This document shows positions 1 to 64,000 of a stretch of 64,000 bases of DNA, piece after piece. Position numbers and translations under genes: made by a program. Within the stretch, counting starts at the first letter, position 1. Every line of letters starts with the position of its first letter. The DNA is from Podarcis vaucheri. Its lineage: Eukaryota. The stretch lies in the NCBI GenBank assembly GCA_965113315.1, contig OZ220368.1; one strand, 5' to 3'. The notes below the pieces were generated by a model. The model saw nothing but the letters and a program-made list of their open reading frames with translations. It was not told the DNA's origin and made no database searches.

Positions 1-242
1 TCAGCTTTTTTAGGACCCAGACACAGCCATAGATGCTTATCTTTTTTCAGGACTATGACTAGAGAATTAACCCATTCTATGGGTTCTTCAATGCAGTATT
101 CTCTATGTTTTATATTTATATTTTATTGAAACTTTTCAGTAGAGAAAGAGAATTAAAAGGTGAGGAAAAGTGAACACAAAACAAAATTAAACAAACAAAA
201 AGAAAATTACTTGAAACTGTGGTATAATACAAGCTGTAAATA

Positions 243-263
243 TGTGTGTGTGTGTGTGTGTGT
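243..263. repeat. (TG)n microsatellite
   Basis: About 10 TG units. Confidence 0.9.
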
Positions 264-2040
264 AGAAGTAAAACAATTATTCTAATGAGTATAACAACAT
301 TATGCTTTTCTGTAAATGGATTCCAAATATCCTTATATTTATCCATACACAATCTACGTCTACAAGCAATCTGTATGTTGCAAGTGTAGGAATATCCATC
401 ATTCCAAGGGAGCCATGGTATTATCTTTCTAATGTATCAATATCAGTTTTCTAGCGGAAGCAAGGACACAAAAAGTCCATTTATGTCAACCCATTGCCAA
501 ACCGTATATAGTTGGTTTAGAACTTTCATCTGACAGTTTTTAATTTCCGGCCAAAGTAATATTTAACTTAATACGTTCCTCCAAAAATTTATAAGCATCG
601 GACATTGCATAAAACGTATTTTTTCAAAGCAGCATTTTCCTTATTTCACCTGCAGCAGATTGCTGTTGTATATAGTCGCTTTCTCATCTATCAATTGGTT
701 TAAAGTTAGTACGGTATACCCACATTCATCTAGTTATTCCATACTGCCATTCCTCCCCTCCCACCAAAGTGTTAAAGTAGGATTTCCCCACAAAGTCAGT
801 TTAGAATTGGGGAAATTGTCAAATGCATTTTTATGAGACATAATGTTCCATAGCTTTCTAACTGAAAAAAGTGCATCAGGCAAATCCTGGGTTTTAGTGT
901 ATTTTGATCCCTAATAAAAGACCTGACCTATATATGTATATTCTAGGATTGTTCATGTCAGAAAAGTATCACTAGTTTTGGGTTTCCAGTAACTAGTATT
1001 TGACAATAAGTAAGCTTGGTGATATAATTTCAATTTTGGAATGCCAAATACTCCTTGTTTAATTTGTACTTGCATTTTTAATAACAGTAATCTTGGGAGT
1101 TGAAGAAGCCCATAGGCATTTCCTTTATAAGGAGGGTTTTTTTTAAGAAATATTTTATCAGAATATGAACTGGAATTCCTTTCAGAATATAGTTTAGTCT
1201 GGGAATAATATTCATTTTGAGAAGATTCACCCTTCCTCAAAGGGTAAGTACCTCCCATCTATTAATATCTAAAGAAACCTTTTTGATTATTTTATTAATA
1301 TTACATAACTTGGTTATGTCCTTTGGTATTAAAATACCTATATATTTAATGGATTTTGAACAAATATGGAATTTCGATTTCTTAAAAGTGAGCACCTTTT
1401 CACCTATTGGCATCAATTCTGATTTAAGCCAGTTAATAGAGTAGCCAGTAAATTTGACCAAAAGTATATTGTTTGCATCAGCCTTAGTATACTAAGTAGC
1501 CTTAGTGTGAGATTTTGTAATAAACAAAAGTATATCATTCACAAGTAAAACCAAATTATATTCAGCTGAGTTGTGAACTGTTCTGCAAATCTCACTAAGT
1601 TGTCTAATACCACAGGCCAAATGTTCTAAGCAGATATTAAACAAAAAGGGGATAGGAAGCATCCTCATCTAGTTCCTCTATATAGGGGAAAGGTTTTCGA
1701 CATAATGCCATTTTGATATACCATATGATATACCTCCTGATGTAGGTATATCATATGGTATCATGATTCAAAGGAAACCAGAATCTCTTTAATGCATGCT
1801 GGATATAATGTTTATAAATTTTATCAAAAGCTTTTTCAGCATCTAATGATAAGATAACAAATTGGTCTTTATTTTTAATTCTATTAAATCTATTACTGGT
1901 CTAATATTGTATTGTATGTTTGCCTAGGTTTTTTTTTATATAAATCCTGCCTGATCATTTCTTATTATAGACAATATCACTACTTGTACTCTATTTGCCA
2001 AAATTTTTGTTAAAATCTTTATATCAATGTTGATCATTTA
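250..2040 (-). mobile_element. Degraded, 5'-truncated L1-clade LINE (ORF2 RT and C-terminal region)
   Basis: Minus-strand fragments read as L1 ORF2 motifs: NIDIKI...NDQAGFI, DAEKAFD, RGTR*G..LSP.LFNI, FTGYSINWLKSE...IKYIGI, GRVNLLKMNIIPRL, and terminal IWNPF. Many stops and frameshifts; ends approximate. Confidence 0.85.
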
Positions 2041-2730
2041 CAAAATGAGGAGTTTCTGTTAAAAGGTGTTTATTGTTCAGTTTTTTAGGCGACAAACGTA
2101 TGCACACATATTTGGGCATAAATGCCATTTTCTTTCCTCTTGCCTTACTATTCATTTGTTATGGATACAAAAATATGCAACTATGTTTACTACCTGCAAG
2201 ATCAGGACCAGAGCCAGATCAAGACCGTTAGAGGTCCTGAGCACCAAAAAGCTTATGGTACCTCCCAAATATAATTCAAAATAAAAACAACACTAAACCA
2301 TAAAATAAGATTTTATCGGTTAAATTTCATCCTGTCTCTTATTTCAGTTATCTGAAACTAACATGGCAGGCTAAGGCTGTTTAAATCTCACCAGTTGTAA
2401 TGTGGAGGGCAGTGGGGAATGAATAAATAGAAGTTGATTCATTCAACAGATAATTGTTGGTGTGAACAGGAGTTAATAGTACAATTAAGATGAATTTTGC
2501 AATTTTGCGAATCATTGCTCACTGTTCAGAATGAAAAGATGAAGTAATGATTGTGCTATAATCATTTCCCCACTGGTCATGTGCCACTGCTTTGGATTTT
2601 ATTTATTTATTTTCACCTTTGATGCCCAAAATGAAGACTAGGTAAGTTCAGTGACTACTAAAGCCTCTGAATAATGGGAACTCAGGGCATTGGGTTAAAT
2701 CTGAACATATTATCTGTTAAAGAACTAATT

Positions 2731-2814
2731 GTTGTTGTTGTTGTTTAGTCATTTAGTTGTGCCCGAATCTTCGTGTCCCCATGGACCAGAGCACGCCAGG
2801 CACTTCTGTCTTCA
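2731..2814 (-). mobile_element. Bov-B/RTE LINE extreme 3' end (84 bp) with (CAA)n tail and 12-bp TSD
   Basis: gttgttgttgttgtttagtcatttagttgtgcccgaatcttcgtgtccccatggaccagagcacgccaggcac resembles the reverse complement of the squamate Bov-B 3' end. Flanked by AAAGAACTAATT at 2719-2730 and 2815-2826. Confidence 0.8.
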
Positions 2815-3019
2815 AAAGAACTAATTAGCTGAGTTTAAATAATTATGCTTTATTATGAATCTTTTATACCAGAATGAGACACTTAAAAATTGAAATTTTA
2901 CTCTTCTCAATTATGTCCATCTCATAGGTTCCTCAGACTTAGTTAGACTTGAACCTGGAAACAAGGACACCAGGAGAAAGTTGCACAACACAGAGCCAAC
3001 AGTTCCAGTTTTAAACTAA

Positions 3020-3830
3020 TATCCTCCCAACAGGAAGTGCTAGCTGAGACCCGGAAGTCATTCTGGCGACTTCCCGGAAGCTGTAAACTGACACGCTCGA
3101 GCAAAAAAAGCCTACTTCCGGTGGCGCGTGGAAAGGAAGCAAGAAGGAACGTGGCGGAAGTTGATAGGGAAGAAAGCACCTGCTAGTGGTGCCTAGCAAT
3201 AAGCGCACCGGAGACGGATCCAGTAGCTTCGACGGAAGCTCCCCGAAGCCGGAAGTACGTCACAAGGTTGGGCTCAGACTAATACACTAGCGGCGGGGGT
3301 AGGGGGAAGTTAACAGCGGGGAAGCGACTGAGGCATTGGGTTTTCCTCGTCGTTATGTCCCGACTGCCTCAGGGGGCAGCTCAGAGCCAGGACAGGAAGG
3401 GCGAGGGGCACGAGGGGTCCGGAGCTTCCGCCGCCTCGCCCTGGTGAGTAGTGGGCTTCGCAGCTCCCTCAGGTCTGCCTTATTTTGGGGGGCGGGCGGC
3501 GGGTTAGAGCGCTGGGAAGTATCGGGTTCCGGAGCCTTTCGGCGGGGGAGGGGATGCCCGCGGCGGAGACGTGAAACTGAGGGGGGGGGGACAAAGCCTT
3601 TGTTTCCGCGACGACGTTGTCTGGCCCTCGCGCTGTAACTACCACAGCGCCGCGTAGCGTTGGGTTCCTGCACTGCGCGCTCTTGGATGCCCCCTGGCGG
3701 CTTCTTGGGCTTAAAACAGCTGAAGCAGGAAACCCGCCGCTCTTCCGCTTGCCTCGGTGAAAGCGCGACCAGCCTTTGTGGGTGGTTTCCCCCAGGTAAG
3801 AGTTACGGGGAAGGTTCTTGTCCTTCGCCA
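3020..3830 (+). promoter_or_regulatory. LRIF1 CpG-island promoter with a cluster of ETS/GABP-type (CC/GCGGAAGT) sites
   Basis: CpG-rich. CCGGAAGT at 3051 and ~3249, ACTTCCGG at ~3114, GCGGAAGT at ~3154, CAGGAAGT at 3031. Contains LRIF1 exon 1. Confidence 0.8.
3355..3443 (+). CDS. LRIF1: LRIF1 coding exon 1 (MSRLPQGAAQSQDRKGEGHEGSGASAASP+TG)
   Basis: ATG in the CpG island, donor TG|gtgagt at 3444. The phase-2 end joins T at 7551 to give Cys, at the same position as the mammalian exon 1/2 junction. Confidence 0.75.
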
Positions 3831-6800
3831 CCAGAGAGAGAGAGAATGAATGAATGAATGCGTGTGAGGCAGTAACAAGGCATCACAGGCTGTCAACCAA
3901 AATTGTGCCCTGCCCCAGCTCTGCTGGTAGTGGTTAAGCAAAATAATAATGGATAAAAAAATTTATCTGGACTTCAGTGGTGTCATAAAACTAGCCTCTG
4001 AAACTGGTTTCATTACCTTGCTCTGATTTCTTGTTTTGTTACACTGTTTCTATACCGCTTAATAGGTAGAACGTATCTCTAAGCACTATACACAAGAAGA
4101 CTGAAATAACATTTTTTTAAAAAAACAAACAAACTATACTTAATTACAAAAATACAGTTGACATATCCACATATACAGGTAGCATGTCCACTGAGTCTTC
4201 TGGTCAGGAGGTGCTGTTGCTGGATGCCAGATCAGTCCATAATAAAACCATAATAAAATGATTTGATTGGGGATGAGCGGGCTCATCTGGCTTGCATTAC
4301 CAAGACTTGGGTGAGTGAGTTGTGTGGACTGGACCTTACCCAGCTCTGCCCATCTGGGTTTTCATTACTGCTCCAAGCAGACCAAGTAGGGGGTCAAGGT
4401 GGGGGAGTTAACCCTTGTCTATAAGGACACCATCTCCTTGACCAGGGATGGCCAAGGAGATGTTTGGTGTTGGGATACACAGATTGGGGATGCTGTTAGT
4501 CTACTGACTGCCCTGTTGCCCAGCAGTATCTCTGATAGGCTGGCTAAGGGTAGTCTCTGGGATATTGTTGGAAGACCCTAAAATGATAATTCATGGTGAC
4601 TTCAGTATCCACATGGAGGATGCTGTCAGGCAAGCTCAATAGTTCACGGCCTCTATTACAACCATGAGTCTCTCTTAGATGGTTATCGGTCCAGCATACC
4701 AGGAAGGGCACACCTGTGATGTGATCTTTATCCAAGTGATATGAGGGATGGACTGAAGATGCAATACACTCCGCTGTCATGGTCAGACCATTATATGGTT
4801 AAGTTTGGACTGACAATGGCAGTTCCCTGCCCTCTGTAAGGGTGGTGAGCCCATTTGAATATCCCACCCTTGGAGACTGATGGAACTGGATGTGTTCTGG
4901 AGTGCTCTGGGAGATTTTCCAGTGGAAAAAGCTGGTGATCCTATTGAAGCCCTGGTTTCACTATGGAATGATGAGATGAAATGGTTGACACAGTGGCTCA
5001 TTTTGCAGCTCGTATTGTGTCCTCTACTAGCTGCCCAGCTCACACAGTCTAGAGGTGACTAACTCCCTGTATGGGGAAGGGACCTCTGGAACCCTTTGAG
5101 GTCAAAGTCGGTAAACTTTGGTGTGATATTGACTCTTCACTTGCTGCAGCTCTGGTTTTAGTACCCAGTGTTGCTATTGAGGTTGTATTGTGGGATCAGT
5201 GTTACCTTATGCAATCAGTTGATGTGGACAAGGTGCTGGTGGCAGTGCCTCTGACCATGTGCCATCTCAACTCCTGTCCCTCCTGGTTTATCAAATCTAC
5301 CAGAGGGGGATGACTAGTTGGGTTCAGAGTGTGGTTAACGCTTTGCTATGTGAGGGGGTGGTTCTTTCTGCTTTGAAAGAGGCAGTGGTGTGAGTCACTC
5401 ATGTGACCACTCCTAACAAAACCAGCTCTGGGCCCTTCCTTTTAGTGTTAGAAACTGGGATAGAAAAGCTAGGAGCCAAATGGCTTCTGGGACCTGGGTT
5501 ATAGGCACCAAAACAGAATGTCTAGTCATCACGGGGTGGGTGGGTGGGTTGGCAACACTTTTTATTTATTACTTTGAGAAGCATGAATTAATACGCAAGT
5601 CACATAAGTGACACATTTTTAGCAGAAAATGTGAACACATGTTTAATTTAGTGTTTACAATAAAAATATTGGGACCATACTTCCGTTTTCAAAACACTCT
5701 ATACTCTTTATTGTTAAACTCCTTAACTTATTATCTATTCTTAACATTTACTTTGAGGCTTCAAAGCATAAACATTTCAGTAATCCTTGAGTGTCAGCCA
5801 GGTGCAAAAAATGGCACCCAGACTTTTTGAGGTGCTCGCAAATGGAGAACCTTTAGGCGCAAAATGTGCCTGGCGCCCTGCTAATTTCAAACCCTAAACT
5901 TCCTTTAGATTGGAACAGCTATCAGCCAATTGCCAATTCCTGTTTTGGGGGGAAGGTGCAGATCTGCACTGTTTGCCCATTTGCTATTGGGTAAAGTTCA
6001 AGGTGTTACTGTTAGTATATAAAGTTCTTAACAACTTGAGACCAATTTGCCTATGAGATCGCCTTGCCCTACATGTATTTACTTGACCACTTTGATCGGT
6101 GGAATTGGTACTGCTACAGGTGACAAATAATACCCGTTTCACATTTGTAAGGATTCTTTGGTGTGGCAGCACCTACATTTTTGAACTCGCTGCCTATTGA
6201 GATCAAGCATGTGCCTTCACTATGCTATTTCCAGTGCCTGCTAAAAACATTCCTGTTTTGACACACTTACTCAGATGCTTAGAAAGCTGAAGTAATTTTA
6301 ATTTGTTTTAGTTTGTTAACTTGCGTTTTAAAATAGCATTGTAATTTGTTCTTGATTTGTGTTATTGTTTGTAATCTGCTTTGAGGTTGTTTTTAATCAA
6401 GTGGCGTATAGATTGTATTAAATAAATAAATAAACATTAGCCACCCCTCTACTCACACTTCTTTCTCCACAGTTCTGCCCCTTTCTCCTCCAGCTGCTTT
6501 ATTGTACCATAGAGAGGGCTTGCTTTTATGGAGAGGCACCAAGGGAGATGGCATTTCCTCGGCTACCCACAGTTGTGCCCCATTAAGCAGTCAGCCGCAC
6601 TCTGCACCCACAGCTTCAGGTGCAGAAGGTTTGGTGAGTTTCCCAGAGTCCCAAGGATGGAAAAAGGACACCCCACCACCCCAGTTTTCTCTGCAGCCTC
6701 TGCCCCTTCTCCAGCTGCTTTCATTCCATTCTCTTGCTCTAGTAGTGCCTTGAAGATAACAGGGGCTTCTCAAGTGCACAAGAACATTTTTTTAAAATAA

Positions 6801-9800
6801 TGACCTCCCAGTGTGTTTCGAGTTGTTCCTTAGGAGCACTTTTGAACAACTAGTTTGAACCTGTTATCTACACACTGTTGCAATTGACTGTTCAAGAGTG
6901 TCCCTGAGAATATATTAGATCCATAAATAGATCTTGAACACTTGGAGGCGGTCTTCCTTCTTTTTCCTGCAATTGGTACCTTCCCATTTTTCTTTTCTGC
7001 CTCAAAAATAAATGGCAAACTGAATGAGGCAGGTGACCATCTTTCTTTGGAAAGGGGAGCCCTTCCTTTCTGCACCTTTTATTACAGTGTGCTTTCCTCT
7101 GTTGCTTCAGTATTGTAGATTGAATGAGTGAATCTGTTAGGCTTGGTGTCTTTTTCTCGACAGAAATTTATGTGCCTTCAGCAAGGGCACTGAAGGCAGA
7201 AATTATCCCATCTCTAGTAAGGAGCACCTTTTAATTTTTTTACCTGGCATGTAGCTGTATAAAGGCTTCCATTGGAAAAAAAATCTGATGACCTTCAACA
7301 GCTAATTAAGAGAGAAAGTGGTTCTCCTAGTGATCAGTGATGAAGCATGCCATGTTGTTATGACTATAAGCTAACAAATAACACAAATTACACTGGTTTT
7401 GCCTTCCAAATTAGCCAAGATGCTTTTCAGTTGGCTTTTCAGATAAGCCTCTGATATGTTCAGTGTAGATGTACCATTCACAGTACATAGTTTAATGCGA
7501 AATAATAGTGTATGAGTGATAGTTATTTACGTGACGTTTTCCCCTTCAAGTGTTACAGGTCATATATACAAAGTAGTTCACACTACTGGTCTGGATGGAA
7601 AAAACCTTCTGGAATTGCTTCCACTTTCTAAACGTATAGGAAACATTGTGTCGTTGGTTCAGCCACCAGTCATATCTGATGCTAAAGGGGAAGACTCCAT
7701 GTCTGGTCATAGTCATCTTAAGGACCTGTTTACAAATATAACTCCGTCTTCATTTGTTAAAGCTCCTGAACTTAATACAGCTACTCCTGGAAAATTAATT
7801 TTACCAAAGCCATTGGAAGAAATGGAAAATAAGGAAGTAGCTCCTCTTGCAAAAGAGAACCCAACTACGCAATCAACTTCTACCATTCACAGCAGTTATC
7901 ATTCAGCTGATAATTCCTGGGAAAAGGATGCTACTCTAGTTTCCCCACACAAGAGCAGTGCAGAATATGTACCTGTGAATAAAAAACTCCCAGTTACTGT
8001 GAAGAGTCCTGTAGTGCCCTCTGGACATCACCTCCAAATACCAGCACACGCAGAAGTAAAATCTGTCCCAGCTTCTTTTTTGCCTCCAACAATTCAACAG
8101 AAGATACTGGCCACAGCAGCCTCAAATGCCTTTAGAACATGTGAAGTTACAAATGCATCAACTGTTATATATGTGTCGCCAGTAAATACAGTGAAAACAC
8201 ATTCAAAACCATTGCCAAATTTATGTCCACAGCCTGTCGGGGAAGTATCAAAATCTTTGGTGCTGACAATGGCACAAACAGCAGCCAGTAGTTCTGCCCT
8301 GGTAACGTCTGATAGCCTGGGAAACCAGTCATCTCCTATGAAGTGGGTTGTTGAAGAAAACCCACAATCAGCATCCTGCCTTGTTCCTGTAAAGTCGTCA
8401 AACAGCGTGGCATCAAATATCTTAAAAACATTGGTTAATCCTGAAGATGGAATAAACAACCCTGCCAGTATTCTGCCTACATGTTCGAACAACCTGAATG
8501 AAAGCCAAGCAAAAATGCCCTCGATTAATGATAATGCTCTGGTGATGTTCAATGGGAAGGTGTATTTACTGACTAAGAAAGAGTCCACTGTGACATCAGC
8601 AAGCAAATGTGGCAGCCAAGTATCATTCGGTGCTGAAACACATTTCAGAAAAAATTCATTACAGTTCATTAATTCAGCTGCAGATAGTACAATAACCAAC
8701 CAAGTTGTCAATTTAGTATTGTCGAAGAACAAAGGAATTGCCCCTTATGCAAAGGATCCAAAATCCAGTGAGAATATGAGACTTTTCCCACAGTCTGAAC
8801 TAAAGGATTTTAAAGTTATGTCTCCATCTTTCACACCACCACATGGGAATCTGCAAGTAAGCAGCACCAGCCAACCTGAGGCAGTGTCCACACCGGAAAA
8901 CGTCCTAGCTGGAGGAAATGTTGCTAAAATATCAGTCACAAAAGAAAGGATAAAGGATTGCTTACAGAAAATTATTCCTCCAAAAGTGCCTGCTGCTGCT
9001 TTAAAGCCATCTACAAGGCATGGTACTTCTGAAGACCAAGATCGAAAGGTAACTTTCTCGCTAGAGTAAATTGTACCAATGGTACAATTGTCTTTGATTT
9101 GAAGTGTCAGTTGCCTTAAATGAGTACTGTTACATAATTATTTTGATAGGGATGATTTTAATAGGCTATCTGACAAGTGAGAGTAAAAAAAAATGAAACT
9201 GGTTTTCATTGCCTGCTGCCTCAAGCCTTTCACTGAAAAGAAATAAAATCTGAACCATCAGCTGTTGTAAGGTTCTGTGTTTCTCCAACAAAAAATACTT
9301 TGTTGATGTCTATAGTACTAAGATACAGAGGCACTGAAATAGAGCTACCATGCAAGCTTCCAAGCTGTTGGGGCTAGGTGTACTGCTTGCCCTGGGCAAT
9401 TTTGATATTTAATCCAAAGGGGCAATGTTCTGGCAGTTCGGAAGGGGTCCTGTTTGTTTACTTGGGGCAGTATTGAACTAAATAATTGTGCAAACACAAG
9501 GATTACGATAGTGTAACAGGACTTCCACCCCTCTCCTCCCAGTACATGTACCCTGCACTGTCCCCAGATTTGTTCTGGAAGGATGTGGAAACCACTAAAA
9601 TATATTTAAGAGGGGGAGCGCATTCTGTTACATTCAATACAACCCCATAGCTATTTATTATTTATACATATATATGTGGAAGGCAATTCACAAATACACC
9701 CCAAAGCGATTTACAGTCATATCCTTAAAAAGAGCTAACATAATTTTTAAAAGCATACAAAACAATACAGATTTAAAAACAACACACAATGAACACCTAA

Positions 9801-12800
9801 AGAAGAGACCTTTCAATCTAGCTGGAAAACCTTGTCAAAAGAAAAATGTCTTCATTTGTTTCCAAAAAGTACAGATAGATGCACTGGAGAAGGAAGTTAA
9901 AAAAGAAGTTAGTTTTCCTTAAGCTACAAACCAGCATTCACAAATAGCAAGTGTCCAAGGCTATCCAATTCTAGGGCTATCACTTACAGTAGGCTGGGGA
10001 ACCTGTGGCCCTTCAGATGTTGGACTGCCATCATTCCCTGATGACTTGGCCATGCTGGCTGGGTCTATTATGAGTTGGAGTCCAACACCACCTGGAGTAT
10101 CATGGATTGCCTGTCCACTGGCAGCTGCTAATGGATTAAGCTTCAGCACATGTTCCTTTGTAACCTTTTTTCAGCCACAGACAATCTTCCAGGGGCCTTA
10201 TACCAGTGGCGGGCAGGTTCAGAGGTAAACTGAGTGGATCCAGAAGCAAAATGAGTTCAGTAACAGTTGTTACAGTAGTTACAGTTTCACCACATAAAAG
10301 CCAGAGGTTTCTACATGCAAACATTTCTCCATCCAGGTGAGCAGTAGGCATTATCATTGCTCAATTACATGTTCCTTCCAGACAAAACCACTCATGAAGG
10401 CTATGGAACAGGGCTAGTAAGGGGTCTGGCTTGAAGAGGAGCGTGACTTGGGTGCTGGATTGAGAGTCCTGGAGCCCCCCCAAAATTAAAGCTTTGTGTA
10501 CAATACCCTTAATCATAGTGATGTTCTGGCAAGCTTATATAATGAACGTTTATTATTTCAGATGGAGAGGATACTTGCAGGAGTGGCTGCTCAGATCAAA
10601 CAAAGGAAACAGAGAAAACTCTGTCTTGAGTTGAGAAAAAAATTTGGCCTGCATAGAGAAGAGAGAGTATATCTGCGGAGAATTCCTTTATCAGTTATTC
10701 TCAGAAAATCAGAAGTGACTGTGTGTTCCAACAATGTACAGATGAGTGACTCTTGCAAGTTGCCACCGGAAGTACCTATTAAACCTGGACCTGAGGAAGA
10801 GGTATCCGAAATGTTTATGTGTCTCACCATACCAGTTTGTTGTTTGAATTATTTTCATATTCATTGGTATTATTACTCAGTCATTGAAGGTTCTTGCAAT
10901 GATTGGCTGAGCTATTGTTATGTTGCAGTGTTTTCAAAATATTCTAACTGCTGAGCAAGCAGACCAACTTCTGCTTGGTTTGGAATAAACTAATAGGTAT
11001 AGAATGAGCCATGTGGACACGTAGTAAAGCAGAGAAAAATGAATGGAGAAGGGAGAATGAGTATGCTGTGTACAAAAAGAAAAAGAGAATCCCGAGAGGA
11101 TGGGTGGAGTAAATTGGGCAAGGGAAAACAAGTCCAAGAAAGGTAGAGAAAATGAGAAAAGGTATTGTGAAAAATCTTCATGGGGCCCTAGCACTCAAAA
11201 GTAATTTCTATGATTATGTTAACTTGGGAAATATTTTGACATATATTTAAAAGCGACAGCTGGTGCAAAATGCAGCAGCTAGGTTGTTGATTGTGGCACT
11301 CCATCAACACCATAGAAAATATCGGTTGAGGGAGCTGCACAGGCTGCCAATCTGCTAATAAGCGCGGTTCGTTGGTTTTGTTGTTAGCATTTAAAGCCTT
11401 AAACAATTTGGGGCCAGGGTATCTAAGGGACCACCTTGCCCCAGAAATGTGCTTTTTTTACAGGCGGTGACAATTTTGTGCAGGGTGTTCTGTTCACAGC
11501 CCCCACATGCATCAGCGGAGCACATATAAGCGCTCCATACCCCGCCAGGTACATAAGGACCCGCATGTCGGCGATCACACATCAGCAGGACATGCCTAAA
11601 ATGGCCATTACATTTACTAGAAACTGGATTTTTCGTGTTTTGGTTTCAACCCTCTGAAATCAGTTACTAGCTGAAATTAGACAGCCTAGTGTCACGATGT
11701 TTGGTCGCCTACTTAAATCATTTTTAAGAAGCCTTTCTCTGAAGTCACTGGTTGAACAATAGTGTATCTGAATAAATAGCTTTATTGTTTTTAAATTTTT
11801 GGAAATATTTTAGAAGAAATGGCTTTAATGTTTTAGAATTTGTAGAGATTGTAGTATTATTTTCTGGAGTGATTTGTTTTTAGAACTCATGTTTTATTCT
11901 GGTTTTTATATTGCACACTACTTGGTTGGCTTTATGCTATGAAGTGGTTTATGAATTTGTTAATAAATAAAATTAACAAAAATTGGTACAGGTTCAGTAG
12001 ATTTTAGGAATGTAGGTCAGAATTTTAGGAAAATCTAGCCCAGTATTGTCCAGGTATTGGTTGGGACTTTCTGCATGCTCTACTTCTGAGCTGCAGTCCC
12101 TCCTGAGCTTTGGAAGTGAGTGGCAGTAAGGGGGGGGGGATAACATTAATGAATTTTACTATTACTAAAAAAAAAAAACCACATGATTTGTGAGTAGGGC
12201 ATATTCCACGATACTAGGTGGATATTTTCATACAAATCTAACCCACTCCTTTTCCACTGATACTGAAAACTATCATTGCCTATAGTGGTTTATACAATCC
12301 CAAGGCATGGAATATGTTGGTGGTAGTTAAGCAATTAGAATAGTTCAAGTTATAAAATAGCTTTGTGGACTATATATTTTATTTTTTTGAATAATTATAA
12401 TGTCGCAATAATATAGTATTACCTAATATTCTTCTCCCCCCCCCTTACAGATAACTGAGGAACAGGAGGAAGAGTTGAATATAAAGAGGAAGGCAAAAAT
12501 GCTACCAATACAAGAAAATACAAAGAAGCAGAAAACAGAAATACAATCTATACCAAAGCCAAATTTGAAATGTGGCAACTCTGACTCAGTAGTGGATAAC
12601 CTGAGTAGCTCTTGCACACAACTTGTATCAGAGCAAGGAAATCCTACAAGCATTCTGCAGTTCTCTCAAAGGGTGGACCCACACTCAAATCTTTGTGTTC
12701 AAAGTAATGAAGAGAACAAAATTTCAACCTCAGCTTTACACTACAGTGAACATGAAACTCCTTTAAGCAAGGGTACTTTCAGAGAAGATTTTTCATTTAA

Positions 12801-12915
12801 TCCTCCAGATCTGGAGGAAACAATAAGAGATGAAAAAATAGCAAAGCTTAAACTCATGCTGAGGGAACGAGAGGCAGCACTAGAGGAAATTCGTAAAAGA
12901 ATGCAGCAGACGTGA
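3355..12915 (+). CDS. LRIF1: Ligand-dependent nuclear receptor-interacting factor 1, whole gene: join(3355..3443,7551..9048,10562..10801,12451..12915), 763 aa
   Basis: C-VTGHIYKVVHTTGLDGKNLLELLP, LPVTVKSPVVPSGHHLQIPAHAEVKSVPASFLPP, MKWVVEEN and C-terminal coiled coil EETIRDEKIAKLKLMLREREAALEEIRKRM match LRIF1. All introns GT-AG, phases 2/0/0 consistent, 2292 nt total. Confidence 0.93.
4180..6434 (+). mobile_element. Degraded, internally deleted L2-clade LINE in LRIF1 intron 1
   Basis: APE endonuclease motifs LACITKTW, GDFSIH, SWSDH; TMCHLNSCPSW; C-terminal YKVLNNL; (TAAA)n tail ending ~6434. Confidence 0.75.
5443..5898. mobile_element. Non-autonomous hAT-like DNA transposon nested in the L2
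   Basis: Imperfect TIRs TAGTGTTAGAAACT / AATTTCAAACCCTA; 8-bp direct repeat CTTCCTTT at 5435-5442 and 5899-5906. Confidence 0.55.
7551..9048 (+). CDS. LRIF1: LRIF1 coding exon 2 (1498 nt)
   Basis: Within ORF 7516..9069; acceptor ttttccccttcaag|, donor AAG|gtaact. Confidence 0.93.
9986..10120. mobile_element. Short hAT-type MITE (similar copy at ~16056-16180)
   Basis: cagtaggctggggaacctgtggcc...ttgcctgtccactg with imperfect palindromic organisation; a related copy exists in the window. Confidence 0.5.
10562..10801 (+). CDS. LRIF1: LRIF1 coding exon 3 (starts with ATG; contains ELRKKFGL...ERVYLRRIP)
   Basis: Acceptor ttattatttcag|ATG; weak donor GAG|gtatcc; phase 0-0. Confidence 0.85.
11240..11975 (+). 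mobile_element. L2 LINE 3' fragment in LRIF1 intron 3
   Basis: QLVQNAAARLL and FKALNNLGPGYLRDHL motifs; AATAAATAAAA tail ~11963. Confidence 0.65.
12451..12915 (+). CDS. LRIF1: LRIF1 last coding exon (basic NLS-like KRKAK...KKQK and coiled coil)
   Basis: Acceptor ccccccttacag|, in frame with ORF 12475..12915, stop TGA. Confidence 0.92.
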   Translation: MTEEQEEELNIKRKAKMLPIQENTKKQKTEIQSIPKPNLKCGNSDSVVDNLSSSCTQLVSEQGNPTSILQFSQRVDPHSNLCVQSNEENKISTSALHYSEHETPLSKGTFREDFSFNPPDLEETIRDEKIAKLKLMLREREAALEEIRKRMQQT

Positions 12916-14176
12916 CAAGCCTAGTCCTTACTTAGCCCCAAATTTTGCTGCAACCCCTTTGCAACTTAATTTCTTGTTTCTTGCATATAAAGCAAAGAAA
13001 AAAATCTAGTTTTTTATGTTTACATATTGAGTGCAAGTATAAACATTTTCAAGCCTAGGAACTTATGTAGCAGAGTATTGTTTGCAGAATGTGATACTTG
13101 TTAGTTCCAGTATATTCTCTCATTATTTCAGTAAATGCAGTTTATATTCTTGTTGTTTGTTGAGGTTGTTTCATAGAATGAAATGTAAATCATTTTTTTT
13201 CAGTTTTGCGTTAAAAGGAACAGCTTAGTTTGTTTCAGAAAAATGAAATTTCTAGAAAAATTGCTAGTATTAACTTATTTGAATTGGGTACTTGGAATCA
13301 CATGTCAATGAATGGGGTAAGAGTATTGAATTCGTCAAGTTTCTTTAGTGATAAAAGTTTGATTGAATTTCCTTAAGCCAGCTTGAAAAAATCAACTCTT
13401 TAACTTCACCCAGTTCAGTTTTTAATTAGAGCAGGTGAGATCTGCAACAAAGTGGTGTTCTGTAATGTTCATATTCAGGATGCCCGACAGCCAGCCGTGC
13501 TCTTTTCTGAGGTACCTCTCTCCCTTATCTGTAAAGCTCTTGCCCTCATTGAAGTGTATGTATCTTCTGGTTTAGTTTGAATAGAATACTTACTGGTCTA
13601 ATTTGATATGTTTATATCATGTTGGAACATATTTGACGGTAAAAATGTATTCATCAAGGCACTGCATGTGTAGGTTCCTGTCACAAAATGTTCCAGTAGT
13701 GTTCTTGTTTGTTTGTTTGTTTTGGCACTCTAAAAATTTGGTTGCATTTAAACCATTGGCCACAATGCCATATAGAATATGTTCCCTTAGCTAATTATTC
13801 TTGGTAATCTATTAATAACCAGCTACCTTGAATTGTATATGAATACAAGTGGTTTAAATGGTTTTGGTTGTCCTAAAATATATAGAAACGAGTTCATCTC
13901 ATAACAATCTTTTGTTTTATTCAGTTGCCTACTGTTGAGTTCTCTCTTACTAGTAAGAGAAGACAGCCCCATCACCTGGGTTCCATTGACACTGGTGGTA
14001 CCATAACCTTACTGTTTATGAAAACAAAATTTTAACTTGTCTTTCTTGTTGATACCAGTATGATCTCAGAATATATGTGGGATATAGAAAATGTTTGTTC
14101 TTCGAAAAGACAAAGGGTTCTGATTTTTAAAATCCACTCAAGTTTAGAACAGGCATATCCCAACTTGTCCTTCTTT

Positions 14177-14420
14177 CATAGAATTGTACAGTTGGAAGGG
14201 TCATCTAGTCCAAACCCCTACAATGCAGGAATCTCAACTAAAGCATCCATGACAGATGGCCATCCAACCTCTGCTTAAAAACCTCCAAGGAGAAAGAATC
14301 TACCACCTTCCAAGGGAATCTGTTCCACTGTGGGAAAGTTCTTCTTGATGTTGGTATCTTCTTTCTTGTAACTTGAACCCATTGGTTCATGTTCTAGAGC
14401 AGGAAAAAGCAAGCTGGCTC
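14177..14420 (-). mobile_element. CR1 LINE 3' fragment
   Basis: catagaat...gaagggtcatctagtccaaaccc...catccaacctctgcttaaaaacctcca...accaccttccaaggg is the reverse complement of a CR1 3' end. Confidence 0.7.
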
Positions 14421-14795
14421 TCTTACATAGTTTCTAAACACCATCCGAATTTTGTTAAGCTGCAGGGGAAGTGATACCATCAGTTTTGGAAGGAAATTTC
14501 CACATGTTGCTTAGCAAAGAGAAGGTTGCTGTTTGATTCAGAAATTCTACAAGGTCTAGTATGCAAATACAATTATGGGAGGAGCTGTGCAATGACTACC
14601 TTTCTGTGTCTCCCCCCTAACGTGGCAACTATGTTGTGGCTGGCACCCACAGAACTCTCAAAATTCCAGGTGTGCCCACTGGCCCAGAAAGGTGGTTGAC
14701 CCCTAATTTAACCTATACATGGAAATTTTTCAATCCCATTTCCTTTCGTGAGTATGCAGAATCATGGACTTCAGTCAGCAAACTTTAATCTGTAT

Positions 14796-14801
14796 TTTAT
14801 T
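14796..14801 (-). terminator. Candidate DRAM2 polyadenylation signal AATAAA
   Basis: First canonical hexamer seen on the minus strand, ~570 nt downstream of the stop. Unverified. Confidence 0.4.
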
Positions 14802-15371
14802 ATTCAGTTTATAAAAATCTAGAAGAAATGTTGCAGGCTGCTACTGGCAGTATTACTTCATATTCGGAATTGCTTTGCTTTATGGGTTAATTAAAAATAT
14901 TTTCACATAAGTGACAGATTTCATTAACAATCCTTCATCAATATTTGCATATAAAATGACACATTTTTACTGCTTGCACCGAATGTGCTAAATCTTAAAA
15001 CACATTTATAGAGTTGTAGATGTGGTTGATGACAATGAGACAAGTAGGCATCTGTCTTGTTAGCTGCATATTAAGACTGATGGCATAACTCAGTGAAATC
15101 CAACCGTGTCTGTGCTCAAGAGCAATGGCACTTCACTTTACTTCGGTGGCCCTCCAGGACAGATTTGGGGAGAGGATAGGAAAGTCCCATTGTGTGAGCA
15201 GAAGTGCACTAAGGCAACATTGGATTTTTAGACACAAAACCAACATAGGTTCATCAGATATTAAAAGCTAGTGTTTGATCCAAAGTTTCCCTTCTGACAG
15301 AAAAAGCCATTCTCTGATGGACGGATTCCACCTTTAGATCCAATTCATACTCATTCTCCATTGTTATCTTC

Positions 15372-15479
15372 TCATATATTCTCTGTGGTTGGCATTCCTT
15401 GGTCATCTGCTAGTAGCTGCTGATGTGTATAATAAAGATTGTGCCCATGCAGCAGTGCTTCTGTACGCAAGGAGATTTT
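15372..15479 (-). CDS. DRAM2: DRAM2 last coding exon
   Basis: [35 protein letters not shown]; acceptor ttcccttcttaag|. Confidence 0.9.
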   Translation of the reverse strand, partial: KISLRTEALLHGHNLYYTHQQLLADDQGMPTTENI

Positions 15480-18400
15480 CTTAAGAAGGGAAGAATGGTG
15501 GAAAATAATGAATTAAGGTCTGTCAATCCATTTTCACAGAGCAACAACTGCAACATCAAACAGTTCTCCACTAGATCTTCCTTCACTGGGTGGTGATGGT
15601 GGAATTGATGGGTCTCACTGGTTTGGATTACTATTGGCTGTTATTTTTTTAATTCCAGAGAGATGTGGGATTTTTTTTCAGCTCAATGGCTGCATTTCCT
15701 CATGGGGAACATTCCAGCAGCTGCATGCCAGTAATAGGTGGGCCAGAGGTAAAAGCAGGTAACAAATGGATATAACTCTTACCTATTTACAGTAGGCTAC
15801 ATTCCAGCTATACAAGCCCCCCATCTCTTAATCCACATAAACCAGAGGAATTATCACAGTTTAATTATTATTATTATTAATTATTATTATTATTGACACA
15901 TTCTAGCAAGGCAAAAGAACTCAAGGAGGGTACTGAGTAGGGCTGTGACAAGGACTGGATAGAGAAGCCTTGAGAGCTGTATCTAACCCGCAGGGCTGAG
16001 GTTCCCCACCTAAGCTACAGGTGTACCTGGAGAGATTTAGTTGAAACACTTAAACCAGGGGTGGGATACCTGTGGTCCTCCAGATGTTGCTGAACTCCCA
16101 TAATATCTGACCTGTGGCCATGTTTGCTGGGGAGGATGGAATTGGGGAGTCCAATGTCATCTGGACTTCCTACCTAGCTTAAATAGACATGAACAGCTAT
16201 GGCAAGGCACTAAAGGTGTCCTAATCCTCAAAAAAGGGTGGTGGTGGGGAATCACACTTTAAGGGGAAGGTAGGGTATAAATTCATCAAAAGAATAACAT
16301 TCTGCAGTGCATAGCAGAAATGAATTTTTTAATGGTTTTCCATCACTAAATCCAGTGATCCATGAGACATTTATAAAGAAAGATTTCGCTCATTTCTTTG
16401 TAATTTGGTATTGGCTCATAAGCAAGGATTATACTAGGAGCTAAGTGCCCATGCAAGTCAGGAGCTGGCCTCATTATGAACATAAACTTGACGTTTATCA
16501 ATGTATCTGAACCAACCTGAAGAAGACATAACAAAACGAAGACCATACATGGGAGCCTTGTTGCCAGAGTCCTTCATGTACCCAGTCTTATCTAGAAGAT
16601 TTACTACCTAGTTGAACTCTTGATCTCGGTTATACTGAATGGCAAATTGCAAGACTGCATATATTCTTGTCAATTCTTTATGACTGCATACATGCCTTGT
16701 GTGGATTTTATTTTGAGTCATAATACCAATTGCATTGGGACATTCAGTGCATATTATACTTTCATTGTATACAGAGTTGTGTTTGTTTTCATAAACAAGG
16801 GAGACAATGCAGACAAAATGTTGTTCATGCTTAAAAACAGATTTCTGAAAAAGGTAATATTGCAAGGCCAGCCTCTGAAAGTAAAATTTGCTTGTATGAA
16901 GTGTTCTTTTTTCTCTTGTAGCTCAGAAAAACAGCCATTTTAATTTCTGTGCTCCATCTAGTGCATATACTGTTTTAATAGTGGCCAGTCATGTACGTCA
17001 AAGAGGAAGTTTACAGATCAAAAACCACAAGTTTTTAGCATGGGGTGATATTTACCTTACATGATTTGCCATGGAAATACACATTTCATATTATCCCATG
17101 AAGTGCCTTCCTTGTGATAACCCCCCAAAACTTCAGGATGGTTAAGAATATCTATTATCGCTTAGAAGCTATTCAACTAAAAACCCGCATTGGTTTACCT
17201 GGAAGTCACGAATATAAGTAAGGAAAAAGCTGAGAAAAGAGAAAGCCAAAGACCACTCAGAGACTGTGCTCATGATGTGAAAAGTGTAACCCTGTAGAAG
17301 ACAAAAACAGATTTCTATGAGAATACATCTTAGTGGTGAAAGATCACTAATAGCAATTAAGTGACTGTCAACAAGAAGTCAAAACAAGAGGGAAGTTTCG
17401 GCATGCTCAGGGGAACCCCACAGATTGCAAAAAAGTATGAATTGTTTTTGAAAAGATGAACACAAGGGGGCAAACCCTATAAAAACAGCTCATGGATGAC
17501 TAGGCATGCTCAGTAGGCATAGCGTTTACAGTAATAGTTGGAAAAGAAAAATGGAACAGATGGAGATGAGTTGAATACTGTATTTAGAGGAAATTAGGAT
17601 GGGGGGGATGAAACCCTGAATGCAAACCACCCTTTTACAACTGGGGATACACTGCAGCATTTTGTTGCAGGTTGCTCTTGTTCCTTCTAAAATAGTGTCA
17701 TGGATAATACGTGTATGGAAAGTGTGTTGAGGGCTGATTTTCCCATAGCCACCTATTTGGACAGTATACAGAATGGCAGTGAATGAGTTCTGATTTGCGC
17801 TCCATACATTTTTGTTTGGTTATTTCCAGGTTCAGAGGCAATAGGCCAGTGAATACCCATGTTAAGGAGGAATGCTACACCATCTTCTAGTGCTATGTGA
17901 ATGAGCCTAGGTTCCTCATTCATATAGCACTAGACACTAGCTTTTTCTTTGTCATTTCATCCAAAAAGCTAAGTAATACTGTTAATACTAATTACAGTTA
18001 ATTTCAAAATAAGCCTCCTTCAAATAAAGATATATTGTGTTAAAGCTAACCATAGTGTGTTGAACCACAATTCACAGTTCAGACAAAAACAGGCCAGAGT
18101 TAAGGAAAGCAAAAGCCTCACTTCCATGTGAAAGGAAGGAAGGGAAACGTGCAAGCCTAGGAGGAGGCTACACTTATTCATGTTGCATAATAGGAGGAAA
18201 CACTGTTTTAACAAGGGATTTACATGGAATCATACCAAACAGAACAGGGTTTAAGCCACCACTAAGCAGTTGGGGGAAATGGCCTCATAGCCCAACTTTG
18301 ACCCCCCTGGTGGGTAAAGTCTGGCTCGTGAGCTGGAGATCTTCATCTCTGCGCTTAAACCATGGTTTAGCACTATAACTGAAGATGGTCAATGTCATTT

Positions 18401-21400
18401 GCTGAAGAATAACTGTGGGCTATTACCTTTATGCCCTGTTTGTGGGCATCCCACAGACATCTGGCCGATCCAACTGAGCTCTTACACATTTCTCTAGACT
18501 GAACTGGCATGAAATGGGCCGCAATATTTATAGAAAATGTGAGAAACACTTGTCTCATACTATTTTTAGGGTTATGTTTGTTAATTTATGTGCTACTTTA
18601 TCTGGGGGGGGGGAGGAGGACTATTCAAAGAAGCTAGCAGAAGCTCAGGCAGGGCAACTGTCATGCAATCTGGTTTGTAACTTTCCAGGTACCTTCTGGT
18701 TCAAATAGTCAAGCCAATAGTGGGTTTTGAGCTCCCTACATCACTGCCTTACTTTTGTATGCCCTGGTAATTTTTTACTGTGACTACTTAGCTGTTTGTT
18801 TTTTAGGGTGGGTGGGTGGGTGCATAGCTCTCCCCCCCCCTATATATATGCTCCAATGCAGAGGACCAATTTCCATTATGTCTTCAATTTTTCTCATAAG
18901 AATATGAAACTTACGTTCTCCTGGGGGTCCCAATGCAGCTTCTGTACTAAACCTGTTCCACACAGGCCACTGTACAAAATGACTGAAGAAATAAACACTT
19001 TTAGCAGGTTAAGGAACACCATGAGGCATATGGAGCACCCTCACTTTACATTCATCCTTGCTTGCCCTTATTTGCTTTTTCTCTGATCTAGGAGCTCTCT
19101 GGTTTATTGGCTGACTCATATCAAGAAATAGAAGAGATATTATTTTTCCTGGTATGGCTCTTCAGTTTTGCTGGTCCTTGTCCATGTCCTTTAAAAATGT
19201 GATAACCATAAACTGACCAAATGCCTCAGCTGAGATTTAGGGAGCAGTCCAAATCCATGATCTGCCAGGATGAGTGGAGTTTGGAACAGGTGTATCTCTG
19301 GGCTGAGCCTCAGCTCAGCCGGCTGAAGACCCTCATCTTGGCTCAACTGGAGAATACTCTTCCAGCCAGCACTGGAATGAGTCCTGAAAAAGTTGTGTTC
19401 TGTGGAGAGGCAGAAGACTTGCCTCTTCCAAATTCAGCTCAGTCACATGACTTAGCTGCCCAATGGTAATTTTACTTGCAAAAAGGGTGGTGGAAGACAA
19501 ACACTATTTAAAGACTTGTTTTCCCTCTTCAGGCTTGGGCTCACTCAGTCCTACTCCTGAATGGAGTTTGGAATAGGAGTGAATTAACAGCAGCATAATT
19601 TACCCCAGTGCAATTAACACTGGCTTCCAACAGGTTTGATTGCTCTCCCTATCAATGCCAAACAGAATATTTTTCTTACCTCTTGTGAAATGTATACCAA
19701 TATAGTTGAGATTTAGAGACTCACAAATGGATTTCCTTTCAAGTACCCCTAACATCTGCTTTGCACTTTCAGCATTTGAGAAACCATTCAACTTTATCTT
19801 AGTCATTTATTTAAAAAATAGATTTGCAGCCTAGTCCCTATGCAGAGAAATATGAATACATTCAGTATGTTTTTGAATAGCAGCTGCAGATTGTGACTGT
19901 GATGTGCAGGAAGGGAGGTTAACCATTTCTTTCTGTGCTGCAATCCCTATGAAAATCCCTATGCTTTATTTTTCCTGGGAGGGAGGCTGTAATTGGCACC
20001 AGTAGCATCATCGTAATGCCGTTATACAAATATATGATGCAGCTGCATTTAAAATCCTACGTATACTTAAATAAGCATCACAGAACTGGGAAAGATGCAG
20101 AAAAAGAATCAAAACTATCTGAAGGCTTGAGAACCTTCCACAGAAGGAAAGGCTAGAACGTTTAAAACCTTTGGGTTAGGAAAAAGAGTCAGCCGGAAGT
20201 CAGCCGGAATACTGGACTAGATATACCTTTGGTCTGATCAAATAGGGCTCTTCTTATGTTCTTATACTAACACCCACTGAAGTCACAGAGACTTTCAAAT
20301 AGAACATGGATGAGTTGAACTGCAGTGTTCACATTCTACTATTTGAATATAAATTATACATGTTCACTGTTTTAATGACATTTCACCACAAAGGATACTA
20401 TTCACTATGCTGGATGTACACCACAGCAGAACTGTCAGTCTGATCCAAAAAATGCCCTTCCCATGAATCCCTGGTTGCATATTGTAGGAAAGAACTGTTT
20501 GAACCAGAATGTAAATGGCTCCTATTCCAAACGTGAGACAGGCTCCGGTTACATGCATAGCAAATAAAGTGCTTTTCTGGAGGAAAAAACCCACAGGTTT
20601 CAAAGCTGGTTTGACAAAGTAATATTTGAAAGCTGAACAATTCAGTCAATAAACTGAGACTTTAGAGGGGTGGCTCCCAAGGAGAGTTCACATTTTCAAA
20701 AAAATGTGGTTTGATAGCAAAATCATATATCTATTTCTTACATCTGTCTCCCAGACGTAATTCATGTTTTGTATTTTTTACACTTAAAACATTTTTACCC
20801 TACTCTTTAGTGGAAAATAATAGTTTACATGCTAGCTTTTCTCTAGGAAGCTCAAAGTAGCACACATGTGGTTTCCAGATAGTCTCTCACCCAACTACTG
20901 ACCACAGATATATCTAGTTTGAAGGTTGCTGCATTATGTGTGTCTAGAACTCTGATAGCACTTTAACCTCAACAACTCTTAGAAGGTTAGGCTGAGAGAC
21001 TGCAACCAGCCCAAGGCCATCCAATAAGCTTTGTGCCTGAGCATTTCATTTCATTTCATTTCATTTCTTAGACTTATTAGTCACTTGTCACCTGAATATC
21101 TCCCAAGAGGCTTACAGCAAAAAAGGCAAGTTGCTTAACAAATCATGTGTAAATATTGAAATTCACACCAATAAAACTAAACAGCACTAATTGCTACTAC
21201 GTAAATGTACAGCAAGGTCATGGCAATCGTACAATTGTGGCCTGACAACCAAAGCCCAATTGTAAACACAAACCTATTATCAGATGAAAAATTGTGTTTC
21301 ATGTGCATTCACTACCCAAATTTATGCTGGAAGACAATCAATAGGTAACTTCTCTGGAGAAAAAAAAAAAAGCCTATCATATCCTATATTCCAAAACAAT

Positions 21401-24400
21401 TAAAGATGAAGTACAAACCTGGAAGTTTGCAATGACGCAAAGCCCAAAGCAACTAACTGTTCCTAACACAAAGCCAGCTTTATTTAACTTGAAGATCTTG
21501 GGGTTGTCAGGATTCAAAGCATCAACTTGTTTGTATCGGACATACATGGTTGCCATGCCTGTGAATCCAAATACAGCTCAGTAAGACTATGGTATAAAAG
21601 ACTGCCATTGGAAGAAGCCAAGTATAATTGGTGGCCACCTAAAACTAGCTGTCAGGTACTCAAAATACAATAGGAGGGAAGAAAGTCTGTGAATGCAGCC
21701 CTGAGGGCAGATGAATTTTACTTATATGACGTATACTTTTAGAGTAGCCATGTTAGTATGTTGCAGCAAGAAGAACAAAGATTATCATGGCATTTTTAAA
21801 AGACTTAAAAAATTGATTAGGGTAGAAGCTTTCATGGATTTGTTCACTTTGTTAGATGCATGAAGTATTCTCCTGAGTTATAGGGATATATTCACATGGT
21901 TTTGCAGGAGCAAAATTGTAAACAGTATGATCAGAAGGAAATGAAATACAGGAAGCACAAAACAGTGTTAATCATATATTAAGAGAGAGAATTCCCAAAC
22001 AGTTGTTTATAACAAACATCCTGGCATTGGTATGGCTATTAACTATGTAGTATCTCAAAACCCTTTGTCTTACACCTTAACACATTTGTAAGTTTTTCAG
22101 CTGTCACAAGATTCTGTGTCATATACAATTACTTGCCTACTATGACACAGGCAGATTTAGCAGGATTATTTATGGAGTAATGAATAGTCAATAATCATAT
22201 TGCCACCTGTATTTGCCATGGAAATCTTTAAGAACAGTTGTTGTGGTGTCCTTGTCTCGCTTCCATCAGTGCACCTTTTCCACATGACAAGGGCATCTCA
22301 ATAGCTATGCTACAGAGACAGAATTCCTTCCCTCTGGAGTCTCACAAAGCCTAAGTCTAAGCATCTTTCAGAAGCCTAGGATTCTTCCCCCCCCCATACT
22401 TACCCAAAAGAGCGGCAATGTTTAACATTATCCCAAACAAACATCTTTCAGGGGGTGTTGTTCCTGTGTCACTGAAAGAAAAGCAATGTAAGATACAGTG
22501 ACTCTAAAACTCACCAAATGGGAGACATTTAAATTTTTAAATACCAATTTGTAAGTATCAAGAATAAGCAGAAGATGGAGAAAAAATACAACTATCAAAA
22601 GGGAAGCAACCAAAAACAAATCCATGCCCATGTAGTACTTGAGGCATGATTCATTTGGTTTTTGTATTATTTCAAAATGCATAGAGCAAGTTTATAATGC
22701 TGGAAAATCTAGCACAATTATATTTATTAAAGGAACAAGTTTTTTAAAGACTTATACAAGGTTGTTTGCCAAATATAGAGCCTTTTAATTTATTTATTTA
22801 ATACAGCCAGCTATGCATGGCTAAAGTTTACCAACGTCTGACAAATTTTCTGACTCCAAGTCATTTAAGAATTTCAATACACGAATAATGGCAAAGTTCT
22901 AAAAGGCAAAGTGCAGTCTTATCAGGCTGCCTATATGCTATGTATTCACCCAGAAACAGAGACCCGTACCTCCACCCAGTTACAAATTATCTGCTGAAAA
23001 TATTTGCTAGTAATCCTTTCTCTTGCTTACAGCATGCTGGATCTCTGATTTTTAACACTGCCCAGTGAATTACACAAGGCAGGAGCAGGAAACCTCAGGC
23101 TGGCAGGCCAAATGTGGCCCTAGGCCACAACACTTCACCGGCCTTGCTTCACACCCCAACAATTTTTGCCAGGCTTGGATGTGGCCATGTATTCTGATAA
23201 CGCCTCTTGCTTTTCTGCATGGAGATACAGAGGGGTGTGTGAGTATGTGCAGAAACTAGCCTCTAGTTTTGCCTAACACTAGCATGTGGCCCCAGAACTG
23301 AAAAAGGTTCCCTGACATCAGGCATGACAAGGCCTAGAAATGGATAGCTCAGTTGGTGAGAGCATGGTGCTGAGAACACCAAAGTTGCAGGTTCGATTCC
23401 TGTATGGGAAAGCTGCATATTCCTGCATTGCAGGAGGTTGGACTAAATGATCCTCTGGATCCCATTCAACTCTGCAATTCTATGATTCTAAGGTTTATCT
23501 GCCACCCCAGATATAAGGCATTATGAATAATGAATCAAGGACCCTGAAAACATATGAAAGGGAAGAGTGTTCATATCAGCAATATGATTTTTCTTCAACT
23601 GAACACATTAGATTATTTTTTCTATAGTACTAATTTATTTATATTTATTTACATTATAGTGATATCCCACATTTCCTCCATGGAACTAATGGTGGAGTGC
23701 ATGGTGCTCCCACTTCCTCATTGTATCCTCACAACCACACTGTGAGGTAGTGTAGGTTGAGAGACAGTGACTCTGCAACACTCCCCCACCCCCACACAAG
23801 TTTTCTTGTTAATACGTATACTTATCCAATGGCGTTTAAAACTATATATTTAATTAAAACTGTAAGAAGCTCTTATGGATGTTTGGTTACAAGCGATATA
23901 TGCATCATAGGAAAAATCTAACTGACCTGCTCTAGGACCTGTAGCTGGCATGTTAATGGAGAAAATGGATAACTCGGATGCAGGTTTCTCCCTGCCTCTT
24001 GGTTTCCCGTGATCACAGCAGCTACACCCACATTGCCTGGGAATAGCCAAACAGGAATCTGTATCTTAGTCAAAATGTGTATGCAGTTTATTACAGCTAC
24101 AGATTCTTGCAGTCTCCTATAGTTAAAACATGGCTGCAGGCAAGTTATAACCTATAACCATTTATTGATTTTGCCATACTCCTCTGTAAGGAATTGGGAA
24201 GTATACGACCTTCACCTTCCAGCAAAGCTGAGGGGAGAGGAACACATTTTTCAGCATTGTTAGATAGAAATGAAAGAACTTTAAATTGGTATGCATATGA
24301 CTTTTTTAAAATTAGGAGTTCCATACCCCCCAAAGGGGGTGTGTGCTTTCCTATGCAGTGATATTTTGTTACACAGTGGTACCTCTGGTTACGAACTTAA

Positions 24401-24777
24401 TTCATTCTGGAGGTCTGTTCTTAAGCTGAAACTGTTCTTCTGAGGGGCGCTTTTGCTAGTGGGGCCTCCTGCCATGCGCATGCTTCTGGTGTGCGATTTC
24501 TGTTCACATCCTGGAGCAAAGTTTGCAACCAGGAGCAGCTACTTCCGGGTTAGTGGAGCTCGTAACCTGAAGAGTTTGTAACCTGAAGCGTTCATAACCA
24601 GAGGTACCGCTGTATGTAACAATGCAATAGTAAAAGTCTTACTGACCTGATGTAGGGCACCAAAGGGTCAACATGATGTAAGACGACTGCAGTAATGTAT
24701 GAAAACACAAAGGAAGCAGATGTCCAAATAACAAGGGCAGAAGGCAAGATGCTCAGACCTTGCTGAAACCACCACAT
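15372..24777 (-). CDS. DRAM2: DNA damage-regulated autophagy modulator 2, whole gene: complement(join(15372..15479,17199..17291,18915..18997,20399..20576,21419..21558,22404..22471,24647..24777)), 266 aa
   Basis: [20 protein letters not shown]...[17 protein letters not shown]...YVRYKQV...[13 protein letters not shown]...[14 protein letters not shown]...EWSL...TYIRDFQKISLR. Exons 131/68/140/178/83/93/108 nt sum to 801 nt, phases consistent. Confidence 0.96.
17199..17291 (-). CDS. DRAM2: DRAM2 coding exon 6
   Basis: [31 protein letters not shown]; ttctacag| and |gtaaac. Confidence 0.95.
18915..18997 (-). CDS. DRAM2: DRAM2 coding exon 5
   Basis: [27 protein letters not shown]; donor |gtaagt. 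Confidence 0.95.
18998..20398 (-). other. DRAM2: U12-type (minor spliceosome) GT-AG intron of DRAM2
   Basis: 5' splice site GTATCCTTT; branch site TTCCTTAAC at 19016-19008, ending 10 nt before the exon; no polypyrimidine tract. Confidence 0.92.
20399..20576 (-). CDS. DRAM2: DRAM2 coding exon 4 (followed by U12 donor)
   Basis: [17 protein letters not shown]...[16 protein letters not shown]; donor |GTATCCTTT. Confidence 0.95.
21419..21558 (-). CDS. DRAM2: DRAM2 coding exon 3
   Basis: [46 protein letters not shown]; cacag| and |gtttgt. Confidence 0.95.
22404..22471 (-). CDS. DRAM2: DRAM2 coding exon 2
   Basis: [22 protein letters not shown]; tttctttcag| and |gtaagt. Confidence 0.95.
23339..23490 (+). 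mobile_element. tRNA-derived SINE with CR1-type tail
   Basis: A box TAGCTCAGTTGG, B box GGTTCGATTCC, tail ATTCTATGATTCTA. Confidence 0.8.
24374..24612. mobile_element. Tc1/mariner (Tigger/pogo-like) MITE
   Basis: TIRs CAGTGGTACCTCTGGTTA / TAACCAGAGGTACCGCTG, TA on the right flank; related copies at 34554, 38929 and 44594. Confidence 0.85.
24647..24777 (-). CDS. DRAM2: DRAM2 coding exon 1 (exon begins at 24804 with 27 nt UTR)
   Basis: ATG at 24777, MWWFQQG; donor AG|gtcagt; acceptor ttcattcttcag upstream. Confidence 0.95.
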
Positions 24778-25744
24778 CTCAAAATCATCTTCCAAGTCCA
24801 AACACTGAAGAATGAAGAGATACCATTAACTATGTTTTCTCTTCCCCTTCCTTGCCCTTGAAAGCAAACAATTCTTTTCGTATGCAGTCTTCTTTGTGTT
24901 TAGAAACACACCCAGGCAAACAATTTTACTGACTCAAGACTTTTGTCCCGAGAGATTAGCTTGTTTCACTTTCTGTGCCTCCACTGCAATACCAACACAA
25001 ACCAGGAAACAGAAAGTTATTGCAATACAGAAGCTGAATGGAAACTAGAAAGCAGAAATGTAGTATGTGCAAGACTAATTTCTTTTTAGAAAAAGGAGAT
25101 GGGGGCATGGGAAAGAAAGAATCTAATAAACAGTGTCAAATCTTCCTAGTTTTCTTGGCTGTTTCATCTCTTGGCACAGATATAAAAATGATCACTGTTT
25201 TACCAATTATGTGCAATATCGTAAAAGCATGAAAGAGATGGATGGCATGACAGCAAATTCCACATACAGTGAAAAATAATCTTCTAATACACAATGGGAA
25301 CATATGAAAACCTGCATTACTGTTAAGAGGATTAAAAAAAAATCAAGTGCCATGACTAAAGAGTGGAAATAAACACATTAGAAAAGAGCAATTATTGTTT
25401 CCAAGAGAGGAGCAGGCTGATACTACTTGGAATAACCTGGGTCAATCTCCACCTAAAGTTGGAGAAAAGATATGGGCATTGTAAAAGTGGGGTCCTTTTT
25501 TGTCTAACTGTGAGCATAACTTCATGTTTACACAGTAACAACAGCAATCCTAGCCTTAGATATTGGTTTATCCAGCTAATGCCTCTCAAATTTCTGCTTA
25601 AAAATGGACAACACAGTGTAGGGGAGCATCAGTGGGCTTGAAAAGAATGCAGCTCTTCCTTTCTACACTCCATTATTTGGTAATGTGCTGGAACCATCTA
25701 GTTTTATCCTTAATATTCTTCTGAATCTGTTCCAAGCTCTAAAA

Positions 25745-26064
25745 CAGGGGTCAGCAAACTTTTTCATCTGTGGGCCGGTCCACCGTCCCTCAGATCATGT
25801 GGTGGGCCGGACTATATTTTGAAAAAAATAATGAACGAATTCCTATGCCCCACAAATAACCCAGAGATGCATTTTAAATAAAAACACACATTCTACTCAT
25901 GTAAAAACACCAGGCAGGCCCCACAAATAATCCAGAGGTGCATTTTAAATAAAAGGACACATTCTACTCATGTAAAAACACGCTGATTCCCACACCATCC
26001 GCAGGCCGGACTGAGAAGGCGTTTGGGCCACATCTGGCCCACAGACCTTAGGTTGCCTACCCCG
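25745..26064. mobile_element. hAT (Charlie-like) MITE with internal ~70-bp tandem duplication
   Basis: TIRs CAGGGGTCAGCAAA / GGTTGCCTACCCCG; TSD CTCTAAAA / GTCTAAAA; unit ccccacaaataa...catgtaaaaacac occurs twice. Confidence 0.8.
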
Positions 26065-28379
26065 GTCTAAAAAAATATTTTGTAAGAATATTAATTTTAA
26101 TATTACCAGCATGCTGTTTTTATTTATCCAAGATATGAATTTAAACAGGGAATCCGATTCATTCCTGTTTGAAGCCTTTCCACTGCTTTGTATTTTTTGG
26201 AGTAAATGATGGTTGAATAGCACTGGACACTGCTAATTGATGGCAGGGAACAATTGGGACTATTTAACATTTCTTAAGCATTAACAGTGTGGGGGGGTTC
26301 TATATGGGCCTCTGACTATTCTCAGGTAGACTTCTGCACAAAGGCTAAGTAATTCTTTTAGATGAGAAAAGCATATATTATTGGATTCCTCATATCCCGC
26401 AGCAGCACGTGTCCCACAGAAAAACAGTTATCACATTCAGCACCAGAGACAGAGAACATTCAGAAGACCTGTAACATGGTTGTGCTTTCCTGGATTTCAA
26501 ACCATAGATTGTAGGTAGATATGTTCAATTTCCAAATTCATACAAGTACATGAAAATGTGGTACATGGCATTGTGGGCAGAATTCAGTTTGCTGAGAACC
26601 TCACCTTTCATTTTAAAAAGTGTTTCCTTCCCTTGTGGTTGTAAAAATAGGACACAAAGTATGTGAGCGATACATGATGAGTATCAGGTCGGTGGGGGAG
26701 TATTTCCGGGGGGGGGGCAGAGTTTTAATGCCTTGCATAGATCTTTACACTTCTCCGTAAGAGGTCGAAGCGGACTACATTCTAATCTGAATAAATTCTA
26801 TAGATTACAGAATTAAAGAGTTTAACACAGCCACAGAATTACTCTAATAGTGAACATGGAAATCTTCTCAGTGGCTATTCCAGCGGGTCACCAGTTACAT
26901 AACTTTTAAAAACAAGTACTTTAATTTGTTTTCCCCTTCCCTTTTCACTCCTTTTCCTTTACTATCATGTCTACTGTAAACATTTGGGCAGTTTGTTAGC
27001 AACTGTGCATCACTTTAAAGTGTTAGAAGTTGTATAAATTATAAAGTAGTAACAGAAACAATTAGAATTTGGCTTAGGTCTTATCCTATTCCCCTATTTG
27101 CTTTTCATATCAGCACTCTACTTTGTCAGGGCCACTGACCCCAGGTTACAATGGTGAAACCTGCTTTTTGACTTTGATCTGATGCACCTATCTAAGGACG
27201 GAAATATATGTTGCAAACACATAATATCCAGAGCTGCTTTCCAAAGGGAAAAACTAGATGCAGGAGAAAGATTTGAAGCAGAGAAATGGCAAGGTAAGGG
27301 GAAAGGGGCTGTTAAAACCTCTCTCTACCTACCACTTATTCACTCCACACCAATCACCCTTCATTCAAAGCCACTTTTCCTTCCCCCAGGTTTCCATACG
27401 CTTGCATGCAAAATGTAGCCAGGTCCTAAATATGGCAGTTTCTCTTTTAACCATCATGTGAACTCCAACCACCTAGCTTTGAATATTATATATTTTGAAA
27501 ATACTAGGAATCCTGAGAGCTCACTGACAATTGGATCTATTGGGAACAGAACACAAATCCTCACTTTCCCACAATGGAAAATCCCCACATATCCTTAGGT
27601 ATGGCATTCTAGTTTGGCAAATAAGCTCTCACCCCTTCCTGCTGCCAACACTTGGACTCAAGAGCCTATTAATTCTATGAACAGCAGGATGTCAATTCAC
27701 AAAAATACTGGTCATACCACCTACCAAAAACACTTATCATCAGTTGGAACTGTCAAATGCAACTACAATTTCTACCATTGTGTGGTGAAAGGTTTATTCT
27801 AGCTGGAGTACTTGATCATTACACTTGATATGCTGAAGCCACAGGAGTACTGTGCATGCTGTTTTTAGCTCACAAAGTCTAAATAGAAAGTAATCAGGGA
27901 CCATAGTACAACTCTTTGGCTGTAGTGGGTACTACTAAGCTACTTCCCCATGCACCCCACAGCTTAGCAATACAACTCATAAGGAAAACAGTTTTATGTA
28001 GGATGTAGCTTAAATCAACTATGCACAGAGGGCCAACCAGGATCAGATTCTCAATGTCTATGATAAAATGCCCAATTCTGTTGGGTATAGGAAAGTTTAG
28101 GGTATAGGAAAGTTGAGTTATTGGGAATAGCGACAGGATTTTATAATTTTAAACTGTTTATAAAGTTTCTATATTGTAAGGCTTCTGGGGCTCCACTTTG
28201 GACATAAATTTGATAAAATAAATATTTTATTTTCCCTGAAATAAGTATGACACACACAACATAGTGTGGAACTGCAGGTGTTAATGCAGATTTCAAGACA
28301 CAGGAGATAAGAGTCTGATGAATGTGGAGGTGTCCGACTCTATGAAAAAGGAAAAATAGGAGTTTCTGAAACTAGTTGC

Positions 28380-28880
28380 AAATAAAAAATACTGATGAAC
28401 TCTGGCAGTAGGTCACATGCCATTCATGAGAAAGGGTTGCAACATTTGGGACATTTTCATTTAGAGAAAGGGAAGTAAGAGGTGGCATGGTGGAGAGAGA
28501 AAAGTTTACTTCCTCTCTCATAACACTGGAATTTGTGGACATCCAGTGAAGCTGAAACTTGGAAGATTCAGGGCAAAAGAAAAGAAGCACTGTACTTATT
28601 CATGTGGCACATAGTTAAACTATGGAACTCACTCCCACAAGAGGCAGTGACGGCCGCCAACTTGGATGGCTTTTAAAAAAGGATTGGACAAATTAATGGG
28701 GAATAAAGCTATCAGTGGCTACCAACCACAGTGCCTATGCTCTGCTTCCATGGTCAGAACAGTATCCTTCTGAGTACCAGTTGCTGCAAACTACAGGAGG
28801 GGAGAGTGCTCTTATGTTCTCTTATGTTCAAGTCTTGCTTTTGGGTTTCCCACAGGCATATGGTTGGCCACTGTGAGAGA
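28380..28880 (+). mobile_element. CR1 LINE 3' fragment
   Basis: Degenerate RT C-terminus (gagaaagggttgcaacatttggg...tttagagaaa, tggaactcactcccacaagaggcagtg...ggattggacaaatt) plus 3'UTR-like sequence. Confidence 0.65.
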
Positions 28881-29499
28881 AAGTTTCTTCAGTTATCGCC
28901 CATTTTTCTTTCTTGTTGGAATTGTCTGCATTTGCATCTTCAATATTTCACTTTTAAGAAACATCCATCCATTTTGGACTCTCTTCTCTTTGAGTATTTC
29001 AGACTATGGAATCTCACCTGCATCTTTAAGTTACAATGGATAAAAATTAAACTCCTTTTCAACATTAAAAGCTGCAGTCTTTAAGCTGTATATCTATAGT
29101 AGGAAATTCGGTTTCTGAAAGTTCCATGGCTCCCAGATTTTAATTTAAACTGATGTTGCTATTAGTTTATTCTTCCTCCTCAGCTATTTCATTGGTTCAA
29201 AGCAAGAAAAAATGCTACAAGAAAAAAAAGATTTGTGGCTTTCTAGTCAATAAAGACAGCTTCAAGCTGGACACGACTGCAGAGCATAGCACAGAGCTAA
29301 TGCTCTAAGAGTGCAAAGCAGAGCCCAACTAATTTAGGAGACACAAAAAAAGCCTTCATTGGGGCAAACAAAGGCATAGTCATAATGATAATTTCGTCTT
29401 CTCAAATGCGGGAAGTCATCCCTCAAATGGGAACGTCTCAACGTTTGCATCAAAAAAAAAGCTACCAGAAAGTTACCATTCTCGGGCAAAAGAAAAAAA

Positions 29500-30950
29500 A
29501 ACCCTGAAAAATAAACACTCTTACCAGCCACCAGCTCTCTTTAGGCTGAGAAAGGGGACAACTGCAGTTGCTACCTCTCCCTCCACTTTCCCGACTCGTG
29601 TGCCTTTAACAGCTACCAGAAGTTCAACCGGGGGGGGCGGGTATTCTGCGTATGGGGCTGTGTTTAATGGGGAAACTACATCCGTTGAACGTCTGCCTGC
29701 CATTACGGCTGTTAAAGCCACAGCCCCTCCCTCCCTCTCTCTCTCTCGGGGCGGGGAGAAGGTGCCCTTGGCACGGAAGAGTCGTTTTCTTGAGACCCTC
29801 CTGAGGAGGAGGAGGAGGAAGGCGGGAGGCAGGCGGGCTCCCTTTCCCCGCCCGCGGCACCTGAGGTGACCCTGTCCCCCTCACGCCAAAGTACACACTT
29901 TGATATTCGACCCTCCAGGGAGGTGTTAATTTACCGTCTCGCTCTCTCCCTCATCTCGCTGCTCCGGCCGCCTCCTCTCTGAGGGAGCTCGTGGGCGGCG
30001 CGGGGGGGGGGAGCAGCGAAAGCGCGGACGCGAGAGGAGGAAACGGGTCAGGGGCGGGCGCGCGCCACGCTCCCTCCTCTCTCAGCCAACCCCCGCCTTC
30101 CCTTCCAGGCGCGTCCCTGGAGTCAGCCAAGCAGCCTGCCGCCGGCCCGCGCGCGCTCCCGCCGGCTCCCCGTTAGGAGCCTCTGCCCGCTCGCGCGCCC
30201 GTCCTAAGCAACCACCAACCCGGCCTTGTTTACGGCAGCCGCAAAAGGGACGTAAAAGCGCCGCCTGGGCGAAGAGGCTGGTTGAGGTAAATGCCGGGTG
30301 TTTTTCGGCGCGCTTCAGGGCGATGTTCTCTGCCGGGCGGGGGGCGGTGTTGGTGGTGGGAACTCGGCCTTCGACGGCGCCGGGTCTCCTCCGGGCCCAG
30401 CGGAGGGTTGGCTAACGTGAGTTCTCCCCCCCCCACCTCAGCCACCGGGGTCCTTCGGCGAGGCGGTTCGCGGGGGTCTCTTCTCGCCCGCCGGGGCATC
30501 TGCGCAGGGGATGGTGGGCGGGTGGCTTGCGCTAAGCGGAGCCTGGAGGCTGCCCTTGCCGTTGGCTCCTCTCCCCGGCCGCCGCGCCTGGGACGGTGCG
30601 TGGCTCCCGGTGCCAGAGAGAGAGAGCGAGAGACAGGGGGGTGGGCTGCCGCAGTTCGTGTCATGTCAGTCAGTCCTTGGAGCCGTGTAATCGGAGCGGG
30701 TGCCGCTGCTGGGACAAGTCAAAACAACCACCCTCCGCGCTACAAACACACACGCAGGTATGCCACAGTTTGCGTCAGGTACAGGCGTGGCAGGCTCATG
30801 ACAAGGCTGCACCTAGTGTCTCAAGACCGCAGGAGGGTCAAGGCATGGAATCCAGAGCGTTGGCCCATCTAGCCCAGGTAGCGGCCCTTCAAGGTCTCAG
30901 GTATAGGTCTTTCAATCAGCCTCGCCCCCCTTCAGCCGCTATGGCAGCCC
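29500..30950. promoter_or_regulatory. Bidirectional CpG-island promoter of DRAM2 (-) and CEPT1 (+) with non-coding first exons
   Basis: Strong GC/CpG enrichment between divergent genes; GC boxes (GGGGCGGG), GCGCGC runs; candidate donors on both strands. Confidence 0.85.
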
Positions 30951-31669
30951 TGTTCTCTTTACAGGAGGCTTACATGCAAAGTATGTGCCCTGACAGTGAA
31001 AGTGCGGTTCTTTCACTTCCCTAAGGGCAGGTGTGGGGTTTCCTCATCCCCCACCCCATCCTTGGAGTAATTTCTGTAGTCTGGTGACCAGAGTGGAGAC
31101 TTTGGACTGGATCTTGGCACTGTGCTTTTTCTTTAGTTTGTGACTGTTGATACTGTATTGACTCAGTGCTTCTGACCTGCTTATTTAACTGAAGTGAATT
31201 ATTAGCAAGGGTCTGGCAAGCTTCTGTTGTACTTTTCAGGGATAGATGATTTCTGAAACTCTAGGCAACCTGAGGGAGTTCAAGAAAAAAAATGCTTTCA
31301 TTTTGTATCATCCATAAGACTTGAATAAGATTGCTTCAGTTTTATCTCTTTATCTTCTATTTATTTTGCTGAATCCTGTAAAAGTTTTCTCCTTTCCTGT
31401 ACTTCTTGTCACTCTTTGCAAAACTACTTCTCATAATGCACCAGATGGATGCTTTCTGCTTGTATTAATAGCAAGGAACAAATAAAAAGGGGTTCTTTGA
31501 AGTACAAACTTAAGTTTCATTTAGAGAAATTGGCATGTCCAAATACCCCCAATCAAAAAGGGACTACTTATTAAACTTGTTCCTTGTATTTACCCTCAGA
31601 TAGTTTGAGTCCTTGTCCTATGTCCCTGAATATGTCCAGATTCTCCTAAAGTAGCTTATAGTTGTGACT

Positions 31670-32030
31670 AAGGTAAAGGTAAAGGTACCCCTGCCCGAAC
31701 GGGCCAGTCTTGACAGACTGTGGGGTTTGTGCGCCCATCTCACATTTATTGGCCGGGGGCCAGCGCTGTCCGGGGACACTTCCGGGTCACGTGGCCAGCG
31801 TGACATCGCTGCTCTGGCGAGCCAGAGCCGCACACGGAACGCCGTTTACCTTCCCGCTGGTAAGCGGTACCTATTTATCTACTTGCACCCGGGGGTGCTT
31901 TCGAACTGCTAGGTGGGCAGGCGCTGGGACCGAACAGCGGGAGCGCACCCCGCCGCGGGGATTCGAACCGCCGACCTTTCGATCGGCAAGCCCTAGGCGT
32001 TGAGGCTTTAGCCCACAGCGCCACCCGCGT
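31670..32030 (-). mobile_element. Sauria-type (Squam1) SINE, near full length, CpG-rich (young)
   Basis: Minus strand: tRNA-like head with A box TGGCGCTGTGG and B box GGTTCGAATCC, body, (ACCTTT)n tail. Confidence 0.9.
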
Positions 32031-32565
32031 AATGGCTGCTAAATGCCATGTTGGTGGCCACAAACTACCGTAATTGCAAATCTTGGCTGATCTGTTTTCT
32101 CTGTCTAGAGCCAACTTGAAGAACAGCATAGCCTGGGACAGACACTGTGGCCATGCTCACATGTCATTGTAAACTGTAAGCCATGGATTACCATGCATGA
32201 GCTGATTGCACATGCTTTGCTCACCCCTGTTAGTGCTGGGAAGAAACTAACCATGACTCCTGCTGTCTTGAATGCATTAAAATAAAGAGATCAGTAACAG
32301 CTGCAACTTCAATTTATGGTTTCTGTCTAATAGTAGTGGGGGCACTTATTCTATCATGTGAATCTCTGAGCACTGTTTGTTTTGTTTGTGAGTAGTATTG
32401 GGCCTTCAAATATCTCATGTTTTGCTCTGAAACATTTGAGACATTCCTGACAGCTTTTCACCTGTTACATTAATCTAAATACTTTATGTTTCAGATAGAC
32501 CAGGATCTTGAGATACTTTACATCGGTTAAAATCTGTCAAAGACAACATTAAGGCTAATAAATCC

Positions 32566-32904
32566 ATGAGTGGGAATCGATCCGTGAAGAAACGATGTGG
32601 GGAATTGCAGTTGGAATCCCCTGTGCGCTATGGTCATGTTCCTTCAGCAGGATGTACATTAAGCAAGCTGCTTCAGTTGCCTACGCCACCTTTGACAAAA
32701 CATCAGCTAAAACGGTTAGAAGAACACAAGTATCAAAGTGCTGGACGGTCCCTGCTTGAACCACTAATGCAAGGCTACTGGGAATGGTTAGTTAGAAGAG
32801 TACCAGCTTGGATTGCCCCTAATCTGATTACAATAGTTGGACTGATAATAAACATCTGCACAACCATAATATTAGTGTGTTACTGTCCGACAGCTACAGA
32901 GCAG
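32566..32904 (+). CDS. CEPT1: CEPT1 coding exon 1 (exon likely begins at 32495)
   Basis: ORF 32566; donor CAG|gtaagt. Confidence 0.96.
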
Positions 32905-35900
32905 GTAAGTTAAATATCTCTTAATGTTTCTTTGAGGAAGGGATTGTACTGTTGAACGGCTCAGTATTATGTTTTACTTTGGTGTTCTGTTAACAGACAT
33001 ATCTGGAGTTTTATGTATGTAATTTTTGCTCTTAAAGGATCTAAATTATGTTTCTAAAATTCCCAGTAATACTTTTGCACAATCCTTAATTACAGTGGTG
33101 CCCTGCAAGCCGAATGCCTCGCAAGACGGAAAACTCGCTAGACGAAATAGTTTTCCGTTTTGGAGGTGCTTCGCAAAACGAATCTCCTATGGGCTTGCTT
33201 TGCAAGACGAAAATGTCTTGCGAGTTCCTGCGGGTTTTTTTCCCCTCCCCCCCTTTTTCTAAGCCGCTAAGCTGCTTATCAGCTGATCCGATAAGCCGCT
33301 AAAAGCCGCTAATCCGTCAATGGGCTTGCTTCGCAAGACGAAAAAACCACTAGACGAAGAGAATCACAGAACGGATTGTATTTCCACTGTATTTCAAAAT
33401 AAGATACATTGTTCATTTTCACGAAGATTTTCATAATATCATGAGCACTATGCAATGCATGTTGACTGATGTGTGACAGAATGTGAGAATGATAGAAAGT
33501 TTAGCAGTGGAGCTCATAAAATTTGTAACAAGGGCAGAGATATCAAACATAAACATGAAAAATATGAAGAATATCAAAATGCCTCTCTCTCAAGGTCTGT
33601 TACTACCAGGCTCTTGTCATTCTCTGAGACCTGGAGATTTAAAATGTTTTAAAATATATGTGGGGGGAAGCAAAAGTTGAGCTGTTTATTGTTGGAATTC
33701 AGCTATCAAATATTGGAGGACTCTGCACACATCACACCATTGCAATAGATATCTTTTCCTTAATTCAAGAAGCTTTCTGTAGTACATGATCTGTTTTCCT
33801 TCCATCTGTACTGCTATGAAATATATATGTAATAAGCTCTAAGTGACTCAGCACCCTACTAATGAAACTTGCTTGTGCTGAGATACTTGTTTTTCTGCCT
33901 TTACTTATGTAGTGTTTAGCAGCTGCTTAGCAGGATTCCTGCTCGAAAACTTATATGTGAAAGGGATTACTACTGATCTGTATTGTGCTTCGCCAGGTGC
34001 CTATGTATATCCATATAGATAAAGTGAAGATTATATAAATTTTTGAATAAATAAAATATAAATAGCATGTTAAAAATAGAATCTTAAGGTTTGAAAGCAT
34101 CATCAAGTATTACCTAATTAATCTCTCTTCTTCTAAGAAAGGAGCAGGTTCACCTTAAGTTTCTTGACAGATGCCTGCGCATAATGGAGATTCCCAACTT
34201 CTCAAGTAGTTAGTTCAGTGACTGTTCCAAATATTAGGGAATTCTAATTATACCTTCCCGTATTTTGACTCTAATCAATAGGTAAATAACCCCCCCCCCC
34301 TTCCTTCCCTTCCTGCATCTTGGTTCTTTCCTAGGATAACCATACTTTCTTCTTTTTACTCTTCTGGCAATTGATCATTTTTATAGCTCTTCACTGGATC
34401 TTTTCCATTTTTTGCACATGATACTCCAAATGAGGCCTTATATTGGGGTGGAGAACCTCCAGCCTGTGAGCCTAATCTGGCCTACCAGACCTCCCCATTT
34501 GGCCTGCCACACCATTTTGGCCAAGGCATGCCCAGCTGCCTTGACTTCATATACAGTGCTACCTCCGGTTACAACTTAATTTGTTCCAGAGGTCCATTCT
34601 TAACATGAAACCGTTCTTAACCTGAGGCGCTCTTTCGCTAATAGGGCGTCCCGCTGCACATGCGCCTACAGTGCGTGACTTCCACTCACATCCTGGGGCA
34701 AAGTTCGCTTCCAGGAGCACCTATTTCCGGGTTAGCGGAGCTCATTACCTGAAGCGTTCGCAAGGAGGATGGTATGTAACCAGAGGTATTACTGTATGGT
34801 GTCAGGTGTGGGAAGGTAAAAAGGTGGTTGGGTTGGGGCAAAGGTAGCTTTTGAAGCACCACTGTTAGTTGGTTGTCAGGACTTCAAGCACAACCTCAGC
34901 AGTTTTGCAAGCCTCTTTGCAATCCTCAGCTCTGCTAGGAAATCCCAATGATCAGCTGGTCATCAGCATTTTGAAGAGCTCTGTGCTGTGCATTAAAGTC
35001 CCAACAATCAGCTGATTGTCAGGGCTTCAAAGCCCCGTATCACTTGACATCATTGTAACATCAGGTGCTTGAGAGGTGGGCAGCCCCACCCATGTGTCAA
35101 ATTTGGCCCATGAGTTAGAAGAGGTAAGAATCTGGCCCATTATCTGGATGCAGTTTCCCACCCCTGTTGTTGTTGTTCATTGCATGTATTACTTACCCTT
35201 CATGAGCATGTCCCAGTGTGGGTTACAACAATTTAAAATTCAGTGTTATAACTGTTAAAATTGATTACAATCAAAGGCATAAAGTGGGCCCTGAAAACAC
35301 CCATTTCAAGTATCAAAGGCCAGGGTAAAGAGGTGAGTCTTCGGCATTTGCTGGAAGCTATATAGGGAAAAAGCCAGTTTCACCTCTGTGAGGAGGGAAT
35401 TTCACAACAGAATTCTCTTTTCCAGGCCGCCACCACCCTGAACTTCTGAGAGGTAGAACTACTAAGATGGTCCTTTCTGCTGATCTTCACATTTGGGGTG
35501 TGGGGGTGTCTGTAGAGAATGAGGCAGTCTTTAAGATATTTGAGTCCTAAGTTGCTTAGGGCCTATAGGCTCAACAGAACAATATTATTGCCTATGGCAG
35601 GGGTGAGGAACCTCAGACCCAGAGTCTAAGAGAGGAATTCAGCGTAGCACTAAGCAGATTGCTCCATCAGCGCAAGCGTTACTATTTTCCTGATAGAATG
35701 AACTGTCTTCTCCTTCCCACATGTGCTGTTCTGGGGTTTTTTCCAACCCTCCCCCAACACCTGTTTGTGGGGCCATGGGGGGAGGATAGGGGGCTTCTGC
35801 TTATGGGACTATTTAGTGAAACTGAGCCATAGATATAGCTCTGCAGACCTCTATCAGCAGCCCATGGGACTCTCCATAGACCACCCAGTCTTCCTAGGCC

Positions 35901-38900
35901 ACACTTCTTAAAGGCTTTGCCTAACACTTCTTCATGTGTTTTTGTCTGGTTGAAATGTGACCTTAAACTGTGATGACACCTCTTGCTTGCCTGGATGAAG
36001 GGATGACTTGCTTTGCATGGTCGAAAGGAAGAAAGTTAAGAGTCACTGTACTCTGCCCACTTTTACTTCTGGACCCTTGTACAACTTGGCATGTGCTCTC
36101 CCGAAATATTCCCCACAAGGTAATGCAGGCTTTGGACTAAAAAAAGGTTCTCCATCTTTGGTTTACATAGAGGAATTGCTTCAATAATAAAAGTAAGCAT
36201 TTCATTGTCTCTTTTGATTTCAGGTCAGATTGTTGACTTGTGCTAATTTTGTTAGTTACCAAAAAATCTTTAGTAATGCTACTGCTTGTCTGGATCTTGT
36301 TTTCAAAACTCACACTTTTCTCTATTATAGCTTCCCTCCCTTTGACTTTTTATTTTTTTGTTTTTTGTGTATTTGCTGTCCACTCCTTCATCCAGGTAAT
36401 TAATGAGGGCACAGAGCAGCACTGTGGCCTTTGCATAACTCCACTTAGGTAATACTTCTTTCTTATATTTAATCTATCCATTAAGTACTACGTCTACCTT
36501 TTAGTATTATTGAGTATTTCCAGTTGCTACTTGTCAAGACAAGAGCAAAATTAGGAGTGCAAATAGTCATAAGATTTTGGGGATCAGTACTTCTGGACCT
36601 GCACTGTACAAGTAAAAGATTCCATGGATCTGGCATTTTAGAAGAACCACTTTATTCATAAGCACAGTTAAACTCTGCTATCAATAGAGGCATTTTCCTC
36701 CTGACAACAATCCAGTGTGAGTGTTGTACTTTGTATCAGACTCTCAGAACACAATTGGGAAGGCCTTGAGACACATCCTTTATCTTGTAATTCTTGTTTC
36801 CCTAAATATTTAAGGTACTTCTTGGAAACCCCATATATGCTGAAGTTACTTAGTTACATCTGTCTTGTTTATTTATTTCATATGTCTTCCTCATACTCAT
36901 TTCATAAATATACATGTGTGATTCAATGTCACCTTCTAAACAATGAGCAAGAATGCTGCTTTACTACTAAGTTATTCTCAAGTAGTACAAGTATGTAAGA
37001 TAGTACTTTGCAAACATCCAGTTGATTAGCAATCCTTGAGAAGTACAAGTTGACATATATTGAGTTACAGTTAAAATCCTGCCTCAGCTCTTTGAGTAAC
37101 TATCTGTATATACACCCTGAGACATGCACAGAGTTGTTTCTGTAAGACAGGGAAAGAATATTTACTTAGGCTTCTGATGATGTTTAAATAGAGGGGGAGG
37201 AGAAAAATAGAGCAGAGAAATTATAGTTCGAGACGACATTTTAGAGGAAGTGTCATAGAAATATATAAAATGACTAGCAACAGTATTTATTACAAAATTG
37301 AGATTAATTGATACAGACTTAGGTATTGTTGCTCATCAAGGCATTAAAGATCTAGATCAGCATTTATGATATACTGCTGTATTGCAGAGCACTGTTTTGG
37401 TTTTCCTTTTGAGAGTGGGATTGATGGCTGGATCAGCATATTTTTTGCATAATATTGATACTGCAGTATACAGCTTATATTTTATGATCACCCAGTAAAG
37501 CAGACAGGCTTCATACCTTATAAGAAATTATTATTTCTTTGTGTAAAACCAAAAAATGGCAAAAACCAGAAAAAAATATTCACCAAAACCCAAATCACTC
37601 ATATCTATATATCAAAGGTTTGTTGAAATTTTCTCCCCTTTACTGCAGTTCTCTTAAATACACATTGGTAGTTAAATGTTAACTATTTCAAGAATGGGTG
37701 CCAGTTTGTTTCTAGGGTGGTATGCAATAATAAAATGCAGGAATCAAACATTCCCACTTGACATGGGGCCTTTGAAATTTCTATGCATTTTTGAAAATGT
37801 ATTGAAATAGTGATTTAGATTATTTGAGGCTTTAGCCCAAATGAGCTCTGAAAATTTCCCCATTCCTTTGTGTATCTTAAGCATGGCCAGAGATTGCCTT
37901 TTTACATTCTTGGCAAGTAGGATGCAGTGTTTCTAGTCCTGGTAAGAATCACCTATAGGAAAGCTAATGTAGTGCTCAAAGCTGGAGAAGTAATTGTGTG
38001 AACAAGTTATTTACTGAGGGCTTTATATAGTATTGAAATTTTTAAAATCTAAGAAATTTGGGAAGTAGCCTAATCCTAGACATTGTAAATGTTTGGTAAA
38101 AATGTGTGCCATAGAATCTGTGCTAAGGGTAAATTTTGAGAGAATTTGTTTCTTTCCAGTATGTTACATAAACTGTAAAACTAAGACAATAACAGTGCAT
38201 AGTTTATTATTTTATTTATGTGGCACCTTATACTCAAAGATATTGAGGTGATTTACATAGTAAACAAATATGAAAAACTTACAAGTGATCAAACATTCCC
38301 ACAAAGTTGCCAAAGTACACATGTCCTGCTATAAAACTATTATAAGCCATCACAATAAAACTGCAAGCAGCTAAAAACCACCCACTGAGAGTGAGTAAGA
38401 GACAGATGTCAACACTCAAGTGTTTGGGTGTATAAAACAAAGTCACAACCTGGTGCAGAAAATATTTTGGGAAAGTCTGTGGCTCAGTGGTGGAGCTTTC
38501 ATTTTGCATGCAAAAAGTTACAGGTTCAATATGTGGCATAGCCAGGTAGGGCTGGCAGAGACCCCTGTCTAAAAATAATGCAGACCTACTGCCAGTCAGT
38601 GTAGATAGTGCTGTGCTAGATGGACCAATGGTCTGACTTGGCATAAGGCAGCTTCTTATGTTCCTGTGTTATGCTTGGAGCCAGGTATGCTTTTCTGGGA
38701 TGAATGTACCAGAGATACATTACGGAATTAGGACTTGTTGGACTTTGAGACTTATTCTCAGGTATCCTGCACAATACATGGGTATTTGGGAGTGGGACCT
38801 ATTGAGCAGAGTGAGACTAGCTTCATGTGTCAGATTAAACTGTAAGAGTACTTGAGGCAAACCATGTCATCACAGCTAGGTTTTCCACACTCCAGAAAAG

Positions 38901-41900
38901 TGGGAATATTTATAACCTTTTACAGATACAGCGGTACCTCGGGTTAAGTACTTAATTTGTTCCGGAGGTCCATTCTTAACCTGAAACTGTTCTTAACCTG
39001 AAGCACCACTTTAGCTAATAGGGCCTCCCGCTGCTGCCGCACTGCTGGAGCACAATTTCTGTTCTCATCCTGAAGCAAAGTTCTTAACCCGAGGTACTAT
39101 TTCTGGGTTAGCAGAGTCTGTAACCTGAAGCGTCTGTAACCTGAAGCGTATGTAAGCCGACGTACCACTGTAGTTAAAACTGGGAATAAATTTGCAGCAT
39201 GGGAGAACCACATCTGATTTAAGACCCTGTAAACTTTTTATTGACATTAACTGCAGTCACATACTTTCTCTCTTAGGCACCTGCTTGGGCATATATTGCA
39301 TGTGCTTGTGGCCTTTTCATATACCAGTCTTTGGATGCTATAGATGGGAAGCAAGCAAGAAGAACCAATAGTAGTAGCCCTTTGGGAGAACTTTTTGACC
39401 ATGGCTGTGATTCACTGTCCACAGGTATTATGTCATATATTACTGAAATATAAGGGTCTGTTAAGTCATTTATACTTTGAAGGATACTTGGGATACTGAA
39501 CTGCAAACAGAAAGAAAAACTGTTGGCGCTCTGGCAGAATGAAAATAATGTACTCTGATTGTATAATCCTGTGCCATCTTTCAAGGTTTAGCTAGTACGT
39601 TTAATACAGAATCAAAATTTCACTAGGTAATTTTAATTTCATAGTAAATAGTTTAAATCCTTATGTTAAAATGACAGTAAATCTAAAGTATTTAAATATT
39701 TGAAATATGATTGGGCATTTAGATTTCTAATCTACCCCCTGTCCAGATTCTTTGAACAAAGATGCAATAAAGTAGAGCTGAGTACCTTAAACTATAGTTA
39801 AAAGAAGTGATGGTTTAATGTGAGAGTGCAGCATGCTTGCACATGCCACTGAAATCACAGGCACTTCACCCCTGCACCTGCCATGTTGCTGGAAAGCAGA
39901 CCATACATAGTCTGATTTAGTCTTGCATCCAAACCTGGACTCATGAATCCTTCCCACCCCACAAAAAAACCCCACAAACCATAAGTGGTTAGCATACCTT
40001 GGTTTTTCCATGTGTTTGGAGAGAAACAAACCACAAGCCCAGGTTCTGGGGTCATGCTATGCCACTCCGTGGTTTGTTTCCTGGCTGGAGCACTTAGGAT
40101 GCTACACATTCACATTAAACAATAGCTTATTTGAATTATGGTTCAATGTGATGTGCAAACTGATCTGAGTCTTTTAGTTTCATTCTCACTTCATTATTGT
40201 TGAAAAGCACCATGGTTTTCCAGTTCCCCTGGAATTTCATCCATTTTCCAAACAAATCCTAGACATCAGAAGGGAGTTTATGAAAGATTATAAGGTTGTT
40301 TAATAAGATGCCAGAAATTGAGTTAGCCTACATGCTACAACTCAGGGAAGCTCCTGAGCCTCAGGAACAAAGGCTTTGTGCAATCCCTCAACTTGTCCAA
40401 CCAAACTTGAAGCCAAGTGCACCTTAGGCAGAGTCTCTCTGAGCTCTTACCTGTGTCCATGTGATGGACCTCCCTTAGTCTCAGCCCTGTTCCTGTAGGT
40501 GGAAAGGACTTACAGAGATTATATGTTGAAACACTGCTTTGCTTTAACTTGGTCCAGTCCCATCCACACATGGTCAGTGATTGCAAGTGCCTAAGACTCA
40601 GAAGCTTCACAAACTGTCCTGTAGGCTAGCTCAGGGACTGCCCAATTCCTTGAAGCCCCCAAAGTAGCTTTAACAGGTTTTTTAAAAACATTATCTAAGA
40701 TGTGACTAGTGTGCAAAATTTGGGTACAAAGCACACACACACACACACTGAAACTGTATGTGTAATTTTCTTAGCTGTTGGACCATTTTGTCGAACTCAC
40801 TGAACATCCAAATTTAGACATGAAAATTGAAATTGTGATATTTTAGCAGTGTTTTGCTGTAAGTTGGATGTTAAATATAAAATAGAATAAAACTTTTAGT
40901 TAAGAAATAATGTTTAGTAAAACATTATTAAGCACCCCTAAACCTACTAAACAGAATAAAACATGAAGAACCTCTGATAAAAACACTGAACAGTCTCATC
41001 CAGTTGCAACCAAAATTAGCTGTGCTGCTTAAAGTGATGCTTAATGCTATGATACATTAAGTACCGGTAGTTGAGTTCCTGTCTAACAACCTGTGTACTA
41101 AGTACTTTGCTACAAAAGGGCAGCAAAGTGAGCAAAGCTATTGCAAATACTGCTTCATCAATTTCGCGCTCCTTTACCTTGATTAGGGGAAGCAGGAGGA
41201 ATTATAACACAAGAAAAGGAAACCAATGTGCTTAATCCTAATAGTCAGATTTTTCCTCTTTCTTATTATGTTTGCAGAATTACAGTATCAATCTAACAAT
41301 TCTGGATCTGCTGTAGTGCCACATTAACTTAACCATAACAGAATTGGGCTGCCCAGTGGTTATGAAATGTTACTTACCATGCAGTTGTCTTATGTGTGTC
41401 CGCTTGGAAGTAACTCTCACTCCATTCAATGAGACTTACTCCCAGACAAGTGTGTTTAAAATTTGCAATCTAAATCATGCAGTTATTAAAACTCAATGGT
41501 AATTTTATTTTCATATTTAAAATGTGTAACAGTATAAATTCTGATGGAACTGAGAACCCACCAGTTTTCTCTAGTTTAGTTACTTTGACTGTTGAAATTT
41601 GTTTCTGACTATACTTTATGCATATATTTGATCTTGAATCATAAAATTCTTATGACCATGCATCAAAAATACAGAGCAGTAAGTAAAAGAGAGTGCCAAC
41701 TGCGTACTACAGACTATTGAACACATTTGTTTGTTCATTCTTTGCTTTTGAAATCTGTAATCTATGCTCATTTTAACTGATTTTTTTCTGCAGTGTTTGT
41801 GGTTTTGGGAACGTGTATTGCTGTGCAGCTGGGGACAAATCCTGACTGGATGTTCTTTTGCTGTTTTGCTGGAACGTTCATGTTTTACTGCGCACACTGG

Positions 41901-44900
41901 CAGACATATGTCTCTGGAACATTGCGCTTTGGAATGTAAGTAAACCACCTAAGAGAGAAACCTAATATTGCCAAACATTACACTGCTAAGTGATTAAGTC
42001 AGTCAGAAGGTATATGCAAATCTATAATCTATGGCAGAGTATATTGAAGCAGTGTTTTGGCCTAAACAAAAGTAGTGCTAATTAAATTGTTCTTTCAGTT
42101 CATCATAGTGAATAACCAGGTTGAGAATAAGAGGCACCAACTTGCAGTGTCACACACAGGATGTCAGGAGGCGGCTCAGGATGGTGCTGAGTGCAGTGCG
42201 GCTTCAGTGGCCAGTGGCTCCTTTCTCTCATGTGGCCTCTTTCCGTGGTAGGAGGAGGAGCTGGCCACTGAAGCTGTGCCATGCTTGGTTCCGCGCTCGG
42301 TCTCCTCCACCCTCTCAAAACTGCCCCCCCCCCAAAATAGCTCGGCCCCAATGGTGTCCCTGATCATAGTTTATTAACAGCACAGATTGATTAAGGATAG
42401 TGTAGGAATCAGAGACATAATTAGGTGCCATGCAATTCTGTTTTTTCCATTTTAGACCACAGTCCAAACTCCCTTCTCTGGCTAGCAGGACTTTGTAAAG
42501 CCGTGGAGCAACTTTTGCACCTGCTGCTCATGGTGGCCACAATGGAAGGTGGGGGCGGGGAGGGGGGAAGAAAGAAGACACTTAAAAAATTATTTTTAAC
42601 CTCTCTTGCAAGCCTAAGCTCATTCTGAGCTTTGGCCCACCAGACATTCCCTGCAACTGTTGGCTACTCGGGTATACTCTTCCTTTGTGATTTCCCCTTT
42701 CTTCCATTTCTTATATATGGCCTTCTTAAAACTCAGCTCATCTGTAAGCTCCTTATACAGCCATACTGGTTTCTTTAGATGCCTCCCGCTTTACCTGCTT
42801 TGGTATGCAGATACAGGCCAGAGGAGAGGGAAGAAATGAGTGGGAAAGTTTAATGGAGTGCACTAGAGTTCAGTGTTGTATAAAAACATTGCAAAACTAG
42901 CTTTGAAGGGCAAAAGTAATTCAGGCAAACAAGAGTTTTGGGTAAACTTAAAAAAAATGGGGAAAGGAAGGACAGTTGCCAGGATTAATCCCTTCTGTCT
43001 CTCAAAATTACAGTGGTGTGTTAATTACCGTACTTAATATTAAAATTAGTGCCTCAGAAGGGCATTGCTTTCTTGGAGCATTAATAATATCATACATCCA
43101 GTAGAAAATAGACCAATGTAGGCCATTCAATTGCTACTATGGAAGCTAAAGTTTCTCTCAGGCTGAAGTGTTGCAGCCTAACTTCCTTTCTGCAAATTCT
43201 AAGATATGCTTATTGGAATCTGTGTATATGTCTATTTTTTCTATTGCCCACCCTTCTCCATACTCAAGATAAATGTTATGTAGCTGTTTTATGCAGTGAT
43301 TTCATGCAATTGTCTTTGACCCACAATTCTGGATTTTGGAGAGCTCACTGAACTCCAGTTTAGGGAGTCACTAGGCTGTCACTAGGTTAGTTAGTGTATA
43401 TCATGAAATGAAACCCAAGCTTGAGTGTAACATGAGGTGAGACATAAGCTTAGCAGCTTTGCTGGCAAAAAGAACTACATAATATTAAATAACACATCTT
43501 TAAATATATGCTATATTTACATTTTTACAGTTTGAAATGTACACTAATTAACCAAGTTTGTTTTATTTGACAAAGCAAGAAAGAACAAGCATTCTGTTCT
43601 GTAACCTTTAAGAAAATGTGTTATACATTTTGAAAAATATGATTGGTTCATTTCAATCTGGTAGACTGTGCTAGTTCAGCTAGCTTTGTTTCATTAGGTC
43701 TTCTCTTTTATTTAAATGCAAATATTTGATTATAATGGCCTAAAAATGGACTTGAGTAGCTGCACTGAGTATAACTAATGCTGAATATTACCCAAATGTT
43801 TAAATGTAGCATTCAAAAAATCAGATGCATTGCTTAGATTGCAATAATTGTTTACTTTGCATGTTGAATGCTGTCGTTATTTTTTAAAATGTTCCTTTCT
43901 TTAGCTTTACCTATCATGGAATGTTTCTCCTTCCCTAAATACAATTCACGTTTTAGTGCCTGTTTTTAATATAGTGATTACAGATCACTAGTTAAGGATT
44001 TAGCAGGTTTAAAAGGCAAAAAAAAAAAATATTGTTTCTACCTAAGTTATAAAATCACTGACTAATCAAATCAGAACATGCAAATTATTGTCCACACCAA
44101 TCTCAAGGGTAGGAAGCTTGTTTAGCAATAAGTGACCTGACATCTTCTCACATTCAGCTTTTCTGTCTCCTATCTTCATTGCGGTGCCACAAGGTATAAT
44201 GCTAGTGTCACCAGTTACCATTCATACAGTTTGAAGAGTACATTTTTACTAGATTCAAAGCTTCATAGGTAATGTTAAAGCAGGAATGATAGTTGGGGGA
44301 AACAAGCCTTAACAATACATGGTGACCGAAACATTAGCTAAATTTGAAAGTAGACTGTCTGCTTGGTGCAGAACAAATAGTCTTCTGTGAACTAAAGAAA
44401 GAAGTAAGTTGCACGTGAGTTCAATGTTCTGCAGACCATTTCAGCCTTAACGTGGAATATTTTAATAAATATAAAATAGATGCACAGCCCCCTTACATTC
44501 TTCTTACTGCTTTATTTACAAAGAGACCAGTGTAAGTGCTTAAAAAATCTAGTGTGAGTAAAGCTTCCTTCTTATAGCTGCTTTTCCTGAGTACAGTGGT
44601 ACCTCGGTTTCTGAACTTAATGTGTTCCGGAAGTCCGATCTTAAACCAAATCTGTTCTTAAACCAAGGCGTGCTTTTCCTAATGAGGCCTCCCGCCACCG
44701 GTGCCCTTCCACCGTTCGGCTTCCGTTCGTAGACCAAGGTAAAGTTTGCAAGCCAGAACACTACTTCCGGTTTTGCGGAATTAATAAACGGAATAGTTCG
44801 TAAACAAGACTGTTCGTAAACTGAGATACCACTGTAAAAGTAAAATTTACACACAAGTTTAAACACAAGTTTAAGTCACATGATTGTAAACATATTATCT

Positions 44901-47900
44901 TTATTTGCATTCGTTGGGTTAAAATATTACTGTTACAACTGACGTAATATTTAGTTTCAAATTTCATTGTATTCAGTATTGTTATTGAAAATGTAAATCT
45001 TTAATTTCAATTTCTGTGGTGTTTGCCTAGTAATTTGTATTTGAATTATGCACTGCTTTTATAATATTTTCAGACTCCTTATGAGTACAGTCCAAAGCCA
45101 TTAAACTCAATGGGCACTTTACCACTGACGCCAGTGGGATTGAATTAAATTGTATGGGATGTGGATTTACTACTGCTTTTCATTTTTCTCTATAATTGTA
45201 ATTGCAACTGTCATAACATTCTGAAGGAGATTACCCTGATTTCAAGTCTGTATCCTTAATACAGTGTGAAAAACTGTTCTTATGGAACTATTAAGTTGAA
45301 GATTTCTAAGCAAGCTGTTTTTAAATGTTTCTTTCCCTCACACATAGATTTGATGTTACAGAGTCTGAACTCTGTCTTGCAATAATTCAGCTTCTCACAG
45401 GAACTCTGGGACCTGGGTTCTGGAATAACACGGTAACAGATACAAATCAGTGTTACCCAATGAACAATGGCATGAAATCTCTAGAAGCAGCACCTTTTTG
45501 TCATGCACAGAGTAACTGCAAAAATGCCAATTGTTTTCCTGGTGATATTTCATGGACATTTGTTTTAAAGGCAACTCATAATGACTGAATGAAAAATAAA
45601 AACTCACTCAGATTATTGAACTTTTCCGCCCCTGTTTACTTTAAAACAAAACAAAAAAAGCTTTGTTTTGAAACTCTGGTGTTTTCTCCCCTATTGGCTA
45701 CTGTAAAATACACAGAACTGACTTCACCTCTTTGAAGAGCAGAATGCCAGAGTGGTGGAACCATCTCTATATATAAGGTCTGGATTAATTTTGTTGGAAC
45801 ACCTTTGGAATATTTCCTCCCTTTTTTGCTAGAAACCTTTCCACCAGGAAAAAGAATTGTTAACATAGTTAGCTATCGTGAAATATATTGATGTTAGAAA
45901 AGTATTTTTACAGGGCAATCCTAACCATTTCTACTCAGAAGTAAGTCTTACTGAATTGAGTGGGACTTATTCTCAGGTAAATTGGGTTAGGATTGCAGTT
46001 TTAGTCATGTTTTAGAGTTCCTTGCCCTCACGCTTAGGAAAGAGCACTATAGGATCTTTCCTAACCATCTTTGTAATAGTGATGTAATTTCCTCATAAAC
46101 CGAAATTCCATTGCCAGCTTCCCTTTACCTAGATATTAGTAAAGTAAATTCAAGTTCTTAGAAGGGGTTTTGAGCTTTCTGTTGCTTGGTAGAATCCCAT
46201 ATGAATATGTTATTTCTTCAAGATGACATAATTCTAAGAAAGCAACTAAACTTGGGTCTTCTGAATCTCTCAATATCTTGCTTAACTTTGCTGTCCTTTT
46301 CTTGAACCTCTTTCTATTAATATTATTTGTGAAAGCAAAAGTCATTTCACACAGAAAGATTGCTGGAACAACCTTTCTCAATCTAATTTGTACCTGTTGC
46401 CAAGTAGCATATGGGTGTTGTTTTTTTCAGTACTTGCTAAACTTAGGGATTGAAGTCTGTTTCATTCCTGATACAGTCAAGTGGGGTCGGGGTGGGGAGT
46501 CCCATTCCAAACAAGACTCTCAGGCACATGGGCATGGGAGCTAGCTGTACTCTGCTCATACCAAAAGTTGCAGGAAATACTGATTACCTTGGTCAAGCAT
46601 TTCTGGCATATTGTATGAAGCAGCATACAGTTTGGATGACTTGGTGTGGGGCACAAAACAAGCTGCAGAGCAGACTGCTGATAAGTTTGAAACTGAGAGT
46701 CAGCTGTGCCAGCATGTAATATCAGTAAGGGGGGGGAATAGCATTTATATCATGCTTTCAGCTGTTCAAATGCAACATGGGGTCTGTAATCCTTATAGCA
46801 ACAATGTAAGGTCCTGAGGAGGACAGATGCTGGGGCATAGTAGTTTCGCTGCAACCCTGTAGTGAGTAGTGGTTGAGGTGGCATTTGAACTGAAGACCTC
46901 CAGGTTTGAGGGATGCTCATACCGTAATAAAACTGTGACAAGTCAACAGGACCCTGAATATTTTTTTCACGAGTTTTACAGCTAACTTGCCCCAACTCTG
47001 TGGAGCAGCTGTCATTTTTATTTCTATTTTCATATATACGTCTGATCAGATTTTTTTTTTAAAAAGCAAGACCAAACGAGTACATGGCGAAATGAGGACT
47101 GAGGTAGAATGGCCCCTGGAGTTGCACATAACTGACTGAACATTTTGAGGTAAATAAGCTGCACCGTGAAAACTATTAGACAGAAGGTGTCCCACTTTGT
47201 TTCAGAGTATGCACCACCACAAGTGGTCTTTTGCAGGTGCAATCTTTTAAAATTCCCCATCTCAGTCTAATAGAGCGGTGTTCCACTAAATAGAAAGATT
47301 TAAAAGGCTGCACCCATGAAAATAGTTTTGGAGGGAAATCCAATGCCCACCTGAAGACCCTTGGGTTGGCAGTATTCTTTGTGGGGGCTACCTGCCCCCA
47401 TTGATTTTTACGGATACTGCCATCAAAGACACAGGCATTAGAAAGGCCTGCAACTCTCCCTGACCCTGGTTACCCTTGACAGCTTTGTGCAGCCAGGAGA
47501 TACCGTATTTTTTGCTGTATAAGACTCACTTTTTCCCTCCTAAAAAGTAAGGGGAAATGTGTGTGCATCTTATGGAGCGAATGCAGGCTGCGCAGCTATC
47601 ACAGAAGCCAGAACAGCGAGAGGGATTGCTGCTTTTCACTCCGCAGCGATCCCTCTTTCTGTCCTGGCTTCTGAGATTCAGAATATTTTTTTTCTTGTTT
47701 TCCTCCTCCAAAAACTAGGTGCGTCTTGTGGTCTGGTGCGTCTTATAGAGCGAAAAATATGGGTATATATATCCCAGTGGGACTACTTCTAGTTGTACAA
47801 AGTTGTCATTTAGTAGGTGGTGTGTGTGTGTTGGGAGTAAGCTAGAAATTCTGACTCAGATTTTATCAGAACCAAAGAATAAGTTGGTGATTTGCAGTAT

Positions 47901-50900
47901 GTGCCTCTTTCAGGCCAGTAATATGGCCTGCAAGTTCATATCTGAACCTGTGCCTGGTGAATTTAACTGGCACCTCAGCTTTGTACATTTAATGTAAAAA
48001 AGTTGAGATCTCACATCTTAGATTTTAAAGATGTAAATGATGCATTTAATACCTTCAAACATAAAATAATGGTTAATAAAATCTGAATTAAAGCAAAAAT
48101 AGTAAATTGAAATGCAGACATTATTTCTTTCACAAGGTCAATTTATAATAGGGATTCTCCCTGACACAAACATAATTGATAGTGCAAGTGTGGTCCTGAA
48201 ATGCTGATCATATGTGGGACATAAAATGGATTTAACACAGTTTGTAAGTATTTGAAGGGAGTGTTTTGAAAATGTTATAGTCTCTCATTGTAAGACTTCA
48301 TATGTTAATCTATTATATTTTCTCACAAACCCATCCTGTTCCCACTTTCAGATATTTCTTCCTCTTCTGTACTCTCTCTGCTGCCTCAGTTTTCTCTTTG
48401 ACTAACAGTGTGATTTACACAAGTTTGCTTAATCCAGTTCTTCTCTGTTCTTGGTGTATATTTCCCCTCCTGCCATCATAGATGAAACTAATTAAAGTTT
48501 TTGAACCAGTAATTGCATCTGCCACAACAGAGTATTAAATGTTATGTTAGCAGTGATTTGAGGCCAAACGTTTGTTAGAAGTTATGAGCCATTCACTTAA
48601 CCAAGTGCCTTCAGAAATTATGTAACTCATTCTGGGTGTGAAGACACTCTCCTTTGTAATTGGCCCTTGGATGCGGGCACATCCCCATTTGGCTTTGGAA
48701 CTTGAACCTATGTAGATTGTAGGTATAAAGTACATATAAACAGAAGCATTTCATTTCTAGTGCTAAGGTCTACATTATGTTTCTCTTGTGAAAATAAGGG
48801 AGTGCATTGGTGTCCATTAGTAATGCCTGTGGAAAAGAAAGAGAGTAGAAAGCATGTGGCAAATTAAGAAATCATGATTTATTTATTTTTCTTTATATTA
48901 TGTACATACAATTATATACTTTATCATTATACAAATGGAGTATGTACACATATGCAACTTTTTTATTACTCTCTGTGAATTCAGCAGCACTCCTTCTCAT
49001 TCACGAAAGACAAGACAGGATTATCTGAAATTAAACTTTTATTGTGACTCATGGAAGAATCTTAATCCATCAAACAGAAAGTCAGCACTGTCAGCTTTGT
49101 TGGCATTGCTCACCTTTGAGAAGAGGGGAGGGTACCCAGGAATGTGCCCTCACTTTCTAACATGGTCACCTGCTTAACAGGAGCACTGTAGTCCACAGCC
49201 AACCATGGCCTCTTAGCTAATGAATCTGCATAATTAACAATAAATGGTGAAAACATGTATGCTGCATGCAGTCTTTACATCGTTACACTGGGGCTACTCT
49301 GAGTATGGCTTATTCATACTACCCATAAGTGTCAGTTGGCCTATTAAGGAAGACCCAAACCCCACAAACTTCAGAGTTGCGACCAAGTGCCCTTCAAAAG
49401 AACAGCACTAGCTAAGACTAGTAGAAAACAGTGGTGTTGATGGTTCACTGAAGGTGTAACACTGCCAAGCTCTTCACCATGGTTAAGATATTGGTAGCAA
49501 GCTGCAGGCTTGCACCCTTCCTCCCTTCTCCGGTGCAAATCCCCTTACCTTATTTGCCTTAACCAATTTGGTGCTACTCAGGGATGCTTCTTAACCAGAG
49601 TTTGCAAACCTGCTTCAAACGCTGGTTAGCTTTAAGCATGGTCACTGCCCGAAGGTATCACATTTAACCATGGGAAAAAATAAAGAGGGAAGATTTATTA
49701 TTGAGAGGTGAGGGTCCTAATGTCTTATCCATGGTTAGGAGACTGGTAGCAGTTCCATGCCTATGTGAATAGCAGGACAGAATGAAAGGAGAAAGATTGT
49801 GATGAGGGCAAACATTTTTTTCAAGAAAGTAAGAGTCGGAATTCTTTTTTTTGGTGGGCAAGGTTTAATGCTTACATTTCTGCAACTGCTTATGGTTAGC
49901 TGAAAGAAGTAAACAAGTTCCAACTTTTCCTTTTGGCCACACTCCTAGACAGTCATGGTGTCGGTAGGAGAGAAGCAGAGGTGCAGCCAGAGGGGTTTTG
50001 AAAACCTGTCCAGCAGCCAGTCATCGGTGGAATGGGAAATCTATCTTGCACTTAAAACCAGTTTGCCTATACAGCCAGTTGATTGACTTCACTAGAAACC
50101 TTTAAAACACCTCTGGCTATGTATGTTTGACACATGCCTGATCTAGAACTGTCTAGAATTGCGACCCCTAACTAGATCTCCATTTTCTGTGCTGTGATGT
50201 TAACAAATAGCGGTACAGCAAGAGTATATCAAGAAAACATTTTCTCCATTGTTTTGTTTTACCTTGTGCATGATAGAGGAGCGCTGCCATGCTTGCAGAT
50301 GGATTATAATTGGCTTTGAGTAATTGTGCTTTTTTGGCTTTTTTGTACCTAATCAGAATTGATGTGACTGAAGTTCAAGTCTTCATAATAACCATGCATT
50401 TACTGGCAGTGATTGGAGGACCAACATTTTGGCAAGCGATGGTAATTCTGTTCATCTTGTATATCACATGTAACTTACATTGTTTATTTTCCCCAACCCA
50501 TTTTGTTAATACTTTTAGAACAGTATCTCTTTCCTTTTTGTTGGAGAGACCTTCCCATTTTGGCTATATTGCACTGGTTCATCCCACAAGATATTTAAAG
50601 CAATCATTCCTTTGTATTATGTGCTGCCATTTAGGCAGAGGGAGCCCAACACATATTCATTAAGGAGAAACTTGGTCTGTTGGTTGAACAAAGCATTCAC
50701 ATCTTGATGGACAGTTCACAAATCTGCTAAATTTGGAAAGGGAGGACTATTGCAACTGGATGCAGATCCTGAGCGTAAATGCGATGGCAGTGGTAAATCT
50801 TTGGTAACTATGTCCGACTAAATAATTTTTTAAGATGATTTGGCTGCCATAGTTGCTTGAGCATGCTATATGTATGTCTACTAAAATATAAAAATTTGGT

Positions 50901-53900
50901 CCATAACATAGCTGTGTGTGTCTTGTTTTGTAAGCTATCTTAAAATCAAAAGCTAATTTGCTGCAAATCAAATTTCTGCTACAATTTAATTATACAATAA
51001 ATAAATAAATAATGTGGAACTTGCAAAATGTGAGTTAATGTTAATGTGTTACACTCAAAAGGAAGTGGTGTGTCAAGAAAAGCCTGGTTAAAAGTAAGCC
51101 TAGCTTTCTTTGAAGTATAAAACACATAAAAGTATTTTGAAGTCTGCTCTGAAAATTTAATATGGTGCTATTTATATACACAGTGGGGTTTTTTAGATTT
51201 TCTTGACAACTGCTGCTTATTTTGGTGGTTTCTTATACTGGGGGGAAAAACACAACTCCACTTGTATAGAGGAAAATGTATCATTAAAATGTTTGCTTAT
51301 TATTTCAATTGCACATGTACTCAATCATTCCACTTTTCTCTCTAGGGCATTTCTGTGGCACTTCAGCATTTGCCCAATAGTTTCACAAGACAATAGAGCA
51401 ATATTCTGTTCACAGCTGATGGAAGAGAGGCAGAAGGTGGGGGGGGGGGAGAGCTGATACTATACTGCTGTTATCTTCTATGCCTTTTGTTAACCTTGCT
51501 ACTAGGTATGCAGCTCAGCAAGGGAGATGGAAAGTGCACAGCCTCCCAAAGAGTAAATGAATGCCTGTATAAATGTTTACGACATGATGGGAGAGAGATA
51601 GTTATGCTGTTCCTCACCACTCTTTTAAAAAGAAATTTAAAAGCACTTCTTTTTAAAGCTGCAGTGGTGGTGTGTGCAGCCATTATAGAATTAAAAAATG
51701 AATTGTTTGTTAATAGGAAAATTTGGTTGATTGTCATTAATTGACTCATAGAATTGTAGAGTTTGAAGGGACCACGAGGGTCATCTAGTCTAGCCCCCTG
51801 CAATACAGGAATCTTTCACCCAGTATGTGGCTTGAACCCATGGCCCTGAGATTAAGAGTTTCATGCTGTACCAGTTGTGCTATCCCAGGTCTTGGCTTAG
51901 TTTGGATGATTGTTCAAGTCATCATAAAACATAGTTTATGAAGCTGTGAAGCAGTATTTACTAAATTTAATTAATTGTTAAATTTCTATACTACCCTTCA
52001 CCCAAAGATCACAGGGCAGTGGACAATATAAAAACACAAAAATACATACCAAACAAACAACAATAACCCCCCGCACCACATTTTAAAAGGCCATAGATGG
52101 TTTAATTAGCCAAAAGCCTGTATTAGGGTTGAGTGCCCACTCCTTCCCCTAATCTCATTGTGTGCCAGTATTGGTGTGAAGAGGCTGTTACACTCAAACT
52201 GTGGGACTTTGATTTAATGCCAAAGGGCGGGGGACGTCCTGCTCCCCACTGATTTGTCAAATGGCTTTTGCAGCACCATCTGTGTGTGCCAGTGTGCCAA
52301 GACCACCCTCTAGTGTCTGCCACTGACAAGAAACTAATGGCCATTGGGATGTTGCACCCCCCTGCCTGCCAGGAAGAAGACATGGCAAGGGGAAGATCAG
52401 CCTGGTTCCATCCATTAGCCAAGGAAACTGCTGTTCCAGGAAATCTGTTCCCCACCTCTTATGCTTAAAGAGAACAGTGCTACAACTGTCAGTTGCCCTG
52501 GGACTTGTGAGAGCATCCATCAGCTTACTAGGCTGTGTATGTGTGAGCTTGTGTGAATTTGCTTTATTACCCCATACTTGTAAACTGTCTTGAGAATCAT
52601 TTGATTGAAAGGTGAGGTATAATCTTCAAATTAAATAACAAGCCCCTTTTGTTTCTTTACAGTTCTCTTGGTTTTGTTAAGTTCATATCACTGTTTTTCA
52701 AATACTGTTCTTAGTTCAAATTTCAGGGGAAGAGTTTCAGAATAATACTGTAGAGTAAGTGCAACATCCCTACCAGCTGTAGTTTGGTGGTGGTCAGGAT
52801 TTTGCAAATTAATTATATAAAACAGATTGACAGTGGCTGTTCAGAATTGACAAAAGGAAGTTCTTTTTCCACATAATGCTATTTTGCCTAGGGAATTGAA
52901 TGCCACAAGATCCAGTGATGACCACAGGCATAAGTGGCTTAAAAACAGAATTTGATAAATTCATCGAGGGTTGATCAACAATGACTGTTATGCATTATAA
53001 TGGAACCATCATTTTTCAGGGACAGTATACCTTTGTCGGATGCTGGAGACAAACAACAAGGAATGTCGTCACCCTATTGTTTAGCTTTACGAGCATCCCA
53101 AGAACACCTCTCTGGCCACTGGCCAGGGTACAGAAATTGACCATGTTTTCACCCAGCACTGCAGCCCTGTGTACTTACTTTTCTATTTGCTTTTCTTCAT
53201 TTCTAAGCTCTTAACATGAAAATTTGAAATATCTTGAAATGTCCTTTCCTGATTCTTTAGACATATCCTATCTAGTCTGGCCTCTATGTGACTTCCAATT
53301 TCTTTATTATTATTTAATGTATATCTCACCTCCCCTATAGGAACTCAAGAGGATGTGCAGGTTTGCCCCCCTTTTCCTTCAGAACAACTTTGTAAGGTAG
53401 AGTAGGGTGAGAGTAGAGTGGAGATTTGAACCCTGCTCCTGCCAGTGGTAGGTCAACATTAACTACCACACCATACTTCATGGATCCTGGTTTCTGACCA
53501 CCTCAGAATGGAAACCTAAATACTGACTCCTCTGTCCATTCAGTATTGTCTGCTCTCCCCAGGAATAAGTTCTCAAATACTGATATTTCTCCTGTGTTGT
53601 CATCATGGATACAGGTCTTCAGCTATCTGAAAGGTAATGTGTGAAAGAATATTGTACCCCCTGTTGTTTCTAGGTAGTTCGCAAATACTAGATTTGGAAA
53701 AGTGGAATGTTTGAGTTTACTTGAAATCTAGAATTCTTTAAACTGTGTCCATATTTTTCTTCCTCTCCTGTTAAGATTCCAGTGCTTAACATCCCAGTGA
53801 AAATACTTCCAGCTCTTTGTACTGTAGCAGGAACCATATTCTCCTGTACAAACTACTTTGGTGTGATCTTCACAGGTGGTGTTGGCAAAAATGGATCAAC

Positions 53901-56279
53901 TATAGCAGTGAGTTTTTCTTTACCTTTTGGGTAACTCACTTTCCCTTTTCCCCTGCCAGTCTTTAGAATACTATATGTCTTTGAGTGGACTCATTTTATT
54001 GGTATGGTCTTCTACTTTGCATACTGGCATAAGGAACACAGTTGGGAAGGAGTTTGGCCGTCAAGTCCTGTTGCCTATCAAAACCTCTTTCTCTGTGCTC
54101 AGTACAGAAGCCAAGCAAGCTGCTGATGGAAGAAATTGGCAACTTTTCCCAGCTACTTGCTGAGAAAGGGAGCCCTCTTTCTCAGTGGCTGGCAAAGATC
54201 ATCATGTATGGATGTGTGAAAATTGTGTGTGTGGATGGAGTGTGGGCAGGATGTTTGTGGCATCAGCCCTGCTGACCACTGACATGCACACCCCAAGTTA
54301 CCCTTGAGGGAAGGGAGCCCTCGAGTTAAAAAATATTCCCTATCCCAATCTAAATGAAACATGCAAATGCTTCAGGGGCTTTGGAAATGAGGAAATTTCT
54401 TTTTAAAAAAAAAAATCTGACCCAGGCCTATAATTTTCTGACATGATTTTTTTTTTGTTTGCCTGCTGGTTGTGTTAGGGTAGATTCATAGATTTCACAT
54501 GGTAAATGGTTCTCCGTTTTTCACCGATGATGAAATAACCATGTCTCTGATCTACCACACTTATTTTCAGATTTCAGTACAAATGTTGATCTTCAATAGA
54601 TGTGTTTGTGGATTTTGCATTTTAAACTAAGATGGTTGACTTTTTAGTATGTAGTGCTAGACATTGTTTTTGTTTCGTCATCCAGATGAAAATATCTGGG
54701 CCACTTGTGCTTTAAAAATTCATCCGTTCACATCTGTTAGGCTAGAACTGGGTAAGAATTGCATTTCATCAAGCTGTTTTGTGACTGAAATTGCACTTAG
54801 GCCGGGCATGCAGCACAAAGTTCACCGTGCCTGCTTTTCTGTTAGCGACTCCAACCACACAGCCAGGTGACATCCTTCTCTACACTTCCTTACTGCCAGC
54901 TGAGTGGATTAAATAATGTAGCGCTAGAATGTTACAAAAGGACAGTCAGCCAGCCTCCAGTTGTTCTGGAGATAGCATGTTGAGATATTTGTTTCTGTAA
55001 TATGCCCTTGATAAATACAAAGCTCTTTCTCTGTGTAGGGAACAAGTGTCCTTTCACCGTTTCTTCACATTGGATCCGTCATCGCGTTAGCCGCTATGAT
55101 CTACAAGAAATCTGCTGTGCAACTCTTTGAAAAGCATCCTTGCCTCTACATACTGACTTTTGGTTTTGTTTCTGCTAAAATAACTAACAAACTGGTGGTA
55201 AGTTAGAGAATTTATTTTATGAGGTGTCCCATAAATACAAGCAAAGTACTTAACTCTTAGTATTTGCTGGTCTCATATGGTATACTTTGTTGTGAAAGGT
55301 TTACTTTCTTTCTCCAGCTGCAAACAATGATTTTCCAAACTTCTTTCAAATACTGCATTTATGAAAGCTGTATAGTGGCATATGTAATGATACGCCTCAT
55401 TTGCTTCCAACAGAGTATGCCCTGGGAAATTGGTGATAGCCCAAGCTATAAAGAGAAATCAGAATTCAGTTGTTTACACCTCCCCTCCAATATTAAATTA
55501 TTCAGTATAGATGCTGAAATAGAATATTTATGAGTTTTAATTTTTCCCAACAGGTTGCACATATGACCAAGAGTGAGATGCATCTGCATGACACAGCATT
55601 CATAGGCCCAGCACTCTTGTTTCTGGACCAATATTTTAATAGCTTTATTGACGAGTATATTGTACTTTGGATTGCCCTGGTAAGTATTTCCTTATTTTTC
55701 TGGGCATGAAAAATATCCTTGTGTGTTCTTTCACGTTAACGTAAGCAACTTTAGTTTTGCAGATGTCTAATGAAAACGAGGGAATGGTACAGAAAAAATC
55801 TGGGCAGCATAGATAAGTTTCCAAGCAGTTGTTTTATTCTTGCATGCTGGCGTACATTTGGGGGTTTTGTTTTGATTTGATTTTTAATCTTGCTTTATAT
55901 TTAGTTTATTGTACATAACCTAGAGAATTCATTATGAGTCGAATATCAATGAATAGGGAATATATACCTGCGGCTGGAGGTTGGGGAAGGCTGCTTTAGA
56001 GTTTAGAAAAAGCCTTTTGTTTCAGAAAGACAAGGATAATTCTACACTTAACTGAAGAGAGGAACCCATTGCATAGAGAATGGATACAAAATTTGCAGAA
56101 CAAATTATTTCTGAGCCTTTATGTTTGGATGTCACATGTAACTTATGTTCTTCTTCCAGATCTTTTCCCTTTTTGATTTGCTCCGATACTGTGTCAGTGT
56201 TTGCAATCAGATCGCTTCCCACCTTCACATCCATGTCTTCAGGATCAAGACCTTTTCCACATATTCTAATCATCATTAG
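32566..56279 (+). CDS. CEPT1: Choline/ethanolamine phosphotransferase 1, whole gene: join(32566..32904,39277..39424,41794..41935,[45348..45432 OR 50357..50441],53776..53907,55039..55197,55554..55679,56160..56279), 416 aa
   Basis: [30 protein letters not shown]; CDP-alcohol phosphotransferase motif [23 protein letters not shown]. Exons 339/148/142/85/132/159/126/120 nt sum to 1251 nt. Confidence 0.97.
33093..33389. mobile_element. Tc1/mariner MITE (short relative of the element at 63167)
   Basis: TA-CAGTGGTGCC...CCACTG-TA; repeated GCAAGACGAA motifs shared with 63167-64000. Confidence 0.8.
34554..34794. mobile_element. Tc1/mariner MITE
   Basis: TA-CAGTGCTACCTCCGGTTAC ... GTAACCAGAGGTATTACTG-TA. 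Confidence 0.85.
35195..35575 (-). mobile_element. L2 LINE 3' fragment
   Basis: Similar to 60880-61280 and to the reverse complement of the L2 ends at ~6000-6400 (gcagtctttaagatatttgagtcctaagttgcttagggcc). Confidence 0.5.
38470..38665 (+). mobile_element. tRNA-derived squamate SINE
   Basis: A box TGGCTCAGTGG, B box GGTTCAAT, body gccagtcagtgtaga...gatggaccaatggtctgact, tail TTCTTATGTTCC. Confidence 0.75.
38929..39170. mobile_element. Tc1/mariner MITE
   Basis: TA-CAGCGGTACCTCGG ... CCGACGTACCACTG-TA. Confidence 0.85.
39277..39424 (+). CDS. CEPT1: CEPT1 coding exon 2 (catalytic motif)
   Basis: [49 protein letters not shown]; tctcttag| and |gtatta. Confidence 0.97.
41794..41935 (+). CDS. CEPT1: CEPT1 coding exon 3
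   Basis: [46 protein letters not shown]; ends phase 2, |gtaagt. Confidence 0.96.
44594..44834. mobile_element. Tc1/mariner MITE
   Basis: TA-CAGTGGTACCTCGGTTT ... AAACTGAGATACCACTG-TA. Confidence 0.85.
45348..45432 (+). CDS. CEPT1: CEPT1 alternative coding exon 4a (duplicated, putatively mutually exclusive): [28 protein letters not shown]
   Basis: 85 nt, phase 2->0, acceptor tttctttccctcacacatag|, donor ACG|gtaaca, open frame, 10/28 aa identical to exon 4b with no gaps. Confidence 0.8.
45911..46000. repeat. Short palindromic interspersed repeat (related copy ~41380-41470)
   Basis: gcaatcctaacc...gtaagtcttactgaattgagtgggacttat...ggttaggattgc forms an imperfect hairpin. Confidence 0.6.
47503..47763. 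mobile_element. Tc1/mariner (CCGTATTT-TIR) MITE
   Basis: TA-CCGTATTTTTTGCTGTATAAGAC ... GTCTTATAGAGCGAAAAATATGGG-TA. Confidence 0.8.
50357..50441 (+). CDS. CEPT1: CEPT1 canonical coding exon 4b: [28 protein letters not shown]
   Basis: 85 nt; matches the mammalian reference segment as recalled; aatcag| and |gtaatt. Confidence 0.95.
51748..51888 (-). mobile_element. tRNA-derived SINE with CR1-type tail
   Basis: Minus strand: GGGATAGCACAACTGG...GGTTCAAGCC head and ATTCTATG tail; tail resembles that of 23339-23490. Confidence 0.7.
53776..53907 (+). CDS. CEPT1: CEPT1 coding exon 5
   Basis: [44 protein letters not shown]; |gtgagt. Confidence 0.96.
55039..55197 (+). CDS. CEPT1: CEPT1 coding exon 6
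   Basis: [14 protein letters not shown]...[25 protein letters not shown]; |gtaagt. Confidence 0.96.
55554..55679 (+). CDS. CEPT1: CEPT1 coding exon 7
   Basis: [42 protein letters not shown]; |gtaagt. Confidence 0.96.
56160..56279 (+). CDS. CEPT1: CEPT1 last coding exon
   Basis: [39 protein letters not shown]; acceptor ttcttcttccag|. Confidence 0.96.
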
Positions 56280-57097
56280 TTAACTTGGTCACTGACACAA
56301 TAAGAAATAACTCACAACTGTTTTCTACAGGAGAGGTTACAAACACACTGAGGAGACTATGAAAACTGGAGCAGATAGGAACAAATCTAATTTATAATAA
56401 TGTTGTATAACTTCTACTCTTTGTTACTCCTTAGCTAGCCTCCTCCAACAAAAGGGGAATCCCAAGCACTCTCCAGTCAAACATGCATATTGCCTGCTCT
56501 GCTGGTTGTGTGCCCAGGAAAGCATGCAGAGAGTAAAGCTTTGTCTTTGTAATTACCTTGACTACACGGCATAAACTCTTGGGGAAATGGATTCCCAATA
56601 ACAGAGTACTCTAATACAGTGTGATTACAAGCTGTAAGACAATTTGCTTTCTAATTTTAAGAAATCATCTATTAGTAAAAAAAACTCACTTAGTACCCAC
56701 TCAAAAAATAAGAGTTGAGCTTGTGAAACACAGATCCCCCACTAGCTTTTGTGGCTGGAATGTCTTTGACTTTTGAGTCTGGACTGTGATCTCGTTATTC
56801 ACCTGTTACTGATACCAGAGGTAGATTTTTAAGAATCCAAAACGACACTTAGGCACAGCACTGTCACTGGAAACCAGGCGTCTAAAGTGCCATCTTTGCA
56901 AGCAATCCACTGTGGCTGGGCAGTCTCTGTTCATTTCAGTTGGGTGGTGTGTGTCTGCTGAATTCAAGTTGCTCAGCTGCTGTGCTTGTTGAACTGCACC
57001 TTTTATCTTTAAAATTCTACCCCCGGTACCCTGTGATGTGGGGGTGAGCGTCCGCATGCGGTAGTGTGGTTATCTCAGTTTATTTTATTTTTTAAAA

Positions 57098-57103
57098 AAT
57101 AAA
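57098..57103 (+). terminator. Candidate CEPT1 polyadenylation signal AATAAA
   Basis: Canonical hexamer ~820 nt after the stop, with a U/GU-rich stretch (tttatttctgttttctt) downstream. Confidence 0.55.
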
Positions 57104-59820
57104 CATTTAAAGAATTTATTTCTGTTTTCTTCAGTGGAAAGTCTATACAAAATTTACAGTTACTTTTTTTGTATAAAATTTATGCAAAAAATTATTTCTG
57201 CTCTTTAATAAATAAGAAAATTCTCATAACTGTGACCATCCTTATGTTTATTTTGAGCCATTCTGCGGAATATTTATTTGAACTGATAAAAGTGGATTCC
57301 TGCTGTCAAAGCGACTCCATGTTTTGCACATAAAATATTTAGTTTCTCCTAGCAAAGGCTTCTTGCGAAGCAACTGGGACGAGCCTTGTGTGGTCGGCAC
57401 AAGGAAGGGCACTGACCATTCTGAAGGCTGAAGGTGGCTGAGGGGCCTCAGGAACAAGGAATGGTGGCTCCAAGTGCAAAAATGGAGGTAATGCCAGTGG
57501 GACAATATTACTGGAAGTCCTCTGGCCTGCCTGTGGAAAGCTCCATCAGGTTGAGGTTCCGCAGGCAGAATAGGTGCAACAGGATGTGCACAGCACATAT
57601 CAGGGATGAAGGGAATAGGGATACCATATCCTAAGTCCCAGTGAACTGATAGGGCAAAGGATTTAGGGGCTAGCAGCTCCTCTTTAGTCATATAAATACA
57701 GGTAAATCTCAGCAATTCAGATTTCCACTCCTTTGGTAGCAGCAAAGGCACTTGCTGGTTTAACCAGGAGGGAACTAATGAAGCAGACTATGAGGGAAAC
57801 TTCAGGAAGAGATACCCTCTGAAGTAAGTAGATGTTTCAAAAGAATCTATTCTTGTGACTGAGCCTTGGCACTAGAAGGTGAATGCTGGACTGAATATAT
57901 AGCTGGTGTAGGAACAAAGAGGGCTTTTGGAAGAGCTGTCAGCTGTTGTCACCAATGTTTCTAAGGCTGCATCTGCTGGTTGACTAGTCCCTGAGTTCAA
58001 ATGAAGCAGGCAACAGCAGCCTTTCCCTTTGGTACATGTGGCAGATTGCCACCCTTGTCTCCTATATGAACAAGAATTTAGATGAAGGCCTTTGTGGAAC
58101 CTTAAGAGTGAGGCACACACTCCACCGCTGAGATTATGTAGGTTCCAGTGGCACTGTGAATATAGTGCATTGCATTTCACAGCAGCAATTTAGTCCATAG
58201 CAACTGAACACAGAAGTCAGGTAAAAACAAACTGCAATAGCACTTCCAGTTGTTCCACCTGTAGTTAAATGGGTTGGTATGCTGCCTTTCAAAGTGGCTT
58301 AATCCCTACCTTTGTACATGAGAAGCACTTCCTCAAAGAAGATTTAACTGTTATACTCAAACTCTACAAGTTAGTGATTAAGGACTGAAGTTTTAGAAGT
58401 GGATTCTCAATATATTTGTTTCTAAAAAGAAAACAGATATTTAAAATACAAAGGCAAGTCTTAGAATAAACAGTGTAGGAATCTGCAGATGTTCTAAAAC
58501 AAGAGTTAACTGGAATTCATTGAAACCTTAAAATACCAGGCCAACTGGGAAAATGTAACTTTTTTGATTTAAAACGTTCACTTATGTTGTCACATCACAG
58601 CAGCCTTTGCTATCCGTTGACCTCATTGTATGGTTAAGCTGCCATAGTCCTTCAAATAGCATTCAACTAAAAGTCCTTCAAATAGCATTCAGCAGCTTTA
58701 TTGTTCCCATTGGAACAATCTCCAGCTCAATCACATGCCAACCCCAATTTATAATTCATATTTTATGTGCCAGGTGAAAGGGTCCCTTTAAAAAAGAAAA
58801 GGATGCTTTGCACTAGCACCTCTTTATTGTGTGGTTCAACAGGATTAGGCTGCTTATTCCCTTCATGGTGTCAATATGAGATAGCATGAAGGCTGCTTTT
58901 TACTTCCACATTTTCTATTTTTTTATTCCTTTCAAATAAGTTTGAGAACCTTCCTTTCATTCCTTTGCATGCTACTACTTGCCACCACACCCCTTGAGTA
59001 TTATTATTATTTAGTTGCTTTACTCATAAAAATGTCAAAGCAATTTACAAACACAATGCACACACTAAAACCAATGACAATTACCAAAGTCATGAAAGTC
59101 TAAACCAAACAAATCCATCTATACAAATAAAAGACAAGTTCTGCAGATCCTGCCCCACCAAATACTTAGAAATCCTTTAAACTAAGGGCCAAAAGCCCTA
59201 GGTGAGAAGAAAATTCAATACTTTTTTCCCCTTAAGAAAAAATATATGGAACAAGTAGAGCCACTGCTACCTGGCTGAGTGCAGAAACGCAACTTTACAA
59301 AAATGGAAATAAGAGCAATGAAATAAAAACAGAAATTTGATTCCATCAAAAGGATGCCATTAGAAGCAAACACTGCACAAAACCATTGATTTGGAAACCA
59401 TTTAATGAGAACAGAAACGTTTCCAATTAATATAATTTTTCTCATCACTTGCTATACAATCTTTGTCATTATTAGCCACCCCACATCTCCTTCATTTGAC
59501 TGAATTTCTAGAGTCCTGTTTTGACCAAGATGATCACTTGGTTCATTTCAGTTTCATGCTGCCGTTTTCTTAAAGAACTGCAGTCCTACTTCCAAGCTGG
59601 GCTGTTAAATGCAGCCAAACTTTAACTATATAATAGAAAAGCTCTGTAGTGCCAGTCTTGAAAAGGAAGGGAAGATTAAAAAGTAGAGCTTGAAGCCAAG
59701 CTGGCCTCTCATGAGAACCAATGATGTTCTTCCTCCTAGGAAGTTATCTTGGTCCAAACAGGCAATTTATTTAGGCACAGGCCTGTCCATCTGATGGTGA
59801 GCAATCCTGAGAGCCCAAAT

Positions 59821-59882
59821 TCAGGAGAGTCTCCTTTGCTTCTTTTGTTCTTCATATTCATTTAATCTCTTCTGAAAATATC
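59821..59882 (-). CDS. DENND2D: DENND2D last coding exon
   Basis: YFQKRLNEYEEQKKQRRLS*; acceptor tcttattcacag|. Confidence 0.9.
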
Positions 59883-62800
59883 CTGTGAATAAGAAACAAA
59901 ATGCACCAATCACTACATATGGATTTCCCCACCTAAAGGATCTTGTCGTCGGCTTCAACATTGCAGTAAAATGTTAGGAACATAGGAAGTTGCCTTAAGA
60001 GCCATCTAAATGCTGTCTACATTGACAGGCAGCAGTTCTGTCTGGGGGTGAGGAGCAGTGAATCAGTGGGGCAGTAAGCCCCAAGAACAAGGGGATTGGG
60101 GTACTAGGACCCAGAAACCTAAATGTTCAGCGAAATCTGGGTAGATGAATTCCACAACAGGTGTGCAGCAATTATTTATTTGTTGCAGGGGATCCAGCTA
60201 TCAGAAGAACACTGGTGGGCATAATATTCATTTTTGCAGCATTCAAACTTGGATTATTTCTCAGTGGGAAATGCCCCCACCCCGCCCCCCTGCTGCACCT
60301 AGCTCTCAACTGTGATAAGTAATTATGTATGGATTGTGGTTGTGAGAAAGACGGAACTCCCAATTTATTCAACCTCATATCCAAACTATATTTATAAGGA
60401 CTGTTTAAAGGAAGAATGCTTTCACTTATACCAGTTTTACCTTCAACACTCTTCTTGTTCCTTTCTGCTTCTTGAATAAATAAGGAGAACATCTGCGTCT
60501 TCACAAACTTTTTCAGAAACTTGCGACTGGTCTTGGAGGTGAGGGCCTTGCAGAACGACCTCTCCTGGAAGCTGCCCTGACCATTCTTGCCCCATTTGAT
60601 GTGTGCCGGATAGTGGCCAATTGTTTTGACGAAAAACTGCACAAAGGCGTCTGAAACACGCGTGTTGAGTTCCTCAGATGCTTGGGGGCAGGGAGAGAAA
60701 ATGAGATAATGTACAATTCAGGTCTAGCACAAATGTTGCTCCTTTCCCAAGCCTCAGGATACAGGACCAGATGGCTTTTTTGTCTGCCTGCCTCTCTGCC
60801 TCTCTTGTGTGTTTTCTTGCATGGAGAGAGTCAGCCAACACTTAACATGGATGCACACGAATGGTTCAGTATGTGCCCATTTATTATTGATTGCGTTTAT
60901 ATACCCCTTAATCCTTAGCATTTCTAAGAGGTGTACATAAAAATAAACCATGCAGAGAATAAAACAGTAAAGAGACACCATAAAGCTGAAGGCTGCCTTA
61001 AAATGCCTGCTAGAATAAGGAAGTCTTTGTTGTGTACCTGAAGATCAGCATGGAGGGCACCTGCCTAATCTCAGCTAGGTGGGAGTTCCACAGGTTTGGA
61101 CCCACAACACAGAGTGCCCCATTTCTGGTGGTTACAAGCTATATATCTGAGCCATGGGGAGCAAACAACACAGACTCCCCAAAGATCTCAGCGATTGGGC
61201 AGGGATATAAGGGATCAGGCAGTCCTTAAGATATCCGGGACTCAAGCTGTTAAGGGCCTTGCAGATTAATAGAAGAAGCTTGGTGACATATACAAATACA
61301 CAGTCCCCACGGAACAGACATTACTCAACCTTGCTGAGTTCTTCAGAGTTCTCAGACATTAATCTCTAATAGGGATTATGGAGAATTCACGTGAACATAG
61401 GTACTCTTCACTCTCACAGCCCCTTTAATCAAAGAGCTTTAAAGCTCTGCATAATGAGGAAATGTCTACCATTTACACACAGTGGAGGCAGTATGGCGTA
61501 TTAACTCATCAATTAACTGTGGCATCCTTAAGTCATAAAATCCAATCCCCTAGCATTAAACTGCTAAGGAGCTGTTGCTATGGAAACATAGGGCTCCAAA
61601 GGGAAGATCTACCTGCACCACTAGCTTGCATATAATCTATAATGGCAGAAAGAGCTAGAGATGCAAAATCGTCTCCTCCATCTTTGGAAAGAAGGATCTC
61701 CTATCCGAGCTCATCTGTCCAAGGACAGCCATTTTGGAGCCCTTCCCTCATAGCATTTCTCAAATAGCTCTGTTTTATGTATATAAAGGGAGATGGAGAC
61801 AGGCAGGCTTACTTTGTACGTTGTTGTTCATCGTGGGCAGAGAGGACAGCATTTCGCTTTGTAGCTTGGCAGGCAAAATCTCTTCTTCGTCACCAACCTG
61901 CAGAATTATTAACAGGGAGGTTTAGACAACAGCCGGTCACTGAAAAGCAACAGATGTGAGGACAAGGGGCTGCCACTCAAAAATAACCCCTTTCTGATGG
62001 CACTTTCAGGTCTGTAGGGCTATAAACACATCTTGCCACTAGCTCCCCCAAGACACATTCTGCACAACGTACAGACAGATGTAATTTATATGTGTCAGGG
62101 AACTGCCATCAACGCAGAGGTGAGAGATAGAGGGGGAATTGTGTTACAGGGAGCCTCCGAAAATCTTGCGAAGCAGTTCCTCTTCCGGCGAGGAGGAAAG
62201 CCCCACCTCCAGTGGAGAAGAGGTGGAAGGACCAGAGGATGCTAGTAAGAGCCTTAACACCGCCTGAGCAAGCTGGAGAGGAGGGAAGCAGGCCCTTACC
62301 AACGCCCATCATGTGCAGTAGCTTGAGGCGCAGGAAGGGGCGGAAAAGACTGCAGGTGACGAAACGTTTATGTTGGGGGAGGTACAAGAACAGACCACTC
62401 CCGGATTCTGCTAGCGATTGAGCTGGACATGAACTTATGACGCTCTTCACTGTAAATAGTTTGCACCAAAATAAAGCCTGTAAAAGACAGGTCGGAGTCC
62501 TGCCTGGTTACTCTCGAGCAACCACAACAGCATCTGACAGCATGGATATGCAGTCTCTCATTATATATCAACAGGAGCCATCCCATGATATCTGAGAGGA
62601 GAACAGAAAGATTATCTCACGAAGAAACCAAGAAACAGGTAGCATGACAACCTGAGAGCTTGATTTGCCATCAGATTATACTGGCCTAGCCTGGCAGAGT
62701 GAAGACTGTCTAAATGATCCCAGGGTATTGTCTAGTAATGTTTTGGAGGCTAGGCAGGTCTGAGTTCGGTTAAAATGCTATTTCTATTCCAAACAATTCC

Positions 62801-62996
62801 AATACTTAATGATACACGATGTCTGAAAGATTGGCAAAAAGATCTGTCTAGGTTTATTTGGAGGGAGAAGAAACCATGGATAAAACATTAGACTCTTATT
62901 GACATAAAAGACAGAGGAGACCCAAGGATAATGTTGGATTTGGATCAAACTTACCAATTTTAAGAAATTTCCTTTGCACAGATCAACAAGGAGCAC
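59821..62996 (-). CDS. DENND2D: DENN domain-containing protein 2D, 3' part: complement(join(59821..59882,60441..60680,61813..61897,62955..62996)); upstream exons lie beyond the window
   Basis: VLLVDLCKGNFLKL|VGDEEEILPAKLQ...|SEELNTRVSDAFVQFFVKTIGHY...FQERSFCKALTSKT...FVKTQMFSLFIQEAE|GYFQKRLNEYEEQKKQRRLS*. dDENN region, phases consistent, neighbour of CEPT1 as in mammals. Confidence 0.92.
60441..60680 (-). CDS. DENND2D: DENND2D penultimate exon (240 nt)
   Basis: Overlaps ORF 60172..60642; ccccaag| and G|gtaaaa. Confidence 0.93.
60880..61280 (-). mobile_element. L2 LINE 3' fragment
   Basis: tttatt tail, then gggagttccacagg and gcagtccttaagatatccgggactcaagctgttaagggccttg (reverse complement of a KALNSLSPGYLKDCL-type motif). 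Confidence 0.6.
61813..61897 (-). CDS. DENND2D: DENND2D 85-nt exon
   Basis: VGDEEEILPAKLQSEMLSSLPTMNNNVQ; ctgcag| and |gtaagc. Confidence 0.92.
62093..62539 (+). mobile_element. Possible solo LTR in a DENND2D intron
   Basis: TGTCAG...CTGACA termini, GC/CpG-rich body, AATAAA at 62470-62475; no clean TSD. Confidence 0.4.
62787..62920 (+). mobile_element. Small L1 ORF2 fragment
   Basis: FQTIPIL...KDWQKDLSRFIWREKKPWIK...KDRG resembles the post-RT region of L1 ORF2. Confidence 0.55.
62955..62996 (-). CDS. DENND2D: DENND2D 42-nt exon
   Basis: VLLVDLCKGNFLKL; ttttag| and |gtaagt. Confidence 0.9.
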
Positions 62997-63166
62997 CTAA
63001 AAAGGTAAAAATAAAATAAGATCCAGCTTTATCTATCCAGAACTACTTTAAGAATGAGCAAACTATCCAGAGGATGTTCAAAATTGGAGGGATGGAAGAA
63101 TGCAGGGGATTCAGAAGGCAGTGGCTTCAACCTGCCCAGTAATCATGGGAGTTTTAATTTTTATTA

Positions 63167-64000
63167 CAGTGGTACCCCGCAAGACGAACGCCTCGCGAGA
63201 CGAAAAACTCGCAAAACGAAAGGTTTTTTCGTTTCCGAGTTGCCTCGCAAGACGAATTTCCCTATGGGCTTGCTTCGCAAAACGAAGCTTGCCCCGGGGA
63301 CAGCGGGTCTTCTCTTTTGAAGCAAGGGGCTGGGGGGAGATAGCGATCTCCCTGCAGCCCCTTGCTGCAAAAGACGTCCGGGGGAAGCGGGGAAGAAGCG
63401 CTTCTTCCCCACTGCCCCCCGACGTCTTTTGCGGCAAGGGGCTGCAGGGAGATCGCTTCTCCCGGTGCTCCGAAGCCGGGCGGGGGGCAGGGGACACCTC
63501 CCGCCGCCGCGGGGACACCTTTTGAAGGCAGGCGGGGGGGGGGGAGCAAAGACTTTCGCCCCCCGCCCGCCTTCAGAAGAGGTCCAGGACCTCTTCTGAA
63601 GGCTGGCGGGGGGCAAAAGTCTTTGTCCCCCCTGCCTGCCTTCCCAGGGGCTTTTAAATCGCCCCGGACAACGGAGAAGTCCTCCGCGGTCCGGGGCGAT
63701 TTTAAAATGCCGCCCGCCAGCATTTTAAGATCGCCCGGACAGTGGAGAAGTCCTCCGCTGTCCCGGGGTTTTTTAAAATGCTGGGGGTGGGAAGAAAAGC
63801 CCTTGTCCCCCCCCCCCCCAGCCTTCAGAAGAGGTCCGGGGACAGACTGTCCCCGGACCTGGTCTGAAGGCGGTTTCCCTAGGAACGCATTAATTGATTT
63901 TCAATGCATTCCTATGGGAAACCGTGCATCGCAAGACGAAAAAACCGCAAGACGAAGAGACTTGCGGAACGAATTAATTTCGTCTTGCGAGGCACCACTG
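63167..64000. mobile_element. Young 834-bp Tc1/mariner non-autonomous element with GC-rich multi-hairpin interior
   Basis: TA-CAGTGGTACCCCGCAAGACGAA ... TTCGTCTTGCGAGGCACCACTG; right TIR ends at the window edge; CpGs intact. Confidence 0.88.

Follow-up and report, generated by a model that had tools for sequence, protein, structure and literature searches.

The window analysed here, a stretch of 64,000 nucleotides (64 kb) from Podarcis vaucheri, contains the CEPT1 (choline/ethanolamine phosphotransferase 1) gene of a Podarcis wall lizard. The enzyme makes the bulk membrane lipids phosphatidylcholine (PC) and phosphatidylethanolamine (PE). The gene carries two versions of one exon, 4a and 4b, each encoding transmembrane helix 5 (TM5), residues 211-238 of the protein. 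The coding features are as follows.

32566..32904, + strand: CEPT1 coding exon 1, residues 1-113, from the start codon to donor GTAAGT; tblastn match of 100% to P0272 residues 1-113
39277..39424, + strand: CEPT1 coding exon 2, acceptor AG at 39275-76 and donor GT at 39425; carries DxxDGxxAR...GxxxDxxxD
41794..41935, + strand: CEPT1 coding exon 3, TM4 region, ending ..TLRFG plus the two bases AT, donor GTAAGT; common upstream partner of 4a and 4b
45348..45432, + strand: CEPT1 exon 4a, 85 nt, phase 2 to 0, alternative TM5 (residues 211-238)
50357..50441, + strand: CEPT1 exon 4b, 85 nt, phase 2 to 0, TM5 of the CEPT1 form with a solved structure
53776..53907, + strand: CEPT1 coding exon 5, IPVLNI.., TM6, acceptor AG at 53774-75, phase 0, donor GTGAGT at 53908; common downstream partner of 4a and 4b
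55039..55197, + strand: CEPT1 coding exon 6, from tblastn of P0272 on the window
55554..55679, + strand: CEPT1 coding exon 7, from tblastn of P0272 on the window
56160..56279, + strand: last CEPT1 coding exon, stop codon TAG at 56277-56279

The reference protein in this list, P0272 (XP_028590521.1), is the 416-aa CEPT1 isoform X2 of Podarcis muralis. Exon-wise peptide matching and tblastn of P0272 on the window showed that P0272 matches each coding exon without a mismatch, including all 28 residues of 4a. Two further Podarcis entries carry an identical sequence (UniProt A0A670I121). The record is a computational model, and no protein-level difference from the window gene is detectable. The motif in the exon 2 translation is the CDP-alcohol phosphotransferase signature, and Pfam PF01066 is precomputed on all full-length CEPT1 relatives. 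Orthology points to a dual choline/ethanolamine phosphotransferase. Together the coding exons span 1248 nt, or 416 codons, with 4a or with 4b alike, which bears out the earlier proposal of two 416-aa products that differ solely at residues 211-238.

Anatomy of the exon 4 pair

The two exons have the same length, the same phase and the same flanking exons, 3 and 5. Each is an 85-nt segment preceded by AG and followed by GT, runs from phase 2 to phase 0, and holds 28 stop-free codons; the window sequence yields both peptides as the preliminary description gave them. The flanking splice sites that it named also hold, with two bases left over at 41935 and phase 0 directly after the AG at 53776.

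The ungapped alignment of the two peptides has 10 identities in 28 positions, as first noted, and scores 45 with BLOSUM62. Shuffling 4a and aligning it again to 4b gave a mean score of -25.9 with an sd of 11.2, and a score of 45 was never reached in 100,000 shuffles. The two strands of the 64 kb hold 29,970 windows of 28 codons without a stop; among these, 4a was the top non-self match of 4b (45 vs 25 for the runner-up), and the converse was also true. The CEPT1 gene has 25 open candidates of the form AG-85nt-GT. Mutual resemblance among them is confined to 4a and 4b, and no third copy of exon 4 is found in this set. The donors of both exons are suboptimal and are without a G at +5 (ACG|GTAACA and ATG|GTAATT). 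A motif scan extending up to 300 nt around both exons found a single UGCAUG, 90 nt upstream of 4b, which is at chance level, and otherwise nothing notable.

The existence, conservation and annotation of this exon pair are already established, and the lizard case is a correct rediscovery. Exon 4a had been described as hidden, which was mistaken: it is published for human and is annotated in Podarcis as RefSeq isoform X2. Hatje et al. 2017 (Mol Syst Biol, PMC5740500) reported the same exon in human CEPT1 and validated it by RNA-seq; in supplements 3, 5, 6, 7 and 11 it is marked '>10 joining reads' and 'Frame-shift', and its differential inclusion is listed as significant. The human pair occupies the same slot in the same gene, with the same 85-nt length, 2-0 phase and frame-shift logic. 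The human peptide listed as 'MXE candidate in intronic region' is identical to the window 4a at 20 of 28 positions (hand count from the supplement peptide), and the human constitutive exon is identical to the window 4b at 24 of 28. Martinez-Gomez et al. 2021 (NAR, PMC8373072) reported conservation of the CEPT1 exon as far as sharks and rays. GENCODE did not yet include the human exon in 2021, whereas the lizard exon is already a RefSeq isoform. No paper comparing the activity of the two CEPT1 isoforms was found in the literature.

Conservation and splicing across jawed vertebrates

A search for 4a beyond the lizard, as the preliminary description had proposed, turned up annotated CEPT1 isoforms from sharks to mammals. 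These amount to at least 45 distinct 4a-type sequences with no indels, from sharks, rays, sturgeon, bowfin, teleosts, coelacanth, amphibians, squamates, birds and mammals. In these isoforms, the 4a-type peptide sits between exon 3 (..TLRFG-I) and exon 5 (IPVLNI..). Judged from these sequences, the exon pair is at least as old as the common ancestor of jawed vertebrates. The 4b form had been taken as the mammalian standard, and this stands for the solved structure, 8GYW, but not as a general rule, since mammal RefSeq isoforms carrying 4a exist (P0202, P0193).

For each of the two classes the aligned set holds 44 distinct peptides, with a range that runs from cartilaginous fishes to mammals, and every one of them is 28 residues long and stop-free. 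By pairwise identity in this set, 4a evolves faster than 4b (means of 15.0/28 and 20.0/28, respectively), and the window 4b is identical to mammal and turtle 4b at 24 of 28 positions. D212, E215, G231 and W235 are invariant in both classes. Other positions are conserved in a class-specific way, with T in 4a vs A in 4b at 227, V/L vs G at 230 and N vs Q/E at 236, along with 216 and 219.

The reading frame supplies a simple logic for exclusive use. As 85 is not a multiple of 3, including both exons or skipping both breaks the frame, and exclusivity is thereby enforced. A transcript with both exons meets a stop at codon 2 of 4b, and one with neither terminates eight codons into exon 5. Nonsense-mediated decay would presumably remove both kinds of transcript.

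Transcript evidence was drawn from Logan contigs, whose RNA nature was guessed, over the stretch from exon 3 to 4a. The proposed junction from 41935 to 45348 (GT..AG) was seen in one of four runs, in a single contig from a close relative (run X3), which joins the last 29 nt of exon 3 to 4a. The depth of this contig is about 105 (104.8), vs 4-12 in the intron. For the junction from 4a to exon 5 and for the two 4b junctions, support comes only from annotated protein models and the published human RNA-seq. An 87-aa open frame around 4a, used as a query, matched only two fragments, neither of them spliced; P0151 is a Logan ORF that lies in the intron downstream of 4a, and P0152 is a bird-like 4a ORF, also unspliced, on a metagenome contig. 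Taken together, the fixed 28-aa length, the lack of indels, the annotated isoforms, the spliced contig and the frame logic support the earlier suggestion of an old tandem duplicate that purifying selection maintains and that serves as a mutually exclusive alternative.

TM5 exchange and its likely consequences

The structures of CEPT1 describe the 4b form. In these, TM5 lines the hydrophobic chamber for the acyl tails through V213, V216, F219 and I220 and makes up one side of the gate, a slit between TM5 and TM6 by which diacylglycerol (DAG) enters and PC leaves (PMC10156783, PMC10182977, PMC11696302). Residues that bind the head group are found on other helices, including Glu65 and the motif on TM2-3 (PMC10156783). 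The match of the sequence to 8GYW has E = 1.6e-238. An AF2 model of the 4a isoform P0272 superposes on 8GYW with a TM-score of 0.98 (target-normalised), an rmsd of 1.2 Å and 90% identity. The model places a helix at 213-230, with pLDDT of 85-94 over 4a, and the 4a isoform is thus predicted to keep the ten-TM CEPT1/CHPT1 fold. At the chamber positions, 4a has V213, S216, C219 and L220, and G230 is replaced by L or V.

It is very probable that 4a and 4b are tandem duplicates used as mutually exclusive alternatives, each joined to exons 3 and 5, and that they give rise to two 416-aa enzymes differing in TM5. The exchange would act on DAG selection or gating. Because chamber positions 216, 219 and 220 differ in 4a, the swap could retune the choice of DAG species, most likely via the channel for the sn-2 chain, or it could alter the dynamics of the gate; the catalytic motif would be left untouched. 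We infer altered DAG selectivity of the 4a isoform from the position of TM5 in the 4b-form structures and from the mutant V216A/L, as quoted in PMC10156783 (V216A from Henneberry 2002). A conserved helix switch at the acyl-chain chamber would be a plausible way to tune, by tissue, the DAG species that enter PC and PE.

If 4a were an intronic fossil of the duplication, decaying and without use in protein, then three of the four Logan runs, which have solely unspliced or genomic contigs through 4a, would fit, as would its faster evolution. This account is rejected, and we give it practically no credence: 44 distinct peptides have stayed at 28 codons without a stop or an indel while keeping class-specific residues, RefSeq models splice 4a precisely in many lineages including Podarcis, the contig joining exon 3 to 4a has roughly tenfold the depth of the intron, and human RNA-seq validates the exon (PMC5740500). 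A different proposal is that 4a serves mainly to lower CEPT1 output, for example through joint inclusion of 4a and 4b leading to nonsense-mediated decay, rather than to make a distinct enzyme. The immediate stop on joint inclusion and the suboptimal donors lacking +5G on both exons speak for it. However, a poison exon requires no conserved peptide, and for over 400 million years 4a has retained D212, E215, G231-P232 and W235 along with the hydrophobic character of its helix; its modelled form is a TM5 that superposes on the solved enzyme. This use of 4a as a poison exon is therefore highly improbable and was also rejected.

A more serious alternative accepts that both isoforms are made but places the difference elsewhere, in N-glycosylation at N236-x-T238, in stability, in sorting to the ER vs the Golgi, or in the choice between CDP-choline and CDP-ethanolamine. 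Of the 44 distinct 4a peptides, 29 carry an N-x-[ST] sequon at 236-238, and no member of the 44 4b peptides does. With both termini cytosolic and 10 TMs (PMC10182977), the loop from TM5 to TM6 would be luminal. However, the 4a exons of shark, coelacanth and many teleosts lack the sequon. Oligosaccharyltransferase usually needs roughly 12-14 residues from the end of a membrane helix. N236 lies only about 6 residues past the end of TM5 in the model, and this shorter distance counts against use of the sequon. Positions 216, 219, 227 and 230, the most consistent differences, fall within the helix in contact with the acyl tails, and the head-group residues sit on other helices (PMC10156783). It seems unlikely that the difference lies in these properties, and an effect on DAG selection or gating is preferred.

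Origin of the pair and related systems

In a tree built from the 28 columns of the exon, invertebrate CEPT segments cluster with 4a (SH-aLRT 97) and 4b clusters with CHPT1, the vertebrate paralogue, though the data are weak. On the same columns, both a 4a clade (p = 0.79) and a 4b clade (p = 0.54) survived the AU test. The alignment is too short for dating the duplication relative to the split of CEPT1 and CHPT1. The Drosophila CEPT homologue bbc also has mutually exclusive exons, and it is with 4a that the invertebrate segments group in this weak tree. CHPT1 shares the fold and has a homologous TM5 exon of 28 codons, but all 97 cluster representatives listed have a single exon type (..FGG..WD/E..) and none is 4a-like. 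Among the sequences examined, CEPT1 alone appears to have an alternative TM5.

A tentative reading, less likely than not, is that 4a rather than 4b resembles the ancestral TM5 and is perhaps the broadly used isoform, with the 4a and 4b enzymes differing in their preference for the DAG sn-2 acyl chain. The ancestral likeness is drawn from the grouping of 4a with invertebrate CEPT segments and of 4b with CHPT1. The broad use is drawn from the Protein Atlas table of Hatje et al., where the 4a-type exon has a lower Gini index and a higher top value (PMC5740500). If this is true, then CEPT1 biochemistry and the solved structures, all of the 4b form, describe only one of the two enzymes at work in the organism.

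As the preliminary description shows here, raw sequence is enough to spot genuine mutually exclusive exon pairs. The classic tandem-duplicated pairs of SLC25A3, CACNA1C and SNAP25 (PMC8373072), which exchange a membrane helix or a pore segment, are similar to the CEPT1 pair in that homologous exons of equal length and phase swap one structural element in an otherwise constant protein. Unlike in these systems, the element exchanged in CEPT1 is not a channel or carrier segment but lines the lipid-substrate chamber of a biosynthetic enzyme.

Anatomy of the exon pair

CEPT1 carries two alternative versions of one exon, 4a and 4b, for residues 211-238. As the preliminary description had it, and as can be read directly from the window, both are 85 nt long, are flanked by AG and GT and contain no stop codon.

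Coding exons of CEPT1 in the window (peptides of exons 1-3, 5-7 and the last exon all lie within P0272, the 416-aa RefSeq protein XP_028590521.1)
32566-32904, + strand, coding exon 1
39277-39424, + strand, coding exon 2
41794-41935, + strand, coding exon 3
45348-45432, + strand, exon 4a: 85 nt, AG before, GT after, phase 2 to 0, 28 aa, stop-free
50357-50441, + strand, exon 4b: 85 nt, AG before, GT after, phase 2 to 0, 28 aa, stop-free
53776-53907, + strand, coding exon 5
55039-55197, + strand, coding exon 6
55554-55679, + strand, coding exon 7
56160-56276, + strand, last coding exon; stop codon 56277-56279

Exon 3 ends at 41935 with ..TLRFG plus 'AT', followed by the donor GTAAGT, and exon 5 starts at 53776 in phase 0 with the peptide IPVLNI... 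The coding exons sum to 1248 nt (416 codons) with either 4a or 4b, which bears out the two 416-aa products proposed earlier. Recounting also upheld the 10/28 identities of the ungapped 4a/4b alignment. Its BLOSUM62 score is 45, a value reached by none of 100,000 shuffles of 4a (mean -25.9 ± 11.2). Among the 29,970 stop-free 28-codon windows on both strands, the two exons are reciprocal best non-self matches (45 vs 25 for the runner-up), and no third copy of exon 4 is present among these windows of the 64-kb stretch. The likeness of 4a and 4b is beyond chance. Upstream of CEPT1, a 517-codon open frame lies at 7516-9066 on the + strand.

Exclusive use and transcript evidence

The reading frame enforces exclusive use of 4a and 4b, because double inclusion and double skipping both give early stops: when the exons are joined, 4b reads N and then a stop, and when both are skipped, exon 5 is read for seven codons before a stop. 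Such transcripts would presumably be removed by nonsense-mediated decay. Steric exclusion as the cause of exclusivity is ruled out by the 4924-nt intron between the two exons. Both donors lack a G at +5, as is typical of regulated exons. A single UGCAUG, an Rbfox-type hexamer, occurs at 50267-50272, 90 nt upstream of 4b, which alone is at chance level; the 300 nt on either side of 4a contain no such hexamer.

Logan contigs from four lizard sequencing runs were placed on 41700-45700 only. One of these runs, X3, comes from a close relative with 1-2% differences from the window. It contains a 114-nt contig in which the final 29 nt of exon 3 run straight into the complete 85-nt exon 4a. This joint, 41935 to 45348, which the preliminary description had named as a junction to look for, skips 3412 nt with GT..AG ends, and the contig has a depth of 104.8 vs 4-12 for X3 intronic contigs. 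Such a pattern is characteristic of spliced mRNA that uses the 4a acceptor. The other three of the four runs gave only unspliced contigs across 4a. Within intron 3, short contigs from all four runs pile up at 42504-42771 and 44514-44781 (summed depth up to ~5000 vs 5-12 in flanking intron), with many loose contig ends at 44588-44592; the two pile-ups resemble interspersed high-copy repeats of a SINE-like kind.

Vertebrate distribution and earlier records

A search with shark CEPT1 (P0012) gave 120 cluster representatives, to which squamate cluster members were added. The combined set holds 28-aa segments of both types, 44 distinct ones for 4a and 44 for 4b, each lying between ..RFG-x and [IV]P... 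The 4a-type isoforms are found in sharks and rays (Mustelus, Heptranchias, Narcine, Pristis), non-teleost ray-finned fishes (paddlefish, sturgeon, bowfin), many teleosts (cept1b), coelacanth, amphibians (caecilian, frogs, newt), 14 squamates, birds, and mammals (bat, deer). None of the 44 distinct 4a segments has an indel or stop codon, and neither class varies at D212, E215, G231 or W235.

Residues at positions that differ consistently between the exon classes
Position 216: 4a S/L/A/V; 4b V
Position 219: 4a C/S/I; 4b F
Position 227: 4a T; 4b A
Position 230: 4a V/L; 4b G
Position 232: 4a P; 4b T/P/S
Position 236: 4a N; 4b Q/E

On average, two 4a segments are identical at 15.0/28 positions, two 4b segments at 20.0/28, and one of each class at 10.3/28; by this sequence measure, 4a evolves faster than 4b. 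CHPT1 has no 4a-like segment in any of 97 representatives, all of one exon type. A tree of the 28 columns, too thin for dating the duplication, splits 4a and invertebrate segments from 4b and CHPT1 (branch SH-aLRT 97).

P0184 (UniProt F1N1V2, Bos taurus, 489 aa) reads 4a, intron-derived residues and then 4b in a single protein, a mis-model that masks the mutually exclusive structure. P0152, from a 3519-nt JGI metagenome contig, is an unspliced ORF that spans a 4a exon resembling those of birds and points to host DNA within the metagenome. P0151 (Logan contig, 1202 nt) matches the window at 100% identity and is an ORF on lizard intron just 3' of 4a. Like P0152, it is an artefact of gene calling on vertebrate intron DNA.

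Comparative, transcript and frame evidence together uphold the earlier interpretation of a mutually exclusive tandem duplicate, a textbook pair arising from tandem exon duplication; the description of 4a as hidden does not stand, since the pair was reported in papers of 2017 and 2021 and RefSeq already annotates it. Judged exon by exon, P0272 holds the exact peptide of every window exon, 4a included (28/28), so the window belongs to a Podarcis wall lizard and the 4a isoform is already annotated in this genus. The record is 'choline/ethanolaminephosphotransferase 1 isoform X2 [Podarcis muralis]', and its sequence is filed under two more Podarcis accessions. Whether 4a is annotated in other vertebrates had been left open; RefSeq annotates it in many other genera as well. 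The human CEPT1 entry of Hatje et al. (2017, PMC5740500) is an 'MXE candidate in intronic region' of 85 nt and phase 2-0 that adjoins a constitutive exon, flagged 'Frame-shift' and '>10 joining reads', with a significant differential-inclusion entry and tissue Gini values. The same work gives alternative splicing at the homologous exon of Drosophila bbc. Its human 4a peptide is identical to the window's at 20/28 positions by hand count. Martinez-Gomez et al. (2021, PMC8373072) describe that exon as conserved in sharks and rays and as a candidate for GENCODE addition.

In the Human Protein Atlas table (Hatje 2017 Dataset EV6), the Gini index of the human 4a-type exon is 0.049, with a top value of 727.6 in spleen, and that of the annotated 4b exon is higher at 0.47, with a top value of 108.3 in duodenum. 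ENCODE B-lymphocyte values in the same dataset are reversed (4a-type 55 vs 4b 656). From these human tables, the dominant CEPT1 isoform may be strongly tissue-dependent.

The TM5 swap

Residues 211-238 form TM5. An N-x-[ST] sequon (N-N-T, codons 236-238, 45423-45431) lies at its luminal end in lizard 4a; it occurs at these positions in 29/44 distinct 4a peptides vs 0/44 4b peptides and is lacking in 4a of sharks, coelacanth and many teleosts. Glycosylation there is doubtful, because in an AlphaFold2 model of the 4a isoform the sequon falls only ~6 residues past the end of the TM5 helix. The model (mean pLDDT 81; 85-94 across 4a) has a helix at 213-230 and a short helix at 232-236. It superposes on human CEPT1 (8GYW) with a TM-score of 0.98 and an rmsd of 1.2 Å, so 4a is predicted to be a compatible alternative TM5.

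A literature search found no publication comparing the two TM5 isoforms. In the human structures (8GYW/8GYX, 4b form), V213, V216, F219 and I220 of TM5 hold the PC tails; V216L costs 40% of activity, and V216A alters DAG use, as quoted there (PMC10156783). The slit between TM5 and TM6 is the proposed DAG entryway in Xenopus CHPT1 (PMC10182977), and in the yeast enzyme CPT1 the path of the sn-2 chain leads from the N-terminal end of TM5 via the TM5/TM6 channel (PMC11696302). Lizard 4a has V213, S216, C219 and L220 at the chamber positions, and L instead of G at position 230. We infer that the switch between 4a and 4b most likely retunes DAG species selectivity or gate dynamics.
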